Shown: positions 1-64,000, numbered from the stretch's first letter. The stretch is DNA of 64,000 nt from an uncultured Rhodanobacteraceae bacterium (GCA_964566965.1 CAZMKO010000003.1:5624-69623); one strand, 5' to 3'. Made by a program: numbers and translations. Notes: generated by a model not told the origin, from the letters alone.

Positions 1-2
1 CG

Positions 3-413
3 ATGCAGTTCGTCAATTTGTCGAACTACAGTTCCAGCCAGGCGATGCAGGGCGCCGGCGGCACCGCCGCCAGCGCCACGGCGCACGCTTCGGACGTGTC
101 CAGCTTCCGGCAGACGTTTGCCGACGCCAAACCGGTCGAGGAGGCCAGCCAGACGGTGACGACGCCGCAGGTGGAAGGCACCTCGCCCGGTATCAAGTCC
201 ATTCTCGGCCAGTTCGATTCGCTCAACGGCAACGCGTCCAAGCTGACCCAGCTTGCCGACGAGGTCCGGGCCAGCGGTGACGACCTCAAGCCCAGTCAGA
301 TCATCGACATGACGCTGCAGGCGCACGAGCTGGTGTTCCAGGCCGAGTTGACCTCCAACGTGGCCAACCGCAGCTCCGAGGGTGTACAGCAATTGTTCCG
401 CCAGCAATCCTGA
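3..413 (+). CDS. sctI: T3SS inner rod protein (SctI/HrpB2-like)
   Basis: Ser/Ala/Thr-rich N-terminus; helical C-terminus ending VANRSSEGVQQLFRQQS as in inner-rod proteins; directly upstream of sctJ. Confidence 0.7.
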   Translation: MQFVNLSNYSSSQAMQGAGGTAASATAHASDVSSFRQTFADAKPVEEASQTVTTPQVEGTSPGIKSILGQFDSLNGNASKLTQLADEVRASGDDLKPSQIIDMTLQAHELVFQAELTSNVANRSSEGVQQLFRQQS

Positions 414-421
414 GGACGGAT

Positions 422-1213
422 GTGATCAACATTGCCACCCGTTCGACGGGCCTGCCGCGCCTGCTGGTGCTGCTTCTGGCCGTAACCCTGCTGGCCGGTT
501 GCGGCCGCAGCGTGCTGTACTCGCAGCTTGACGAGACCCAGGCCAACGAGGTGCTTGCCGCGTTGATCGACCACAACGTCGATGCCCGCAAGGAGGCGGA
601 CAAGCGCGGCGAAGGCTGGCAGGTCCTGGTTGATCGTGGCGACATGCCGGCGGCCATGGCGGTGTTGCACAACGCCGGTCTGCCGCACAGCAGCACCGAC
701 ATCGGCGCGATGTTCGAGAAGCAGGGCTTCGTGTCGTCGCCGCTGGAGGACAAGCAGCGTTATATCTACGCGCGCCAGCAGCAGTTGAACCAGACCCTGC
801 GCCAGTTGGACGGCGTGGTGGACGCCTACGTGTACTTGTCGGTGCCCGACAAGAACCCGCTCAGCGAGAGCCCGGTGGTCGGCTCGGCGTCGGTGATCCT
901 GATCGTGGCGCCAAATGCCGACATCAAGTCGCAGACCACCGAGATCAAGGCTGCGGTGATGAACGGCACCGAGAGCCTCACCGACCCTACGCGGGTCAGT
1001 GTGACCACGTTCCGGCGCAATCCGACGCCGGTCAATGTGTCCGACGCGCAGGCGGCCGCGTTTGGCGCCGACCTCGGCCCGGTGCTGTTGATCGGCCTGG
1101 CCGGCCTGGCGGTGCTGCTGGCCGTGTTGCTGCTGTGGCGCAACCGCAAGTCGCTGGTGGGTGCGCGTGGGGCGCGGGGCATCAGTCGTGGCGGGCGTGA
1201 GCGTGAACGCTGA
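422..1213 (+). CDS. sctJ: T3SS inner membrane ring lipoprotein SctJ (YscJ/HrcJ)
   Basis: Lipobox LLAGC; LYSQLDETQANEVLAAL; LNQTLRQLDGVVDAYV; SASVIL; C-terminal TM helix; GTG start after GAGGA. Confidence 0.93.
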   Translation: MINIATRSTGLPRLLVLLLAVTLLAGCGRSVLYSQLDETQANEVLAALIDHNVDARKEADKRGEGWQVLVDRGDMPAAMAVLHNAGLPHSSTDIGAMFEKQGFVSSPLEDKQRYIYARQQQLNQTLRQLDGVVDAYVYLSVPDKNPLSESPVVGSASVILIVAPNADIKSQTTEIKAAVMNGTESLTDPTRVSVTTFRRNPTPVNVSDAQAAAFGADLGPVLLIGLAGLAVLLAVLLLWRNRKSLVGARGARGISRGGRERER

Positions 1214-1886
1214 CGGTGCCACCGCTGCCGCTCCGGCATTGCGCCCCCTGGACGTGGTGCATCCGGCGCATTTTGCCGGCATGCCGCATGCCCTGGTGCA
1301 GCGTGGCCTGCAGTCGCGTCACGGCCGACGCCTGCTGTATCGCCGGGCGTGCCGACTGGATCCCGACGTGTTCCAGCCCCGCTCCGGCGGTTGGGACGAC
1401 TGGGTACCCGCCGCGCCGTGGCTGGCCTGGCCGCGCGGGCGGCTGGAGCGTTTCGCGCGTCTGCTGGGCGTGACGGCCGTCGGTCCGGCTTTGCGGATCA
1501 TCCTGCAACGCGACAAGGTGTTGTTCCTGCGCCGCGTCGCCGGCGAGGAGGCTTGGCGCCTCATGCAGGCGCACGACCCCTGGGACGGTCCGGCGCCCGA
1601 CACCGTGCGCCATCTTGGCAGCGCGCTGCTGCGCCGCGCGGGAACGGACGCGGCCGCCCTTGCCGATGCCTTCGTGCGTCGCGGCACCATTGAATTCATC
1701 GGTCACGCCGACCGCACCGCGCCGTTGCTGGCGCGACGCCTGCGTCTGGCGTTTGCCGGCGACGTGGACGCGTCATGCGCTCGTGAATGCTGGCTGCCGG
1801 CGCCCGCCGTGGACCGGCTCGTCGCCGAGTGCCACGAACGCTGGCAAGCCGAAGAGGCGCCCCGGCCGCAGGAGGACGCGTCGTGA
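1197..1886 (+). CDS. Putative T3SS sorting-platform protein (SctK/HrpB4 positional equivalent)
   Basis: Lies between sctJ and sctL and overlaps both; Trp/Arg/Leu-rich like SctK proteins; start uncertain (GTG 1197 or 1203). Confidence 0.55.
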   Translation: MSVNADGATAAAPALRPLDVVHPAHFAGMPHALVQRGLQSRHGRRLLYRRACRLDPDVFQPRSGGWDDWVPAAPWLAWPRGRLERFARLLGVTAVGPALRIILQRDKVLFLRRVAGEEAWRLMQAHDPWDGPAPDTVRHLGSALLRRAGTDAAALADAFVRRGTIEFIGHADRTAPLLARRLRLAFAGDVDASCARECWLPAPAVDRLVAECHERWQAEEAPRPQEDAS

Positions 1887-2521
1887 ACGCCCTGGTCAGC
1901 AACGACGATCAATTCCGCATGTACGTGGAGTCGGGCCGTATTCCGGCCGATGCCTGGATTCCGCTGAACGAGGCGCATCGCATCGTCGAGCGGGCCAATG
2001 AGCTGCTGCGCGAGGCCGAGGCCCGCGTCGAGGAAATCAAGGCCAATGCGCGCTTCGAGGGCCTCATCGAGGGTCGTGAACGCGGACTGCGCGACTGCGC
2101 CCGTGCCATGCAGGCACTGATCCAGGCGCGGGCTGTGGCCACCGACGAGTTGCGCCGTCGCGCCGGCGAGGTGGCCATCGGCGTGGTCAAGCACATCGCG
2201 CCGTCGATCGGTGCCGAGCGCCTGGTCGCCTCGCTGGTGGCGGAGGCGATGCAGCGCATGGTGTTCGAACCGCATTTGCTGGTGCGCATCCATCCGGACG
2301 TGGTCGAGCCGGCCCGCCGGGAGATTCGCGCCCTCGGCGCCGCCGTGCCGCCGGATATCGAGATCATCGGCGACCCGGACCTGGGACGGCTCGACTGCAT
2401 CATCGAGTCGGAAGGCGGCGTGGTGCGCGCGGGGTTCAACGAACAGCTGGAGCAGACACGGCGTATCCTGGCCGCCGCCGAGCGCAGCAACGGAGCACGC
2501 GATGAGCGATCCGGAGACTGA
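1883..2521 (+). CDS. sctL: T3SS stator SctL (FliH/YscL family)
   Basis: Coiled coil followed by EGLIEGRERGL (GxxxG); LLVRIHP; IIGDPDLGRLDCIIESEGGVV; GTGA overlap with upstream gene. Confidence 0.88.
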   Translation: MNALVSNDDQFRMYVESGRIPADAWIPLNEAHRIVERANELLREAEARVEEIKANARFEGLIEGRERGLRDCARAMQALIQARAVATDELRRRAGEVAIGVVKHIAPSIGAERLVASLVAEAMQRMVFEPHLLVRIHPDVVEPARREIRALGAAVPPDIEIIGDPDLGRLDCIIESEGGVVRAGFNEQLEQTRRILAAAERSNGARDERSGD

Positions 2522-3848
2522 GCACACGCCCCCCGTGGCCGATGCCGGCAACGATCCCCTGCTGCGCGTGCTGCGCCGCAGTGACACCCTGCAACACGTG
2601 GGGCGGGTGGCCGAGGCATTCGGCACGCTGATCCGCGCCACCGGCGTGCGCGCGGCCATCGGTGAGCTGTGCATGCTCGAGCAGAGCGACACCGGATTCA
2701 GTCTGCCCGCCGAGGTGGTGGGTGTCTCGCGCCAACAGACCTTGCTGACACCGCTCGGTCCGCTGGAGGGCCTGTCGGCGGCCGCGACGGTCGTTGCGAC
2801 CGGCCAGAAAGCGACAGCCCCGGCCGGCATGGGGTTGCTCGGTCGCGTGCTGGACAGCCATGGCGAGCCGATGGACGGGAAGGGCCCAGTGCCCGACGTG
2901 GTCCGTGTGCCCATTTACGCCGAGTCGCCCAACCCCATGCAGCGACCGGTCATCAACGATCCCATGGCCACCGGCGTGCGCTGCATCGATGCCACGCTGA
3001 CCATCGGCCGCGGCCAGCGCACCGGCATTTTTGCCGTCGCCGGCGGCGGCAAGAGCACCTTGCTCGGCATGCTTGCGCGCAACGCGCAGGCCGATGTCAA
3101 CGTCATCGTGCTGGTCGGCGAGCGTGGCCGCGAGGTGGGCGAATTTCTCGAGGACAGTTTGGGCGAGGAGGGTCTGGCGCGCAGCGTGGTCATCGTGGCC
3201 ACCTCCGACCGGCCGGCGCTGGAACGCAGCCGCGTCGCCTGGCTGGGTACCGCCATCGCCGAATATTTCCGCGACCGCGGCATGCACGTGATGCTGATGA
3301 TGGACTCGGTCACCCGTTTCGCGCGCGCATTGCGCGACGTCGGCCTGGCCATGGGCGAGCCCCCGGCGCGCCGGGGGTTCACGCCGTCGGTGTTTTCGGC
3401 CCTGCCGCGCCTGTTCGAGCGCGCCGGCACCAATCCGCACGGCACCATCACGGCGTTCTATACCGTGCTGATGGAGGACGAGCAGGGCAACGACCCGATC
3501 GCCGAGGAAGTGCGTTCCATCCTCGACGGACACATCTACCTGTCGCGACGCCTGGCACAGGCCAACCATTACCCGGCCATCGACGTGCTCGACAGCGCCA
3601 GCCGCGTGATGCCGCGTGTCACCAGCGCGTCGCATCGTCAGGCGGCCGGCACCTTGCGCAAGCATATGGCCAAGTACCGCGAGATCGAGATGCTGCTGCA
3701 GCTGGGCGAGTACAAGGCCGGCAACGACGCCGATGCCGACGCCGCCATTGCCCGGCATGATGCGATCCAGCAGCTTTTGCGGCAGGATACGCAGGAGAAG
3801 GCCTCTTTCGAGGAGACGGTCAGCCGTCTGGAGGGGATTGACCGATGA
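2502..3848 (+). CDS. sctN: T3SS ATPase SctN (FliI/YscN family)
   Basis: Walker A AVAGGGKST; LVGERGREV; MMDSVTRFARA; ILDGHIYLSR; HYPAIDVLDSASRVM. Confidence 0.96.
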   Translation: MSDPETEHTPPVADAGNDPLLRVLRRSDTLQHVGRVAEAFGTLIRATGVRAAIGELCMLEQSDTGFSLPAEVVGVSRQQTLLTPLGPLEGLSAAATVVATGQKATAPAGMGLLGRVLDSHGEPMDGKGPVPDVVRVPIYAESPNPMQRPVINDPMATGVRCIDATLTIGRGQRTGIFAVAGGGKSTLLGMLARNAQADVNVIVLVGERGREVGEFLEDSLGEEGLARSVVIVATSDRPALERSRVAWLGTAIAEYFRDRGMHVMLMMDSVTRFARALRDVGLAMGEPPARRGFTPSVFSALPRLFERAGTNPHGTITAFYTVLMEDEQGNDPIAEEVRSILDGHIYLSRRLAQANHYPAIDVLDSASRVMPRVTSASHRQAAGTLRKHMAKYREIEMLLQLGEYKAGNDADADAAIARHDAIQQLLRQDTQEKASFEETVSRLEGIDR

Positions 3849-4339
3849 GTACCGCACCAAGCCGGTTTCCGCTGGATCCGTTGCTGAGCGTTCGCCAGAT
3901 GCGCGTGCGCACGCTGGAAAGCGAGCTGCAGCGGTGTCGGGCCGAACAGGCGCGCGCCGAGACGCGGCGCGACCAGGCACGCGGCGACTGGCAGCGTGCC
4001 GGCACCGAGCGCGAAACCTATCGTATCGACACCTGGCGCAAATTGTTCGAGGGAGGCACGCCGGATGCACTGGCGACGTCGCGCTACAAGCGGCATCTGG
4101 CCTTGCTGAAGCAGCGCATCGAGCAGCTGCATGCCGTGCTGGAGGAACGCGAAAAGGCATTGCGCGAGGCTGCCGAGGCAGTCGAAGTGGCGGCCGTGGC
4201 CTGGCGCAAGGCTTGGCGCAAGCTGGATGCCGTCGAGCAAATGAAGCAAGGATGGCAACGGGATGAAAACGAGCGTGCCGAGCAGCGCGAGGAACTGGCC
4301 ATGGAAGAGTTGCTGGTCCACCGCGCACCGGCCATTTGA
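3845..4339 (+). CDS. sctO: T3SS stalk protein SctO (YscO/FliJ-like coiled coil)
   Basis: All-helical charged coiled coil after sctN with ATGA overlap; PLDPLLSVRQMR start and EELAMEE end. Confidence 0.75.
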   Translation: MSTAPSRFPLDPLLSVRQMRVRTLESELQRCRAEQARAETRRDQARGDWQRAGTERETYRIDTWRKLFEGGTPDALATSRYKRHLALLKQRIEQLHAVLEEREKALREAAEAVEVAAVAWRKAWRKLDAVEQMKQGWQRDENERAEQREELAMEELLVHRAPAI

Positions 4340-4350
4340 GGAGAGGGAAC

Positions 4351-5010
4351 ATGCACAGTGATTCCGTACAAGCACCAGCCCCGCCGCCGGCGCCGCGCCC
4401 GTCCGAGCGCCGCCAGCGCGATGACGATCCGGTGCGGCGCAGCGAAGATTCCAGGCGTTTCCGCAAGACCCTGAAGGAAGGGCGCGACAAGGGCGCGGCG
4501 GAAAAGGGCAAGGGCAAGGCGAGCCTGCAGCAGGCGGGCGAGGCGCAGGGCGCGCGCGTGGCTGCCGTGCAGGAGCGCGGCCAGCAGCACAAGCATGGCG
4601 GCGGCCTCGGCCATGACCGCCAGGATGGCAGCCTGACGGCGGGCATGTTCGCCATGCAGCAGGCCCAGGTGGTCATGCACCAGACCGCCGCGCAGCCGAC
4701 CGCCCCGGCGACGGCCAGCATGGCACCGGCACTGGCCGATCTCATCGCCAAGCACGTCAAGCAGTTGCTGGTCCCCGTGAAAGGGGCGACCGGCGCCGAG
4801 TCGCGCGAGGTGATGCTGACCCTCAGCAACGACATCCTGCCGGCCACCGACCTGTGGCTCAGCCGCACCGAGCAGGGTTGGAAGCTGCGTGCCGGGACGC
4901 GCTCGCCGGAGGCCTACCGGTTCCTGGTGGAACAGACGCCGAACCTGGTCAAGCGCTTCGCCGACAGCCAGCTGGGCGAGTTGGAGATCGATCCCACGCT
5001 GGAAGCGTGA
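4351..5010 (+). CDS. Putative T3SS needle-length/substrate-switch protein (SctP/HpaP-like)
   Basis: Disordered N-terminal half; C-terminal T3S4-like domain (LTLSNDILPATDLWLSRTEQGWKLRA); follows sctO; RBS GAGGAG/AGGGA. Confidence 0.65.
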   Translation: MHSDSVQAPAPPPAPRPSERRQRDDDPVRRSEDSRRFRKTLKEGRDKGAAEKGKGKASLQQAGEAQGARVAAVQERGQQHKHGGGLGHDRQDGSLTAGMFAMQQAQVVMHQTAAQPTAPATASMAPALADLIAKHVKQLLVPVKGATGAESREVMLTLSNDILPATDLWLSRTEQGWKLRAGTRSPEAYRFLVEQTPNLVKRFADSQLGELEIDPTLEA

Positions 5011-5013
5011 ACG

Positions 5014-5772
5014 TCAGTGGCCGTCGCCAAGGATGGCAATGCCATGGTCGCGCAACCACGCACGCACCTTTTCGCGCTGCGTTCGTGCCGTGTCGCTGAT
5101 GCCGTTGTCGGATACCTGACTGACGTAGGTCTGGAAGGTCTCGCCGCGCTGGTTGCGGCGCTCGGGATCGGCACCGGCTTTGAGCAGTGCCAGCACGCAG
5201 TCGTTTTTGTGCACCTGCGCGGCGACATGCAGTGGCGTGTCACCCAGGCGGTCGGTCAGGTTCGGGTTCGCGCCGTGCTCAAGCAGCAGCCGGAACGCGT
5301 CGTCGTCGGGATTGAGCAGTGCGGCAGACAGCGCCGGCTCACCCGTCACCGTATGCACCGTGTCCGGGCTGGCACCGTGCGCGAGCAGCCGCGTCAGCCA
5401 GGAAATGTCGTTGCTTTTGGCGGCCATGTGCATGACCGTGTCACCGCCGATGCCGGCCGCAGCCGGATCGGCGCCGGCATCCAGCAGGGCATCCATGCCC
5501 TCGGGACTGTGGTTGAGCAGCGCCCATTCCAGCAGGTTCACGCCCTTGTCGCCGCGCGCGTCGGGGCTGACGCCGTCGGCCACCAGCTTGTCGATGCGTG
5601 CTCGTTCGCCGTCGGCGACGGCCGTGGCCAGTGCCGCCACCCGGGGATCGCTGAACACCTGCTCGGCGTTGGGTTGGTTCATGTCTGCATGCGCCACGAG
5701 AATACCTGCCATCAGAATGACGGTCACGACGATCCAAGGCAAGCCGTAACGGCGCGGGCGTGGCGATGACAT
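5014..5772 (-). CDS. Exported ankyrin-repeat protein (immunity-like)
   Basis: N-terminal hydrophobic signal ending AHA; repeats LLDAGADP, GDTVMHMAA, LLEHGANPNLTDRLGDTPLHVAA, LLKAGADP. Confidence 0.85.
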   Translation of the reverse strand: MSSPRPRRYGLPWIVVTVILMAGILVAHADMNQPNAEQVFSDPRVAALATAVADGERARIDKLVADGVSPDARGDKGVNLLEWALLNHSPEGMDALLDAGADPAAAGIGGDTVMHMAAKSNDISWLTRLLAHGASPDTVHTVTGEPALSAALLNPDDDAFRLLLEHGANPNLTDRLGDTPLHVAAQVHKNDCVLALLKAGADPERRNQRGETFQTYVSQVSDNGISDTARTQREKVRAWLRDHGIAILGDGH

Positions 5773-5949
5773 GACGGCTCCAGTGGCGATGGACAGGACG
5801 CGCGGCGAGGTTCCATCGTGCCATATTGCGCGCAGCGCATGCATGCGCAGTGAACGGCGGTGCACCGCGTCGGTGGACTTGCACACGACGCTTGCGCACA
5901 CTGGGTTCGGGTGTCGTCATGCCCGTCGTCAATCGGAGGGTTCCGCATC

Positions 5950-6312
5950 ATGCTGCCGATGAAGTCGCTGTGCACCGTCGTGTTGTTGTCCATCCTGCCC
6001 GCCGTGGTGCCGATCCGTGCCGGCGAAACGGTTACCGAAACGGTGCAATGCAGTTTCGGTGATGCACCGGCGGTGACATGCACCTTGCACGATCGCGTCG
6101 ACCGTGACGGCATGCATCACATGCAGTTTGTCGCCGGCGACCACGCCACCACGTTCACCGGGCGGATGCAGTCGGGATGGTGGTCGGGCTGGCTGAACGG
6201 CAAGAAGGCCATGGGCTACGAGCTCAATCGTGGCCATGTGGTTTACAGCACCGCCGCCATGGATGCGCGCTTCGAATGGTGGTCGAAAGGCAAACAGCAC
6301 GGTACATACTGA
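5950..6312 (+). CDS. Small exported hypothetical protein
   Basis: Signal-like N-terminus MLPMKSLCTVVLLSILPAVVPIRA; paired Cys; beta-rich; GGAGGG upstream. Confidence 0.65.
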   Translation: MLPMKSLCTVVLLSILPAVVPIRAGETVTETVQCSFGDAPAVTCTLHDRVDRDGMHHMQFVAGDHATTFTGRMQSGWWSGWLNGKKAMGYELNRGHVVYSTAAMDARFEWWSKGKQHGTY

Positions 6313-6386
6313 GAGGTTTGTGAAAAACCGCCCGGCGGCACGCCCGCTGCGGCGGTCGGATTTTCACGAGCTCCGAGACGCGGCCC

Positions 6387-6402
6387 CTGGGGAAAACCCT
6401 AG
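6387..6402. promoter_or_regulatory. Palindromic motif CTGGGGAAAACCCTAG, candidate regulator site
   Basis: Related copies at 8292-8306, 9789-9802 and 14383-14399, all intergenic and upstream of starts. Confidence 0.45.
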
Positions 6403-6510
6403 GCTAGGGATCGCCCGGATGGTGATCGGCCGGCACAGGTGGGATGGTGTACCCGACCCCATCGCGGCGTCGCGCGTTGTCGCGACCAGCCCACCATCGA
6501 GGAGACGATC

Positions 6511-7701
6511 ATGACAGTCGGTGCCGTCGGAGCGCATTCCAACGCGGCGTGGCAGAACGCCGGAAACCAACCCCGCAATGAACGTATCGATGTCGCCGTG
6601 CGGTACTTCGTCAGCCAGGGCTGGACGCATGCGCAGGCCGCGGGCATCGTCGCCAACCTCATGGCCGAGAGCGGCGTCGATCCGCATCGTGCCCAGATGG
6701 GCGGTGGACCGGGGTACGGTATCGGTCAGTGGGAAGGGCCGCGTCAGGCGGAGTTCGCGCAATGGGCCGGCCACGATATCCACGGGTCTTCGCTGCAGGA
6801 ACAGCTGGGCTTCGTGCAGTACGAGTTGACCCACGGCGAGTCGGCAGCCGGATCGCGACTGCGCGGCGCGACCAGTGCCGGTGACGCGGCCGCCATCGTG
6901 TGCCAGTACTATGAACGGCCTGCCGACACGGCCGGCCAGTCGCGCTACCGTGCCGGCTTGGCCAACGATATCTTTTCCGGTTCCTCGCCCGGAACCTCCG
7001 GCACGCCGGCCTCGACAGGCGGCACCACGGCTGGCGCCAATCCCGCCGCCATGCAGGGTGGCGACCACCTTATCCAGCGTGGTGACACCCTTTGGGGGAT
7101 CGCCATGCGTGCCGGCATCTCGCTGGCTTCGATGATCCGCGCCAATCCGCAGTTCGGCAACCCGAATCTCATCTTCCCGGGCCAGCAGGCCAATGTGCCC
7201 GGCAGCGCCATGGGTGACGGCACCATGGCGACCGGCGGTATCACCGCGGCCAACGACATCGACGGTGACGTCAATGGCACCGACGCTGCCGCCATCGCGC
7301 GTCATTACATGGGGCGCTTCGAATCGGACCTGCAGCGCGCCGGTATCACGCTGGATTGTCCGACCAGTCTCAGCTGCGCCAATTTCGTCACGTCCATGCT
7401 GGTCAAGTCGGGCCAGTTCGATGCCGGATCGATGTCGCGCGCACAGCGCGTCAGCGTCAGTGCCATGGCGCAGTTCCTGAAAAGCCAGGGCTGGCGGGTG
7501 GTGCCGGCATCGCAGGCCAAGCCTGGCGACGTGTGGGTGAGTGCCGGGCATTCGCACACCGAGCTGGTCAACAACAACGACGGGGGCAAGGTCACGCTGA
7601 TCGGTTCCAACAATCACCCGAATCCGGGCGACCAGCAGATCAATCTCGATGGTTCTTCGGCCAGCAACGCCGGCAGTTACATCCTGGCGCCGCCGGCTTG
7701 A
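6511..7701 (+). CDS. Multi-domain peptidoglycan hydrolase: phage-tail lysozyme + LysM + NlpC/P60/CHAP-like domain
   Basis: AQAAGIVANLMAESGVDP...GYGIGQW...QLGFVQYEL (phage lysozyme 2); HLIQRGDTLWGIA...ANPQFGNPNLIFPGQ (LysM); SCANFVTSML...PGDVWVSAGHSHTELV (Cys/His); RBS GAGGAG; no Sec signal. Confidence 0.85.
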   Translation: MTVGAVGAHSNAAWQNAGNQPRNERIDVAVRYFVSQGWTHAQAAGIVANLMAESGVDPHRAQMGGGPGYGIGQWEGPRQAEFAQWAGHDIHGSSLQEQLGFVQYELTHGESAAGSRLRGATSAGDAAAIVCQYYERPADTAGQSRYRAGLANDIFSGSSPGTSGTPASTGGTTAGANPAAMQGGDHLIQRGDTLWGIAMRAGISLASMIRANPQFGNPNLIFPGQQANVPGSAMGDGTMATGGITAANDIDGDVNGTDAAAIARHYMGRFESDLQRAGITLDCPTSLSCANFVTSMLVKSGQFDAGSMSRAQRVSVSAMAQFLKSQGWRVVPASQAKPGDVWVSAGHSHTELVNNNDGGKVTLIGSNNHPNPGDQQINLDGSSASNAGSYILAPPA

Positions 7702-7820
7702 CACGGATGACATGACCGCCGCGTCGCAGGACGTGGCCGGATCGTGAAACGGGCGTCATGTCATATGGCGCCCGTTTTTCGGACGCGTGGCAGAGGGGTT
7801 TTCGTTGAATCCCAGGGTGG

Positions 7821-8207
7821 TTACAGGGCCGGAAACAGGGCGTCGGGGACATCGTACTGGTCCTGCCATGTGGCCCAGGCGAGGTCGGTCGGACCGATTT
7901 GCGAGACCATCGGCACCCATTCGTCGCGTTCGCGGCGCAGCAACGCCATGCAGATGTCCGAACGATGGCCCTGCGCGGCGTCGTCGGCCAGCGGCGTGTC
8001 GGCGTAGTCCAGTGACCGGCCGTCCAGTTCGCGCATGGTTGCCTGCATGAAGGCATGCTGGCCCAGCACGCGCAGCGTGTCGGCATCCAGCGTGACGGGC
8101 TTGTGCAGCACGTCCCGCACCGTGGCGCGCACGGCGGCCAGGATGGCGGCGTGGTCCGCGTCGCCGGGCGCGGGGGTCCGTGGCGTGGTGTTGTCGATGG
8201 TTGGCAT
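7821..8207 (-). CDS. Hypothetical protein (candidate immunity), convergent with the hydrolase
   Basis: Protein-like segment AILAAVRA...ALLRRERDEW...IGPTDLAWATWQDQYDVPDALF; start at ATG 8207 downstream of gshA stop. Confidence 0.6.
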   Translation of the reverse strand: MPTIDNTTPRTPAPGDADHAAILAAVRATVRDVLHKPVTLDADTLRVLGQHAFMQATMRELDGRSLDYADTPLADDAAQGHRSDICMALLRRERDEWVPMVSQIGPTDLAWATWQDQYDVPDALFPAL

Positions 8208-8310
8208 GGTACGGCCCCGTGATGGTGGAAATGCGCCCGGCATGCGCCGGGGTGTGATCCAGTATAGGCAGCGCGTGTGGCTGCCGACACCCGGGTGATT
8301 CCCCAGGTTT

Positions 8311-9678
8311 CTAGTAGGCGAACTCGCGGAACACCGGATCCACGCTTTCGTGCCATGCGCCGTGGTACAGCTCGAGCTTGCGCTCGGCCGGCGTCTGGTT
8401 GGCTTCCACGAATTCCAGCAACGGCTCCAGGAAGATGGTTTCATCGGCGCCGTGGTCGTTGGTGCGCGCGCGCCGCTTCAGGCCGTGTCCGGCGATTCGA
8501 AGCACCTCGGTCGCCAGCTCGCGCACCGTGGCGTCGCGAAATGGCAGCTTCAGGCCCTGTAGGGGGACGCCGTCGCGCAGGGCGTGGCGCTCTTCGGTGG
8601 TGAAGTCCGCGATCAGTCGCGATGCGGCGTCCAGCGCTTCGTCGTCGTAAAGCAGGCCGACCCACAGCGCCGGCAGGGCGCACAGGCGGTTCCAGGGGCC
8701 GCCGTCGGCGCCGCGCATCTCCAGGAACTGTTTCAGGCGCACCTCGGGGAAGGTCGTGGTCATGTGATCGGACCAGTCGCGCAGCGTGGGCCGCACACCG
8801 GGCAGCTGAGGCAGCTTTCCGGCCAGGAAATCGCGGAAGCTTTCGCCCGCGCAATCGATGTAGCGACCCTCGTGGTAGGTGAAATACATCGGTACATCCA
8901 GCAGGTACTGGACCCAGCGCTCATAGCCGAAATCGTCCTCGAACACGAAGTCCAGCATGCCGGTGCGGTCCGGGTCGGTGTCGGTCCACACGTGTGAGCG
9001 CCACGACAGGTAGCCGTTGGGCCTGCCGTCGGTGAACGGCGAGTCGGCGAACAGCGCCGTGGCCACCGGTTGCAGGGCAAGGCCGACGCGGAATTTGCGG
9101 ATCATGTCCGCTTCGCTGGCGAAATCCAGGTTCACCTGCACCGTACAGGTGCGCGTCATCATGTCCAGGCCGAGGTCGCCCCGGGTGGGCATGTAACGGC
9201 GCATGGTGGCGTAGCGCTCCTTGGGCATCCAGGGCATGTCGGCGCGCCGCCACTTGGGCTGGAAGCCCATGCCGAGAAAACCCATGCCCATGCGCTCGGC
9301 GACCGAGCGCACTTCTTCCAGATGGCAGGTGACTTCGCGGCAGGTCTCGTGAATGGTCGAGACCGGGGCGCCGGAAAGCTCCAGCTGGCCGGCCGGCTCC
9401 AGGGTGATCGAGGCGCCATCGCGCGACAACGCCACCGGCAAATCGCCCTGGCGCACGATATCCCAGCCGTGCGTGGCGGCGATGCCTTCCAGCAACGCCC
9501 GGATGCCGCGTGGCCCGTCGTAGGGCGGGGGCGTCAGGTCGTCCCAGTAGAAGCCGAATTTCTCGTGTTCGGTACCGATGCGCCATTGTTCGCGTGGTTT
9601 CTCGCCCACCGCGAGGCTGGCGACGAGATCGTCGGTACCGGTGATGGGTGTGGCCTTGGCGTGACTGGGGATGGACAC
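8311..9678 (-). CDS. gshA: Glutamate-cysteine ligase (GCS2, plant/alphaproteobacterial type)
   Basis: [10 protein letters not shown]; [13 protein letters not shown]; [14 protein letters not shown]; [18 protein letters not shown]; GTG start after AGGA. Confidence 0.95.
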
Positions 9679-9813
9679 CGTGGCGTTCCTTTTGCGGGTA
9701 ATCGTTTCACTGTGGGGGCTGCCGACACAAATTGGAAGGGCCCGTGGACACGCGCCGGGTGTCGCGTTGCCGCAGCCTGGTGGTAGGTTGGGGCTTTCCC
9801 CACGGAGTGCGCC

Positions 9814-10851
9814 ATGGCCGACCGCAGGCAATTCATCAAGGCATCATTGTTGGGCGCCTCGGCGCTCGCCGTCGGCGATGTCGCGGCCGGCCCCGGTCCG
9901 GCGCGGGGCGGGACCGGCCATGCCGCCGCGCACCGCGGCGCCCGCGTGGTCTCCACCTGGGACTTCGGCGTGGCCGCCAACCACGCCGCCTGGACGCAGT
10001 TGGGCAAGGGGAAGTCGGCATTGGACGCCGTGGAGGCCGGGGCGCGGGTACCCGAGGCCGACCTGCGCAACCATAGCGTCGGCAAGGGCGGCTATCCGGA
10101 TCGCGACGGCAAGGTTACGCTGGACAGCAGCATCATGGACGCCGATGGCCGTTGCGGCGCCGTGGCGGCGTTGGAGCACGTGACCCATGCCGTGTCGGTC
10201 GCGCGGCGGGTGATGGAGCGCACCCCGCACGTCCTGCTGGCCGGCGACGGCGCGCTGCAGTTCGCGCTCGAGCAGGGGTTCGAGAAGGAAAACCTGCTCA
10301 CGCCACCGGCCGAGAAGGCTTGGCACGATTGGCTCCGGCAGGCCGACTACCAGCCGCGCATCAACAGCGAGGTGCGTGACTACGGCGCCGGTATGCCGGG
10401 TGGTGCCGACAACCACGACACCATCGGTATCCTGGCCCTGGATGAACACGGCCACCTGGCCGGTGCCTGCACCACCAGCGGCATGGCCTGGAAGCTGCAC
10501 GGCCGGGTCGGCGACAGCCCCATCATCGGCGCCGGCCTGTACGTGGACGGCGAGGTCGGTGGTGCCACCTCCACCGGCGTCGGCGAGGAGGTGATCCGCA
10601 ACGCCGGCAGTTTCCTCGTGGTGGAACTGATGCGTCAGGGCCGCTCGCCGGGCGAGGCGTGCCGCGAGGCGGTGATGCGTATCGTCAAGAAACGGCCGCG
10701 CAAGGCGAAAGACCTGCAGGTGGCGTTCCTGGCCATGAACCGGGATGGCGAGGTCGGCGCGTTCGCGATCCAGCACGGGTTTTCCTATGCCGTATGCGAT
10801 GCACGCGACCAGAGCGCGCTGGTCGCGGCCAAGAGCGTGTACGGCACATGA
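9814..10851 (+). CDS. N(4)-(beta-N-acetylglucosaminyl)-L-asparaginase (glycosylasparaginase), Tat-exported
   Basis: Tat motif DRRQFIK; autoproteolysis site NHDTIG; [12 protein letters not shown]. Confidence 0.93.
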
Positions 10852-11594
10852 GCATGCCGATCCTGGAGGTGGCAGCCAACTCGGTCGCGTCGGCCTGTGC
10901 CGCGCAGGCCGGCGGCGCGGAGCGGGTGGAACTGTGCGTGGCCCTGGAACTGGGCGGCCTCACGCCGTCCCATGGCACGATCGCCCTGGTTCGCGAGCGG
11001 CTGGATATCGCCGTCTACGTGCTGATTCGTCCGCGTGGTGGCGATTTCGTCTATCACGACGCGGAAATCGACACCATGTGCCGCGACATCAAAGCCTGCG
11101 CCGCCCTGGGGTGCGACGGCGTGGTGATCGGTGCGCTGGACCGGCACGCTGCCGTGGACCTGGCCGCGTGTCGTGCCTTGGTCGACGCCGCCGGTGCCAT
11201 GGGAGTGACCTTTCACCGCGCTTTCGATCTGACGGTGGACCCGGCCGCCGCCTTGGAGGCCGTGGTGGCGTTGGGGTGCGAGCGCATCCTCAGCTCGGGC
11301 GGGCAGCCCGATGCCATGCAGGGCGCCGAGCAGCTGCGTCGCCTCGTGATCCAGGCTGGCTCGCGCCTGGCCGTGATGCCCGGCGCCGGCGTTCGCGCCG
11401 GGAACATCGCTGCTCTGGCGCGCCGTACCGGTGCCCGCGAGTTTCATGCCTCGGCCAAACGCACGCACCCCACCCGATCGACGGTGTCGACGACGTTTGC
11501 CGACATGGCCGCCGGCGAAACCCGCACCGATCGCGAGGAGGTGCATGCCATGGTCGAGGCATTGCGCGGGACGGAGGGCAACCCGGGCAAGTAG
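10848..11594 (+). CDS. cutC: CutC family protein
   Basis: LEVAANS; ERVELC..LELGGLTPS; LIRPRGGDF; TFHRAFD; ATGA overlap. Confidence 0.93.
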   Translation: MSMPILEVAANSVASACAAQAGGAERVELCVALELGGLTPSHGTIALVRERLDIAVYVLIRPRGGDFVYHDAEIDTMCRDIKACAALGCDGVVIGALDRHAAVDLAACRALVDAAGAMGVTFHRAFDLTVDPAAALEAVVALGCERILSSGGQPDAMQGAEQLRRLVIQAGSRLAVMPGAGVRAGNIAALARRTGAREFHASAKRTHPTRSTVSTTFADMAAGETRTDREEVHAMVEALRGTEGNPGK

Positions 11595-11619
11595 TGGCGG
11601 ATAGCGCTCCGCATCCTGC

Positions 11620-11873
11620 CATCGCCGCCATGGGGCGCTTCCACGGGGGGCATGGATGTCATGAAACCCTTGTGGGGAACCTCGAAAAACCGGACTTTTT
11701 TTACGGGAGCAGCTTCAGCCGCAATGGCAAGATACCCGCAAGCATTGATCGCGGCTGAAGCCGCTCCCACAGGTTGATGTCCCGTATCCGGTTTTTCGAA
11801 GTGCCCTACAGTGGCCTTGATGAAAATGCAGGTTCATCGAGGTGCCTTGTGGGAGCGGCCCCCGGCCGCGATG
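11620..11873. repeat. REP doublet (family 2, degenerate) interrupted by a MITE
   Basis: CATCGCCGCCATGGGGCGCTTCCACG (11620-11645) inverted to TGTGGGAGCGGCCCCCGGCCGCGATG (11848-11873). Confidence 0.75.
11675..11847. mobile_element. MITE-like element with GGGAACCTCGAAAAACC termini carrying a REP doublet (family 1)
   Basis: TIR at 11675, inverted copies ending 11806 and 11847; internal GGGAGC(A/G)GCTTCAGCCGC pair; TGTG on both flanks; homologous copy at 35795-35966. Confidence 0.7.
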
Positions 11874-11877
11874 CTTT

Positions 11878-11908
11878 CCCGAGTCCCGAGTCCCGAGTCC
11901 CGAATCCC
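11878..11908. repeat. Heptamer tandem repeat (CCCGAGT)n
   Basis: CCCGAGTCCCGAGTCCCGAGTCCCGAATCCC; shorter copy at 47583-47599. Confidence 0.8.
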
Positions 11909-11910
11909 AC

Positions 11911-12492
11911 CTACTCCCGCACCACCGCGAACTCCCGCGCATCCTCGCTCCACACCGGGGCGTCCACAATCGCCGGCAGCACATCGTCCGGTGTGGCGAC
12001 CCGTTGCCACATGGCGGCATGTTCCGGGTTCATGAAATGCTCGGCGATGACCTGCTGCATGAAGGCATCCAGCGGTTCGTAGAAGTGCCGGGTATCCAGC
12101 AGGACGATGGGATTGAGGTACAGGCCCAGGCGTTTCAGCGTGATGGCCTCGAACAGCTCCTCCAGCGTGCCGCAGCCGCCGGGCAGGGCGATGACGGCAT
12201 CCGATCCGGTCAGAAGCTTGTGCTTGCGCTCGCGCATGTCGCCGACCAGCTCCAGCTGGGTCAGGCCGGGATGGCCCCATTCCAGGTCGGCCATGAAGCG
12301 CGGCAGGATGCCGATGACTTCGCCGCCTTTGGACAAGGCGCCGTCGGCCACCGCGCCCATGGATCCGGCCGAGCCGCCGCCGTAGACCAGGGTATGGCCG
12401 CCGTCGGCAAGCAGCTCGCCTACACGGTACGCCGCCTCGCGGTAGACAGGATCGGACTGGTTGCTGGAGGCGCAGTAGACACAGATGCGCAT
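11911..12492 (-). CDS. LOG family nucleotide phosphoribohydrolase (TIGR00730)
   Basis: ICVYCASS; LVYGGG..GSMGAVA; MRERK; ALPGGCGTLEEL. Confidence 0.93.
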   Translation of the reverse strand: MRICVYCASSNQSDPVYREAAYRVGELLADGGHTLVYGGGSAGSMGAVADGALSKGGEVIGILPRFMADLEWGHPGLTQLELVGDMRERKHKLLTGSDAVIALPGGCGTLEELFEAITLKRLGLYLNPIVLLDTRHFYEPLDAFMQQVIAEHFMNPEHAAMWQRVATPDDVLPAIVDAPVWSEDAREFAVVRE

Positions 12493-12600
12493 GAGGTGCT
12501 CCCTCAGACTGATGGGTGATCGTGAATCCGCCCATTATCGCGCAGCGCCGCGCGATCGGCACCCCGGTGCCGATCGTCGCCATGGTTCGAAAGAGGTCGC

Positions 12601-12646
12601 AAAAAAAGACATGCCCCGGCCGCGACCGCTGCGACAGCGGCCGGGG
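12601..12646 (-). terminator. Intrinsic terminator of the LysM gene
   Basis: Stem CCCCGGCCGC...GCGGCCGGGG followed on the minus strand by a T7 run (A-tract 12601-12607). Confidence 0.6.
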
Positions 12647-12659
12647 ATGCCTGGAGAAA

Positions 12660-14321
12660 TCAGCCGGTCACGCTGACCTTGCCCGGCAGGGCCACCATGT
12701 TGCGATCCCCGATGTTGCCGTCGCCGGCCTGGGAAATGTGGAACAGACGCTCGGCGGTGCCGTAGTCGTTGCCGCCAAGATTGCGCGCCAAGGCCACGGC
12801 AAAGTCCTGGGTGCTGATCGGCTTGCCGTCGTAGTCCTGGGCCAGGGCCTTGAGCTTGAAATCGGTGCCCTGGGAAGCGTCGATGGCCTTTTGCACATAC
12901 GATTCCAGCTGCCCCATCTCCTCCTGGGTGTAGGTGATGGTCACCGTCTGCCCCGGCTTCACCGGTCCGTCCTTGGCGTTCTCGACGCTGCCGGTCTGGG
13001 CGGCGTTGATGAGTTGCGAGGTGTTGTCGTCGGCCTTGATGGTGTAGCTGTAGGTACGCGCATCGGCAATCTCGTTGCCGTCGGCGTCGAACTTCTGGCT
13101 CATCGTCATCGGCACGTTGTCGCCGTATTGCAAGTCGACGGTGCGCGTCATGCTGCCATCCGGCTCGGTGACCACCACCGAGCTGCCGGTGTTCTTGGCG
13201 CCGTTGACACCGATGCTGACCGGGCCGAGCTTGGCGTCGAACTTGGTCTGTGAGGAGTAGTCCAGTTTCTCGATGGTCTTGACGTTGGCGATGCCGTCGC
13301 CGTTGTCCTCGGGCAGGTTGCCGCCGGCCAGGAAATCGTTGTACGCGGCGCGGCCGGCTTCGGTGGACAGGTCGAATTCGGCCGATTGCAAGGTGGCGTT
13401 GCCGAGGTGGTCGGCACGGCCGAGCATGGCACTGGCCACGCCGAAGTCCACGCCGACGCCGTTGTAGGCATCGATGGCCTCGGTGGGGCCGGCGGTGACG
13501 CGGACCGTGTGGTCATCGGTCTTTTCCACGGCCACGCTGGTGCCGGAGGCCTCGGTGTGGGTGTATTTGTTGGCCAGGTTCTTGAAGGTGGCCTGGAATT
13601 CATTGGTGCTGTAGTGCGACCCGTCGATCTTCACGCTGGTGCCGGTGGGCATCGAATCGGGATCGAACGGATTGACGGAGGCAAGGTCGGTACCGTTGGC
13701 GGTCGCCTCCGGCATGGCCACTTCCCAGGACGACTTGATGCCTTCGGTATGGCCGACTTCGAGGCCGGCCTGCTTGCTGTGCACGCCGGCCTTCAGCGAT
13801 ACCGACACGTCACCGGATACGGTATAGGTGGTGGTGCCATTCTCGGTTTTCTTGCCGGCCGTGGTGCTGGCGTTGGCATCGACGCCGAAGCTGACGCCGC
13901 GGCCCTTGGCGTTGGTCACGTCCTTGCTGAAGCCGGTGCCGGTGGACAGCGATACCGTGCCTGCGTCCGGGTCTACGCCGACCTTGGTCGACTGGTGCGT
14001 TTCGGAGGTGGTCTTGGTGCCGTTGGTGTCGGTTTGGCTGGTTTCGTTCTTTTCCGTTGCCGTGGCGCCGGCATTGACCGGCGTGGCGTTGTTGCCACCG
14101 CCACCGTTGCCGGCCTCGGGGATGGCCAGCCGCATGCCCGCCTGCAGCAACACCGGTGGATGGATCTGCGGGTTGGCGTCGTACAACGCCTGGGCGGAGA
14201 CGCCGTAATCCTTGGCCACGCTTTGCAGCGTTTCGCCGGGAGCCATGACGTGTTCGTTGGCCGCCGGCGGCGACTGCCACTGCTGAAACGGGTTGCCGGA
14301 TGAAATGCCGGGAATGCTCAT
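12660..14321 (-). CDS. LysM-domain protein with large Thr/Gly-rich uncharacterised C-terminal region (candidate effector)
   Basis: HVMAPGETLQSVAKDYGVSAQALYDANPQI...LQAGMRLAIP (LysM); no Sec signal; start MSIPGISSG. Confidence 0.85.
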   Translation of the reverse strand: MSIPGISSGNPFQQWQSPPAANEHVMAPGETLQSVAKDYGVSAQALYDANPQIHPPVLLQAGMRLAIPEAGNGGGGNNATPVNAGATATEKNETSQTDTNGTKTTSETHQSTKVGVDPDAGTVSLSTGTGFSKDVTNAKGRGVSFGVDANASTTAGKKTENGTTTYTVSGDVSVSLKAGVHSKQAGLEVGHTEGIKSSWEVAMPEATANGTDLASVNPFDPDSMPTGTSVKIDGSHYSTNEFQATFKNLANKYTHTEASGTSVAVEKTDDHTVRVTAGPTEAIDAYNGVGVDFGVASAMLGRADHLGNATLQSAEFDLSTEAGRAAYNDFLAGGNLPEDNGDGIANVKTIEKLDYSSQTKFDAKLGPVSIGVNGAKNTGSSVVVTEPDGSMTRTVDLQYGDNVPMTMSQKFDADGNEIADARTYSYTIKADDNTSQLINAAQTGSVENAKDGPVKPGQTVTITYTQEEMGQLESYVQKAIDASQGTDFKLKALAQDYDGKPISTQDFAVALARNLGGNDYGTAERLFHISQAGDGNIGDRNMVALPGKVSVTG

Positions 14322-14382
14322 GTGCCGCACCTTGCATGTCGGGGATACAGGCAGGGTAAGCGTTTGTGCGTCGCCGTGGTAT

Positions 14383-14399
14383 CTGGGGAAAACCCGTAG
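14383..14399. promoter_or_regulatory. Palindromic motif CTGGGGAAAACCCGTAG upstream of the LysM gene
   Basis: First 13 nt identical to the motif at 6387. Confidence 0.45.
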
Positions 14400-14458
14400 T
14401 GGAAGCGGCGCGACCGGTCCATTGTTCCGGGTGCCAAAACCCGTGGCGGGCCCCAGGC

Positions 14459-14540
14459 CACCGCGGCCATGGGCCGCTCCCGCAAAAGGTTTCAGGAAAT
14501 TCCGGACAAACCCTTGCAGGAGCGGCCCATGGCCGTGATG
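14459..14540. repeat. REP doublet (family 2) downstream of rho
   Basis: CACCGCGGCCATGGGCCGCTCCCGCA ... TGCAGGAGCGGCCCATGGCCGTGATG. Confidence 0.85.
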
Positions 14541-14549
14541 CATCTTGTT

Positions 14550-16310
14550 TTACCGCTTCATGGAGTTGAAGAACTCGTCATTGGTCTTGGTGTTCTTCAT
14601 CTTGTCGAGCATGAATTCGATGGCCGCGATTTCGTCCATCGGGTGCAACAGCTTGCGCAGGATCCAGACCTTCTGCAGCAGGTCCGGCGGAATCAGCAGA
14701 TCCTCGCGACGGGTGCCGGAGCGGTTGATGTCGATGGCCGGGTACACGCGCTTCTCGGAGATGCGGCGGTTCAGGTGCACTTCCATGTTGCCGGTGCCCT
14801 TGAATTCCTCGTAGATCACCTCGTCCATCTTGGAACCGGTGTCGATCAGGGCGGTGGCGACGATGGTCAGGCTGCCGCCTTCCTCGACGTTGCGCGCGGC
14901 GCCGAAGAAGCGCTTCGGGCGCTGCAGGGCGTTGGCGTCGACGCCGCCGGTGAGCACCTTGCCGGATGTCGGCACCACGGTGTTGTAGGCGCGGGCCAGG
15001 CGGGTGATCGAGTCCAGAAGGATGACCACGTCCTTCTTGTGCTCGACCAGGCGCTTGGCGCGCTCGATGACCATCTCGGCCACCTGCACGTGGCGTGCGG
15101 CGGGCTCGTCGAAGGTCGAGGAGATGACCTCGGCGCGCACGGTGCGCTGCATTTCGGTCACTTCCTCGGGGCGCTCGTCGATGAGCAGGATGATGACGTG
15201 CGCGTCGGGGTGGTTGTGGGTGATGGCCTGGGCCACGTTCTGCATCATCATCGTCTTGCCGGCCTTGGGCTGGGAGACGATGAGGCCGCGCTGGCCCTTG
15301 CCGATGGGCGAGACCAGGTCGAGGATGCGCCCGGTGATGTCCTCGGTGGAGCCGTTGCCGCGTTCCAGGTGGTACGGGGTGCGCGGGAACAGCGGCGTGA
15401 GGTTCTCGAACAGCATCTTGTTCTTGGATGCTTCGATCGGATCGCCGTTGATGTCGTCCACGCGCAGCAGCGCGAAGTAGCGCTCGCCTTCCTTGGGATG
15501 GCGCACGCGGCCGGTGATGTAGTCGCCGGTGCGCAGGTTGAAGCGGCGGATCTGGCTGGGGCTGATGTAGATGTCGTCGGGGCCGGCCAGGTAGCTTTCG
15601 TCGGCCGAACGCAGGAAACCGAAGCCGTCCTGCAGGATTTCCAGCACGCCCTCGGCCCAGATGCCGCCGCCGGCCCGGGCGTGGGCCTTGAGGATGTTGA
15701 AGATGACATCCTGGCGACGCTGGCGCGCGACGCCTTCCTTGACCCCCAGTGATTCGGCGAACGCCAGCAGGTCGACCGGGTTTTTGCGCTTCAACTCGGT
15801 CAGGTTGATGACGTTGTTGTCGTCGCCGATGTCGGCGTTCTCGTCATCCACCGGCAGGCCGCGCGGATTGTTGCGGCCGCCACCGCGCTGGTTGTTACGC
15901 TCGTTGCGACGACGCCCACGACGGCGCTCGTTGCGGTTGTTGCCGCCGTTCCCGCTGTTGCCGCCCTTGTCGGACCTGTTGTTGTCGCCCTTGCCGGCAT
16001 TGCCGCCTTTGTCGGACCCGCCCTTGTCGGGCTTGTCCGCGTGCGCGTCGTTGCCGCCTTTGTCGGCATGCCCGGCATGGTCGTTCTTGGCGGTATCGCC
16101 CGCGGCGTCACCGCCGTCGGCGGCCTTGGCGTTCTTGCGGCGGCGCGGCTTGGGAGCTTCGCCACTGTTGCCGGGGTCGGGCGCGCCGGCGGATTCGTCG
16201 GGCTTGGCCGCGGCACGCCGCCGTGGCTTGGGCTTGGCGGCATCGGTGGGCAAGGGGGCGTCGGCCGGGGCCGGAGCCGCGGCGGGAGTTTTGTTTTCGG
16301 TGTCAGACAC
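14550..16310 (-). CDS. rho: Transcription termination factor Rho with long N-terminal low-complexity extension
   Basis: [15 protein letters not shown]; [18 protein letters not shown]; [13 protein letters not shown]; GTG start at 16310 preferred over 16325. Confidence 0.97.
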
Positions 16311-16552
16311 GAACGGGGACCTCACGGGGCGCCGTTGAAGGAAAGAAGGGGTGCGGAATTTTCCGGATTGGAAAACGCGCGAGCACGGAAGGGCTCGGCG
16401 GACAGCCGCAATCTAGCATTGGCGGCCGGGCGGCGTAAAGCCTTTGTCACGACCATGGTAACAGGTCCGGGCCGGGTACGGCACGACGGCAACCGCGGCG
16501 GCCCGGGGAGCATGGTCATGCCGGCGCCACACGGCGTGGCGCCGGCGGACGC

Positions 16553-16879
16553 TTACAGCGCCTTGTCGACCATGGCGGTCACCTTGCCCTTGGGCACGGC
16601 GCCGACCTGGGTATCCTGGACCTGGCCGTCCTTGAACAGGATCATCGTGGGCACGCCACGGATGGAATAGTTCATGGCGGTCTTCTGCGACTGGTCCACG
16701 TCGACCTTGACCACCTTCACGCGGCCCTCGTACTCGGCGGCCACTTCCTCCAGAACCGGGTTCATGGCCTTGCACGGTCCGCACCAGGTGGCCCAGAAAT
16801 CGACCAGGACCGGGGTATCGGATTTCAGCACCTGGGCGTCGAAATCGCCGTCGCTGACGTGGGTGATGGATTCGCTCAC
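16553..16879 (-). CDS. trxA: Thioredoxin
   Basis: DFWATWCGPCK; rho-trxA-rhlB synteny. Confidence 0.97.
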   Translation of the reverse strand: MSESITHVSDGDFDAQVLKSDTPVLVDFWATWCGPCKAMNPVLEEVAAEYEGRVKVVKVDVDQSQKTAMNYSIRGVPTMILFKDGQVQDTQVGAVPKGKVTAMVDKAL

Positions 16880-17208
16880 AGGGGTTCTCCGTGGTGATGT
16901 GGGAAGCGGGCCGGTGCGGGGGATGCCATGCCCGGATCGCTATCGGTTACACTAATGGGAATGGTCTGGCAAGCGGATGCGCCGTGCACCCGGCCCGGTT
17001 CCCGCCACCTGCCCATTGCAGCGCAAGCGGTATCCGGTTTCAAGCGTCTGCACGCCGTCCCTTCCCGGGCGACCCGCCGGCTTGCGCCGGCTTCCAGTGA
17101 CCAAAATGTGGGCCCTCACCGAATTTGCAAGGGCCCGGCGCGCCGCATCGCGCTTGCATCCTCTTTCAGGGCCCGGCGGATCGTGCCGCCGCCCACGGTT
17201 TCCCATTC

Positions 17209-19032
17209 ATGGCTGATCACGTACTTACCGACACCTTCTTCGAAAGCTTCCAGTTGCATCCGCAATTGCAACAGGGGCTGGCCGATTGCGGCTTTACACG
17301 TTGCACCCCGATCCAGGCATTGACCCTGCCGGTCGCCCTGTCCGGCCGCGACGTCGCCGGCCAGGCACAGACCGGCACCGGCAAGACCTGCGCCTTCCTG
17401 GTCGCGCTGATGAACCGCCTGCTGACGCAACCGGCGCGGGCCGCGCGCAAGGACACTGATCCGCGTGCGCTGGTTATCGCCCCGACCCGCGAGCTGGCCA
17501 TCCAGATCGACAAGGACGCGCGCGCCATCGGGCTGCATACCGAACTCAGGACGGCGCTGATCTACGGCGGCGTCGACTACGACAAGCAGCGCCAGCAACT
17601 GCGCGACGGCTGCGACATCGTCATCGCCACGCCGGGCCGCATGCTCGACTACTACAAGCAGCACGTGTTCGGCCTGGACAACGTCGAGGTGATGGTCATC
17701 GACGAGGCCGACCGCATGTTCGACCTCGGCTTCATCAAGGACGTGCGCTACATCTTCCGCCGCCTGCCGCCGCGCGACGAGCGCCAGGTGCTGCTGTACT
17801 CGGCCACGCTCAGCCACCGCGTGCTGGAGCTGGCCTACGAGCACATGCACGAGGCCGAGAAGCTGGTCGCCGAGACCGACACCGTCACCGCCGACAAGGT
17901 GCGCCAAGTGGTGTATTTCCCGGCCAAGGAAGAAAAGCTGCCGCTGCTGCTGAACCTGCTGAAGAAGGAGCAGCCCGAGCGCGCCATCGTGTTCGTCAAC
18001 ACGCGCGCGCAGACCGACCGCGTGCAGGGCAACCTGCGCCGGCACGGCTACAGGGTCGGCGCGCTGTCCGGCGACGTGCCGCAGGACAAGCGCCAGAAGG
18101 TGCTCAAGCGCTTCAAGGACGACCAGCTGGAAATCCTGGTGTGCACCGACGTGGCCGCGCGCGGCCTGCACATCCCGCATGTCAGCCACGTGTTCAATTA
18201 CGACCTGCCGCAGGACGCCGAGGACTACGTGCACCGCATCGGCCGCACCGCGCGCCTGGGCGAGGAGGGCGACGCCATCAGCTTCGCCTGCGATCTGTAC
18301 GCGATGAGCCTGCCCGACATCGAGGCCTACATCGAGCAGAAGATTCCGGTCGAGGCCGTTGATCCGGCGATGCTGGTGATGCCCAAGCCGGTACGCGAGC
18401 CCGAGCCACCGCGCCATCCGCGGGCGGCGGCCGGGGACGGCAACGCCGCCGCACCCTCGCGCAAGCGTCGTCGCCGCCGCCGCGGTGGTGCCGGCAACGG
18501 CGGGTCGGGCACGGCCGCGCCTGGTGTCGACAAGGCATCGTCCGAGGCCGCCGGCACCGCCGATGGCACGGACGGGAAAACCACCGCGGCCGCAAACGCG
18601 GCCAAGCCGGCCGGTTCACGGCCGCAGGGCGGGGAAGGCCAGGGGGCGCCGCGCAAGCGTCGTCGTCGCCGCGGCGGCCGCCATCGCAACCGCCATCCGG
18701 ACGGCCGGACGGTACGGGAAGGGGCCAGCCCGGAGCGTCGTGGCGCGGCCAACACGGCGGCACATGGCGGCGACAGCGCGCGTCATGATGATGTCAAGAG
18801 CGCCGACCGCGCGCCGCGCGGAAATCGGGACAACCGCGAGCGGCGCAAGCGTCCGCAGGGTGCCTCGAGCACGGCTCCCGCGCCGCGTGCCGCGCCGGCC
18901 ACCTCGCCGCAACCGGCGCCGAAGAACAACCACGCCACCACCACCCAGGTGCATGCGCGCGCCGTCGGCGGCGAGCGCAAGGGCGGTTTCCTGAAGCGGT
19001 TGGCCAAGGGGCTGTTCGGCGGCCACAAATAG
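17209..19032 (+). CDS. rhlB: ATP-dependent RNA helicase RhlB with long basic C-terminal tail
   Basis: AQTGTGKT; APTRELA; DEAD; YSAT; HRIGRTAR; divergent from trxA. Confidence 0.93.
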
Positions 19033-19112
19033 GCCGTGACCGGTGCCGTCGTCTGCGCCGACGGCACCACTTCACGGTATGCTCGCGCTGTCTTCCATTC
19101 CGTGACCGACCC

Positions 19113-19790
19113 GTGATCCGATTCGACCAGGTCAGCATGCGCTATCCCACCGGCCAGGAAGCCCTGGCCGGGTTGTCGTTCCATGTCGATGCCGGCGAGA
19201 TGGTGTTCGTCACCGGTCACTCCGGCGCCGGCAAGAGCACCCTGCTGAAGCTGCTGGCACGCATCGAGCGGCCCACGCATGGCACCGTCACGCTGGACGG
19301 GCGCAACCTGGCCACCGTGCGCGAGCGGCAGGTTCCGCTGCTGCGTCGCGAGCTGGGCATGGTGTTCCAGGACCACCGTCTGCTGCTGGACCGCAGCGTG
19401 TTCGCCAATGTCGAGTTGCCGCTGGTGATCACCGGCATGGCGCCGGCCGAGCGGGCCCGGCGCGTGCGCGCGGCGCTGGAGAAGGTCGGCCTGCTGCGCT
19501 ATGAAAACCAGCCGCCGGTGACGTTGTCCACCGGCGAGCAGCAGCGGGTCGGTATCGCCCGTGCCATCGTTACCAAGCCGCCGGTGCTGATCGCGGATGA
19601 ACCCACGGGCAATCTCGACCCGGGGCTGGCCCGCGAGATCCTGGGCCTGTTCGTGGCGTTTCAGCGTGTGGGCACCACGGTGCTTGTCGCCAGCCATGAC
19701 CTGATGCTCATCAAAAGCATGAAACAACGCGTGCTGGTGCTCGATCACGGCCGTATGGTCGACGACGTGCCCGCGCAGGAGGTGGCGTGA
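19113..19790 (+). CDS. ftsE: Cell division ATP-binding protein FtsE
   Basis: GHSGAGKST; VFQDHRLL; LSTGEQQRV; IADEPTGNLD. Confidence 0.95.
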   Translation: MIRFDQVSMRYPTGQEALAGLSFHVDAGEMVFVTGHSGAGKSTLLKLLARIERPTHGTVTLDGRNLATVRERQVPLLRRELGMVFQDHRLLLDRSVFANVELPLVITGMAPAERARRVRAALEKVGLLRYENQPPVTLSTGEQQRVGIARAIVTKPPVLIADEPTGNLDPGLAREILGLFVAFQRVGTTVLVASHDLMLIKSMKQRVLVLDHGRMVDDVPAQEVA

Positions 19791-20743
19791 TGACCCGGCA
19801 GGATGGCAGGCGCGCCGCGCCGCGTCCGCCACATCGGTTGGCGGTGTGGGGGCGGCACCACGTCTGGTGTCTGCGGGCCAGCATGCGGCGGCTGGCCGCG
19901 CGGCCGGTGGGAACATTGTTGACGGTGCTGGTCATGGGGTTTGCCCTGGCCCTGCCGCTGGCGTTCTGGCTGGTGCTCGGCAACGTGCAGCAACTGGCCG
20001 GCAGCCTGGGTCGGACCCAGGCCCTGAACGTGTTCATGCAGGTGGACGCGCCGGCCGACAAGGTCACGGCACTGGCCGACAAGTTGGGTGGACGCGAGGA
20101 CGTGGGCGGTGTGGAAGTGGTGACGCCCGACGCCGGCATGCGGGAACTTGCATCCATGCAGGGGTTCGCAAAAGCCCTGCATTCGCTGGACTACAATCCG
20201 CTGCCATACGTGATCGTGGTTGAACCACGCGCGCACGCCGAGGCGGCCGCGATCGAAGCTCTTGCTACTGACCTGCGCGCGCAGCCGGGGGTCGACCAGG
20301 TGCAGGACGACGGCACCTGGCGCGAGCGCTTGGATGCACTGGTCGACGTGGGCCGGCGTGTGGTCGTGGCCATGGTGGCGCTGCTGGCGCTGGCGGCCTT
20401 GCTGGTGGTCGGCAACAGCGTGCGGCTGGATATTCAGGGGCGGGCCGAGGAAATCGGCGTATTGAAGCTGGTCGGCGCCAGCCATGCGTTCGTGCGCCGG
20501 CCGTATCTGTATACCGGCTTCTGGTACGGTCTGGCCGGCGGCCTGGTGGCCAGCGTGCTGGTCCTGCTGGTGGAGGCGATGCTGGCCGGACCCATGCAGC
20601 AACTCATGGCCAGCTACGGCGGGCGGCTGCGCATCGACGGACTGGCGTGGTGGCAGCTGTTGCTGGCTCCGGCACTGGCCGCGGCGCTGGGCTGGCTGGG
20701 CGCGCGCGTGGTCAGCGCGCGCTGGCTGCGCTTGAGCGATTGA
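19787..20743 (+). CDS. ftsX: Cell division permease FtsX
   Basis: Four TM segments; NPLP; NSVRLDI..RAEEI; LVGASHAFVRRP. Confidence 0.93.
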   Translation: MMTRQDGRRAAPRPPHRLAVWGRHHVWCLRASMRRLAARPVGTLLTVLVMGFALALPLAFWLVLGNVQQLAGSLGRTQALNVFMQVDAPADKVTALADKLGGREDVGGVEVVTPDAGMRELASMQGFAKALHSLDYNPLPYVIVVEPRAHAEAAAIEALATDLRAQPGVDQVQDDGTWRERLDALVDVGRRVVVAMVALLALAALLVVGNSVRLDIQGRAEEIGVLKLVGASHAFVRRPYLYTGFWYGLAGGLVASVLVLLVEAMLAGPMQQLMASYGGRLRIDGLAWWQLLLAPALAAALGWLGARVVSARWLRLSD

Positions 20744-20777
20744 TTCACGCTGAGGTTCGAGGGGGAACGGCACGGCA

Positions 20778-21617
20778 ATGAGTACGAATATCGGTCGGCA
20801 CACGGCCAGCACCGAACCGCGCGTGCTGGTAGTGGACGGCTCCAGGGTGGTGCGGCGCCTGATCACGCGCGTGCTCGAGAGCGAGCTCGAAGGCGTGACC
20901 GTGGTGGCCTGCGCCGATGGCGCCGAGGCCAAGGCCGCACTGCAGGATGATGTCATCGACTTCGTCACCATCGCGTTGCGGCTGCCGGACATGGACGGGC
21001 TGGAATTGGCCGGCTACATCCGCGAGTACGTGGCCCAGACCTACGTGCCGATCGTGGTGGTGTCCGGAGATGTCGATGCGCGCCTGCGCGAGCGCAGTCT
21101 GGGCGATGATGTCACCGATTATTTCGACAAGTCGCTGGGGTTTCATGCCCTGGCCGATTTCATCCGCGGCTACGTCAGCCCGGTCGGTGCCGCCGAAGGG
21201 GAGGTGTTGTATGTCGAGGACAGCCGTGTGGTCGCCCTGGCTACCCGGCGCATGCTGGAAAAGCACGGCTTGACCGTGCTCCATGTGAGTAGCGTCGAGG
21301 ACGCGTTGGCCCTGCTCGACACGGCCCGTGCACAGGGACGCGTCGGCGCCGACGTGGTGCTCACCGACGTCACGTTGAAGGGCGAATTGACCGGCGGCGA
21401 CTTGTTGCAGCGGGTACGCGACGATTATGGTTACTCCAAGGGCGGCCTGCCGGTGCTGGTGATGACCGGTGACGACAATCCCGCCAAGCAGGCGGCCCTG
21501 ATCCGTGCCGGCGCCAACGATCTGGTGGAAAAACCGGTCGAGGAGCGCCTTCTGGTGACCAAACTGCTGTTTCAGCTGCGCGTGGCGCGGCATGTGCGGG
21601 GATCTTGCGATGCCTGA
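20778..21617 (+). CDS. Tandem receiver-domain response regulator (REC-REC)
   Basis: VLVVDGS...LPDMDGLEL and VLYVEDS...VLTD...VEKP; no output domain. Confidence 0.85.
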
Positions 21618-22320
21618 CGGGGACGTCAAACTGGAGGCGAGCTGGAAAGCGCGTCTGGGCGAGTATTTCCAGCGCCCCGACATGCGAGCGCTGGGCGATT
21701 TTCTGCGTGCCGAGAAACGCGCCGGCAAGGCTGTTTTCCCGCCCGGCCGGGAAATCTTCGCGGCGTTCGAGTACACGCCGTTCGATGCCGTGAAGGTGGT
21801 GATTCTCGGCCAGGATCCATACCACGGGCCGGGCCAGGCGCACGGCCTGTGCTTTTCGGTGCGGCCCGGCGTGCGGGTGCCGCCCTCGCTGGCCAACATC
21901 TTCCGGGAGATCGAGCGCGATCTGGGGACCGTGCCGCCGGATCATGGTTGTCTGACCCCGTGGGCACGTCGCGGCGTGCTGCTCCTCAACAGCGTGCTTA
22001 CGGTCGAGCGGGGGCGCGCCGGCGCGCACCGCGGGCGCGGCTGGGAGGCATTCACCGATGCCGTCATTGGCGAATTGAACCGCGGCCGGGACGGCCTGGT
22101 GTTCCTGTTGTGGGGAAGCTACGCGCAGGCCAAGGGACGGCTCATCGACGGGCGTCGGCATCACGTCCTGCGGGCGCCGCATCCGTCACCGCTGTCGGCG
22201 CACCGGGGCTTTCTCGGCTGCGGCCACTTCTCGGCCGCCAACCGTTTCCTGGCGGAGCACGAACGCGAACCGGTGGACTGGTCGCTGCCGCCGCGCGCGA
22301 CGCTGGAAAGCGTGGGCTGA
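21610..22320 (+). CDS. ung: Uracil-DNA glycosylase
   Basis: ILGQDPYH; PPSLANI; LLLN; HPSPLSA. Confidence 0.97.
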
Positions 22321-22414
22321 ACGGCGTTCGCCAACGCGAACATCGCGTTCAATCCCATTTCATATACTCTTTGGTACAATAAAGCTTTCCACCCATCGGA
22401 ACCGGGCGAAAACC

Positions 22415-22442
22415 GGAACTTTTCCGCCCGTTAGCACTCCAA
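22415..22442 (+). promoter_or_regulatory. sigmaE-type promoter of rpoH
   Basis: -35 GGAACTT (22415-22421), 16-nt spacer, -10 TCCAA (22438-22442). Confidence 0.65.
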
Positions 22443-22457
22443 CTGTCGGAGTGCTAA
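22431..22457. promoter_or_regulatory. CIRCE element (HrcA operator)
   Basis: Perfect TTAGCACTC-N9-GAGTGCTAA 30 nt upstream of the rpoH start. Confidence 0.95.
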
Positions 22458-22487
22458 TCTGTACGATCACACAGCGAGGTTACTTGC

Positions 22488-23348
<861 letters not shown>

Positions 23349-23412
23349 CGCGGCGAGGCAATGTGATGACCGATGGACGGCCCTGCGGGGCCGTTCGTTG
23401 TTGGAGGGCCAG

Positions 23413-23494
23413 CCATCGCGGCCATGGGCCGCTCCCACAAGGGTTTCCGGGAATTCCGAGCAAGCCCTGCGGGAGCGGCCCATGGCCGCGATGG
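23413..23494. repeat. REP doublet (family 2) between convergent rpoH and priA
   Basis: CCATCGCGGCCATGGGCCGCTCCCACA ... TGCGGGAGCGGCCCATGGCCGCGATGG. Confidence 0.88.
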
Positions 23495-23528
23495 TTGGTA
23501 GCTTGCCTGGGCTGGCATTCACGGCCCT

Positions 23529-25706
23529 TCAATACAAATCCACCGGATCAACGTCGATCGACCAGCGCACGCGACGCGCGCCGGGCAGTGCCAGCAAGGC
23601 ATCCCGCCAGGAGCGCAGCAGGGTGTGGAGTTCGCCGCGGCGGTCGGCCTCGAGCAGGATCTGTCCGCGGTGCCGGCCGGCGCGCAACGGCATCGGAGCA
23701 GGCATCGGCCCCAGCACGCGCAGCGCGGTGTGCCCGGGCAGTGCCGCATGCGCCGCCTTGAGGAAGGCGTTGACGGTGTCTTTCTGGTGGGCCTCGACGC
23801 GCAGCAGGGCCTGGCTCGAAGCCGGCGGCAGTTGCAGGGTACGGCGTTCGGCCAACAGGTCGGCGGCGGTGGCCGCGTAGCCCTTGCCCAGCAGCGAGTG
23901 CAGGAAAGGGTGCTCGGGATGGTGGGTCTGCAGCAGCACCGTGCCCGGTTTTTGCGCGCGTCCGGCGCGTCCGGCCACCTGCACCACCAGCTGCGCCAGG
24001 CGCTCCTGGGAGCGGAAATCCACGCTCAGCAGGCCTTCGTCGACGCCGGTGATGGCGACCAGGGTCAGGTTGTCCAGGTCGTGACCCTTGGCCAGGATCT
24101 GGGTACCGACCAGGATGGCCGCGCGATCGGGCCTCAAGCCCTCGAGAATTTTCTCGAACGCATCGCGGCGGCGCGTGGTCTCACTGTCGATGCGCCACAC
24201 CGGCGTGTCCGGGAACCGCGCACGCAGGGTTTCCTCCAGACGTTCGGTGCCATGCCCCTGCGGTTTGAGGTGCGGCGAACCGCAATCCGGGCAGGCCTCG
24301 GGCAGGCGGCGTTCGTGCCCGCAGTGGTGGCAGACCAGACGCCGCCGCGCGGCGTGCAGCGTCATCGGTTTGTCGCAGCGTTCGCAGTGGGCGTGCCACC
24401 CGCAGGCGTGGCACATCAGCACCGGCGCGTAGCCGCGGCGGTTGCGGAACACCAGTACCTGCTCGTCGCGTTCCAACGCCGCTTCGATGTGGCGCAGCAA
24501 TTCCGGCGACAGACCGTGCTGAAGGCGCTGCGCGCGGATGTCGACCAGGCGCACTTGCGGCGCGGGCCGGGCGCTGGCGCGTTCGGGCAGGGTCAGGTGC
24601 CGGTAGCGCCCGGCCTGGATGTTGGCCAGGGTTTCCAGGGACGGCGTGGCCGATCCCAGCACGATCGGTACGTCCAGGGTACGCGCGCGCCAGACGGCGA
24701 GGTCGCGCGCGTGGTAACGGAAGCCGTCCTGCTGTTTGTAGGAGGTGTCGTGTTCCTCGTCGACCACGATCAGGCCGGCCCGCGGCAGCGGGGTGAAAAT
24801 GGCCGAACGCGTGCCCAGGACGACGCGCGCCCGGCCATGCCTCGCGCGCAGCCAGGCACGTGCCCGCTCCCCCTTGGGCAGACCTGAATGCAGCACTTCG
24901 ACCTGGCTGCCCAGGCGTTCGCGCAGTCGTCGCACGGTTTGCGGCGTCAGGCTGATCTCCGGCACCAGCATCAGGACCTGGCGGCCGTGTGCCAGCGCGT
25001 CGCGCATCAGGGCCAGGTACACCTCCGTCTTGCCACTGCCGGTGACCCCCTCCAGCACGAACGCCTGGAAGCCCGGCGCGGCATGTCGCACGGCGTCGAC
25101 AGCCTGCTGCTGGTGGGGGTTGAGGTCCGGTCCTTCGCGGGCCGGCGGCGCGGCATCGGCGTCGGTCAGATGGTGGCGTTGGACCAGACCCGCGCGTTCC
25201 AGGCGCCGGGCCGCGTCGCGCCAGTCGGGCAGTTGCAGGGTCAAGGCGTCGGCACGGCGCGTGCCCTCGGCGAGAAGCGCCAGCAGCCGGCGCGAACGCC
25301 CGCGCCGCTTTCCTGCGGCTCGCGCGGCCTCGCCCTCCGCGGTGAGAGCCCAGGCCTCGATGCCGGGCTCCGGTGGTGGCCGGTCGCCGCGCAGGGCCAC
25401 CGGCAAGGCGCCGAACAGCACATCGCCCGGGGCGCCCAGCCAATAGCGGCCGGCGCGGGCCAGCGTGGACATCAGTTCGGTGTCCAGCAGCGGCATGCGG
25501 TCGATGACGTCGGCGACCCGTTTCAGCTTGTCGGCGGGTGTGGATGCATCCGTCCCCGTCGCCACCACGATGCCCACGCGCTGGCCGGTGCCAAACGGTA
25601 CCCGCACCCGGCAGCCGGGGACCACCGGGCCGCCATCGGCGGGCGGCAGATAGTCGAACAGCCGCGGCAGGGGCACGGGCAGGGCGATACGCAGGACGTC
25701 GGGCAT
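23529..25706 (-). CDS. priA: Primosomal protein N'
   Basis: GVTGSGKTEVY; VDEEHD; CxxC zinc cluster; QVAGRAGR; IDVDP C-terminus. Confidence 0.97.
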   Translation of the reverse strand: MPDVLRIALPVPLPRLFDYLPPADGGPVVPGCRVRVPFGTGQRVGIVVATGTDASTPADKLKRVADVIDRMPLLDTELMSTLARAGRYWLGAPGDVLFGALPVALRGDRPPPEPGIEAWALTAEGEAARAAGKRRGRSRRLLALLAEGTRRADALTLQLPDWRDAARRLERAGLVQRHHLTDADAAPPAREGPDLNPHQQQAVDAVRHAAPGFQAFVLEGVTGSGKTEVYLALMRDALAHGRQVLMLVPEISLTPQTVRRLRERLGSQVEVLHSGLPKGERARAWLRARHGRARVVLGTRSAIFTPLPRAGLIVVDEEHDTSYKQQDGFRYHARDLAVWRARTLDVPIVLGSATPSLETLANIQAGRYRHLTLPERASARPAPQVRLVDIRAQRLQHGLSPELLRHIEAALERDEQVLVFRNRRGYAPVLMCHACGWHAHCERCDKPMTLHAARRRLVCHHCGHERRLPEACPDCGSPHLKPQGHGTERLEETLRARFPDTPVWRIDSETTRRRDAFEKILEGLRPDRAAILVGTQILAKGHDLDNLTLVAITGVDEGLLSVDFRSQERLAQLVVQVAGRAGRAQKPGTVLLQTHHPEHPFLHSLLGKGYAATAADLLAERRTLQLPPASSQALLRVEAHQKDTVNAFLKAAHAALPGHTALRVLGPMPAPMPLRAGRHRGQILLEADRRGELHTLLRSWRDALLALPGARRVRWSIDVDPVDLY

Positions 25707-25821
25707 GCCGGCAGTGTAGCCGGCGCGGTTCCCGGCCGGGAGAGGTGGCCACCTACGCGCACTTTCCGAACCGGACTTTTGAAATGGCGGCTAAGTGTGT
25801 GAGTCACGTGGGGTTTATGGT

Positions 25822-25856
25822 TTATCCACAAAAGCTGTGGATAACATTGTGGATGG
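25822..25856. promoter_or_regulatory. DnaA-box triplet with DARS-like core geometry
   Basis: TTATCCACA-AAAGC-TGTGGATAA-CAT-TGTGGATGG: two perfect opposed boxes and one degenerate box. Confidence 0.8.
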
Positions 25857-25942
25857 GGACGGGAGGGCGGCGCCTGTGCCGCATGCCTGCAGGGGCGGCG
25901 ACATATTGGGTAAAAATTAATCACTCTATTTTTTCATTTTAA

Positions 25943-25955
25943 AATCAATGGCTTG
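25943..25955 (+). promoter_or_regulatory. IHF binding site
   Basis: AATCAATGGCTTG matches WATCAANNNNTTR, with an A/T tract immediately upstream (25911-25942). Confidence 0.65.
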
Positions 25956-26334
25956 TTTATGCGTTGCCGGTCGATGATGGTGCCGGGCATCCGCATTCGG
26001 GGAGGCGGTCGGCGTGCGTCGGCTGTTGTGCAAAACCGCCGGCGATCGCGGCCGCTGCCCGGCCCGATGTCGCCTGAAAACCCCGGCCATCGTGCGCTTC
26101 GGGAGGGCCGCCGGGTCCGCGCCATGCGCCGCATGAACCGGACGCTGGATGTCGCCATGAACGTGTGGCGACCGGATGCTCCGGGCGGTTGCCTGGTGGC
26201 GAATCGCGGAGCCACGATGGTCGTGGGTGCGGTGGCGGGCAGGCCCGGGAAGCCCGTGCGCGGTACACGGACGGCTTCGGTATTACAATAAAAGGTTCTT
26301 CGTTGTGTGGGCCCACGGCCCGGATGGCACGTTC

Positions 26335-27741
26335 ATGTTCGGGTTGCGCCAAGTCGATCTGCCACGCGTCCGGCACGAGCTGGGTGCCACCGTGCGCCTG
26401 GCGTTGCCATTGATCGCCGCCCAGTTGGCGGCCATGGGTACCAACGTGGTCGATGCGCTGCTGGCCGGGCACGTCAACGCGCACGTGCAGGCGGCGGTGG
26501 CCACGGGTGCGGGTGTGTGGTCGCTGGCCATCCTGGCCGGCATCGGCACCATGATGGCGGTGCCGCCCACGGTGGCGCAGCTCGACGGCGCCGGACGGCG
26601 CGACGAGATAGGCGCGGTGTTCCGCCAGGCGTTGTGGATCGCTCTGGTGCTGGGGATCGTGTTGTGCCTGCTGGTGCGTCGTGCCGAACCGCTGCTGGAC
26701 GTGATCGGCGTGGTGCCGGAGCTGCGTCACGATGTGGGGGATTTCCTGGGCGCGATCGGCTGGGCCGCACCGGCGCTGGTGGGCTACTTCGCGTTGCGCG
26801 GACTCTCCGAGGGCCTGTCCATGCCGCGACCGTCGATGTTTTTCAGCCTCGGCGGCCTGGTGGTGCTGGCGCCGCTGGACTGGATTTTGATGTACGGCGA
26901 GTTCGGCGTGCCGCCGTTGGGCGCCCTGGGCAGCGGCATCGCCACGGCGGTGGTGCTGTGGCTGGAATTCATCGGCTTTGCCGTCTACATCCTGCGCCAC
27001 CGCAACTACCGCGGACTGCGCCTGATGGATCGGTTCGACTGGCCGCGTTGGGCGGTGATCGGGGAACTGCTGGGCCTGGGGGTGCCGATGGCGGTCAGCG
27101 TGCTGATGGAAGGTGGCATCTTCGTGGCGGTGGCACTGGCCATCGCCACGCTCGGCGTGGACCAGGCGGCGGCGCACCAGGTGGCGCTCAATGTGTCGTC
27201 GGTGGCATTCATGATTCCCCTCGGTCTGGCCATGGCCATCACCATCCGTGTCGGCCACGCCGCCGGGCGTGGCGATGCCGGAGCCGTGCGTTATGCGGGG
27301 TTCTGCGGCATCACGCTGGCACTGGCCACGCAGCTGGTCTCGGCGGCGCTGATGATCGGCATCCCGCACGCCATTGCCATGCTCTACAGCAACGACACGA
27401 CCGTGGTCGCGCTGGCGGCCCAGTTGCTGGTGCTGGCCGGCGTGTTCCAGTTTTCCGACGGCATCCAGGTGGCTTCCAACGGCGCCCTGCGCGGTCTCAA
27501 GGACACGCGCGTGCCGATGCTCATCGCCGCGTTCGCCTACTGGGGCGTGGGCATGCCGGTGGGCTGGTGGCTGACATTTGATCGGGGGTTGGGCGCGCGC
27601 GGCATGTGGATGGGTCTGGCGGCGGGCCTGAGCGTGGCGGCGGTGTTGCTGTTCCGGCGGTTCTGGCGTCGCGCGCACGGTGCACGCTGGCGCCGCGATA
27701 CACCGCAGGCCGCCACCGGCCCGTCGCCCCCGATCGACTGA
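26335..27741 (+). CDS. MATE family efflux transporter (NorM-like)
   Basis: About 12 TM segments; LALPLIAAQL; AAAHQVALN; DGIQV...ALRGLKDTRVP; start uncertain. Confidence 0.92.
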   Translation: MFGLRQVDLPRVRHELGATVRLALPLIAAQLAAMGTNVVDALLAGHVNAHVQAAVATGAGVWSLAILAGIGTMMAVPPTVAQLDGAGRRDEIGAVFRQALWIALVLGIVLCLLVRRAEPLLDVIGVVPELRHDVGDFLGAIGWAAPALVGYFALRGLSEGLSMPRPSMFFSLGGLVVLAPLDWILMYGEFGVPPLGALGSGIATAVVLWLEFIGFAVYILRHRNYRGLRLMDRFDWPRWAVIGELLGLGVPMAVSVLMEGGIFVAVALAIATLGVDQAAAHQVALNVSSVAFMIPLGLAMAITIRVGHAAGRGDAGAVRYAGFCGITLALATQLVSAALMIGIPHAIAMLYSNDTTVVALAAQLLVLAGVFQFSDGIQVASNGALRGLKDTRVPMLIAAFAYWGVGMPVGWWLTFDRGLGARGMWMGLAAGLSVAAVLLFRRFWRRAHGARWRRDTPQAATGPSPPID

Positions 27742-27841
27742 GAGCGTGTGAAAAAATCGCCCACCTGCTGCGCGTGCCGAAGGGTGACCGGCCGGGCCCA
27801 AAACGGTTACGCTGCCCGCATCGATCACGGAGCAAACGGGC

Positions 27842-29710
27842 ATGGCCGAACGCACACGCAGTGGTTTCGGTGGATTCGTGTGGACCTTGTTGCGGGGCAT
27901 CAACCTGATCCGCCTGGTCATACTCAACCTGGTGTTTTTCGGGCTGCTGGCATGGCTGGCGCTCGTGCTGGGGCGCAAGCCGCCGCCGCTGCAGGATGCC
28001 ACCGTGCTGGTGCTCAAGCCGTCGGGCCAGCTGGTCGAGCAGTTCAGCGCCTCGCCGCTGGCGCGCGCGCTGGACACCTTGTCCGGCCAGGATGTACGCC
28101 AGGTTCGCGTGCGCGACATGGTCGACGCCATCGACCGGGCGGCCGGCGATGCCCATATCGGGCGCATCCTGCTGCTGCCCGGCGAGCTGGAGACCCGTGG
28201 CTTCGCCTCGCTTCATGAAGTGGCTGCGGCGCTGGACCGCTTTCGTGCGGCGGGCAAGCGCGTGACGGTGTGGGCCAGCCAGCTGGACCGCAACCAGTAT
28301 TACCTGTCCGCGCACGCCGACCGCGTGCTGCTCGATCCGATGGGTGGGGTGATGATTACCGGCCTGTCCAGCTACCGCCTGTTTTACCGGGACCTGCTGG
28401 ACAAGCTGGGCGCGAAGGTGCACCTGTTCCGGGTCGGCCAGTTCAAGTCCGCCGCCGAGCCGTACGTGCTCGACCATGCATCCGATGCCGCCAAGGAGGC
28501 CGACCGCTACTGGTTGGGCGGATTGTGGTCGCAGTGGATCGCGGACGTGGCCGCGCAACGTTCGCTGGATCCGGCCGCGCTGGAACGGGACGTCGACACT
28601 TGGCCGACATCCCTGGCGGCGGGGAAGGGCGACAGCGCGGCGCTGGCCGAGAAGCTGGGATGGATCGACGGTACCGCCACCCACAATGAACTGATCGCGA
28701 TGCTGCGCCGCCAGGGTGTTCCCGCCGGCCACGGCCGGCACGGGTTCCGCCAGGTGGACATGGACGACTACCTGGCACGCGTGCGTCCGCGTCCGCGCGA
28801 CGGCCGTCATGCCGACATCGCGATCGTGGTCGCCGAAGGCGAGATCCGCGCCGGTCGGCAGATGCCGGGCCGCATCGGCGGGGAGTCCACCGCCAAACTG
28901 ATCCGCGAGGCGCGCCAGGATCCGTCCATCAAGGCCCTGGTGTTGCGCGTCAATTCACCCGGCGGGGCCGTGTATCCGGCCGAACGCATCCGCCGCGAGG
29001 TGGCATGGACGCGCGAGGCCGGCAAGCCGGTGGTGGTGTCGATGGGTGACGTGGCGGCCAGTGGCGGCTACTGGATCGCCATGGATGCCGACCGCATCTA
29101 CGCCGAACCCGATACCATCACCGGCTCGATCGGCATCTTCGGCATGTTGCTGGATGTGCCCGACACGCTGGACAGGATCGGCGTGCACAGCGACGGTGTC
29201 GGTGTGGGGCCGCTGGCCGGTGCCTTCGACATCACCCGGCCGCTGGACCCGGACGTGGCACGCATGGTGCAGAGCAGTGTGGAAAAAGGCTACCGCGACT
29301 TCGTCGGGGGCGTGGCGCGCGCACGCGGCAAGTCGGTACAAGCCGTGGACCGCATCGCGCAGGGACGGGTATGGACCGGCCGCCAGGCGCGCGAGCGCGG
29401 ATTGGTGGATCAACTCGGTGGTCTGCACGAGGCGGTGGCTGCCGCCGCGAAACTGGCCCACTTGGGCGATGCCTGGTCGGTCGGTTACCTGCGTCCCCGG
29501 ATTTCCGGCTTCGGCCGCTTCATGCAGGGCGTCAGCGAGAGTGGCTCGGCGCGCGCGTTGCTGGCGCACGGCATCCGCCTGCCGCGTTGGGCCGCCGCAC
29601 TGGCGCAACGTGCCGAACCGGATCTGGCGCTGTGGCGGCAGGCGCGCGCGGGTCGGCCAGGCATCTACGCTTATTGCTTCTGCCGCGCGCCCGTCGCTGG
29701 TACCTTCTGA
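27842..29710 (+). CDS. sppA: Signal peptide peptidase SppA (67K type)
   Basis: VGQFKSAAEP; LRVNSPGG; SMGDVAASGGY; TITGSIG; AQGRVWTG. Confidence 0.95.
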   Translation: MAERTRSGFGGFVWTLLRGINLIRLVILNLVFFGLLAWLALVLGRKPPPLQDATVLVLKPSGQLVEQFSASPLARALDTLSGQDVRQVRVRDMVDAIDRAAGDAHIGRILLLPGELETRGFASLHEVAAALDRFRAAGKRVTVWASQLDRNQYYLSAHADRVLLDPMGGVMITGLSSYRLFYRDLLDKLGAKVHLFRVGQFKSAAEPYVLDHASDAAKEADRYWLGGLWSQWIADVAAQRSLDPAALERDVDTWPTSLAAGKGDSAALAEKLGWIDGTATHNELIAMLRRQGVPAGHGRHGFRQVDMDDYLARVRPRPRDGRHADIAIVVAEGEIRAGRQMPGRIGGESTAKLIREARQDPSIKALVLRVNSPGGAVYPAERIRREVAWTREAGKPVVVSMGDVAASGGYWIAMDADRIYAEPDTITGSIGIFGMLLDVPDTLDRIGVHSDGVGVGPLAGAFDITRPLDPDVARMVQSSVEKGYRDFVGGVARARGKSVQAVDRIAQGRVWTGRQARERGLVDQLGGLHEAVAAAAKLAHLGDAWSVGYLRPRISGFGRFMQGVSESGSARALLAHGIRLPRWAAALAQRAEPDLALWRQARAGRPGIYAYCFCRAPVAGTF

Positions 29711-29756
29711 GTCTCGCAGACGAAGGGCGCATCGACGTCCGTCGGAGGAGATCATC

Positions 29757-30104
29757 ATGATTCATCAAGGCAGCTGCCATTGCGGTCGCATCCAGTTCGA
29801 CGTTGAAGGCGAGCCGGGCGGGCTCATCGAGTGCAACTGTTCGCATTGCAGTCGCAAGGGCTACCTGCTGTGGTTCGTGCCACGCGACGCGGTGCGCTTG
29901 AAAACGCCGGCATCCGACATGGCGACCTACACGTTCAACAAGCATGTCATCGAACATCATTTCTGCCCGGTCTGCGGCTGCGCGCCGCTCGGGTTCGGCA
30001 AGGACGGTGACGGCAACGCGACCGCCGCCGTGAACGTGCGTTGTCTGCCCGACCTGGATCGTTCGGACCTGCCGGTGCGGCAGGTGGACGGACGCAGCCT
30101 GTGA
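29757..30104 (+). CDS. GFA/CENP-V family zinc-binding protein
   Basis: GSCHCG; CNCSHC; HHFCPVCG; AVNVRC; RBS GGAGGAG. Confidence 0.92.
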
Positions 30105-30937
30105 GCGTGCCGGCCGACGACGGGCAGCACGCTGCCACGTACGCGGCCGGCCCGGCCGCCGCCCGGCGTGAACGCTGGCGCCTCGACGGTCACACCGCAC
30201 TGGTCACCGGTGCCAGCCAGGGTATCGGCCGAGCCTGCGCCCGCGAACTGGCCCTGCTTGGTGCCGACGTGTTGATGGTGGCGCGTGACGAGGGCCATCT
30301 GGAGCAGGCACGCGCCGAGCTGGCCGAGGAATGTCCGGAGCGCCGGGTGCTGGCGTTGGCCGCCGACCTGGCCCAGGACGAGGACCGGCTGGCGGTTTTC
30401 GACTGGGTGCGCGACCTGGATACGGCCCTGTCGCTGCTGATCAACAACGTCGGCGCGAACACGGTCAAGCCGGCGCTGGATTACACCCGTCAGGAGTGGC
30501 ACGCGCTGGTGGCGACCAACCTGGACAGCGCCTGGGAGTTGAGCCGGCTGGCGCATCCGCATCTGGTGCAGCACGCGCACGCGGCCATCGTCAATGTCGG
30601 CTCGGTGTCCGGCGCCGTCCATGTGCGTACCGGCGCGCCCTACGGCATGACCAAGGCCGCCCTGCACCAGCTGACCCGCAACCTGGCCTGCGAGTGGGCC
30701 GACGACGGCATCCGCGTCAACGCCGTGGCCCCGTGGTATATCCGTACGCGGCGTTCGCAGCCCGCCCTGGCCGACATGGATTACCTGGACGAGGTGTTGT
30801 CGCGCACGCCGATGCAACGCATCGGCGAGCCCGAGGAGGTGGCGGCGGCGGTGGCATTCCTGTGCCTGCCCGCGGCCAGCTACATCACCGGCGAGGTCGT
30901 GGCCGTCGACGGTGGATTCCTGAAGTACGGCTTTTGA
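30101..30937 (+). CDS. SDR oxidoreductase (tropinone reductase-like)
   Basis: TGASQGIG; NNVG; YGMTK; [19 protein letters not shown]. Confidence 0.92.
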
Positions 30938-30978
30938 GGGGCATTGTCGTTCTTCCCCCGGGAAGGTGCGGTCGCGCG

Positions 30979-31809
30979 TCAGTCCAGCGCGGCGTGATAC
31001 CACCGGCCGCGCCGTCGCACCCGGACCGGCATGCCGAACGTGGTTCCGAGCGCGGTGTCGGTCAGCAGTGCCGATTTGCGGCCGTGCCGCCACACGCGTC
31101 CCTCGCGCAACAGCACCAGGTGGCCGATTTCCGGCAGGATTTCTTCGACATGGTGGGTGACCATCAGCAGCGTGGTGCCGTCACGGGCGAGGCTGCGCAG
31201 GTCTTCCAGAAAGCGGCGCCGGCTGACCAGGTCCAGCCCGGCGCAGGGCTCGTCCAGCAGCAGGGCCCGCGGCCGGTGCACCAGCGCGCGGGCGATCATC
31301 ACGCGGCGTGCCTCGCCGGTGGACAGACTTCCCAGGTCGCGTTCGGCCAGGTGGCCGGCGTCCATCCGTTCCAGGGCCTCGTGAGCCCGTTGCCGCATGG
31401 CGTCGCTGACCCGGTGCATGGCGGTGGTGCCGCGGGCGGCGAAAAATCCCGAGACGACCGCGTCGAAGGCCGGCAGCGGTCCGGTGGCGGTGAAGTCGTG
31501 TTGCCATGCCGGGGAGACGATGCCGAGCAGGCCGCGCAACTCGGCCACGTTCCAGCGCTCGCGGCCGAACACGCGAACCGGACCGCGCCCGTCGGACCGG
31601 GCCAGCGGGTAGATCTGGCGTGTGATCAATTTCACCAGCGTGGACTTGCCTGCGCCGTTCGCGCCCAGGATGGCCGTGTGCCGCCCCACGGAGACGCGCA
31701 GGGTGACATGCTGGAGGATCAGCCGGCCGTCACGCATCACGCTGGCATCGTCCATGTCCAGCAGCGCGGTGTCGGGGGCGGAAGGTCGGTCGGCAGGCAT
31801 GTCGTCCAT
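30979..31809 (-). CDS. ABC ATP-binding protein (ModF-like, stand-alone)
   Basis: GANGAGKST; LSTGE; LLLDEP; VTHH. Confidence 0.88.
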   Translation of the reverse strand: MDDMPADRPSAPDTALLDMDDASVMRDGRLILQHVTLRVSVGRHTAILGANGAGKSTLVKLITRQIYPLARSDGRGPVRVFGRERWNVAELRGLLGIVSPAWQHDFTATGPLPAFDAVVSGFFAARGTTAMHRVSDAMRQRAHEALERMDAGHLAERDLGSLSTGEARRVMIARALVHRPRALLLDEPCAGLDLVSRRRFLEDLRSLARDGTTLLMVTHHVEEILPEIGHLVLLREGRVWRHGRKSALLTDTALGTTFGMPVRVRRRGRWYHAALD

Positions 31810-31938
31810 GATGCCGCCCGCGTGCCGTCCCGGTAAGCCCTGTCGGCGCGCTTATGCCGAATGGGCGTGAACGGTGGGACGGACATTGATGTCCGAAAAC
31901 GGCTGGTTCGTGCCGGCGTGCCGGATTACGCTGGACTC

Positions 31939-33393
31939 ATGCAAGAGGTTGTCACCACAGCACTGCCCGATCCGTCGGTGTGCGAACAGGCCCGTCTGAC
32001 CCGTGATGCGCGTTTTGACGGCCTGTTCTTCACGGCCGTCACCAGTACCGGCATCTTCTGTCGGCCGGTATGCCCGGCGCCGCCGGCCCGGCCCCGGAAC
32101 GTGCGTTACTTCGCCACGGCCGCGGCGGCCGCCGCCGCCGGCTTCCGTCCTTGCCTGCGCTGCCTGCCCGAGCGGGCCGCCGGAGCGTCCTCGTGGCGCG
32201 GTGGCAATGCCCTGGTGGCCGGCGCGTTGCGGCTGATCGATGACGGTTTCCTGGACGAGGCGCCGGTCGCCGCCCTGGCGGCACGGGTGGGGGTGGGCGA
32301 GCGACAGTTGCGGCGCCTGTTCGTGGCCCAGCTGGGCGCGGGTCCGGCGCGGGTGGCGGCGACGCGACGACTGTTGTTCGCCAAGCAGTTGCTGGGCGAG
32401 ACGGCCCTGCCGGTCACCGAGATCGCGCTGGCGGCTGGCTATGGCAGCGTGCGTCGCTTCAATGCCGCGTTCCGCGACGCCTATGGGCGCCCGCCCCGCG
32501 AGCTGCGGCGTGAGCGGGTGCCACGCGCCGGTGGCGAGGTGTGCCTGTACCTGCCGTGGCGTCCCCCGTTCGATTTTGCCGGCCTGGCCGCGTTTTTCGG
32601 TCGGCGTGCCCTGCCTGGCCTGGAGACGGTGAGCGATGGCGTCTACCGGCGCCGGTTTGTGCTCGACGGGGCGCCGGGCGATGTCGCGGTGGATGTGCCG
32701 GCCGGCGCACATCGGCTGCGGGTTCGCGTGCGTCACCGCTCGGTGCGTGTGTTGCCGGACGTCGTGGCCCGGGTGCGGCGTCTGTTCGATCTGGATGCCG
32801 ATGTCATGGTGGTCGCCGCCGTGCTGGGGCGCGACCCCATGCTCGCCGCGCCGCTGGCGGCCGGCCCCGGGATACGCGTGCCGGGCGGGTGGAGCGGTTT
32901 CGAAGTGGCGGTGCGTGCCGTTCTCGGGCAGCAGGTCAGCGTGGCCGCGGCGCGTACCCTGGCCGCACGACTGGTGGCTCTTTGCGGTGAGCGGCATGCG
33001 GACGCGGCGATCGGTGAAGTGGTCGCGTTCCCCACGCCGCAGGCGGTGGCCCGTGCGGACCTGTCCGGCATCGGCCTGGTGGGTCGGCGCGCGGCGAGCC
33101 TGCGTGGCATGGCCCGGGCCGTGGCCGAGGGCCGCGTCGGATTCCGGCCAGAGCGCGGACTGGAAGCTTTCGTCGCCGAATGGACGGCCTTGCCCGGCAT
33201 CGGCCCGTGGACCGCCCATTACGTGGCCATGCGGGCACTCGGACATCCCGATGCCTTTCCCGCGGCCGACCTGGTGTTGCGCAAGGCCGCCGGCGGTGGC
33301 CACAAGATGGCGACCCGGGACCTGGAGCGGCACAGCCAGGCCTGGCGGCCATGGCGCGCCTACGCCACCATGCTGCTGTGGCGTGGTGCCTGA
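31939..33393 (+). CDS. Ada/AlkA fusion (Ada Zn site, AraC HTH, 3-methyladenine glycosylase)
   Basis: TGIFCRPVC; FRPCLRC; AraC HTH; RAVLGQQVS; HhH LPGIGPWTA; AFPAADL. Confidence 0.92.
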   Translation: MQEVVTTALPDPSVCEQARLTRDARFDGLFFTAVTSTGIFCRPVCPAPPARPRNVRYFATAAAAAAAGFRPCLRCLPERAAGASSWRGGNALVAGALRLIDDGFLDEAPVAALAARVGVGERQLRRLFVAQLGAGPARVAATRRLLFAKQLLGETALPVTEIALAAGYGSVRRFNAAFRDAYGRPPRELRRERVPRAGGEVCLYLPWRPPFDFAGLAAFFGRRALPGLETVSDGVYRRRFVLDGAPGDVAVDVPAGAHRLRVRVRHRSVRVLPDVVARVRRLFDLDADVMVVAAVLGRDPMLAAPLAAGPGIRVPGGWSGFEVAVRAVLGQQVSVAAARTLAARLVALCGERHADAAIGEVVAFPTPQAVARADLSGIGLVGRRAASLRGMARAVAEGRVGFRPERGLEAFVAEWTALPGIGPWTAHYVAMRALGHPDAFPAADLVLRKAAGGGHKMATRDLERHSQAWRPWRAYATMLLWRGA

Positions 33394-33407
33394 CTGGAGT
33401 GGACGAA

Positions 33408-33923
33408 ATGACCCGACAATCCGCGATTTTCCATGACGACCTGGATACGCCCATCGGCCGGCTGCGGCTGGTGATGGACGAGGTGGGGCTGGCCTACGTG
33501 AGCCTGCCGCACGAAAAACACCCGCTGGAAATCCGCAGCCATTGGCGCCGCGATCGTACCCGGCTGGCCGAGGCTCGACGTCAGTTCGAGGCCTGGTTTG
33601 CCGGCGAGCTGCATGTGTTCGACCTGCTGCTGCATCCGCGCGGTACCCCGTTCCAGCTGGCGGTATGGGAGGGCTTGCGCACGATTCCCTATGCCGAGAC
33701 CCGCAGCTACGGCGACCTCGCCCGCCAGATCGGCCGGCCGCGGGCGGTCCGTGCCGTCGGGGCGGCCAACGGTGCCAACCCGTTGGCCATCGTGGTGCCG
33801 TGTCACCGTGTCATCGGCAGCAACGGCAGCCTGACCGGCTACGGTGGCGGGCTGGACGCCAAGCGTTGGCTGCTGGCCCATGAACGCCGGCATGCACCGG
33901 CCCGGACGCTGGTGCTGGCGTAG
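33408..33923 (+). CDS. ogt: Methylated-DNA-protein-cysteine methyltransferase
   Basis: GTPFQ; RAVGAANGANP; active site PCHRV. Confidence 0.95.
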   Translation: MTRQSAIFHDDLDTPIGRLRLVMDEVGLAYVSLPHEKHPLEIRSHWRRDRTRLAEARRQFEAWFAGELHVFDLLLHPRGTPFQLAVWEGLRTIPYAETRSYGDLARQIGRPRAVRAVGAANGANPLAIVVPCHRVIGSNGSLTGYGGGLDAKRWLLAHERRHAPARTLVLA

Positions 33924-33972
33924 GCAAAGCCGGGCCGACGCTCGCGGCAGGCGGCCGATTTTCCATGTGTTC

Positions 33973-34665
33973 TCAGTCGCGCGAACAACCCGCCATGCGG
34001 GTTTCGAGCTGCCGTCGACGTGCGCGCAATGGCGCACGCTCGCTCTCGAAGGCCTTGCGGATGGCGTCCTCGTTGGCATCGTGCTGCCGCGCCAGTGCGG
34101 CGCAGGCGGCTCGCGGCGTCAGCGGCGTGCAGACATCGCGTACCGGCGTCATGTAGGCGCCGATGGTGGCTGACGAGGGGCGGTTGGCCAATTCCGGGGC
34201 GGACAGGCCCACGCCGGGGCCCTGGTGGCTGCCGTAGACCTCGGCAAGTGGTTGCCGGAGTCCTCCCAGCATGCCGATCGGTGCCAGATAGGGCGGCGGT
34301 GTGCCGTGGTCGTCGAGGTAGGTGGTGCCGTCGGTGGCGCGGGTGCAGCGGTACAGGCGCGGTGGCGCCGCCACCGGCGGTTCACGGTGCGCGCGCGAGG
34401 GGCCCGGGCGGGGTGCCGGCGCGGCCCGTGGCATGTGCGGCACGGGTGCGGGCGTCGGCGGGGCCGATCGCAATGACCTTATCTCCTGGTGCTGGTCGCG
34501 CGGGCAGGGGCGATCCTGGTAACTGACGCGCCCGTCTGCCGCCGTGCACTGGTACACCGTGCCGGCCCCTGCCGGGGCGGCCAGCAACGCCAGGCACATC
34601 GTGAGCCACCGGTGACACTGTCTCATGCCGATCATGATAGCGGTGCGGCGGATCGGTGGCGTCAC
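33973..34665 (-). CDS. DUF4124-domain exported protein
   Basis: Signal-like segment then VYQCTAADGRVSYQDRPC; GTGA overlap with degV; start uncertain. Confidence 0.75.
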   Translation of the reverse strand: MTPPIRRTAIMIGMRQCHRWLTMCLALLAAPAGAGTVYQCTAADGRVSYQDRPCPRDQHQEIRSLRSAPPTPAPVPHMPRAAPAPRPGPSRAHREPPVAAPPRLYRCTRATDGTTYLDDHGTPPPYLAPIGMLGGLRQPLAEVYGSHQGPGVGLSAPELANRPSSATIGAYMTPVRDVCTPLTPRAACAALARQHDANEDAIRKAFESERAPLRARRRQLETRMAGCSRD

Positions 34666-35606
34666 AACGACAGCGGGTCGTCCTCGCAGAGGTAGCCGAG
34701 GGTCAGCGCACCTTCACCGACGTTGACCATACCGGTGATGCTCATGGGGCTTTCCAGCAGGGTTGCGCCGCCGTCCGCACAGGCCCGGGCCAGTGCCTCG
34801 TAGCCGGGCAGGTTGCGCATGATGTCCAGTTCGCCGCCATAGCCGAGGCACACCGTGGGTGCCATCAGACCGGCATGCACCCGTGCGGCGGCATGCTCGA
34901 ACAGGGTTTGGGCACCGTTTTCGAAGCCACGGGGGCGTGCCACCGGGCCGGTCTGGCCGCGCCATCCGCGCAGCAGCGGCTTGATGTCCAGTGCCGAACC
35001 CAGGGTCGCGCCCACCCATCCGATGCTGCGGTCGCCCTTGCGGCGCGCACGGGCGCGCAGGTAGTGCAGGTCGCGTGGCAACAGGTAGCCGTACGCATGT
35101 CGGGCCAGCACGCCGAGGCGCTCACGAATGGCGCCGGGAGCCTGCCCCTCGGCGATCAGGTGGGCGGCTTCGGCGACCAGGGCACCGGAGCCGGCGAACA
35201 GGGTTTGCGTGTCGATCACCCGCAGCAGGAACTGGCCTTGATGGCCGGCCTGTTCACGTACTTCCCGATAGCGCTTGAGGACACCGAACGCGGCTTTTTC
35301 CAGGTTGGCGTGCGTGTCGCTGCGGGTGGCGCTCGTGGTCAGGCAGAACAGGCAGTCGTAGCGGATGACCAGTTCATCCAGGATGAAGGCCTCGATGTCC
35401 GGTGTCGACAACGGCGCGGTATCGGCGTGTGCTGCCGACAGAGAGCCTTCGCGCTCCAGAAAACGGCGCACGTCGTTGGGATCGCGGTGGTCGGGGAAGG
35501 CTTGTCCATCAAGGTCGACCCGGACCGGCAACACCGTGATCCCGTGTTGCGAGATGAAATCACGGGGCAGATCACAGGTGGCATCCATCACCAGGCCGGT
35601 GCGCAT
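34662..35606 (-). CDS. DegV family fatty-acid-binding protein
   Basis: LVMDATCDLP; VIDTQT; GSALDIKP; NVGEGAL. Confidence 0.88.
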   Translation of the reverse strand: MRTGLVMDATCDLPRDFISQHGITVLPVRVDLDGQAFPDHRDPNDVRRFLEREGSLSAAHADTAPLSTPDIEAFILDELVIRYDCLFCLTTSATRSDTHANLEKAAFGVLKRYREVREQAGHQGQFLLRVIDTQTLFAGSGALVAEAAHLIAEGQAPGAIRERLGVLARHAYGYLLPRDLHYLRARARRKGDRSIGWVGATLGSALDIKPLLRGWRGQTGPVARPRGFENGAQTLFEHAAARVHAGLMAPTVCLGYGGELDIMRNLPGYEALARACADGGATLLESPMSITGMVNVGEGALTLGYLCEDDPLSL

Positions 35607-35794
35607 GCAATCATCCTTGCCGCGGGAGCGGCGCCGTCGAATGGGGCCAGTCTAGCGATCCGCCGGCGGCTGCCAACCGGAACTTTTCCTATGGAGGCCC
35701 TGGATAGCTACGGCTGTTCGCCTCAAATGGTCGAAAAATCCGACTCGAACCACGTTGCGTCGCTCGCACGGTTTCTACCATTCGCACTCCTCGT

Positions 35795-35966
35795 GGGAGC
35801 CTCGAAAAACCTGGATTTTCATCAAGGCCACTGCAGGGAACCTGGAAAAACCGGATACTCGACGTCGATCTGTGGGAGCGGCTTCAGCCGCGATGGCGAG
35901 ATGCCCGCAAGTACGGATCGCGGCTGAAGCCGCTCCCACAAAAAAGCATGGTTTTTCGAGGTTCCC
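35795..35966. mobile_element. MITE-like element, second copy (inverted relative to 11675-11847)
   Basis: GGGAGCCTCGAAAAACC...GGTTTTTCGAGGTTCCC; internal TIR at 35836; REP pair 35871-35894/35917-35940; flanks TCGT/TAGT. Confidence 0.72.
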
Positions 35967-38383
35967 TAGTGCAGCTCGCGATAGGTTTCCGGGTCGAAAA
36001 CATCCACTTCGACCACGTTCTGGCGGGCCTCGCGGGCCGCGTCCAGCAATTGGTACTCCTGCTCGCTGATCACGCCCGCGGCCAGGGCCGTGTCGTCCAG
36101 CATGTGTCCCGGCGCGCGGTCGAGGCGGCCGTCGCGCACCGCGTCGCGCAACTTGACGTCCACCGGCATGGCGCGCACGGCTTTTTCCAGAGCCGCTTCC
36201 AGCGCGCCCAGGCCGGCTTCCTGCGGGTCGGGGATGTACACGTCCTCGGTGAGGTGCACGCGAGCCTCGCGGTTTTCCAGGATGGCGCGGGCGGCGCGCC
36301 GGCCGAGCTTGTCCGAGGGCGGACGGAAACGCGCACCCAGTGGAAACACCAGGAAACGGGCCAGCATGGCCAGAGGTCGTGAAGGCAGGTTGTCGAGCAC
36401 ACCCACGAGGGCTTCCTGCACGCGATACAGCGCCAGGGCGGTGGACCAGCGGGCCAGGTCGTAGTTGCTGGCCAGCTTGGTTTCGTCGTGATACCGCTTC
36501 AGTGACGCGGCGGCCAGGTATTGCCAGGCCAGCGCATCGGCCAGCCGTCCGGAAATTTTCTCGCGGCGTTTGAGCGAGCCGCCGAGTACGCCCATGGAGA
36601 TGTCGGAGATCAGCGCGAACGCGGCCGAGAAACGGCTCAGATGCTGATAGAAGCGTTTCACGTCGTGGGTCTCCGGCACGCGCGCCAGGCGGCTTCCGGT
36701 CAACGCCAGCAGAAACGCGCGCACGGCGCGTGTGACGACGAAGTTGGCGTAGCCGAAGGTGGCTTTGTCCAAGGCCTTGTGGTCGTTCTTGTCCACGGCC
36801 TGGATCAGGGTCTGCACGTAAGGGTGGCAGCGGATGGCGCCCTGGCCGTAGATGATCATGGAGCGGGTCAGGATGTTGGCGCCCTCCACGGTGATGCCGA
36901 TTGGCACCGACATCCACATGCGCGAGAGCAGGTTGCGCGGCCCGCGCTGGATGGCCGAGCCGGCGCGGATGTCCATGGCGTCGGACACCACCTCGCGCAT
37001 GCCCTCGGTGAGGTAGGCCTTGGCGATGGAACCCAGGACCGCCGGGCGTTCGCCGGCGTCCAGCGCGCCGCAGGTGAGGGTGCGCGTGGCGCTCATCATC
37101 CAGGTCATGCCGGCGATGCGGGCCAGCGGTTCCTCGATGCCCTCGAAACGGCCGATGGGCGTGTCGAACTGTTCGCGCACGGTGGCGTAGGCACCGCTGA
37201 TGCGGGTGGCCATCTGCGCGGCGCCCACCGACAGGGCCGGCAACGAGATCGACCGCCCCGCCGCGAGCGATTCCATCAGCATGCGCCAGCCCTGGCCGAT
37301 GCGCGCCCGCCCTCCGATGATCGCGTCCAATGGCACGAACACATCCTCGCCGGTGATCGGGCCGTTGGCAAAGGGCACGCCCATCGGGTCGTGGTGCTTG
37401 CCGATGGTGATGCCGGGCAGATCGCTGGCGATCAGCGCGCAGGTGATGCCGAGGTCCTCGGTGTCGCCGAGCAGGCCGTGCGGGTCGTGCAACCGGAAGG
37501 CCAGCCCGATCAGGCTCGCCACCGGTGCCAGCGTGATATAGCGCTTGTTCCAGTTGAGCCGCATGCCGAGCACTTCTTCGCCGTTCCACAGGCCGCGCTC
37601 GACGATGCCGGTGGATTGGGTGGCGGCCGCGTCCGAGCCGGCTTCGGGGCCGGTAAGGGCAAAGCAGGGAATGTCGCGGCCGTCGGCCAGGCGCGGCAGG
37701 TAGTGGTCCTTTTGCTCGTCGGTGCCGTATTCCAGCAGCAGCTCGGCCGGCCCCAGCGAGTTGGGCACCATCACGGTCACCGCCGCGGCGATGGAGCGGC
37801 TGGCGATGCGCGTGACCACGCGCGAGTGGCCGATCTCGGAAAACCCCAGTCCGCCGTAGCGCTCGGGGATGATCATGCCGAAGAAGCGTTCGCGCTTGAG
37901 GTAGTCCCAGGTTGCCTCGGACAAACCGCGGCGCTGTTCGATGTCCCAGTCGTCCATGTGCCGGCACAGTTCGGTCACCGGACCGTCCAGGAACGCCTGT
38001 TCGCGTTCACTGAGCGGCTGGCAGCGGAAGTCCAGCAGGCGGGCCCAGTCCGGCCGGCCGGAGAAAATCTGCGCGTCCCACCACACGCTGCCGGCTTCCA
38101 GCGCCACCCGTTCGGTGTCGCCCAGGCGGGGCAGCGCCTTGCCCAACAGCGGCATCAGGGCGCGCGCGAACAAGATTCGTCGCAGCGGCGCGAAGCCGGT
38201 CACCAGGGCCACCAGTGCGGCCAGGGCCAGCACCAGTGAGAATGTTGTCGTGACGCTGCCGGCGTCGATCAGCCAGGCGATGAACAGCACGCCCAAGCCG
38301 ACCACCCAGGCTATCCAGCCGCGCCCGAGGAAGGCCAGTGCCAGGGCGGCCAGCACGGCGATGATGATGGCGGCGATCCACAT
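35966..38383 (-). CDS. fadE: Long-chain acyl-CoA dehydrogenase FadE
   Basis: N-terminal TMs; TVMVPNSLGP; FALTGPEAGSD; WNKRYITLAP; ITVEGANILTR. Confidence 0.93.
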   Translation of the reverse strand: MWIAAIIIAVLAALALAFLGRGWIAWVVGLGVLFIAWLIDAGSVTTTFSLVLALAALVALVTGFAPLRRILFARALMPLLGKALPRLGDTERVALEAGSVWWDAQIFSGRPDWARLLDFRCQPLSEREQAFLDGPVTELCRHMDDWDIEQRRGLSEATWDYLKRERFFGMIIPERYGGLGFSEIGHSRVVTRIASRSIAAAVTVMVPNSLGPAELLLEYGTDEQKDHYLPRLADGRDIPCFALTGPEAGSDAAATQSTGIVERGLWNGEEVLGMRLNWNKRYITLAPVASLIGLAFRLHDPHGLLGDTEDLGITCALIASDLPGITIGKHHDPMGVPFANGPITGEDVFVPLDAIIGGRARIGQGWRMLMESLAAGRSISLPALSVGAAQMATRISGAYATVREQFDTPIGRFEGIEEPLARIAGMTWMMSATRTLTCGALDAGERPAVLGSIAKAYLTEGMREVVSDAMDIRAGSAIQRGPRNLLSRMWMSVPIGITVEGANILTRSMIIYGQGAIRCHPYVQTLIQAVDKNDHKALDKATFGYANFVVTRAVRAFLLALTGSRLARVPETHDVKRFYQHLSRFSAAFALISDISMGVLGGSLKRREKISGRLADALAWQYLAAASLKRYHDETKLASNYDLARWSTALALYRVQEALVGVLDNLPSRPLAMLARFLVFPLGARFRPPSDKLGRRAARAILENREARVHLTEDVYIPDPQEAGLGALEAALEKAVRAMPVDVKLRDAVRDGRLDRAPGHMLDDTALAAGVISEQEYQLLDAAREARQNVVEVDVFDPETYRELH

Positions 38384-38583
38384 GCAAGTACCCTCGCGAC
38401 GGACGGAGAGCCATTGTGCCAGTCCGAGTTTGAAGCCCACGCAAACGCGGTTCACGCGACGGCTTGCCCGGTGCCATTCAGGCAATCGGCGTACAATGGT
38501 CGGGATATGCAGAGGGCTTTTGGCCGGTGTGGCGTCACCGGCGTTGCGTGCCGCATGTGCGGCGCGCCTTGACGGACAGATAC

Positions 38584-39381
38584 ATGAAAGAGAAAAACGA
38601 GATCGTCGCCAACTGGCTGCCACGCTACACCGGCACGGCACTGGAGGACTTCGGCGAATATATCCTGCTGACCAACTTCGGCCATTACGTGGAGCTTTTC
38701 GCCGAGTGGAACGGCGTCGAGGTGAAGGGGGCGGACAAACCCATGCCCAACGCCACGGCGGACGGCATCACCTTGATCAATTTCGGCATGGGCAGCCCCA
38801 ACGCCGCGACGGTCATGGATCTTCTGTCGGCGATCAGCCCCAAGGCCGCGTTGTTTCTCGGCAAATGCGGCGGGGTCAAGAAGAAGAACCGTATCGGCGA
38901 CCTGATCCTGCCGATTGCCGCGATCCGCGGCGAGGGCACCTCGGACGACTACCTGCCGCGCAACGTGCCGGCGCTTCCCGCGTTCCAGTTGCAGCGCGGC
39001 GTGTCGACCATGATCCGCGACCTGGGCCACGACTATTGGACCGGCACCGTGTTCACCACCAACCGGCGGGTGTGGGAGCACGACGACACCTTCAAGGAAT
39101 ACCTGCGCCACACGCGCTGCATGGCGGTGGACATGGAGACAGCGACCATCTTCGCGGCCGGCTTCGCCAACTCCATCCCGTCCGGCGCGTTGCTGCTGGT
39201 GTCCGACCAGCCGATGATCCCGGAGGGCGTCAAGACCGCCGCCAGCGACCGCAAGGTCACCGAAAACTACGTCCAGGCACACATCCAGATTGGTATCGAG
39301 GCGCTGAAACTGGTGCGCCGCAATGGGCGCAGCGTCAAGCACCTGCGCTTCGAGGAAGAGTTGGAGGACGACGAGCCCTGA
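38584..39381 (+). CDS. amn: AMP nucleosidase, short form (PNP/UDP family)
   Basis: NWLPRYTG; ILLTNF; FGMGSPNAAT; AIRGEGTS; AVDMETAT; LVSDQP. Confidence 0.88.
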   Translation: MKEKNEIVANWLPRYTGTALEDFGEYILLTNFGHYVELFAEWNGVEVKGADKPMPNATADGITLINFGMGSPNAATVMDLLSAISPKAALFLGKCGGVKKKNRIGDLILPIAAIRGEGTSDDYLPRNVPALPAFQLQRGVSTMIRDLGHDYWTGTVFTTNRRVWEHDDTFKEYLRHTRCMAVDMETATIFAAGFANSIPSGALLLVSDQPMIPEGVKTAASDRKVTENYVQAHIQIGIEALKLVRRNGRSVKHLRFEEELEDDEP

Positions 39382-39385
39382 CCGT

Positions 39386-39456
39386 GGTCGCCCGCCACAT
39401 GCGGGCGACCGGGTGAGCGATGCGCGCAAGGCCGGGCCGATGCCCGGCCTTGCGCG
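39386..39456. terminator. Two hairpins between convergent amn and grxD
   Basis: GGTCGCCCGC-N5-GCGGGCGACC (39386-39410) and CGCGCAAGGCCGGGC-N4-GCCCGGCCTTGCGCG (39423-39456); no clear U tract. Confidence 0.55.
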
Positions 39457-39463
39457 TTGAGGT

Positions 39464-40372
39464 TCACGCGCCTTCGGCGTCCTGCCAGGCGTTCATGCCG
39501 CCCTCGACGCTGTAGACATGCTTGAAACCGTGCGCGGCAAATTGCTCGGCGATGCCTCGGCTGGAAACGCCCTTGACGCAGATGAAGGCCAGTTCGGTGT
39601 CCTCGGGCAGGGCGTTGAGTGCTTCGTACCCCTCTTCCTCCAGCACGCGCGCCTGTGGAAGCGAGGGTATCTTGGCCCGGACCGGTGCCGGACGCACGTC
39701 GACCAGGGTGATGTCGCCGGCCTCGAGGCGCCGCTTCAGTTCGTCGACCTGCATCGGCTTGACCTCGGTGGCGCCGGGGAAGCGCAGGCTCAGCCCCGCG
39801 CCCTGCATGGTCTCCACCCAGTCGATGGTGATGCCGCGCGCGCGCTGGGCGCTGCCCGGATCGAAATGCACTTCCAGACCGTTGGCGGTGGCCACGATGT
39901 CGTTGTCGCCGGCTGGCGCAAGGCGGAAGCTGGCGCTGTGATCGGCCCCCACTTCCAGGTGCAGCGCCATGTCGCCGGCATCGGCCATGCCGTTGCCGAT
40001 GGCCTCGGCGGCCTTGTCGGTGATGGTGATCCCGGGCGGGGTGCGGTCCGGCTCGGGCAGGCCGAACAGGGCATGCAGTTCGCCGCTGGTGTACATCTGG
40101 CGCACGATGTCGGCGCCGCCCACCAGGTCGCCGTCGACGTACAGCTGGGGAATCGTCGGCCAGTTGCCATACACCTTGATGCCCTCGCGGATGTCCGGAT
40201 CGGCCAGCACGTTGACGGTGTGATACTCGGGCAGGAGGTCGTTCAGGGCGCCGCTGGCGGCGGCGGAAAAACCGCACATGGGCTGCTGACGGTCACCCTT
40301 CATGAACAGCACCACGCGGTGCTCCTTGACGATGGCGTCGATGCGTTCACGGATGGCGGGGTCGAGGGACAT
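39464..40372 (-). CDS. grxD: Monothiol glutaredoxin Grx4 fused to a HesB/IscA-like domain and a rhodanese domain
   Basis: LFMKG...CGFS; WPTIPQLY; ITITDKAAEAI; LVDVR...FICVKGVSS...SVEGGMNAW. Confidence 0.9.
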   Translation of the reverse strand: MSLDPAIRERIDAIVKEHRVVLFMKGDRQQPMCGFSAAASGALNDLLPEYHTVNVLADPDIREGIKVYGNWPTIPQLYVDGDLVGGADIVRQMYTSGELHALFGLPEPDRTPPGITITDKAAEAIGNGMADAGDMALHLEVGADHSASFRLAPAGDNDIVATANGLEVHFDPGSAQRARGITIDWVETMQGAGLSLRFPGATEVKPMQVDELKRRLEAGDITLVDVRPAPVRAKIPSLPQARVLEEEGYEALNALPEDTELAFICVKGVSSRGIAEQFAAHGFKHVYSVEGGMNAWQDAEGA

Positions 40373-40434
40373 GGAAAAGCTCCGGAAAAAAAGCAAGGGT
40401 CAAGGGAATCATATGCTGGCGGCAGGCGCGGGCT

Positions 40435-41103
40435 TCAAGGCCCCGCTCGCCGCTTACCGTCGTCGGTGCCGATCGCATGCTCCTGGCCATCGCGCAGCGC
40501 CGCCTCCGCCACGGGCGCGATCACGTCGGCCCACACGGCGTATTGTGCCGCCGAAGGGTGCAGCCCGTCATCGGCCAGCATGTCCGGTGCCTCGCCACAG
40601 TGCCGCGACACCGGCGTGACATCCGCCCAGCGGGCGCCGGCGGACCGCACCCGCGCCTGCGCCGCGGCATTGAAGGCATCCAGGTCGGCGCCGATGCGCG
40701 CGCCATCGCGTTCTTCCACCCGCGCGAAGCGGGTTACGCCCCAGTCGGGAATGGACACGCCCACCACCCGGTTCGCGCGGCCGCCGGCCAGACCGACCGC
40801 GCGTTGCAGGAGGGTGCCGAATTCGTCGTCGTAATTGTCCAGGTCGCGGCCGCGATACTGGTTGTTGACGCCGATCAGCAGGGTGACCAGGTCCCAGGGC
40901 GGTCGCGGGGCCGCCGCTTCGATGCCGGCGGCCAGCTCGTCGGTGCTCCAGCCCGTGACCGCGACGATCCGCGGATCATCCAGCGCCAGGCCACGCGCGC
41001 GCAGACGTGCGGCCACCACGCAGGGCCAGCGTGTCGCCGGCGGCACGCCTTCGCCGATGGTGTAGGAATCACCCAGGGCAAGAAACCGGTACGGAAGCGA
41101 CAT
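40435..41103 (-). CDS. SGNH/GDSL hydrolase
   Basis: LALGDSYTIG; LIGVNNQY; DGLHPS. Confidence 0.92.
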   Translation of the reverse strand: MSLPYRFLALGDSYTIGEGVPPATRWPCVVAARLRARGLALDDPRIVAVTGWSTDELAAGIEAAAPRPPWDLVTLLIGVNNQYRGRDLDNYDDEFGTLLQRAVGLAGGRANRVVGVSIPDWGVTRFARVEERDGARIGADLDAFNAAAQARVRSAGARWADVTPVSRHCGEAPDMLADDGLHPSAAQYAVWADVIAPVAEAALRDGQEHAIGTDDGKRRAGP

Positions 41104-41114
41104 GTGCGGCACCC

Positions 41115-42389
41115 TCACGCCGTGGCCACGGTGCCGGAGGCGGGGGTGCCCGCCAGCCGCGCCAGGGTACGTTCAATGCGCGTGAAGACTTCGGCAAGGG
41201 TGTCCGGGTCGGGCAACAGGGTCAGACGCAGGTGCCGGCTGGCGGTGAGGTTGAAGCTGGAGCCCGGCGCCAGCAACACCGACTCATCCTCCAGCAGGCG
41301 CAGGGCGAAATCGCTGTCGTCGAAGACCGGCAGGGCGTCGACGCGCACCGAGGGGAACGCGTACAGCGCACCCCGTGGCGGCACCATGTCGAGGTACTCG
41401 CTGGCAGCCACGCCGGCCAGCACCGCGGCACGCGCGCGATGCAGGCGTCCGCCCGGTGCGGTCAGCGCCCCGATGCTGTCGACCCCCTGCAGGGCCGGCG
41501 CCACCGCCCATTGCGCCGGCACGTTGGGACACAGTCGCAGCGCAGCCAGCAGCTGCAAGGCATCGCGGTAGGCGCGGGTGTCGGCGTGCGTGCCGGACAG
41601 CGTCATCCAGCCGACCCGGTAACCGCAGGCGCGGTGCACCTTGCTGAGGCCGCCGAAGCTCAGGCACGGGTGTGCGCCGGCCAGGGGCGCCAGCGGCTGG
41701 AAAGGCGTGTCGTCGTAGACGATGTCGTCATAGATCTCGTCGCACAACAGCAGCAGGCCGTGTGTCTCGGCGATCGCCACCATTCGTTCCAGCAGGGAGC
41801 GCGGATACACGGCGCCGGTCGGGTTGTTGGGATTGATCAGCACCAGGGCGCGCGTACGCGGCGTGATCCGCGCCTCGATGTCGTCGGGATCCGGCCAGTG
41901 CGCGTTGCATGCCGTGCACGGGTAGTAGACCGGCCGACCGCCGTTGAGCCGGGTGGCGGCGCTCCACAGCGGGTAGTCGGGGCACGGCAGCAAGACTTCG
42001 TCGCCCGGCGCCAGCAGTGCGCGCAGGCTGATGTCGATCAACTCGCTGACGCCGTTGCCAATGAACACGCGCGAGGGGTCCACACCACTGGCGCCACGGG
42101 CCAGTTGTCGCGCCGCGACGGCGGCGCGCGCCGTGTCCAGGCCTTGTTCCGTGCAGTAACCGTCGCTGTCGGCCAGATGCGCGGCGACCGCCTCGGCCAG
42201 GTGGGGCGGGGCGTGGAAGCCGAAACGGGCCGGATTGCCGATATTCAACGTCAGGATGTCCCGGCCGGCGGCTTCCAATTCGCGTGCGCGGCGAGCGAGG
42301 GCGCCGCGGATGTCGTAGCGGACGTCGGCGAGGCGTGGACTGGGTTCGATGGCGCGCAAGGCGGGTATCCCGGGTGGACTCGCCCGCAT
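41115..42389 (-). CDS. PLP-dependent class I/II aminotransferase (AlaA-like)
   Basis: VRYDIRG; LNIGNP; GNGVSELI; INPNNPTGAVY; DEIYD; GGLSK. Confidence 0.9.
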   Translation of the reverse strand: MRASPPGIPALRAIEPSPRLADVRYDIRGALARRARELEAAGRDILTLNIGNPARFGFHAPPHLAEAVAAHLADSDGYCTEQGLDTARAAVAARQLARGASGVDPSRVFIGNGVSELIDISLRALLAPGDEVLLPCPDYPLWSAATRLNGGRPVYYPCTACNAHWPDPDDIEARITPRTRALVLINPNNPTGAVYPRSLLERMVAIAETHGLLLLCDEIYDDIVYDDTPFQPLAPLAGAHPCLSFGGLSKVHRACGYRVGWMTLSGTHADTRAYRDALQLLAALRLCPNVPAQWAVAPALQGVDSIGALTAPGGRLHRARAAVLAGVAASEYLDMVPPRGALYAFPSVRVDALPVFDDSDFALRLLEDESVLLAPGSSFNLTASRHLRLTLLPDPDTLAEVFTRIERTLARLAGTPASGTVATA

Positions 42390-42452
42390 GCTAGCAGCGG
42401 GCGCGGGCATCCTGCACGACGATGGCGGGCGGTGTGCTGCTACGCTTCGCGC

Positions 42453-43505
42453 ATGAGTGCCGCCACCCCACTGGAAACCTTGCGCCACATCGGCTGGCGC
42501 GGCGCACTGCCGGACGTGCCGGTGGCGCGCGTGGTGGCGCAGCACCGTGCCGGTTACGAGTTGCACGACGGCGTGTCGGTGTTCGCGGCGCAGCCGGCGG
42601 GGCACTTCCTCAAGCGCAGCTTGGACCCGACGCAGCGGCCGGCCGTGGGAGATTTCGTGGTCTGGGCCGACACGGCGACGCCAGAGATCACGCAGGTCCT
42701 GCCACGGCGTTCCACCCTGACCCGGGCCGCCGCCGGCGAGCGTTACGCGCGCCAGTTGATCGCCACCAACATCGACCACGTGCTGGTGCTGACCGGCCTG
42801 GATGGCGACTTCAATCCACGCCGCATCGAGCGCTACCTGTTGCTGATCGAGGGCTCGGGGGCGCGCGCGGTGGTGTTGCTGGGCAAGGCCGACCGTGATG
42901 CGCAGGCCATCGCACGCCTGGAGCAGCTGCGCGAGCGCCTGCCCGACGGCACGCCGCTGCACCTGATCAACAGCAAGGACCCGGACAGCGTCCGTATCCT
43001 GGCGCCGTATCTCGGGCCGGGCGACAGCGCCGTGTTGGTGGGGTCCTCCGGGGCCGGCAAGTCCACGCTGACCAATACACTGCTGGGCGAATCGCGCATG
43101 GCGACCGGCCGCGTGCGCCGCAGCGACAGCCGTGGCCGCCACACGACCACGCACCGTGCGTTGCTGCCGTTGCCGACCGGTGGCTGCCTCATCGACACCC
43201 CCGGCATGCGTGAATTGAAATTGACCGGCGAGGAATCGATGGACCTGTTCGCCGACATCGAGGCGCTGGCCCTGCGTTGCCGTTTCGCCGACTGCCAGCA
43301 CGGCAACGAACCGGGCTGCGCGGTGCAGGCGGCGCTGGCCAGCGGCGAGATCGATGCGGCGCGCTGGCACAATTACCGCAAGCTGCGCGATGAGCGCGAA
43401 CAGCAGGCCGCTCAGCTGCAGGCCCGGCGTCAGCGCAAGGGCGAGGGACGGCGGTCGGGGCGTTCGCCGGGTCGCCGTCCGCGTGGTCGCGACGGCGGCG
43501 ATTGA
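42453..43505 (+). CDS. rsgA: Ribosome small subunit-dependent GTPase A
   Basis: PAVGD; GSSGAGKST; GRHTTT; IDTPG; CRFADCQH..EPGCAV. Confidence 0.95.
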   Translation: MSAATPLETLRHIGWRGALPDVPVARVVAQHRAGYELHDGVSVFAAQPAGHFLKRSLDPTQRPAVGDFVVWADTATPEITQVLPRRSTLTRAAAGERYARQLIATNIDHVLVLTGLDGDFNPRRIERYLLLIEGSGARAVVLLGKADRDAQAIARLEQLRERLPDGTPLHLINSKDPDSVRILAPYLGPGDSAVLVGSSGAGKSTLTNTLLGESRMATGRVRRSDSRGRHTTTHRALLPLPTGGCLIDTPGMRELKLTGEESMDLFADIEALALRCRFADCQHGNEPGCAVQAALASGEIDAARWHNYRKLRDEREQQAAQLQARRQRKGEGRRSGRSPGRRPRGRDGGD

Positions 43506-43819
43506 GGGCCGGGCGCCGCTTTTCACGCACCCTGGAAGCCCCGTTCGCGACCCGGTTTAACGTAATGCAACCGTTTGTTTTAACCGAATTTTTCAATTCA
43601 GCCGGATGGCTTGCAGAGCCGTGGGGGAAGGAGTAGGGTCGAAATCGACGGGGCAAAACGCGCCCCGCTTCCACCGGCCAGATCCATGCTCCCACTTGTC
43701 TTGTCCGTGTATGCCATTGCCGCCCTGGTGGCCGTGGCGGGAGCGTGTGTCTTCGCATCGCCTTTGCATGTCGTCGCGTGGCCGGCGTGGCGGCGTGTCC
43801 CTGCCTACGGGAGGTTGCC

Positions 43820-44050
43820 ATGTTTGAAAACCAGCAGCATGAAGATGTCGAGGCCTTGATGAAGGCCAATACCGAGTTCCGCCGTCTGTATCACCACCAT
43901 CGCAAGCTCGACAGCAAGGTGCATGACGCGGAAATCGGCGCGTTGCCCATGGATGCGGACACCCTCAGCAGCATGAAGCGCGAGAAGCTGGCGGCCAAGA
44001 ATCGCCTGCTGCGCATGTGGGACGAACACCGTCACCACCGTACCCACTGA
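43820..44050 (+). CDS. YdcH family (DUF465) small protein
   Basis: MFE...FRRLY..H..LD...MKREKL; RBS GGAGG. Confidence 0.85.
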   Translation: MFENQQHEDVEALMKANTEFRRLYHHHRKLDSKVHDAEIGALPMDADTLSSMKREKLAAKNRLLRMWDEHRHHRTH

Positions 44051-44163
44051 CTCCCCCCCGTCGTTTCACTCTCTCCCCGGCGCGGCCCCGTTGATGCGGG
44101 GTCGCGCCGTGTCGTTCGGCCACTCCGTTATCATGCATCCGGTCACCAACGCCGGGAGTCACG

Positions 44164-45534
44164 ATGAGCGTCCATTCCAGCATCCTCGAATTGATCGGCC
44201 GCACGCCCATGCTGCGGGTCACGCACCTGGACACCGGGCCGTGCGAGCTGTACCTGAAGCTGGAAAGCATGAACCCCGGCGGTTCCATCAAGGACCGCAT
44301 CGGCCTGTCCATGATCGAGGGCGCGGAAAAGGCCGGCAAGCTCAAGCCTGGCGCGACCCTGGTCGAAGGCACCGCCGGCAACACCGGCCTGGGCCTGGCG
44401 CTGGTGGCGCAGGCCAAGGGCTACAAGCTGATCCTCGTGGTGCCGGACAAGATGAGCCGCGAGAAGATCTTCAACCTCAAGGCCATGGGCGCCGAGGTGG
44501 TGCTGACCCGCTCGGATGTCGCCAAGGGCCATCCCGAGTACTACCAGGATCTGGCCGCGAAGATTGCCGAGGAAACGCCCGGCGCGTATTTCATCAACCA
44601 GTTCGGCAACCCGGACAATCCGGCCGCGCACCGTGCCACCACCGGCCCCGAGATCCTCCAGCAGATGGACGGCAAGGTGGACGCGCTGGTGTTCGGGTGC
44701 GGTTCGTCCGGCACCATGACCGGCCTGTCGCAGTATTTCGCCGAGGCCTCGCCGGGCACCGAGCTGATCCTGGCCGATCCGGTCGGCTCGATCCTGGCCG
44801 AGTACATCAACGAAGGCACCAAAAGCGAAAAATCCGCGAGCTGGATGGTCGAGGGCATCGGCGAGGATTTCCTGCCCGTCATCAGCGACTTTACGCGCGT
44901 GAAGAAGGCCTACGCCATCAGCGACAAGGAAAGCTTCCTCGCCGCCCGCGAGCTGTTGGCGAAGGAAGGCGTGCTGGGCGGCTCGTCGACCGGCACCCTG
45001 CTGGCCGCCGCGTTGCGCTGGTGCCGCGAGCAGGACGAACCCAAACGCGTGGTCACGCTGGTCTGCGACACCGGCAACAAGTACCTGTCCAAGCTGTACA
45101 ACGACTACTGGATGGTCGACAACGGCTTCATCGAGCGCGAGCAGCACGGCGACCTGCGCGACCTCATCATGCGCCCCTACGCGCAGCGTGACACCGTGGT
45201 GGTGGCGCCGGACGACCTGCTGATCACCGCCTACAACCGCATGAAGCTGTACGACGTCTCGCAGCTGCCGGTGATGGAGGACGAGCGTCTGGTCGGCATC
45301 CTCGACGAGTCGGATCTGCTGTTGCACGTGCACGGCGACCAGACGCGCTTCACCGGGCCGGTTTCCGAGGCCATGGTCCGCAAGCTGGAAAAACTGGACG
45401 TGCACGCCTCCATCGACGCGTTGCTGCCGGTGTTCGAACGCGGGCATGTGGCCATCGTCACCGATGGCGAGACGTTCCTGGGCCTGATCACGCGCATCGA
45501 CCTGCTCAATTACCTGCGCCGCCGGGTGGACTGA
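44164..45534 (+). CDS. Cystathionine beta-synthase with C-terminal CBS domains
   Basis: NPGGSIKDRI; TAGNTG; GSSGT; VEGIG; two CBS repeats. Confidence 0.93.
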   Translation: MSVHSSILELIGRTPMLRVTHLDTGPCELYLKLESMNPGGSIKDRIGLSMIEGAEKAGKLKPGATLVEGTAGNTGLGLALVAQAKGYKLILVVPDKMSREKIFNLKAMGAEVVLTRSDVAKGHPEYYQDLAAKIAEETPGAYFINQFGNPDNPAAHRATTGPEILQQMDGKVDALVFGCGSSGTMTGLSQYFAEASPGTELILADPVGSILAEYINEGTKSEKSASWMVEGIGEDFLPVISDFTRVKKAYAISDKESFLAARELLAKEGVLGGSSTGTLLAAALRWCREQDEPKRVVTLVCDTGNKYLSKLYNDYWMVDNGFIEREQHGDLRDLIMRPYAQRDTVVVAPDDLLITAYNRMKLYDVSQLPVMEDERLVGILDESDLLLHVHGDQTRFTGPVSEAMVRKLEKLDVHASIDALLPVFERGHVAIVTDGETFLGLITRIDLLNYLRRRVD

Positions 45535-45655
45535 CCTGAACGCCGCATCCGCTGCGGGTCGCGTGGCGGCCGGCGGATGCCTAAAATGCGATTCTGGCCG
45601 AGCCGCCATCCCCGGCGGCGCGGTCCCGATCCCTCTCGACATATGGAATCCCTGC

Positions 45656-47485
45656 ATGTGCGGAATCGTTGCCGCCGTCGCCCAGCGTGACGTCGCCCCC
45701 ATCCTGATCGCCGGGCTGAAGGCCCTGGAATACCGTGGCTACGACTCGGCCGGCCTGGCCGTGCTGAACGAGGCGGGCGTCGAGCGCGTGCGCGCGGTGG
45801 GCAAGGTGCGTGAAATGGAAGCGCGCTACCTGGAACGGCCGCTTCCTGGCGGGACCGGCATCGCCCACACGCGTTGGGCCACGCATGGCATTCCCAGCGA
45901 GGATAATGCCCATCCACATGTGGCCGGCCGGGCCACGGTGGTGCACAACGGCATCATCGAGAACCACGAGGCGCTGCGCGCGCAGCTCCAGGCCACCGGC
46001 CGCCGCTTCGATTCGCAGACCGACACCGAGGTCATCGCCCACCTGGTCGACGAGGGCCTGCAACGTGACCTGGACCTGCGTGCCGCCGTGCAGGCCGCGC
46101 TGGCGCGTCTGGAGGGTGCCTATGCCATCGCCGTGATGGACAGCCAGGCGCCCGATTCGCTCATTGGCGCGCGTCGCGGCAGTCCGCTGGTGGTGGGCGT
46201 GGGCATCGGCGAACATTTCCTCGCCTCCGACGTGCAGGCGCTGATCCAGGTCACGCGCAAGGTCGCGTATCTCGACGAGGGCGACATGGTGGAGATCCGC
46301 CGTGACGGCTGGCAGGCCTTCGACGCCGCGGGTCGACCGGTCACGCGCGAGGTACGCGAGAGCGATCTGTCGGCCGACGCCGTGGAGCGTGGCCAGTATC
46401 GCCATTACATGCAGAAGGAGATTTTCGAGCAGCCGCGCGCCGTGGCCGACACCCTGGAAGGGCGGCTCGGGCCGCACGGCGTGCTGCCCAACATCTTCGG
46501 CGTCGGCGGCCAGACCTTGCTGGAACGGGCCCGCCAGCTGCACATCGTCGCCTGCGGCACCAGCTACCATGCCGGCATGGTGGCCAAGTACTGGATCGAG
46601 TCGTTGGCCGGCGTGCCGGTCAGCGTCGAGGTCGCCAGCGAATACCGCTATCGCGACGTGGTGGTGCCGCCGGATACGCTGTTCGTGGCCATCTCGCAAT
46701 CGGGCGAAACTGCCGACACCCTGGCCGCCCTGCGCGAGACCGGCAAGCGCGGCTACCTGGCCACGCTGGGCATCTGCAACGTGCCCGAATCCTCGCTGGT
46801 GCGCGAGGCGGACCTGAAGTTGATGACCCGGGCCGGCCCGGAAATCGGCGTCGCCTCGACCAAGGCCTTCACCACGCAGCTGACCGCTTTGGCATTGCTG
46901 GCGTTGGAACTGGGCCGTTGCCACGGCCTGGATGCCTCGCTCTCCCGGACGCTGGCCGAGGAACTGGCCGGCCTGCCACGTGCCATCGAAGGCGCCTTGC
47001 GCTGCGAGGACGCCATCGTGGCGCTGGCCGAGCAATTCGTGCACCGCGAGCACGCCTTGTTCCTGGGCCGTGGCGAGCAATTCCCCGTGGCATTGGAAGG
47101 TGCGCTGAAGCTGAAGGAAATCTCCTACATCCACGCCGAGGCCTATCCTGCCGGGGAACTGAAACACGGCCCGCTGGCGCTGGTCGACGAGGCCATGCCG
47201 GTGATCGCCGTGGCCCCCAACAACGCGTTGCTGGACAAGCTGAAGTCCAACCTGCAGGAAGTGCACGCCCGCGGCGGCCGTCTACTGGTGCTGGCCGATG
47301 CCGACACCGGTTTCCGGCTGGACGCGGACGAAGGCGAGCTGGTGGAGATTCCGGCCGGCGGTACCTTCACCGCTGCCGCCGTGTTCACCGTACCGCTGCA
47401 GTTGCTGGCTTACCACGTGGCCGTGTTGCGCGGCACCGACGTCGACCAGCCGCGCAACCTGGCCAAGTCCGTGACCGTGGAGTGA
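45656..47485 (+). CDS. glmS: Glutamine-fructose-6-phosphate transaminase
   Basis: MCGIV; LEYRGYDSAG; HTRWATHG; SQSGETAD; ELKHGP; PRNLAKSVTVE. Confidence 0.97.
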   Translation: MCGIVAAVAQRDVAPILIAGLKALEYRGYDSAGLAVLNEAGVERVRAVGKVREMEARYLERPLPGGTGIAHTRWATHGIPSEDNAHPHVAGRATVVHNGIIENHEALRAQLQATGRRFDSQTDTEVIAHLVDEGLQRDLDLRAAVQAALARLEGAYAIAVMDSQAPDSLIGARRGSPLVVGVGIGEHFLASDVQALIQVTRKVAYLDEGDMVEIRRDGWQAFDAAGRPVTREVRESDLSADAVERGQYRHYMQKEIFEQPRAVADTLEGRLGPHGVLPNIFGVGGQTLLERARQLHIVACGTSYHAGMVAKYWIESLAGVPVSVEVASEYRYRDVVVPPDTLFVAISQSGETADTLAALRETGKRGYLATLGICNVPESSLVREADLKLMTRAGPEIGVASTKAFTTQLTALALLALELGRCHGLDASLSRTLAEELAGLPRAIEGALRCEDAIVALAEQFVHREHALFLGRGEQFPVALEGALKLKEISYIHAEAYPAGELKHGPLALVDEAMPVIAVAPNNALLDKLKSNLQEVHARGGRLLVLADADTGFRLDADEGELVEIPAGGTFTAAAVFTVPLQLLAYHVAVLRGTDVDQPRNLAKSVTVE

Positions 47486-47495
47486 ACCTCGGTGC

Positions 47496-47574
47496 CATCG
47501 CGGCCATGGGCCGCTCCCACATTTTTCATTCGTGCCCTGAGGATCACCTGTAGGAGCGGCCCATGGCCGCGATG
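47496..47574. repeat. REP doublet (family 2) between convergent glmS and DUF481 gene
   Basis: CATCGCGGCCATGGGCCGCTCCCACA ... TGTAGGAGCGGCCCATGGCCGCGATG. Confidence 0.88.
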
Positions 47575-47597
47575 CTTTGCGGGTCCCGAGTCCCGAG

Positions 47598-48419
47598 TCA
47601 GAAGTTGTAAACCAGATTCGTCGTGTACAGCTGGTCGGTGCTCTTGGTGCCGGGCTGGGTGTTGGAGTTGTAGCGCACCTGGTAACCGAGCTTCAGGGCG
47701 AGTTTTTTGGTCATGCTGACCGAAAGGCCCAGATCGTTCTGGTAGTACTTGTTCTTGGAGCCCGCCTCGACCAGCAGGGTATCCTCGAACTTGGTGTTCT
47801 CGGTGAGCTGCCATTTCCAGTTGATCAGGCCGCGCCCGACGATTTCGTGCTGGACCGGCGGCAGCACGCGATGGCTTTCGCCGTCGATGACCACGGTGGT
47901 GTAGTTGGACTGGTAGCGCTTGTAACCGGGACCGATTTCAAACGACAGCTCGGTACGCGCGCTTTTCAGGACAATGTAGCCGTAACCCAGCGAGAGAATG
48001 CCCTGCCAGCGGTTGGCGCCGAAGTCGTCGTGTTCGTAGCGCAACGCGCTGACCACGTAGCTGCGCGGGTCGAACTTGTAGCCGACCGAGGCGCCGCCCT
48101 CGTAGCGGTTGGCGGTGGTGGTGAACTGGCTGATGGATTCGCCGGTGTCGGCGTCGACCACCGTGACGTCGCCCTTGGAGCGCAGGCCGGTGAGGTAGAA
48201 GCTGTTCTTCCAGACTTCGTTTTCCTGCTTCAGGGCCAGCTTGGCATTGAGGTTTTCGGTATGCGAATTGCCTTGCGACAGGGCGAAACCGAATTCGCCG
48301 GAGCCGGACCAGCCGCCGTTTGCGGCGTTGTCGGCATCCTGGGCCATGGCCGTCAACGGCAGGCACAGGGTCAGGGCGGCGGTGAGTGCGAGCAGTCGGG
48401 ATGAGGGTTTCATAGGCAT
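47598..48419 (-). CDS. DUF481/YdiY family outer membrane beta-barrel
   Basis: Signal peptide; WSGSGEFG...GNS; GYGY; GPGY; C-terminal Phe (LVYNF). Confidence 0.88.
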   Translation of the reverse strand: MPMKPSSRLLALTAALTLCLPLTAMAQDADNAANGGWSGSGEFGFALSQGNSHTENLNAKLALKQENEVWKNSFYLTGLRSKGDVTVVDADTGESISQFTTTANRYEGGASVGYKFDPRSYVVSALRYEHDDFGANRWQGILSLGYGYIVLKSARTELSFEIGPGYKRYQSNYTTVVIDGESHRVLPPVQHEIVGRGLINWKWQLTENTKFEDTLLVEAGSKNKYYQNDLGLSVSMTKKLALKLGYQVRYNSNTQPGTKSTDQLYTTNLVYNF

Positions 48420-48606
48420 CCGTGATGAGTGTGACCGGTAAGAAGGGACAGACCCCTGATAACACAATTCTCACATTGTAATGCGGTCCGGGTCACGGCA
48501 GGCCACGGCGCGACATGGCATGGGGGGTGCCGTTCAGCTGGGTGGGGCTTGCAGGCGTCGTGATGGCGTCTCATGCTGTGGCGACACCGACTGACCGGAA
48601 CCGGCC

Positions 48607-49587
48607 ATGGATCGATACGAGCGTATTCTCACCCTGCACCGCACCTTGAAGAACGCACGCTATCCGGTGCCCCTGTCGCGCCTGCTGGAGGATCTTTCAT
48701 GCTCGCGCGCCACGCTGTATCGGGACGTGGCCTTCTTGCGTGATGCCCTGGGGGCGCCGGTCGAGGGGGCCGGCGGCGACGAGGCCGCGTTCAGCTATGC
48801 CGACGGCGAGGGCGAGCGTTTCGAGCTGCCCGGCTTGTGGCTGACCAGTGAGGAACTGGCTGCCATATTGGCACTCAACGAGTTGATCGGGCGTTCCGAT
48901 CCGGGTGTGTTGACCGGGGCGCTGGCGCCGTTCAAGTCGCGCATCCAGCATTTGCTGGCCGACCGTGTCAGCGGCGAGTCACCACCCATCGAGCGCATCC
49001 GCGTCATTCCCTACGGGGCGCGCCGGCTGGACCAGCACGCGTTCCGCATCGTGGCCGGCGCGGTGTTGGAGCGTCAGCGTCTGGTGTTCCAGTATCGCGC
49101 CCGCACCACCGGCGATGACCGTCGTCGTGACGTGTCGCCACAACGTCTCACCCATTACCGCGACAACTGGTACCTGGACGCCTGGGACCATGATCGCGAG
49201 GCGTTGCGCAGCTTCGCGGTGGACCGCATCGCGCGGCCGCAGGCGCGCAACGAACGTGCGCTGGACATGGACGACGACGAGCTGGACGAGGTGCTGGCCT
49301 CCAGCTACGGCATTTTCGCCGGCAAGCCCAGAGCATGGGCCACGTTGCGCTTTTCGGCGCACGCGGCGCGCTGGGTCGCCGACGAGCATTGGCATTCCGG
49401 GCAGCAGGGAACCTGGCTGGCCGACGGCCGTTATGAGCTGAAGTTGCCGTATTCCAATTCCAGCGAATTGCTGCGCGACGTGCTGAAGTACGGCGCCGAC
49501 GCGGAGGTCGTGGCGCCGATCGAATTGCGCGAAAAAATGAAGATCCAGCTGCAACTGGCGCAAGGCATCTACCGCGACCGTCCGTGA
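48607..49587 (+). CDS. HTH-WYL-WCX transcriptional regulator (YafY/PafB-like)
   Basis: N-terminal wHTH SRATLYRD; SPQRL..YRDNWYLDAW...RSFAVDRI; WCX LKYGADAEVVAP. Confidence 0.92.
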   Translation: MDRYERILTLHRTLKNARYPVPLSRLLEDLSCSRATLYRDVAFLRDALGAPVEGAGGDEAAFSYADGEGERFELPGLWLTSEELAAILALNELIGRSDPGVLTGALAPFKSRIQHLLADRVSGESPPIERIRVIPYGARRLDQHAFRIVAGAVLERQRLVFQYRARTTGDDRRRDVSPQRLTHYRDNWYLDAWDHDREALRSFAVDRIARPQARNERALDMDDDELDEVLASSYGIFAGKPRAWATLRFSAHAARWVADEHWHSGQQGTWLADGRYELKLPYSNSSELLRDVLKYGADAEVVAPIELREKMKIQLQLAQGIYRDRP

Positions 49588-49623
49588 GGCTGGCGCCGGT
49601 GATGCCTGCTTCGAGGTGTTTCC

Positions 49624-50553
49624 ATGAGTGCAGAACAAACCAGCGATATTGTTCCGGCGGCCGGCGCGCGGTCCCGTGTGGGCCTGGCATTGGGCGCAGG
49701 CGGGGCCAAGGGCCTGGCCTACATCGGCGTGATCGAGGAGCTGGATGCGCGCGGTTTCGATGTGGTCGCCATCGCCGGCAGTTCCATGGGGGCGCTGATC
49801 GGCGGCATCTACGCGGCCGGCAAGCTGGATGTCTACCGTGACTGGGTGTCGGCGTTGGCCAAGCTGGATGTGTTGCGTCTGGTCGACTGGAGCCTTTCCG
49901 GCGGTGGCCTGATCAAGGGCGAACGCATCATCGGCGTGCTGCGTGAGCTGATCGGCGAGGAGCGCATCGAGGAGCTTCCGATCACGTACACCGCGGTGGC
50001 CACCGACATCGACCGCCAGCGCGAGGTGTGGCTCGACCGCGGCCCCCTGTTCGAGGCCATCCGTGCTTCCATCGCCATTCCGTCGATTTTTCGGCCGCAC
50101 ATGCGCGAGGGGCGGCGCCTGGTGGATGGCGGCCTGCTCAACCCGGTGCCGGTGATGCCGCTGCTGGGCGCCGATTGCGAGTACATTTTCGCGGTCAGTG
50201 CCGACGGTCCGTCCGAGGTGCCGGCCCCGGAGCAGGACGCGGCCGCCGATGACGACGAGCCCGAGGCCACCGGGTATGGTCATCGCATCGCCGAATTCGT
50301 CTCGCGACTGGTGCCGCATGGCGAACCGAAGGAAAAGGTACCCGGCGCACTGGAGTTGTTGAACCAGTCACTGGATCTGATGCAGGCCAATCTCGCCGGT
50401 TTGCGGCTGGCTGCCTATCGTCCGGACCTGCTGATCGAGTTGCCACGCAACATGGCCACGTCCTACCAGTTCTACCGTGCCCGCGAGCTGATCGAACGCG
50501 GACGCGAACAGGCCGGCCGCAGCCTGGATGCGTGGGAGCGTCTGCCGAAGTGA
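49624..50553 (+). CDS. Patatin-like phospholipase (RssA/NTE type)
   Basis: GAGGAKG; GSSMG nucleophile elbow; ASIAIP; DGG. Confidence 0.92.
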   Translation: MSAEQTSDIVPAAGARSRVGLALGAGGAKGLAYIGVIEELDARGFDVVAIAGSSMGALIGGIYAAGKLDVYRDWVSALAKLDVLRLVDWSLSGGGLIKGERIIGVLRELIGEERIEELPITYTAVATDIDRQREVWLDRGPLFEAIRASIAIPSIFRPHMREGRRLVDGGLLNPVPVMPLLGADCEYIFAVSADGPSEVPAPEQDAAADDDEPEATGYGHRIAEFVSRLVPHGEPKEKVPGALELLNQSLDLMQANLAGLRLAAYRPDLLIELPRNMATSYQFYRARELIERGREQAGRSLDAWERLPK

Positions 50554-50602
50554 GCCTGGCTGGAGGGCGACCGTGCGTCATGGCCGGGCCGGCGCGCGTC
50601 GA

Positions 50603-50956
50603 CTACCGTTTTTTTTCCAGGTAATCGGCCAGAACCACGGCGTTGTTGTGCTTTTCGTCGCGCGCCGCGTACAGCAGAGTCAGTGTGCCGTGTTTCTTCG
50701 CCATGGCCAGCAGCGGTTTCCAGCCGTCCTCGTTGTCGTCGAGCTCGGCCCGGAAGCGCTTGCGGAACTCGTCCCATTTGTCGGGATCGTGCCCGAACCA
50801 GCGGCGCAGGTCGTCCGAGGGCGCCACGTCCTTGCACCAATCGTCCAGCGCGGCCTTGTCCTTGCTCAGGCCGCGCGGCCACAGCCGGTCGACCAGCACG
50901 CGCCGGCCGTCGGGTCCGGCGGCTGCGTCGTATACGCGCTTGATGGCAATGCCCAT
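50603..50956 (-). CDS. DUF488 (YeaO-like) protein
   Basis: IKRVY; DGRRVLVDRLWPRG; APS..LR.WF.H; HNNAVVL. Confidence 0.92.
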   Translation of the reverse strand: MGIAIKRVYDAAAGPDGRRVLVDRLWPRGLSKDKAALDDWCKDVAPSDDLRRWFGHDPDKWDEFRKRFRAELDDNEDGWKPLLAMAKKHGTLTLLYAARDEKHNNAVVLADYLEKKR

Positions 50957-51011
50957 GGCTTGATCTCCTGGAGAACCGATGCCAACAGCATACGCTCCCG
51001 TGGCGCGCGGA

Positions 51012-51731
51012 TCAGCGGAGTTCCTCGACCTCGCTCACCTTGGCGCGACGCATCAGCCAGGCCACACCGCGCAGGTCCGCCAGGCCGACCCACAGCCGGT
51101 CGAACAGGCCGTATTTGGAGGTTCCGCGCGTGCGTGGACGATGTCCCACGGGGATGCTCTGGATACCGAAGCCGGTGCGTTTGACCAGCGCCGGCAGGTA
51201 ACGGTGCATGTGGTCGAAATAGGGCAGACGCAGGAACGTGTCGCGCCGGACCAGCTTCAGGCCGCAGCCGGTGTCGGGCGTGGCATCCCTGAGCATGCGC
51301 GAACGCACCGCGTTGGCGACGCGCGAGGAGACACGCTTGCTGAAGCTGTCGCGGCGCGTGGTGCGCCAGCCGACGAACAGATGCACCCGCGCGTCGGCCT
51401 TGTCGCGTGCGTCCAGCAGGCGCGGAATGTCGGCCGGATCGTTTTGTCCGTCACCGTCCAGCGTGGCCACCCAGTCCGCGCGCGCGGCGCGTATCCCGTG
51501 CCAAAGGGCGGTGCTCTGGCCGCTGCGCGAGTGGTGGCGCAGCACGCGCAGTTCGGGATGGCGGCGCATCTGGGCGGTCAGCACGTCGCGGCTGCCGTCG
51601 TTGCTGCAGTCGTCGACGTACACGACCTCGAAGTCCACCCGGCCGCGCAGGGTGGCGGTGATTTCGGCCAGCAGCGGCGCGATGTTGTCGCGTTCGTTGA
51701 AGACCGGGACGACGACGGAAAGCTGTGGCAT
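51012..51731 (-). CDS. GT2 glycosyltransferase (polyprenol-phosphate glycosyltransferase-like)
   Basis: SVVVPVFNE; VDDCSND; TLDGDGQNDP; DTGCGLK; GTSKYG. Confidence 0.9.
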   Translation of the reverse strand: MPQLSVVVPVFNERDNIAPLLAEITATLRGRVDFEVVYVDDCSNDGSRDVLTAQMRRHPELRVLRHHSRSGQSTALWHGIRAARADWVATLDGDGQNDPADIPRLLDARDKADARVHLFVGWRTTRRDSFSKRVSSRVANAVRSRMLRDATPDTGCGLKLVRRDTFLRLPYFDHMHRYLPALVKRTGFGIQSIPVGHRPRTRGTSKYGLFDRLWVGLADLRGVAWLMRRAKVSEVEELR

Positions 51732-51881
51732 GGGCAGGGAATGCAATCAATGAGCGGCACGAGGTGCCGACGGGAAGAGGGCCGCGGTGCGCGTGGCCCT
51801 GGTGACGGCCGGTGATGGAGGGGCGGCCTGGTGGCGTGGTTGTTCCGCGGTCGGCTGGCCGCCAGGGCGGTATTGCACCGG

Positions 51882-52745
51882 TTACCGCCGTACCTTCTCC
51901 AGGATGCCGTCCAGTTCGTCCAGGTTGTGGTAGTGGATGACCAGTTTGCCGCGGCCGCCACGGCCCGGCGTCAATTGCACCCGGGCGGCCAGATGCTCGG
52001 ACAGCTCACGCTCCAGCGCCTCGGTGTCGGGGTCGCGGCGGCTGCCGGTGGTCTTTCGGGAGCCGCCGGCCTGGGCGTGGCGCGCGGCCTTTTCCAGTTC
52101 GCGCACCGACCAGCCGAGGGTGGAGGCCTGGCGCGCCAGCGGCACGGCGATGGATTCGTGCAGGGTCAGCAGGCAACGCGCATGGCCCATCTCCAGCTTG
52201 CCGTCGTCCATCAGCTTGCGGATGGGGTCGGGCAGGTCGATCAGACGCAGCAGGTTGGACACCGCCGCGCGCGATCGGCCGACCGCTTCGGCGGCCTGCT
52301 GGTGGGTGAGGTCGAAATCGTCGATCAGGCGCTTCAGCGCGTCGGCTTCTTCCAGCGGCGTGAGATCCTGACGCTGGATGTTTTCGATCAGTGCCATGGC
52401 CGGCACGGCCTGTTCGTCGACCTCCTTGATCAGGGCCGGCAGTTCTTTCAGGTTCGCTTTTTGTGCGGCACGCCAGCGTCGTTCACCGGCGATCAGCTCG
52501 TATTTTCGGGTGCCGATGGCACGCACCACCACCGGCTGGATCAGGCCCTGGGCCTTGATCGACTCGGCCAGTTCGTCGAGCGCCTCGGCGTTCCAGTGTC
52601 GCCGCGGCTGGTACTTGCCGGGCACGATGTGCTGGATGGGCAGCGTGTGCAGCTCGCCGTCCGCCCGCGCCGTACCGGTGGCTGTGTCGTTGTTGCTCAA
52701 GAGGGCGTCGAGGCCCCGTCCCAGTCCGCGTTTCTTGGTCGCCAT
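51882..52745 (-). CDS. parB: Chromosome partitioning protein ParB
   Basis: GLGRGLDAL; YQPR; IAGERRWRA; IENIQRQDL; GHARCLL. Confidence 0.97.
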   Translation of the reverse strand: MATKKRGLGRGLDALLSNNDTATGTARADGELHTLPIQHIVPGKYQPRRHWNAEALDELAESIKAQGLIQPVVVRAIGTRKYELIAGERRWRAAQKANLKELPALIKEVDEQAVPAMALIENIQRQDLTPLEEADALKRLIDDFDLTHQQAAEAVGRSRAAVSNLLRLIDLPDPIRKLMDDGKLEMGHARCLLTLHESIAVPLARQASTLGWSVRELEKAARHAQAGGSRKTTGSRRDPDTEALERELSEHLAARVQLTPGRGGRGKLVIHYHNLDELDGILEKVRR

Positions 52746-52754
52746 GTGGGTTTC

Positions 52755-53561
52755 CTATGGATGCGTTGCGGCCTGCTGTGTGCCGGCGGCGCGTGCCGCC
52801 TTGCGCTCGCGCCGGATCATTTCGCCGGCCAGACCGAGGTAGGCGATGGCGCCGCGCGAGGAGCGGTCGTACAGGTTGATGGGTTTGCCGTGGCTGGGCG
52901 CTTCGGCCAGGCGCACGTTGCGCGGAATGATCGAGCGCAGCACCTTGTCGCCGAAGTGCTCGGTGAGCTGGGTGGAGACCTCGTTGCCGAGGTTGTTGCG
53001 CACGTCGTACATGGTGCGCAGCAGCCCTTCCAGTTGCAGTTGCGGGTTCAGGCGCTGGCGCACGGCGCTGATGGTGTCGAGCAGGCTGGACAGCCCCTCC
53101 AGCGCGAAATACTCGCATTGCACCGGAATCAGCACGCCGTGCGCCGCGGTCAGGGCGTTGAGGGTCAGCAGGTGCAGCGACGGCGGGCAGTCGATGAGGA
53201 TGGTGTGGTAGTGCCCGTCCAGTTTCTGCAGTTGTTCGTCCAGGCGCGATTCGCGCGCCATGGCGTCCATCAGCTTCAACTCGGCCGCGGTGAGGTCGGC
53301 ATTGCCGGGCAGCAGATCGAAACCGGCCTCGGTGGTGACCACGGCCTCCTCGAAGGTGGCCTCGCCCAGCAGCACGTCGCATCCGTTGGGGCTGGCTTCG
53401 TTCTTGTCCACCCCCGAGGCCATGGTGGCATTGCCCTGCGGGTCCAGGTCCACCAGCAGTACCTTGCGCCGGGCCTCGGACAAGGCCGCGGCCAGGTTCA
53501 CGGAGGTGGTGGTCTTGCCGACACCGCCCTTCTGGTTGGCAATGGCGATGATGCGCGTCAT
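52755..53561 (-). CDS. parA: Chromosome partitioning ATPase ParA
   Basis: IANQKGGVGKTT; DLDPQGNA; IDCPPS; PRNVRLAEAPSHG. Confidence 0.97.
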   Translation of the reverse strand: MTRIIAIANQKGGVGKTTTSVNLAAALSEARRKVLLVDLDPQGNATMASGVDKNEASPNGCDVLLGEATFEEAVVTTEAGFDLLPGNADLTAAELKLMDAMARESRLDEQLQKLDGHYHTILIDCPPSLHLLTLNALTAAHGVLIPVQCEYFALEGLSSLLDTISAVRQRLNPQLQLEGLLRTMYDVRNNLGNEVSTQLTEHFGDKVLRSIIPRNVRLAEAPSHGKPINLYDRSSRGAIAYLGLAGEMIRRERKAARAAGTQQAATHP

Positions 53562-53679
53562 GGCGTGTGGAGCCCCTGCACGGATGGAATCATGCCAGTC
53601 CGCCCGCGGACGCGCGCACGGCGCGCATCCGTCGACCGGCGTGCCTGGCGGACAGGCTGCAAAGCGTAGCATGGCACGT

Positions 53680-54324
53680 TCACGGCGCCGCTCCGGTGCG
53701 GCCCAGGCACACCAGCCGGCGCTCGGCGTCCAGGCCGGGTACCGCCAGCATGTGCACGTCGCGAACCGTGAACCCGGCCGGCAGCGCGTCCAGTTCGGCC
53801 TGCGGGTACTGGCCCTTCATGGCCAGCCAGACGCCATCCGGCGCCAACAGGTGGCCCCCCCACTGCAACATGTCGCCGAGGCTGGCGAAGGCGCGAGCGG
53901 TGACACAATCGAACCGGCCGCGGACAGCCTCCACGCGTTGCTGGGCGACACGGACGTGATCCAGTTCCAACTCGCGTACCGCCGCACGCAGGAAACGCGC
54001 CTTCTTGCCATTGGCGTCGACCAGGCACCAGGGACGTTGCGGCTCGGTGATGGCCAGTACCAGCCCCGGAATGCCCGCACCGCTGCCCAGGTCGATGGCG
54101 CTCCGGCCGGTGACGTACGGAGCGATGGCCAGCGCATCCAGCAGGTGGCGGGTGACCATGGCAGCGGGGTCGCGCACGGCGGTGAGATTGTAGCTGCGGT
54201 TCCATCGTGCCAGCAGCTCCAGGTAATCGAGCAGGCGCGAGACGGTGGTGGCCGGCAACGTCAGGGACAGATCGGCCAGGCCGCCACGGAGGCGGCGCTC
54301 GAGGTCGGGGCGCGCAAAAGTCAT
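53680..54324 (-). CDS. rsmG: 16S rRNA m7G527 methyltransferase (GidB)
   Basis: WNRSYNLTA; HLLDAL; DLGSGAGIPG; TARAF; MKG. Confidence 0.95.
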   Translation of the reverse strand: MTFARPDLERRLRGGLADLSLTLPATTVSRLLDYLELLARWNRSYNLTAVRDPAAMVTRHLLDALAIAPYVTGRSAIDLGSGAGIPGLVLAITEPQRPWCLVDANGKKARFLRAAVRELELDHVRVAQQRVEAVRGRFDCVTARAFASLGDMLQWGGHLLAPDGVWLAMKGQYPQAELDALPAGFTVRDVHMLAVPGLDAERRLVCLGRTGAAP

Positions 54325-54398
54325 CGGCTCATGATCCGTGATCGCGGCGACGGCGGCAATAGTGCAGGCGCGGTCAAGTGGTTGTCGGAGGCCATGGA

Positions 54399-54430
54399 AC
54401 ACGAAACCCGCCATGGGGCGGGTTTCGTGT
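54399..54430. terminator. Perfect 14-bp hairpin downstream of the SPFH-like gene
   Basis: ACACGAAACCCGCC-ATGG-GGCGGGTTTCGTGT. Confidence 0.65.
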
Positions 54431-54456
54431 CGCAACGTTCCCCCCGGAACGAAGGG

Positions 54457-54924
54457 TCATGCAGGTGTGGCACGCAAATCCACGCGCGTGATGAACACAC
54501 CTTCGGGTTTCAATGCCTGGTTGAGGCGCGACTTGAGTTCGAGATTGCGGGCCACCGGATCCAAATCATGGTGGTTCCGGAATCCATCCAGGGCCTGTTC
54601 CCGGATGAGGAGGTCGGCGCGGTCGATCACGGCGTCGGCGCGGATCGGCTCAAGAACCTGCCAATACACCGTGCCACGTACGCGGGAGGCGACCTCGCCC
54701 AAGGTTTCGTCCAGCTGCAGGATGCGGCCGGTAAGGCTGATTTTGTGTGCGATGTGATCGCGCAACGGCACGATCCAGTGCGTCCCCGGCGTCAGCAGCT
54801 TGGGCTGGGGGTGGTGACGGCGGTGCAGAGTGTAGACCTGGCCTTCGGGAATGCGCTTGACTGACAGACCCAGGGTCGTGGCGATGGCACCGAACAGAAA
54901 GATGAGGGTGATGGCGGCGGTCAT
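54457..54924 (-). CDS. Short SPFH/band-7-like membrane protein
   Basis: N-terminal TM; KRIPEGQ; LLTPGTHWIVP; VYWQVLEP; GVFITRVDL. Confidence 0.65.
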   Translation of the reverse strand: MTAAITLIFLFGAIATTLGLSVKRIPEGQVYTLHRRHHPQPKLLTPGTHWIVPLRDHIAHKISLTGRILQLDETLGEVASRVRGTVYWQVLEPIRADAVIDRADLLIREQALDGFRNHHDLDPVARNLELKSRLNQALKPEGVFITRVDLRATPA

Positions 54925-55104
54925 GGTCTGAAGAATCCGTAACTTGCGGTGTTTTTCTATAGACGCCTTGCAAAAAAGGATACATCCGCTTCATCGCACT
55001 TACCTTAATTTTTATTTAACGACAGAAAAAAATGCAAGGACTTCGTGCGCCGACATGCATCGATTATCCCGATGTCCTCCGGCATGTGACTTTTGCATAC
55101 AGGA

Positions 55105-55120
55105 ATGAAAACGTTTACAT
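55105..55120. promoter_or_regulatory. LacI-family operator
   Basis: ATGAAAACGTTTACAT with a CG-centred palindrome; abuts a TTGACT -35-like hexamer. Confidence 0.8.
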
Positions 55121-55439
55121 TGACTCCCGGGCCGATATGGGCCGCATTCCGCCGGTGGAACGTCTGCATGAGAAAAGCGGCAGGAAAATGTCATGGCGTG
55201 GGGTCGGCATGGCACTTCGATGCCGTGCGGCTTGCGGAAGCCGGTGGCGGTTGTGGACGGGGCTGCCCCATCGTCATGGCGTCCATGGCGTGGGTGCCGA
55301 CGGCGGGAGCGGATCGGCATCCGGGGGGCGAGCGGCGTCACCTGCCTGCAGCGCGCGCATGATCGGCAAGCCGGCGACTCGGCCATCCACCCCCACGATG
55401 ACTGAACTTGAAGCGTATGACGCAAGGCGGGTTTGAATC

Positions 55440-57716
55440 ATGATGTTTGCATCCCTGGCGGCGGCTGCCGCCCTCACGGTGACCGGCGCGGTGACGCCGG
55501 CACCGGCTCCCGAGCCACCATCCTCGCTGAACGGCCGGGCCATGCACACTTTCGTCGACAAGCTCATGCAGCGCATGACGCGGGAGGAAAAGATCGGCCA
55601 GCTCACCTTTCTGGGTGATGATCGCGAAAATGTCGAGCAGCTCATCCGCGAAGGCCGTGTCGGCGGTGCCAATGGTGTGGTGGTCAACGGCGTGATTGCG
55701 GGCAAGCCGGGCTCGGACCTGGCCGATTACCTGCGCCACCTGCAAGAACTGGCGATGCAGTCGCGGCTGAAGATACCGCTGCTGTTCGCCGGCGATGTCA
55801 CGCACGGGTTGCGCACCATCTTCCCGGTACAACTGGCGCTGGCCGCGACCTGGGATCCGGCGCTGATGCGGCGCGTGCACCATGCCGCCACACAGGAATC
55901 CACCGGCGTCGGTGTCACCTGGACCTTCAGCCCGATGGTCGACATCAGCCGTGACCCGCGCTGGGGCCGCGTGGTCGAAGGCGCCGGCGAGGATCCGTAC
56001 CTGGGCTCGGTGATGGCCAAGGCACAGGTCGAGGGTTTTCAGGGCGACGATCTGGCCGCGTCCGGCACCATGATGGCTACCGTCAAGCATTTCGCCGGCT
56101 ACGGCGCGGTCGAGGCCGGGCGTGACTACAATCCGGGATTCCCGGCGTCGCGTCAGTTCCGCGATGTCTACCTGCCACCCTACCAGGCGGCCGTGGATGC
56201 CGGTGCGGGTTCGGTCATGCCGGCCTTCATCACGCTCGACGGCATGCCGGCCAGCGGCGATCGTGGCTTGCTGACGGACATTCTGCGCAAGCAGTGGGGC
56301 TTCAGCGGCCTGACCGTTTCCGACTACGACGCCATTCCCCAGTTGCAGTTGCAGGGCGTGGCCGCCGATGCTGCCACTTCCGCCCGCGATGCGTTGCATG
56401 CAGGCATGGACATGGATCTGCACAGCGGCACCTATCTCGAACAGTTGCCGAAACTGATGCGCGAGGGGAAAGTACCGATGGCGGAAATCGATGCCGCCGT
56501 ACGCCATGTGCTGGAGGCCAAGTACCGCCTGGGCCTGTTCCAGGACCCGTTCCGCTACGGCAAGGACCGGTCACGTGCCAAGCGCATCCTGGCCACGCCG
56601 CAACACCGCAAGCTGGCGCGCGAGTCGGCGGTGGAATCCATGGTGCTGTTGAAAAACGACGACGTGCTGCCGCTGGAAAAGCACGGCCGCATCGCCGTGT
56701 TGGGGCCGCTGGCCGACGCGCGGGAAAACCTGTTGGGCGAGATGCATGCGCTGGGCAAGGCCGACGAAGTCGTGTCGATCCTGTCCGGCATCCGTGCCGC
56801 CGTGGGTGACAAGGCCACGGTGGATTACGTCGAAGGCGTCCGTGTCGCCGGTAACGACACGTCGGGCATCGCCGCCGCCGTGCGCGCGGCCAAAGTCGCC
56901 GACGTGGCCGTCGTGGCGGTGGGCGGCGATCCGTCGATGATCGGCGAGGGCGACAGCCGCGCGCACCTGGGTTTGCCGGGGCACCAGTTGGATTTGGTCA
57001 GGGCCGTCCAGGCCACCGGCACGCCGGTGGTGGTGGTGCTGGCCAGCGGCCGGCCGTTGGCAATTCCATGGGTGGATGACCACGTCGCCGCGATCCTGGA
57101 TGCCTGGTTGCCCGGCGACGAGGGAGGCAACGCCGTGGCCGACCTGCTGTTCGGCGACGCCAATCCCTCGGGCAAGCTGCCGATGACCTTTCCGCGTGAT
57201 GTCGGCCAGGTGCCCCTGTACTACGCGCAACAACCCAATCCGCGGCCGCTGAACACGGCGCATCCCGAATACACCTCCCACTACGCCGACATGCCGAACT
57301 CGCCGCTGTACCCGTTCGGTTACGGTTTGAGCTATACGCAATTCGCCTTCGGCCCGGTACAACTTTCCAGCGACCGCCTGACGCCGGATGGCACACTGCA
57401 GGTCAAGGTGCGCGTGACCAACACCGGCAAGCGTCGTGGTGCCGAGGTGGCACAGATGTACGTGCATGATCTGGTTGCCAGCGTCAGCCGGCCGGTGCGT
57501 CAGCTCAAGGGCTTCCAGCGTGTCGTCCTGGATCCGGGCCAGTCGCGCGAGGTGACCTTCACGCTGACCCCGGCCGACCTGGCTTTCCATCGTGCCGACA
57601 TGAGTCTGGGCTGGGAGCCGGGCGTGTTCCAGGTCTTCGTGGGTGGCGATTCGACCGCCACGGACTCGGCGCGTTTCACGCTGGTGGCGGACAGGGCTGC
57701 CGCCGAGACCGACTAG
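55440..57716 (+). CDS. GH3 beta-glucosidase (BglX-like), exported
   Basis: EEKIGQL; RDPRWGR; VKHF; nucleophile VSDY; SMVLLKN; GKLP; YPFGYGLSY; Fn3-like tail. Confidence 0.95.
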   Translation: MMFASLAAAAALTVTGAVTPAPAPEPPSSLNGRAMHTFVDKLMQRMTREEKIGQLTFLGDDRENVEQLIREGRVGGANGVVVNGVIAGKPGSDLADYLRHLQELAMQSRLKIPLLFAGDVTHGLRTIFPVQLALAATWDPALMRRVHHAATQESTGVGVTWTFSPMVDISRDPRWGRVVEGAGEDPYLGSVMAKAQVEGFQGDDLAASGTMMATVKHFAGYGAVEAGRDYNPGFPASRQFRDVYLPPYQAAVDAGAGSVMPAFITLDGMPASGDRGLLTDILRKQWGFSGLTVSDYDAIPQLQLQGVAADAATSARDALHAGMDMDLHSGTYLEQLPKLMREGKVPMAEIDAAVRHVLEAKYRLGLFQDPFRYGKDRSRAKRILATPQHRKLARESAVESMVLLKNDDVLPLEKHGRIAVLGPLADARENLLGEMHALGKADEVVSILSGIRAAVGDKATVDYVEGVRVAGNDTSGIAAAVRAAKVADVAVVAVGGDPSMIGEGDSRAHLGLPGHQLDLVRAVQATGTPVVVVLASGRPLAIPWVDDHVAAILDAWLPGDEGGNAVADLLFGDANPSGKLPMTFPRDVGQVPLYYAQQPNPRPLNTAHPEYTSHYADMPNSPLYPFGYGLSYTQFAFGPVQLSSDRLTPDGTLQVKVRVTNTGKRRGAEVAQMYVHDLVASVSRPVRQLKGFQRVVLDPGQSREVTFTLTPADLAFHRADMSLGWEPGVFQVFVGGDSTATDSARFTLVADRAAAETD

Positions 57717-57828
57717 GGGCGAGGGGCGACGATCCTGTTTCGACACCGGATCCGCAGTCACGAGCCATTGTCCCATACCCGACAGGCCGCCTCGTGATCC
57801 GATTTTTGAGTCCCGCCCCTCGCCCCTA
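57714..57828. repeat. 15-bp inverted repeat with 85-nt spacer
   Basis: TAGGGGCGAGGGGCG (57714-57728) / CGCCCCTCGCCCCTA (57814-57828). Confidence 0.7.
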
Positions 57829-57845
57829 ATCCCTACAGAACATGA

Positions 57846-57883
57846 ATGAAAACGTTTGCAAACCGAAATGAAAACGTTTACAT
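57846..57883. promoter_or_regulatory. Tandem LacI-family operators
   Basis: ATGAAAACGTTTGCA (57846-57860) and ATGAAAACGTTTACAT (57868-57883), 22 bp apart. Confidence 0.85.
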
Positions 57884-57915
57884 TGTCTTCAAGCAACGGT
57901 GAAGAGGGTGTGCCG

Positions 57916-58974
57916 ATGTCGGTCACGATCAAGGATGTGGCCAAGGCGGCCGGGGTTTCGGTAGCCTCGGTATCGCGCGTGTTCAACGGTCACGACAACG
58001 TGACACGGGATACCTGCGAGCGCATCATGCAGGCGGCGCGGCAACTGCGTTACATGCCCAACGGCGCGGCGCGCAGCCTGATCACGCGACGCACGCAGAC
58101 CATCGGCGCACTGCTGCCGGACCTGCACGGCGCGTTCTTCTCCGAACTGATCCGCGGCATCGACCTGGCCGCACGCGCGCGCGGTCTGCATCTGCTGGTA
58201 TCCAGTTCGCATGACAATGCCGACGAGGCCGCCGCCACCCTGCGCACGATGCGTGGTCGCGTCGATGGTCTGCTGGTGATGTCGCCGCATGCCAACCCCG
58301 GTTTCCTGTCCGACAACCTGCCGCCGGCCCTGCCTACGGTGCTGATGAACACCGGCAGCGGCGACGGTCGCCATGCCTGGCTGACCGTGGACAACCACGG
58401 TGGCGCCTACGCCATGACCCGGCACCTGATGGCTGGCGGTCGCCGGCGCATCGCCTTCATCCGCGGCCCCGACAACAACACCGATGCCGCCGAACGCCTG
58501 CGCGGCTATCGCGACGCCCTGGGCGAATTGGCCGACGAGCCCGGCTCGTGCAGCCTGTCCGGCGACTTCCTCGAGGAATCGGGATACCGCGCCGGACGCG
58601 CAGTGCTTGGCATGACGCCGCGTCCGCAGGCCGTGTTCGCGGCCAACGACATGATGGCGTTGGGTTGTCTGTCCGCCTTCAGCGAGGCCGGGGTGCGGGT
58701 GCCCGAGGATATTGCCCTGGCCGGTTTCGACGACATCCCGATGGCGCGTTACACCACGCCGGCGCTGAGCACGGTGCGCGTGCGCATTGCCGAATTCGGC
58801 GCGCGCGCGCTGGAGCGCCTGGTCGAGACGATCGAACGCCCGGACGACATGCAAGCCGTCGAACAGCTGATGCCGACCGAACTGGTCATACGGACTTCCT
58901 GCGGGGGCGCGGCCCGGGATGCATCACCACCCGATACCGCGGATTGTCCGCCCACGGACGGGAACCATCCATAA
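57916..58974 (+). CDS. LacI family transcriptional regulator
   Basis: TIKDVAKAAGVSVASVSRV; YMPNGAARSL; AANDMMALG; GFDD; PALSTV. Confidence 0.96.
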   Translation: MSVTIKDVAKAAGVSVASVSRVFNGHDNVTRDTCERIMQAARQLRYMPNGAARSLITRRTQTIGALLPDLHGAFFSELIRGIDLAARARGLHLLVSSSHDNADEAAATLRTMRGRVDGLLVMSPHANPGFLSDNLPPALPTVLMNTGSGDGRHAWLTVDNHGGAYAMTRHLMAGGRRRIAFIRGPDNNTDAAERLRGYRDALGELADEPGSCSLSGDFLEESGYRAGRAVLGMTPRPQAVFAANDMMALGCLSAFSEAGVRVPEDIALAGFDDIPMARYTTPALSTVRVRIAEFGARALERLVETIERPDDMQAVEQLMPTELVIRTSCGGAARDASPPDTADCPPTDGNHP

Positions 58975-59013
58975 CGACAACCGGCCTGATTCCAATGTGA
59001 GGGGAGAGTCGCC

Positions 59014-62000
59014 ATGTCACGTCCGAACCCTGTGCACGGCTGTGTCGATACAGCCCTCCATGCCCGCCGTGGCGCGCCCGCGCGCGGAACTTTCGAAAGT
59101 GTCCGGCGTCACCTGCTGGGCTGCCTGATCGGCGGCGTGCTGGCGGCCGGGGCTGCCGCTCTGCCTGCACCGGCATGGGCGCAAAGCGCCAACGCCACTG
59201 TGCGTGGCAAGGGACCACCGAACACCCAGGTCACGGCGTTCAATACCGCCACCGGAACGACCCGCAACACGCGTACCGGCGCCGACGGCAGCTACGCGCT
59301 GGTCGGATTGCAGCCGGGCACCTACCAGATCGACGTCGGGCCGGGGACACGGAAAACGGTGAGACTCACTGTCGCTTCGACCTCGACACTGAATTTCGAC
59401 GCGGCCACGGCAGCGCCCGCGTCCGGCACCGCCGATGCGGCCAATCTCAAGGGAGTCACGGTAACCGCGGGCGCGTTGCCCGACGTGGCCACGCCGGAAG
59501 TGGGCGAGACCATTTCCCTGCACCAGATCGCGACCATCCCGCAAATCTCGCGCAACTTCCTCGAGTTTGCGGACACCGTGCCAGGCATGGTGTTTACAGT
59601 CAGCCCCGATGGCAACACCTCCCTGCGGGGCGGGGCGGAGCGGGACAGCCGAGTCAACGTGTATATCGACGGTGTGGGCCAGAAAAGCTACCTGTTCGGC
59701 GGGCCCAGCGGTCAGTTCGCGACACAGGGCAATCCGTTTCCGCAATTGGCGATCGGTGAATACAAGGTCATCACCTCCAACTACAAGGCGGAGTACGGGC
59801 AGATTTCCAGTGCCGCGGTCACGGCGCAGAGCAAGTCCGGCACCAACGCATTCCACGGCGAAGTCTTCGACCGATACACCAGCGGCAGTTACCGCGCACG
59901 TACGCCGGCCGAAAATGCCGCCAACGAGAAGACACCGTCGCAGGAGCGTGAATTCGGTTTCGCCCTGGGTGGGCCGATCGTCAAGGACAAGGCGCACTTC
60001 TTCTTCACCTACGAGGGCAAGCGGTTCGATACGCCGACGGCGGTGGTGCCGGCCGCCGACGCCGAGCCGGCCATGTCCGGCCTGCCGCCCGAGGTCGCTT
60101 CCGAATTCGGCCCGGCCAACCTGAATTTCGAGCAGAACTATTACTTCGGCAAGGTCGACTGGGAGCCGAGCAACAACGACCGCATCGAGCTGAGCGGCCA
60201 GGTGCGCAAGGAAACACAGGTCGGCGGCGTCGGCAACCAGAACGCGCAGTCGGCCGGGTTCGGCGTGATCAACGACGACAAGCGCTACACCTTGCGCTGG
60301 CAGCACAGCGGCGATGCGTATTTCAACGAACTACTGCTGTCGTACCAGAACCAGAACTACGCACCGACCGCATTCCATATCGGCAATGGTTCGGTTTATA
60401 CCTACGAGAACGGGCCGACGCAGACGGCGACCCTGATCGGCATCGGGGCGGCCGGTTCGCTGGCAACGCAAAGCAAGGGACAGAAGGGCATCTCCATCAA
60501 GGACGATCTGACCCTCAATGCATTGCAGTGGCATGGCGACCATGTGGTCAAGCTCGGTTTCGTCAAGCGCTTGATTACGCTCAACTCGGCCGATGCCGCC
60601 GACCAGAACCCGCAGTTCTATTACAACGTGACGCCTGACGGCACCGATGCGCAGCCGTACGAGGTGAAGTTTCCCAAGCCCGTCACCGGCGTCGGCCTGA
60701 CGCCGACGTTGACCACCCACGACAAGCAGTTCGGCGCCTATATCCAGGACGACTGGTCGATCAACGACCACCTGATTCTCAACCTCGGCGTGCGCTGGGA
60801 TTACGAGCGGGCGCCGTCCTACACGGATTTCGTCACTCCGGCCGCGGTGGTGGACGCGCTCAACAGCCCCAACCCCTATCCGGGCGCGACGCCCGGCGAA
60901 ACCTACGCCGATGCGTTGGCGAAGGGCGGCGTCGACATCAACGACTACATCAGCACCGGGCGCAACCGCAGCGCCTACAAGGGCGAGTGGCAGCCACGAC
61001 TGGGGTTTTCGTACGACATCAACGCGGATCAGGCGCACGTGATCCACGGTGGTGCCGGCCGTTCCTATGACCGCAACCTGTACAACTACCTGCAGCTGGA
61101 AGTCACCAAGGCGGCCCTGCCGCAGTTCGATTACTTTTTCCAGGATCCGGCGACCGGAGAGTGCTACCAGGGCAAGACGCCGTGCGTCCCGTTCGATTCT
61201 TCCTACCTGGACGGGCTGGACAAGGTGCAGGCGCTCGCCGAAGCGAATGTCGCAGGCGAGATCGATCTGCTCAACAACCACTTGAAGGCGCCGTATTCCG
61301 ACCAGTACAGCCTGGGCATGGCCAACCAGATCGGCGAGTGGCAGACCGATGCCACGATCGCCCGCGTCCTGAGTTATGACGGCTTCGCTTTCACCCTGGG
61401 CAACCGCTATCCCGACGGCGATTTCTACCAGGACAAGAGCCAACCCTGGGGTCAGCCGCCGCCGGGGGGCTTCGGCAACCTGATCATCGGCAACAACGGC
61501 ATCGAGACGCGCACGACCCAGGTCCTGCTGTCGGCCAACAAACCCTACACCAAGGAATCACATTGGGGGGTCACGCTGTCGTACACCTACACCAATGCCA
61601 AGCAGAATCGCGATGTCAACGAGCACTACGACTTCGACTACGCCACGATCGGGGATTACCCGTTCATTCTCTCCAATGCCGCGGCCAAGCACCGGCTGGT
61701 GGCCACCGGGGTGATCGACGGCCCGTGGGGCATCACGTTGTCGGCGAAGCTGACCCTGGCGACACCGCTTCCCTACAACGGTTTCGTTTGCTATCCCGAC
61801 GGCTCGGACCAGCAGTTTCCCAACGGCGGCAACTGCAGGGCCTACGGTACCGAGCCCAAAGGCAACGGCAAATTTCTGGTCGGGGGCAAGATTTTCGGGT
61901 ATCGCAACGTGGACTTCCAGGCCACCAAGCATTTCGATGTCCGCGGACTGGATCTCTACGCACGGTTCGACCTGCTGAACGTGTTCAATTTCCGCAATTA

Positions 62001-62121
62001 TTCCGATCTCGTGTTTCCGTCCAACACCGTCGGGTCGCTCAGTTCGATCACCTACAACACGCACGGCAACATCACCTATGTGCCGCGTACCATCAAGTTC
62101 GAGCTGGGTATGAAATTCTGA
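59014..62121 (+). CDS. TonB-dependent receptor with N-terminal carboxypeptidase-regulatory-like domain (Oar-like)
   Basis: Signal ending AWA-Q; TGADGSYALVGLQPGTY; KSGTNAFHG; YIQDDW; LGVRWD; QPRLGFSY; C-terminal Phe. Confidence 0.92.
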   Translation: MSRPNPVHGCVDTALHARRGAPARGTFESVRRHLLGCLIGGVLAAGAAALPAPAWAQSANATVRGKGPPNTQVTAFNTATGTTRNTRTGADGSYALVGLQPGTYQIDVGPGTRKTVRLTVASTSTLNFDAATAAPASGTADAANLKGVTVTAGALPDVATPEVGETISLHQIATIPQISRNFLEFADTVPGMVFTVSPDGNTSLRGGAERDSRVNVYIDGVGQKSYLFGGPSGQFATQGNPFPQLAIGEYKVITSNYKAEYGQISSAAVTAQSKSGTNAFHGEVFDRYTSGSYRARTPAENAANEKTPSQEREFGFALGGPIVKDKAHFFFTYEGKRFDTPTAVVPAADAEPAMSGLPPEVASEFGPANLNFEQNYYFGKVDWEPSNNDRIELSGQVRKETQVGGVGNQNAQSAGFGVINDDKRYTLRWQHSGDAYFNELLLSYQNQNYAPTAFHIGNGSVYTYENGPTQTATLIGIGAAGSLATQSKGQKGISIKDDLTLNALQWHGDHVVKLGFVKRLITLNSADAADQNPQFYYNVTPDGTDAQPYEVKFPKPVTGVGLTPTLTTHDKQFGAYIQDDWSINDHLILNLGVRWDYERAPSYTDFVTPAAVVDALNSPNPYPGATPGETYADALAKGGVDINDYISTGRNRSAYKGEWQPRLGFSYDINADQAHVIHGGAGRSYDRNLYNYLQLEVTKAALPQFDYFFQDPATGECYQGKTPCVPFDSSYLDGLDKVQALAEANVAGEIDLLNNHLKAPYSDQYSLGMANQIGEWQTDATIARVLSYDGFAFTLGNRYPDGDFYQDKSQPWGQPPPGGFGNLIIGNNGIETRTTQVLLSANKPYTKESHWGVTLSYTYTNAKQNRDVNEHYDFDYATIGDYPFILSNAAAKHRLVATGVIDGPWGITLSAKLTLATPLPYNGFVCYPDGSDQQFPNGGNCRAYGTEPKGNGKFLVGGKIFGYRNVDFQATKHFDVRGLDLYARFDLLNVFNFRNYSDLVFPSNTVGSLSSITYNTHGNITYVPRTIKFELGMKF

Positions 62122-62217
62122 AGTCCGCGCTGCGCCGCTCCACTCTCCAACGTGGCGGCGCGGCGCGCGTGACCACCACGGTGGCCGCGCCACCGGCGTG
62201 CAACAGGTTTTGCCGCG

Positions 62218-63711
62218 ATGCATTTTCAAGGTTTCCGTGCCTTTCTCATTCCGGTCCTGCTGGCACTGGAGAGTATCGCAGCCGCTCCGCCATCGGCGCA
62301 CGCGGCCACGTGCGCCGCCGATCCCGCGGCGCCGACATTTTCCGCCCTCGCTCCCGCGCAGCAAAAGCAGCTTGACGACCTGGAGCACCGCACGTTCGAA
62401 TTTTTCTGGGACACCGCCAACCCGGACAACGGCCTGGTGCCCGACCACTGGCCGGGTGAATCGTTTTCCTCCATCGCCGCGGTCGGCTTCGGCCTGACCG
62501 CCTACGGCATCGGCGCCGAACGTGGCTGGGTCACACGCGATGCGGCCGCGCAGCGCACGCTGGCGACGCTGCGCTTTTTTGTCGACGCGCCGCAAAACGA
62601 CAGCCAGGACGCCGCCGCGGGCTACCACGGATTTTTCTATCATTTTCTGAACATGCAAACCGGCCTGCGCCACTCGCGCGGGACCGAATTGTCCAGCATC
62701 GACACCACGCTGCTGCTGGGCGGCGTGCTGTTCGCCCGGTCCTACTACGACCGCGATACTCCGGCCGAGCGCCAGATACGCCAGCTGGCCGAACGCATCT
62801 ACCGGCGCGTGGACTGGAACTGGTTTCGGGCGCGGCCACCGCTGGTGGCGATGGGCTGGCGACCCGAAAGCGACTTCGGCCGTGCCGACTGGGAGGGCTA
62901 CAACGAGGCCATGCTGCTGTACGTCCTGGCGCTGGGCTCGCCCACGCATGCATTGAAGCCCGAGGCGTGGCAAGCCTGGACGAGCACCTACAAACGCAAG
63001 TGGGGCCACTTCCAGGGCTACACGTTTCTCAACTTCGGGCCGTTGTTCGGCCACCAGTACAGCGCGTCGTGGATCGATTTTCGCGGCATCGGCGATGCCT
63101 GGATGCGCCACCACCACATGACCTATTTCGACAACAGCCGCTGCGCGGCCCGCGCGCAGCGCGCCTACGCCATCGCCAACCCCAATGGCTGGACCGGTTA
63201 CGGCGCCAACCTGTGGGGTTTGACAGCCAGCAACGGCCCCGGTGATTTCACGTTTTCGGCACCCGGCAGCCGCGGCGTTTTCTTCAGCTACCTGGCGCGC
63301 GGCGCGGGCCTCGGCTACATCCATGACGATGGCACCATCGCCCCGACGGCGGCCGCCGGGTCCATTGCGTTTGCCCCCAAAATCGCCATCGGTGCCATCG
63401 ACCACATGATCGAGCGTTACGGCAAGATCGTGTATGGCAAGTACGGTTTCCTCGATGCTTTCAACCTGAGCTTTCACCACCGTGACGTGGAGCTGGGCAG
63501 CGGTCGCGTGGTACCGGGTTTCGGCTGGGTGGACAATAAGTACCTCGGTATCGATCAGGGGCCGATCCTGCTGATGCTGGAAAACTACCGCAGTGGTCTG
63601 GTGTGGAAGGTGATGCGACGCAATCCGTACATCCGGCGCGGTCTGTTGCGTGCCGGCTTCACCGGCGGCTGGCTCGATGGCGGCGACGACACCGCGACGA
63701 CCGTGCCGTGA
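62218..63711 (+). CDS. Glucoamylase-like (alpha/alpha)6 hydrolase, GH144-like endo-beta-1,2-glucanase
   Basis: FEFFWD..NPDNGLVPD; SIAAVGFGL; GFFYHF; ELSSIDT; WEGYNE; WGLTAS; GIDQGP..LMLEN. Confidence 0.85.
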   Translation: MHFQGFRAFLIPVLLALESIAAAPPSAHAATCAADPAAPTFSALAPAQQKQLDDLEHRTFEFFWDTANPDNGLVPDHWPGESFSSIAAVGFGLTAYGIGAERGWVTRDAAAQRTLATLRFFVDAPQNDSQDAAAGYHGFFYHFLNMQTGLRHSRGTELSSIDTTLLLGGVLFARSYYDRDTPAERQIRQLAERIYRRVDWNWFRARPPLVAMGWRPESDFGRADWEGYNEAMLLYVLALGSPTHALKPEAWQAWTSTYKRKWGHFQGYTFLNFGPLFGHQYSASWIDFRGIGDAWMRHHHMTYFDNSRCAARAQRAYAIANPNGWTGYGANLWGLTASNGPGDFTFSAPGSRGVFFSYLARGAGLGYIHDDGTIAPTAAAGSIAFAPKIAIGAIDHMIERYGKIVYGKYGFLDAFNLSFHHRDVELGSGRVVPGFGWVDNKYLGIDQGPILLMLENYRSGLVWKVMRRNPYIRRGLLRAGFTGGWLDGGDDTATTVP

Positions 63712-64000
63712 ACGCATACCGCGCCATGCGCTGGCTGGTGCTGGCCGCCATCACGCTGTTGTCCGCTTGTAGCGGCAACGGCAACGGCAACCGGACGGTC
63801 GTCACGTTCTGGGCCATGGGCCAGGAAGGCGAGATGGTGCGCCAGCTGATGCCGGCGTTCGAGCAGGCGCATCCGGGCATCCATGTCGAGGTGCAGACGC
63901 TGCCATGGAAGGGTGCACACCAGAAACTGCTGACCGCGGTGGCGGGCGACAGCACACCGGACCTGTGCCAACTGGGCAACACCTGGTTGCCGGAACTGGA
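63708..64000 (+). CDS. Sugar ABC transporter substrate-binding lipoprotein (partial, runs off window)
   Basis: GTGA overlap; lipobox LSAC; VTFWAMGQEG; FEQAHPGIHVEVQ; PDLCQLGNTW. Confidence 0.85.
   Translation, partial: MNAYRAMRWLVLAAITLLSACSGNGNGNRTVVTFWAMGQEGEMVRQLMPAFEQAHPGIHVEVQTLPWKGAHQKLLTAVAGDSTPDLCQLGNTWLPEL

What the first reader, a model, noticed from the sequence alone, without database searches (positions are those of the whole stretch)
3..14321. Candidate antibacterial T3SS: injectisome genes next to LysM-tagged cell-wall effectors and immunity-like genes
Seen: the sctIJKLNOP operon is followed by an exported ankyrin protein, a small exported protein, a signal-peptide-less lysozyme-LysM-amidase and a small convergent protein. 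A second signal-less LysM protein lies 5 kb on. The two LysM genes share an upstream palindrome and a similar N-terminus. No recognisable eukaryote-targeting effector is present. Known: characterised injectisomes mainly target eukaryotic cells, while peptidoglycan hydrolase plus periplasmic immunity is the signature of T6SS and X-T4SS interbacterial weapons. Inference: this T3SS may export peptidoglycan-binding toxins against bacteria (competition or predation). Neither LysM protein has an obvious XVIPCD, PAAR or VgrG tag for another route.
Basis: partly seen in the sequence, partly recalled or inferred. Interest (0 to 1): 0.82.

Follow-up and report, generated by a model that had tools for sequence, protein, structure and literature searches.

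The report
Bacteria-killing type III secretion system
This bacterium carries a type III injection machine whose genes share a DNA motif and a genome distribution with cell-wall- and membrane-cutting enzymes paired with predicted antidote proteins, so it likely attacks neighbouring bacteria rather than plant or animal cells, which would be a new job for this kind of machine.

Summary
The window holds sctI-P of an injectisome; sctQRSTUV, sctC, sctD and needle-like genes lie on overlapping contigs. Its SctN groups apart from the sampled Hrp2, Ysc, Rhizo and Desulfo systems.

The lysozyme-LysM-CHAP family (6511-7701) was found in 11 of 401 order genomes, all among the 16 with this T3SS type. Three near-complete carriers lack T6SS and X-T4SS markers. 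The small convergent gene has a cystatin-like fold and is predicted to plug the CHAP active site (score 0.82; best control 0.00).

A palindrome learned from relatives marks T3SS genes and further pairs in this genome: lipase+ankyrin, M91 protease+exported partner, RNase A-like toxin+CdiI. The second LysM protein's payload is fused to XVIPCD in other genomes; the CHAP payload is fused to WXG100.

Against: no secretion or killing data; this genome has a T6SS; its inhibitor copy lacks a signal peptide; the second LysM gene has no immunity neighbour; M91 weakly resembles XopG/HopH; the 'similar N-terminus' is chance. Verdict: likely antibacterial injectisome, about 0.62.

The parts
3..413 (+). sctI, inner rod
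   Evidence: PF17001 E 0.004, below cut-off; same position in all 22 related loci
422..1213 (+). sctJ, inner-membrane ring lipoprotein
   Evidence: TIGR02544 166 bits, cut-off 162
1161..1886 (+). sctK-like gene (start uncertain)
   Evidence: position between sctJ and sctL, conserved cluster; no family hit
1883..2521 (+). sctL, stator
   Evidence: FliH / T3SS_SCTL / TIGR02499
2502..3848 (+). sctN, ATPase
   Evidence: TIGR02546 599.7 bits, cut-off 604.75; T3SS_ATPase_C; tree
3845..4339 (+). sctO, stalk
   Evidence: YscO-like E 2.5e-8
4351..5010 (+). sctP / HpaP-like ruler
   Evidence: PF09483 E 8e-8
5014..5772 (-). Exported ankyrin protein; likely immunity to a lipase whose gene lies on contig C6 in this genome
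   Evidence: Ank repeats; follows or adjoins a lipase gene in 8 related loci; the C6 lipase is 50-52% identical to that lipase
5950..6312 (+). Small exported protein; weak candidate inhibitor of the tail-lysozyme domain
   Evidence: Next to the hydrolase only where the muramidase is tail-lysozyme type: 3 genomes and 3 metagenome loci, though only 3 of 10 such metagenome loci have it; orphan homologues in G030 and G087
6387..6402 (.). Palindromic box, CTAGGG-N4-CCCTAG type; likely operator of the cluster's LuxR-type response regulator (inferred)
   Evidence: 22.6 bits with a matrix trained on relatives only
6511..7701 (+). Leaderless lysozyme-LysM-CHAP peptidoglycan hydrolase, candidate T3SS effector; Cys289, His349 and Glu351 invariant
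7821..8207 (-). Cystatin-like predicted inhibitor (immunity) of the CHAP domain; this copy lacks the signal peptide seen in most relatives
   Evidence: fold pLDDT 89.7; top structural rows cystatins, Z up to 7.8; complex 0.82 versus best control 0.00; leaders
8291..8306 (.). Degenerate box upstream of the inhibitor gene
   Evidence: 6.1 bits; stronger copies upstream of several orthologues
12660..14321 (-). Leaderless LysM + beta-rich payload of unknown activity, candidate substrate; the same payload carries XVIPCD in other genomes; no immunity neighbour
14383..14398 (.). Degenerate box upstream of the second LysM gene
   Evidence: 7.0 bits; two similar sites before the G171 orthologue

Best explanation
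[quoted passage not shown] Shown here: the machine genes, the enzyme domains, the toxin-partner pairing, the shared upstream box and the co-occurrence. Predicted: the cystatin-like partner plugs the CHAP catalytic Cys/His with its near-invariant GPTD loop. Inferred mechanism: (1) the cluster's histidine kinase and LuxR-type regulator bind the palindrome and switch on the machine and scattered effector genes together; (2) leaderless effectors with polar, charge-poor N-termini like those of SctI and the needle-like protein are exported through the T3SS; (3) LysM domains dock the hydrolase on prey peptidoglycan, where the muramidase cuts glycan and the CHAP domain cuts peptide; lipases attack membranes, the M91 protease an envelope target and the RNase A-like toxin the cytoplasm; (4) exported immunity proteins guard the producer's periplasm against leakage and sister-cell attack. 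How effectors cross the prey outer membrane is open. A glycine-zipper, needle-like paralogue is my guess for the tip.
For: CHAP profile found in 11 of 401 order genomes, all among the 16 with sctJ E<1e-40. It was found in 0 of the 12 with weaker sctJ hits and 0 of 373 without. 8 of the 11 helped build the profile; G010, G030 and G354 were new. G048 (1 contig, 100%), G084 (99%) and G054 (100%) carry T3SS, effector and inhibitor but no TssC or XVIPCD; 2 of the 5 genomes tested had both. The muramidase domain is swapped among GH24, tail-lysozyme, SLT-like and GH19 types while CHAP and the partner stay. The partner adjoins all 14 T3SS-linked CHAP copies, 2 of 3 further genome copies and 52 of 66 metagenome loci with enough downstream DNA. 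The one M23-type copy has a different, lipoprotein-like neighbour. Complex score 0.82, best of 3 controls 0.00; runs agree in at least 97% of contacts; partner pLDDT at least 89. That mark was reached by 116 of 157 solved and 2 of 215 mismatched pairs, roughly applicable because my own alignments were used. Box: 8 of 10 top sites in G000 precede T3SS genes or candidate substrates; 74 exact sites in 16 T3SS+ genomes versus 13 in 20 T3SS- genomes, reversed controls 5 and 9. Box-marked pairs: lipase+ankyrin, M91+exported partner, RNAse_A_bac (E 2.5e-31)+CdiI_2 (E 1e-19). The M91 gene is in 8 of 301 family genomes, all T3SS+, each with box and exported partner. Payloads are shared with other bacterial export routes: XVIPCD fusions and WXG100/EspC fusions. 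5 of 7 candidate substrates have N-termini at the 99th percentile or above for S/T/P/N/Q/G among 2011 proteins.
Against: No secretion, expression or killing data. G000 has a T6SS with its own effector-like gene, so another route exists here. The window's and G171's inhibitor copies lack a signal peptide (2 of 16). The second LysM gene has no immunity neighbour in any of the 18 loci seen. 5 of 16 clade genomes lack the CHAP family, and only 11 of 19 long metagenome loci show T3SS genes within 10 kb. The box total in G000 (10) is below shuffles (15-18); it also precedes rpoN and, in G048, a flagellin-like gene. The pattern was derived from T3SS loci, so some sites count by construction. M91 resembles XopG/HopH weakly (42.8 bits, cut-off 150). 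The RNase toxin was not found in 5 relatives, with a silent control. The 6511 N-terminus is only at the 83rd percentile. Genomes are related, so counts are not independent.
Confidence: 0.62

Rival explanations
1. The injectisome targets eukaryotes (fungi, amoebae, algae, plants), and the hydrolases are side cargo, for example clearing peptidoglycan or endosymbionts; lipases, M91 and RNase act in eukaryotic cells.
For: Characterised injectisomes act on eukaryotes (established knowledge). M91 is the Pfam 'Effector protein' family and hits XopG/HopH weakly. Lipases and RNases can harm any cell. A plant-targeted T3SS effector with an antitoxin, AvrRxo1, appears in a search listing (PMC4938570).
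Against: Peptidoglycan is a bacterial target. M91 has an exported partner in 8 of 8 loci, which a toxin acting only in eukaryote cytoplasm would hardly need. A Dyella japonica MF79 T3SS mutant keeps wild-type plant immunomodulation (PMC11928319 passage; that this T3SS belongs to the clade is my inference).
Confidence: 0.14
2. The hydrolase opens the producer's own wall for injectisome assembly, like EtgA or HrpH, and the cystatin-like protein only limits it.
For: The gene lies beside the T3SS in 14 of 22 related loci and shares its box. T3SS-dedicated lytic enzymes are known (recalled). An inhibitor fits regulation as well as immunity.
Against: No Sec leader. Two catalytic domains, a swappable muramidase and up to about 6 LysMs suggest an external target. 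The family is absent from 5 of 16 clade genomes, including single-contig G064. It moves away from the locus with its partner. The same CHAP rides on WXG100. This rival does not explain the lipase, M91 or RNase pairs under the same box.
Confidence: 0.1
3. The toxins are antibacterial and co-regulated with the T3SS but leave by another route (T6SS, T1SS, vesicles, lysis); the T3SS serves attachment or something else.
For: G000 has a T6SS. The M91 protein has RTX repeats typical of T1SS cargo. G053 and G122 have T6SS and X-T4SS markers. In Myxococcus the T3SS* cooperates with a Tad machine (PMC10433427 passages).
Against: G048, G084 and G054 lack TssC and XVIPCD. G000 has no VirB4 or XVIPCD hit, but it is 87% complete. 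No 14-bit box lies on the T6SS contigs. The N-terminally tagged form of the second payload was seen only in T3SS+ genomes (5 of 5).
Confidence: 0.14

Closest known systems
Myxococcus xanthus needle-less T3SS* with the Kil/Tad machine (PMC10433427, passages)
   Same: A type III system linked to bacterial prey; needed for prey lysis. Relatives of both window payloads occur in proteins named from Myxococcaceae/Archangium.
   Different: T3SS* lacks secretin, needle and translocon, and its effectors are unknown. This system has SctC, needle-like genes and identifiable toxin-immunity pairs.
Xanthomonadales bactericidal X-T4SS with X-Tfe/X-Tfi pairs (PMC6536674, PMC10933484, passages)
   Same: Cocktail of peptidoglycan hydrolases (GH19, SLT, M23) and lipases (Lipase_3, DUF2974) with exported immunity; one payload is shared with XVIPCD proteins.
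   Different: No XVIPCD on these proteins and no VirB4 found in G000. The presumed tag is N-terminal, and the machine is a T3SS.
T6SS effector-immunity pairs, e.g. Enterobacter cloacae Tle lipase with ankyrin-repeat Tli (10.1101/2023.03.28.534661, passages); CdiA-CT RNase A-like toxin with CdiI
   Same: Lipase + exported ankyrin and RNAse_A_bac + CdiI_2 pairs.
   Different: No VgrG/PAAR/Rhs/CdiA carrier on these proteins; the family persists in genomes without TssC.
Annotated but functionally unassigned T3SS of Lysobacter capsici CK09 (PMC10384520, passages) and Dyella japonica MF79 (via PMC11928319)
   Same: CK09 has the same gene order (U,T,S,R,Q, RR, HK, V, D, I-P, SctF) as clade member G607; very likely the same clade (inferred from order, not aligned).
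   Different: In the passages read, no effectors, operator or target are assigned, and the two-component system is stated to be of unknown function.
T3SS-dedicated lytic transglycosylases EtgA, IagB, HrpH, Hpa2 (recalled)
   Same: Peptidoglycan-cutting gene beside and co-regulated with a T3SS.
   Different: Here a leaderless two-enzyme protein with LysMs and a dedicated inhibitor, missing from a third of the clade.

Membership tests
Non-flagellar T3SS (injectisome) | Export apparatus SctRSTUV | tested here: met
   sctR; sctS/sctT ORFs by sequence and position; sctU TIGR01404 394 > 358; sctV partial TIGR01399; sctV spans the overlapping contigs C93 and C3
Non-flagellar T3SS (injectisome) | Secretin SctC and rings SctD/SctJ | tested here: met
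   TIGR02516 360 > 238; TIGR02544 166 > 162; SctD YscD domains, TIGR02500 74 < 86
Non-flagellar T3SS (injectisome) | SctN/L/O/Q cytoplasmic complex, not flagellar | tested here: met
   only one FliP-family gene in the 87% complete genome; SctN groups with T3SS ATPases
Non-flagellar T3SS (injectisome) | Needle subunit SctF | tested here: inconclusive
   C44 gene PF09392 E 7e-6, 26.6 bits < 29.4; the gene before sctI is its paralogue, 26%
Non-flagellar T3SS (injectisome) | Hydrophobic translocon (SctE/SctB type) | tested here: inconclusive
   PF04888 in 0 of 5 genomes, but the control was silent; other translocon families not searched
Hrp2, Ysc, Rhizo or Desulfo T3SS families | SctN nests with family references | tested here: not met
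   38-sequence tree: clade support 85-86, apart from Hrp2 (100), Ysc+Desulfo (97) and Rhizo (100); thin sampling, no Myxo/Chlamy/SPI-2 references; SctV at most 37% identical to plasmid T3SSs
Myxococcus T3SS* | No secretin and no needle | tested here: not met
   SctC present; needle-like genes present
X-T4SS effector (X-Tfe) | C-terminal XVIPCD and a VirB/D4 system | tested here: not met
   No XVIPCD on the window proteins; none in G000, no VirB4 (87% complete; the XVIPCD search does ring in G053 and G122)
T6SS effector | VgrG/PAAR/Rhs fusion or linkage and dependence on a T6SS | tested here: inconclusive
   No such domain or neighbour; three carriers lack TssC; but G000 has a T6SS
Antibacterial effector-immunity pair | Adjacent cognate immunity gene that co-travels | tested here: met
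   16 of 17 genome copies; 52 of 66 metagenome loci
Antibacterial effector-immunity pair | Immunity exported to the periplasm | tested here: inconclusive
   Leader in 14 of 16 genome copies by inspection; hydrophobic stretch in 34 of 42 unique metagenome copies by a crude test; absent in the window's copy
Antibacterial effector-immunity pair | Immunity binds and blocks the toxin | tested here: inconclusive
   Predicted only: 0.82 versus 0.00, loop 105-109 on the catalytic Cys and His
Antibacterial effector-immunity pair | Delivery and killing depend on the machine | not testable with these tools
   Needs mutants and prey assays
CHAP/NlpC-type cysteine amidase | Catalytic Cys-His(-Glu) and family match | tested here: met
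   C, H and E invariant in 14 of 14; PF05257 E 0.0013 here, precomputed PF05257 on many homologues; activity untested
Cystatin superfamily | Helix over antiparallel sheet fold | tested here: inconclusive
   Top rows are cystatins, e.g. Z 7.8, rmsd 3.2, 83 aligned, but Z is under 8 and Foldseek gave no E<=1e-3; the QxVxG motif (recalled) is not in the consensus
EtgA/HrpH-type assembly enzyme | Single SLT domain needed for assembly in the producer's periplasm | tested here: not met
   Multi-domain, no leader, not found in 5 of 16 clade genomes; need for assembly untested

The most novel reading that the evidence does not exclude
A widespread environmental clade of needle-bearing injectisomes is a dedicated interbacterial weapon. 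It injects polymorphic toxin-immunity cargo, with payloads swapped among T3SS, X-T4SS (XVIPCD) and T7SS (WXG100) tags, through a translocon-free, glycine-zipper tip into prey periplasm and cytoplasm. The same payload families point to the missing effectors of the myxobacterial T3SS*.
Probability: 0.4. Interest if true: 0.95.

Novelty: new variant of a known kind. Interest (0 to 1): 0.86.

Why it matters
Injectisomes are regarded as anti-eukaryote devices. The only bacterial-prey case I found is the needle-less myxobacterial T3SS*, whose effectors are unknown. If correct, this adds the T3SS to the contact weapons bacteria use on each other. It would give a function to the unexplained T3SSs of Dyella, Lysobacter, Dokdonella and relatives, including biocontrol strains. 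It supplies named substrates, immunity genes, an operator motif and a new amidase-inhibitor family (1391 representatives). It is directly testable, since a Dyella japonica T3SS mutant is reported.

Tried and rejected
'Similar N-terminus' of the two LysM proteins: rejected.

Fold of the second LysM payload: pTM 0.73, beta-rich; no Foldseek match at E<=1e-3. The wide search gave only generic beta-sheet and porin rows (best Z 9.0 on a low-confidence segment), so a pore-forming role is unsupported. The Atlas on a homologue gave only leads under 0.9, including an XVIPCD cluster at 0.82.

The genome-contig scan with SctJ returned only 2 loci. The PDB sequence search with the CHAP profile gave no significant real match; LytN E 0.26. 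SseC and RNase family searches had silent controls. No RNA holder was listed.

Housekeeping genes 8311-12492 were rejected as parts. The weak box hit at the tssA start (3 mismatches) was not counted. Earlier scan findings: nothing relevant.

L032 was dropped from gene calling because the codon model failed but kept in the tree; G021 was left out of the tree. Of the 27 family genomes with sctJ hits, G152, G263, G066, G167 and G115 were not gene-called, and G021 only.


Full report
Setting. The window is G000:C3:5624-69623 of a 2.6 Mb, 87% complete genome. Homologue names (Dyella, Dokdonella, Rudaea, Luteimonas) point to the Xanthomonadales; that placement is inferred. Half or more of the words of 3-8300 are held by 11 of 20 listed runs from 3 studies, labelled soil, farm or unlabelled; one may be the source.

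The machine. sctI, J, L, N, O and P have family hits, and sctK is positional. Upstream on C3 lie sctV, sctC, sctD and a needle-like gene. Contig C93 overlaps C3 inside sctV. It carries sctU, T, S, R, Q, a LuxR-type response regulator, a histidine kinase and a FliO-like gene. A second needle-like gene on C44 hits PF09392 just under its cut-off and is a paralogue of the first. No SseC-type translocator was found in 5 genomes, but that search had a silent control. A 38-sequence SctN tree groups these systems (support 85-86) apart from Hrp2, Ysc/Desulfo, Rhizo and two probable Hrp1 sequences. Support is moderate and references are few. SctJ hits were found in 28 of 301 family genomes and 28 of 401 order genomes, 16 of them at E<1e-40. 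Three weaker hits that I inspected are other T3SS types, without the box.

The hydrolase and its partner. 6511-7701 is tail-lysozyme + LysM + CHAP-like with no leader. Its lysozyme aligns to phi29 morphogenesis protein 1 at E 0.0016, and the CHAP Cys, His and Glu are invariant. Of 22 related T3SS loci, 14 have a relative beside the cluster; two of the loci end right after sctP. The muramidase varies (GH24, tail lysozyme, SLT-like, GH19; types assigned from Pfam labels and by motif) while the CHAP domain stays. The CHAP profile hit 11 of 401 genomes, all within the 16 and none of the other 385. Eight of the 11 were in the profile. The convergent gene accompanies 16 of 17 genome copies, including two far from the T3SS, and 52 of 66 metagenome loci with at least 700 bases downstream, out of 80 kept. 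The one copy with an M23 domain instead has another, lipoprotein-like neighbour. The partner folds at pLDDT 89.7; its top structural rows are cystatins at Z up to 7.8, which is suggestive only. The complex model scored 0.82 against a best control of 0.00, with at least 97% agreement of contacts and partner pLDDT of at least 89. That mark was reached by 116 of 157 solved and 2 of 215 mismatched pairs, roughly applicable here. The partner's GPTD loop sits on the catalytic Cys289 and His349. This is a prediction of inhibition, not a measurement. Most copies have a signal-peptide-like leader (14 of 16 genomes; 34 of 42 unique metagenome copies by a crude test), but the window's and G171's do not. 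That is unexplained. The same CHAP domain is fused to WXG100/EspC in proteins named from mycobacteria, as polymorphic toxin payloads are.

The box and the regulon. A CTAGGG-N4-CCCTAG palindrome precedes effector-like and T3SS genes across relatives. A matrix from 58 sites in relatives (G000 and G171 excluded) gave 10 sites at 14 bits or more in G000, fewer than the 15-18 in shuffles. Nine are intergenic, and eight precede T3SS genes or candidate substrates; one precedes rpoN. An exact pattern gave 74 sites in 16 T3SS+ genomes and 13 in 20 T3SS- genomes (reversed controls 5 and 9); part of this is by construction. In G048 one of six sites precedes a flagellin-like gene and two precede unrelated genes. 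That the cluster's regulator binds the box is inferred. The marked genes in G000 are a lipase on C6, a lipase + exported ankyrin on C10, an RTX-M91 protease + exported partner on C44 and an RNase A-like toxin + CdiI on C64. At relaxed stringency the second LysM gene and a third LysM protein on C14 are also marked. The C6 lipase is 50-52% identical to the lipase that adjoins the ankyrin gene in relatives, which explains the window's orphan ankyrin. Ankyrin immunity to a T6SS lipase is published (10.1101/2023.03.28.534661, passages). The M91 gene occurs in 8 of 301 family genomes, all T3SS+ and away from the fetched cluster regions, each with box and exported partner. It is also the best hint of a eukaryotic target (XopG/HopH, 42.8 bits versus cut-off 150). 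The RNase family was not found in 5 relatives (silent control).

The second LysM protein. Its payload (residues 90-553) has 121 homologues; four carry XVIPCD and several are named from Myxococcaceae. In the order sample, 17 of 401 genomes have it. Twelve show an XVIPCD-like C-terminus by inspection, and five (one of them a weak hit) show an N-terminal extension instead; all five are among the 16. No form has an immunity neighbour. The model is beta-rich with no clear structural match. It looks like a secreted accessory or toxin of unknown activity, linked to the T3SS by a weak box and by co-occurrence only.

Route. G000 has a T6SS and no VirB4 or XVIPCD hit. G048, G084 and G054 (99-100% complete) have T3SS, hydrolase and inhibitor without TssC or XVIPCD; G053 and G122 have both. 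Five of seven candidate substrates have N-termini as polar as SctI's; the 6511 and RNase proteins are less extreme. Export by the T3SS is the simplest common route but is not shown.

Mechanism and odds. Most likely (0.62): the two-component system induces the machine and its cargo together; the cargo is exported through the T3SS onto or into adjacent bacteria; wall, membrane and cytoplasm are attacked; immunity proteins protect self. Rivals: eukaryotic target (0.14), another export route (0.14), own-wall remodelling (0.10).

Literature. Ten library searches showed no report of a needle-bearing antibacterial T3SS or of these effectors; the phrase 'antibacterial T3SS' was in 0 papers. The library lacks most subscription papers, and most results were seen as listings only. 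I read term passages of PMC10433427, PMC11928319, PMC6536674, PMC7777525, PMC10933484 (107, with abstract), 10.1101/2023.03.28.534661 (122) and PMC10384520. I read no supplements; CK09 Table S11 would bear on clade identity. PMC4938570 was seen as a listing only. EtgA/HrpH, the cystatin motif and the glycine-zipper role are recalled. The machine is a known kind and has been annotated in Lysobacter. The bacterial target, the regulon and the inhibitor family were not found in print.

Noticed in passing
G000:C64:4205-5435 (L106): RNase A-like CdiA-CT toxin with a short non-CdiA N-terminus, followed by CdiI_2 immunity, with two boxes upstream; implies delivery into a cytoplasm if it is a T3SS substrate.
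   Followed up: partly
G000:C44:16542-20048 (L105): Needle-like gene, a helical small gene, an RTX-M91 protease and an exported partner form a detached piece of the system; in G171 it adjoins the glycine-zipper gene.
   Followed up: yes
G000:C93:8242-8783 (L112) and related loci: Glycine-zipper gene; in relatives a glycine-rich N-terminus is joined to a needle-like C-terminus (about 213-260 aa). Candidate tip or translocator.
   Followed up: no
G000:C93:981-3199 (L112): FliO-like gene plus a FixL/FixJ-like two-component system inside an injectisome cluster, conserved across the clade.
   Followed up: partly
G000:C30:11708; G048:C1:1244231 (L114): The box also lies before rpoN in G000 and before a flagellin-like gene in G048, hinting at wider control.
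   Followed up: no
G000:C14:44483-45451 (L107); G000:C75:5970-8529: Third leaderless LysM protein (cut by the contig end, related to large proteins beside the T3SS of G064 and G161), and two unannotated divergent genes near a relaxed box.
   Followed up: no
G000:C88, C131, C142, C60: T6SS cluster with a small effector-like gene and neighbour after tssE, a PAAR-like gene and a VgrG-like gene (labels by inspection).
   Followed up: partly
related loci, clusters 27, 36, 20, 22, 17: Conserved unannotated genes at the T3SS of relatives, several with the box; candidates for further substrates or chaperones.
   Followed up: no
G607:C12 (L144), G603:C41 (L148): Clade members whose cluster lacks sctC between sctV and sctD, like the published Lysobacter capsici gene list.
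   Followed up: no
P0044, P0045, P0116, P0341: Myxococcaceae/Archangium proteins carry the same payloads; possible leads to T3SS* effectors.
   Followed up: no
window 14550-64000: The rest of the window looks like ordinary core genes (rho, trxA, rhlB, ftsEX, ung, rpoH, priA, glmS, parAB, a sugar-uptake cluster), by inspection.
   Followed up: no
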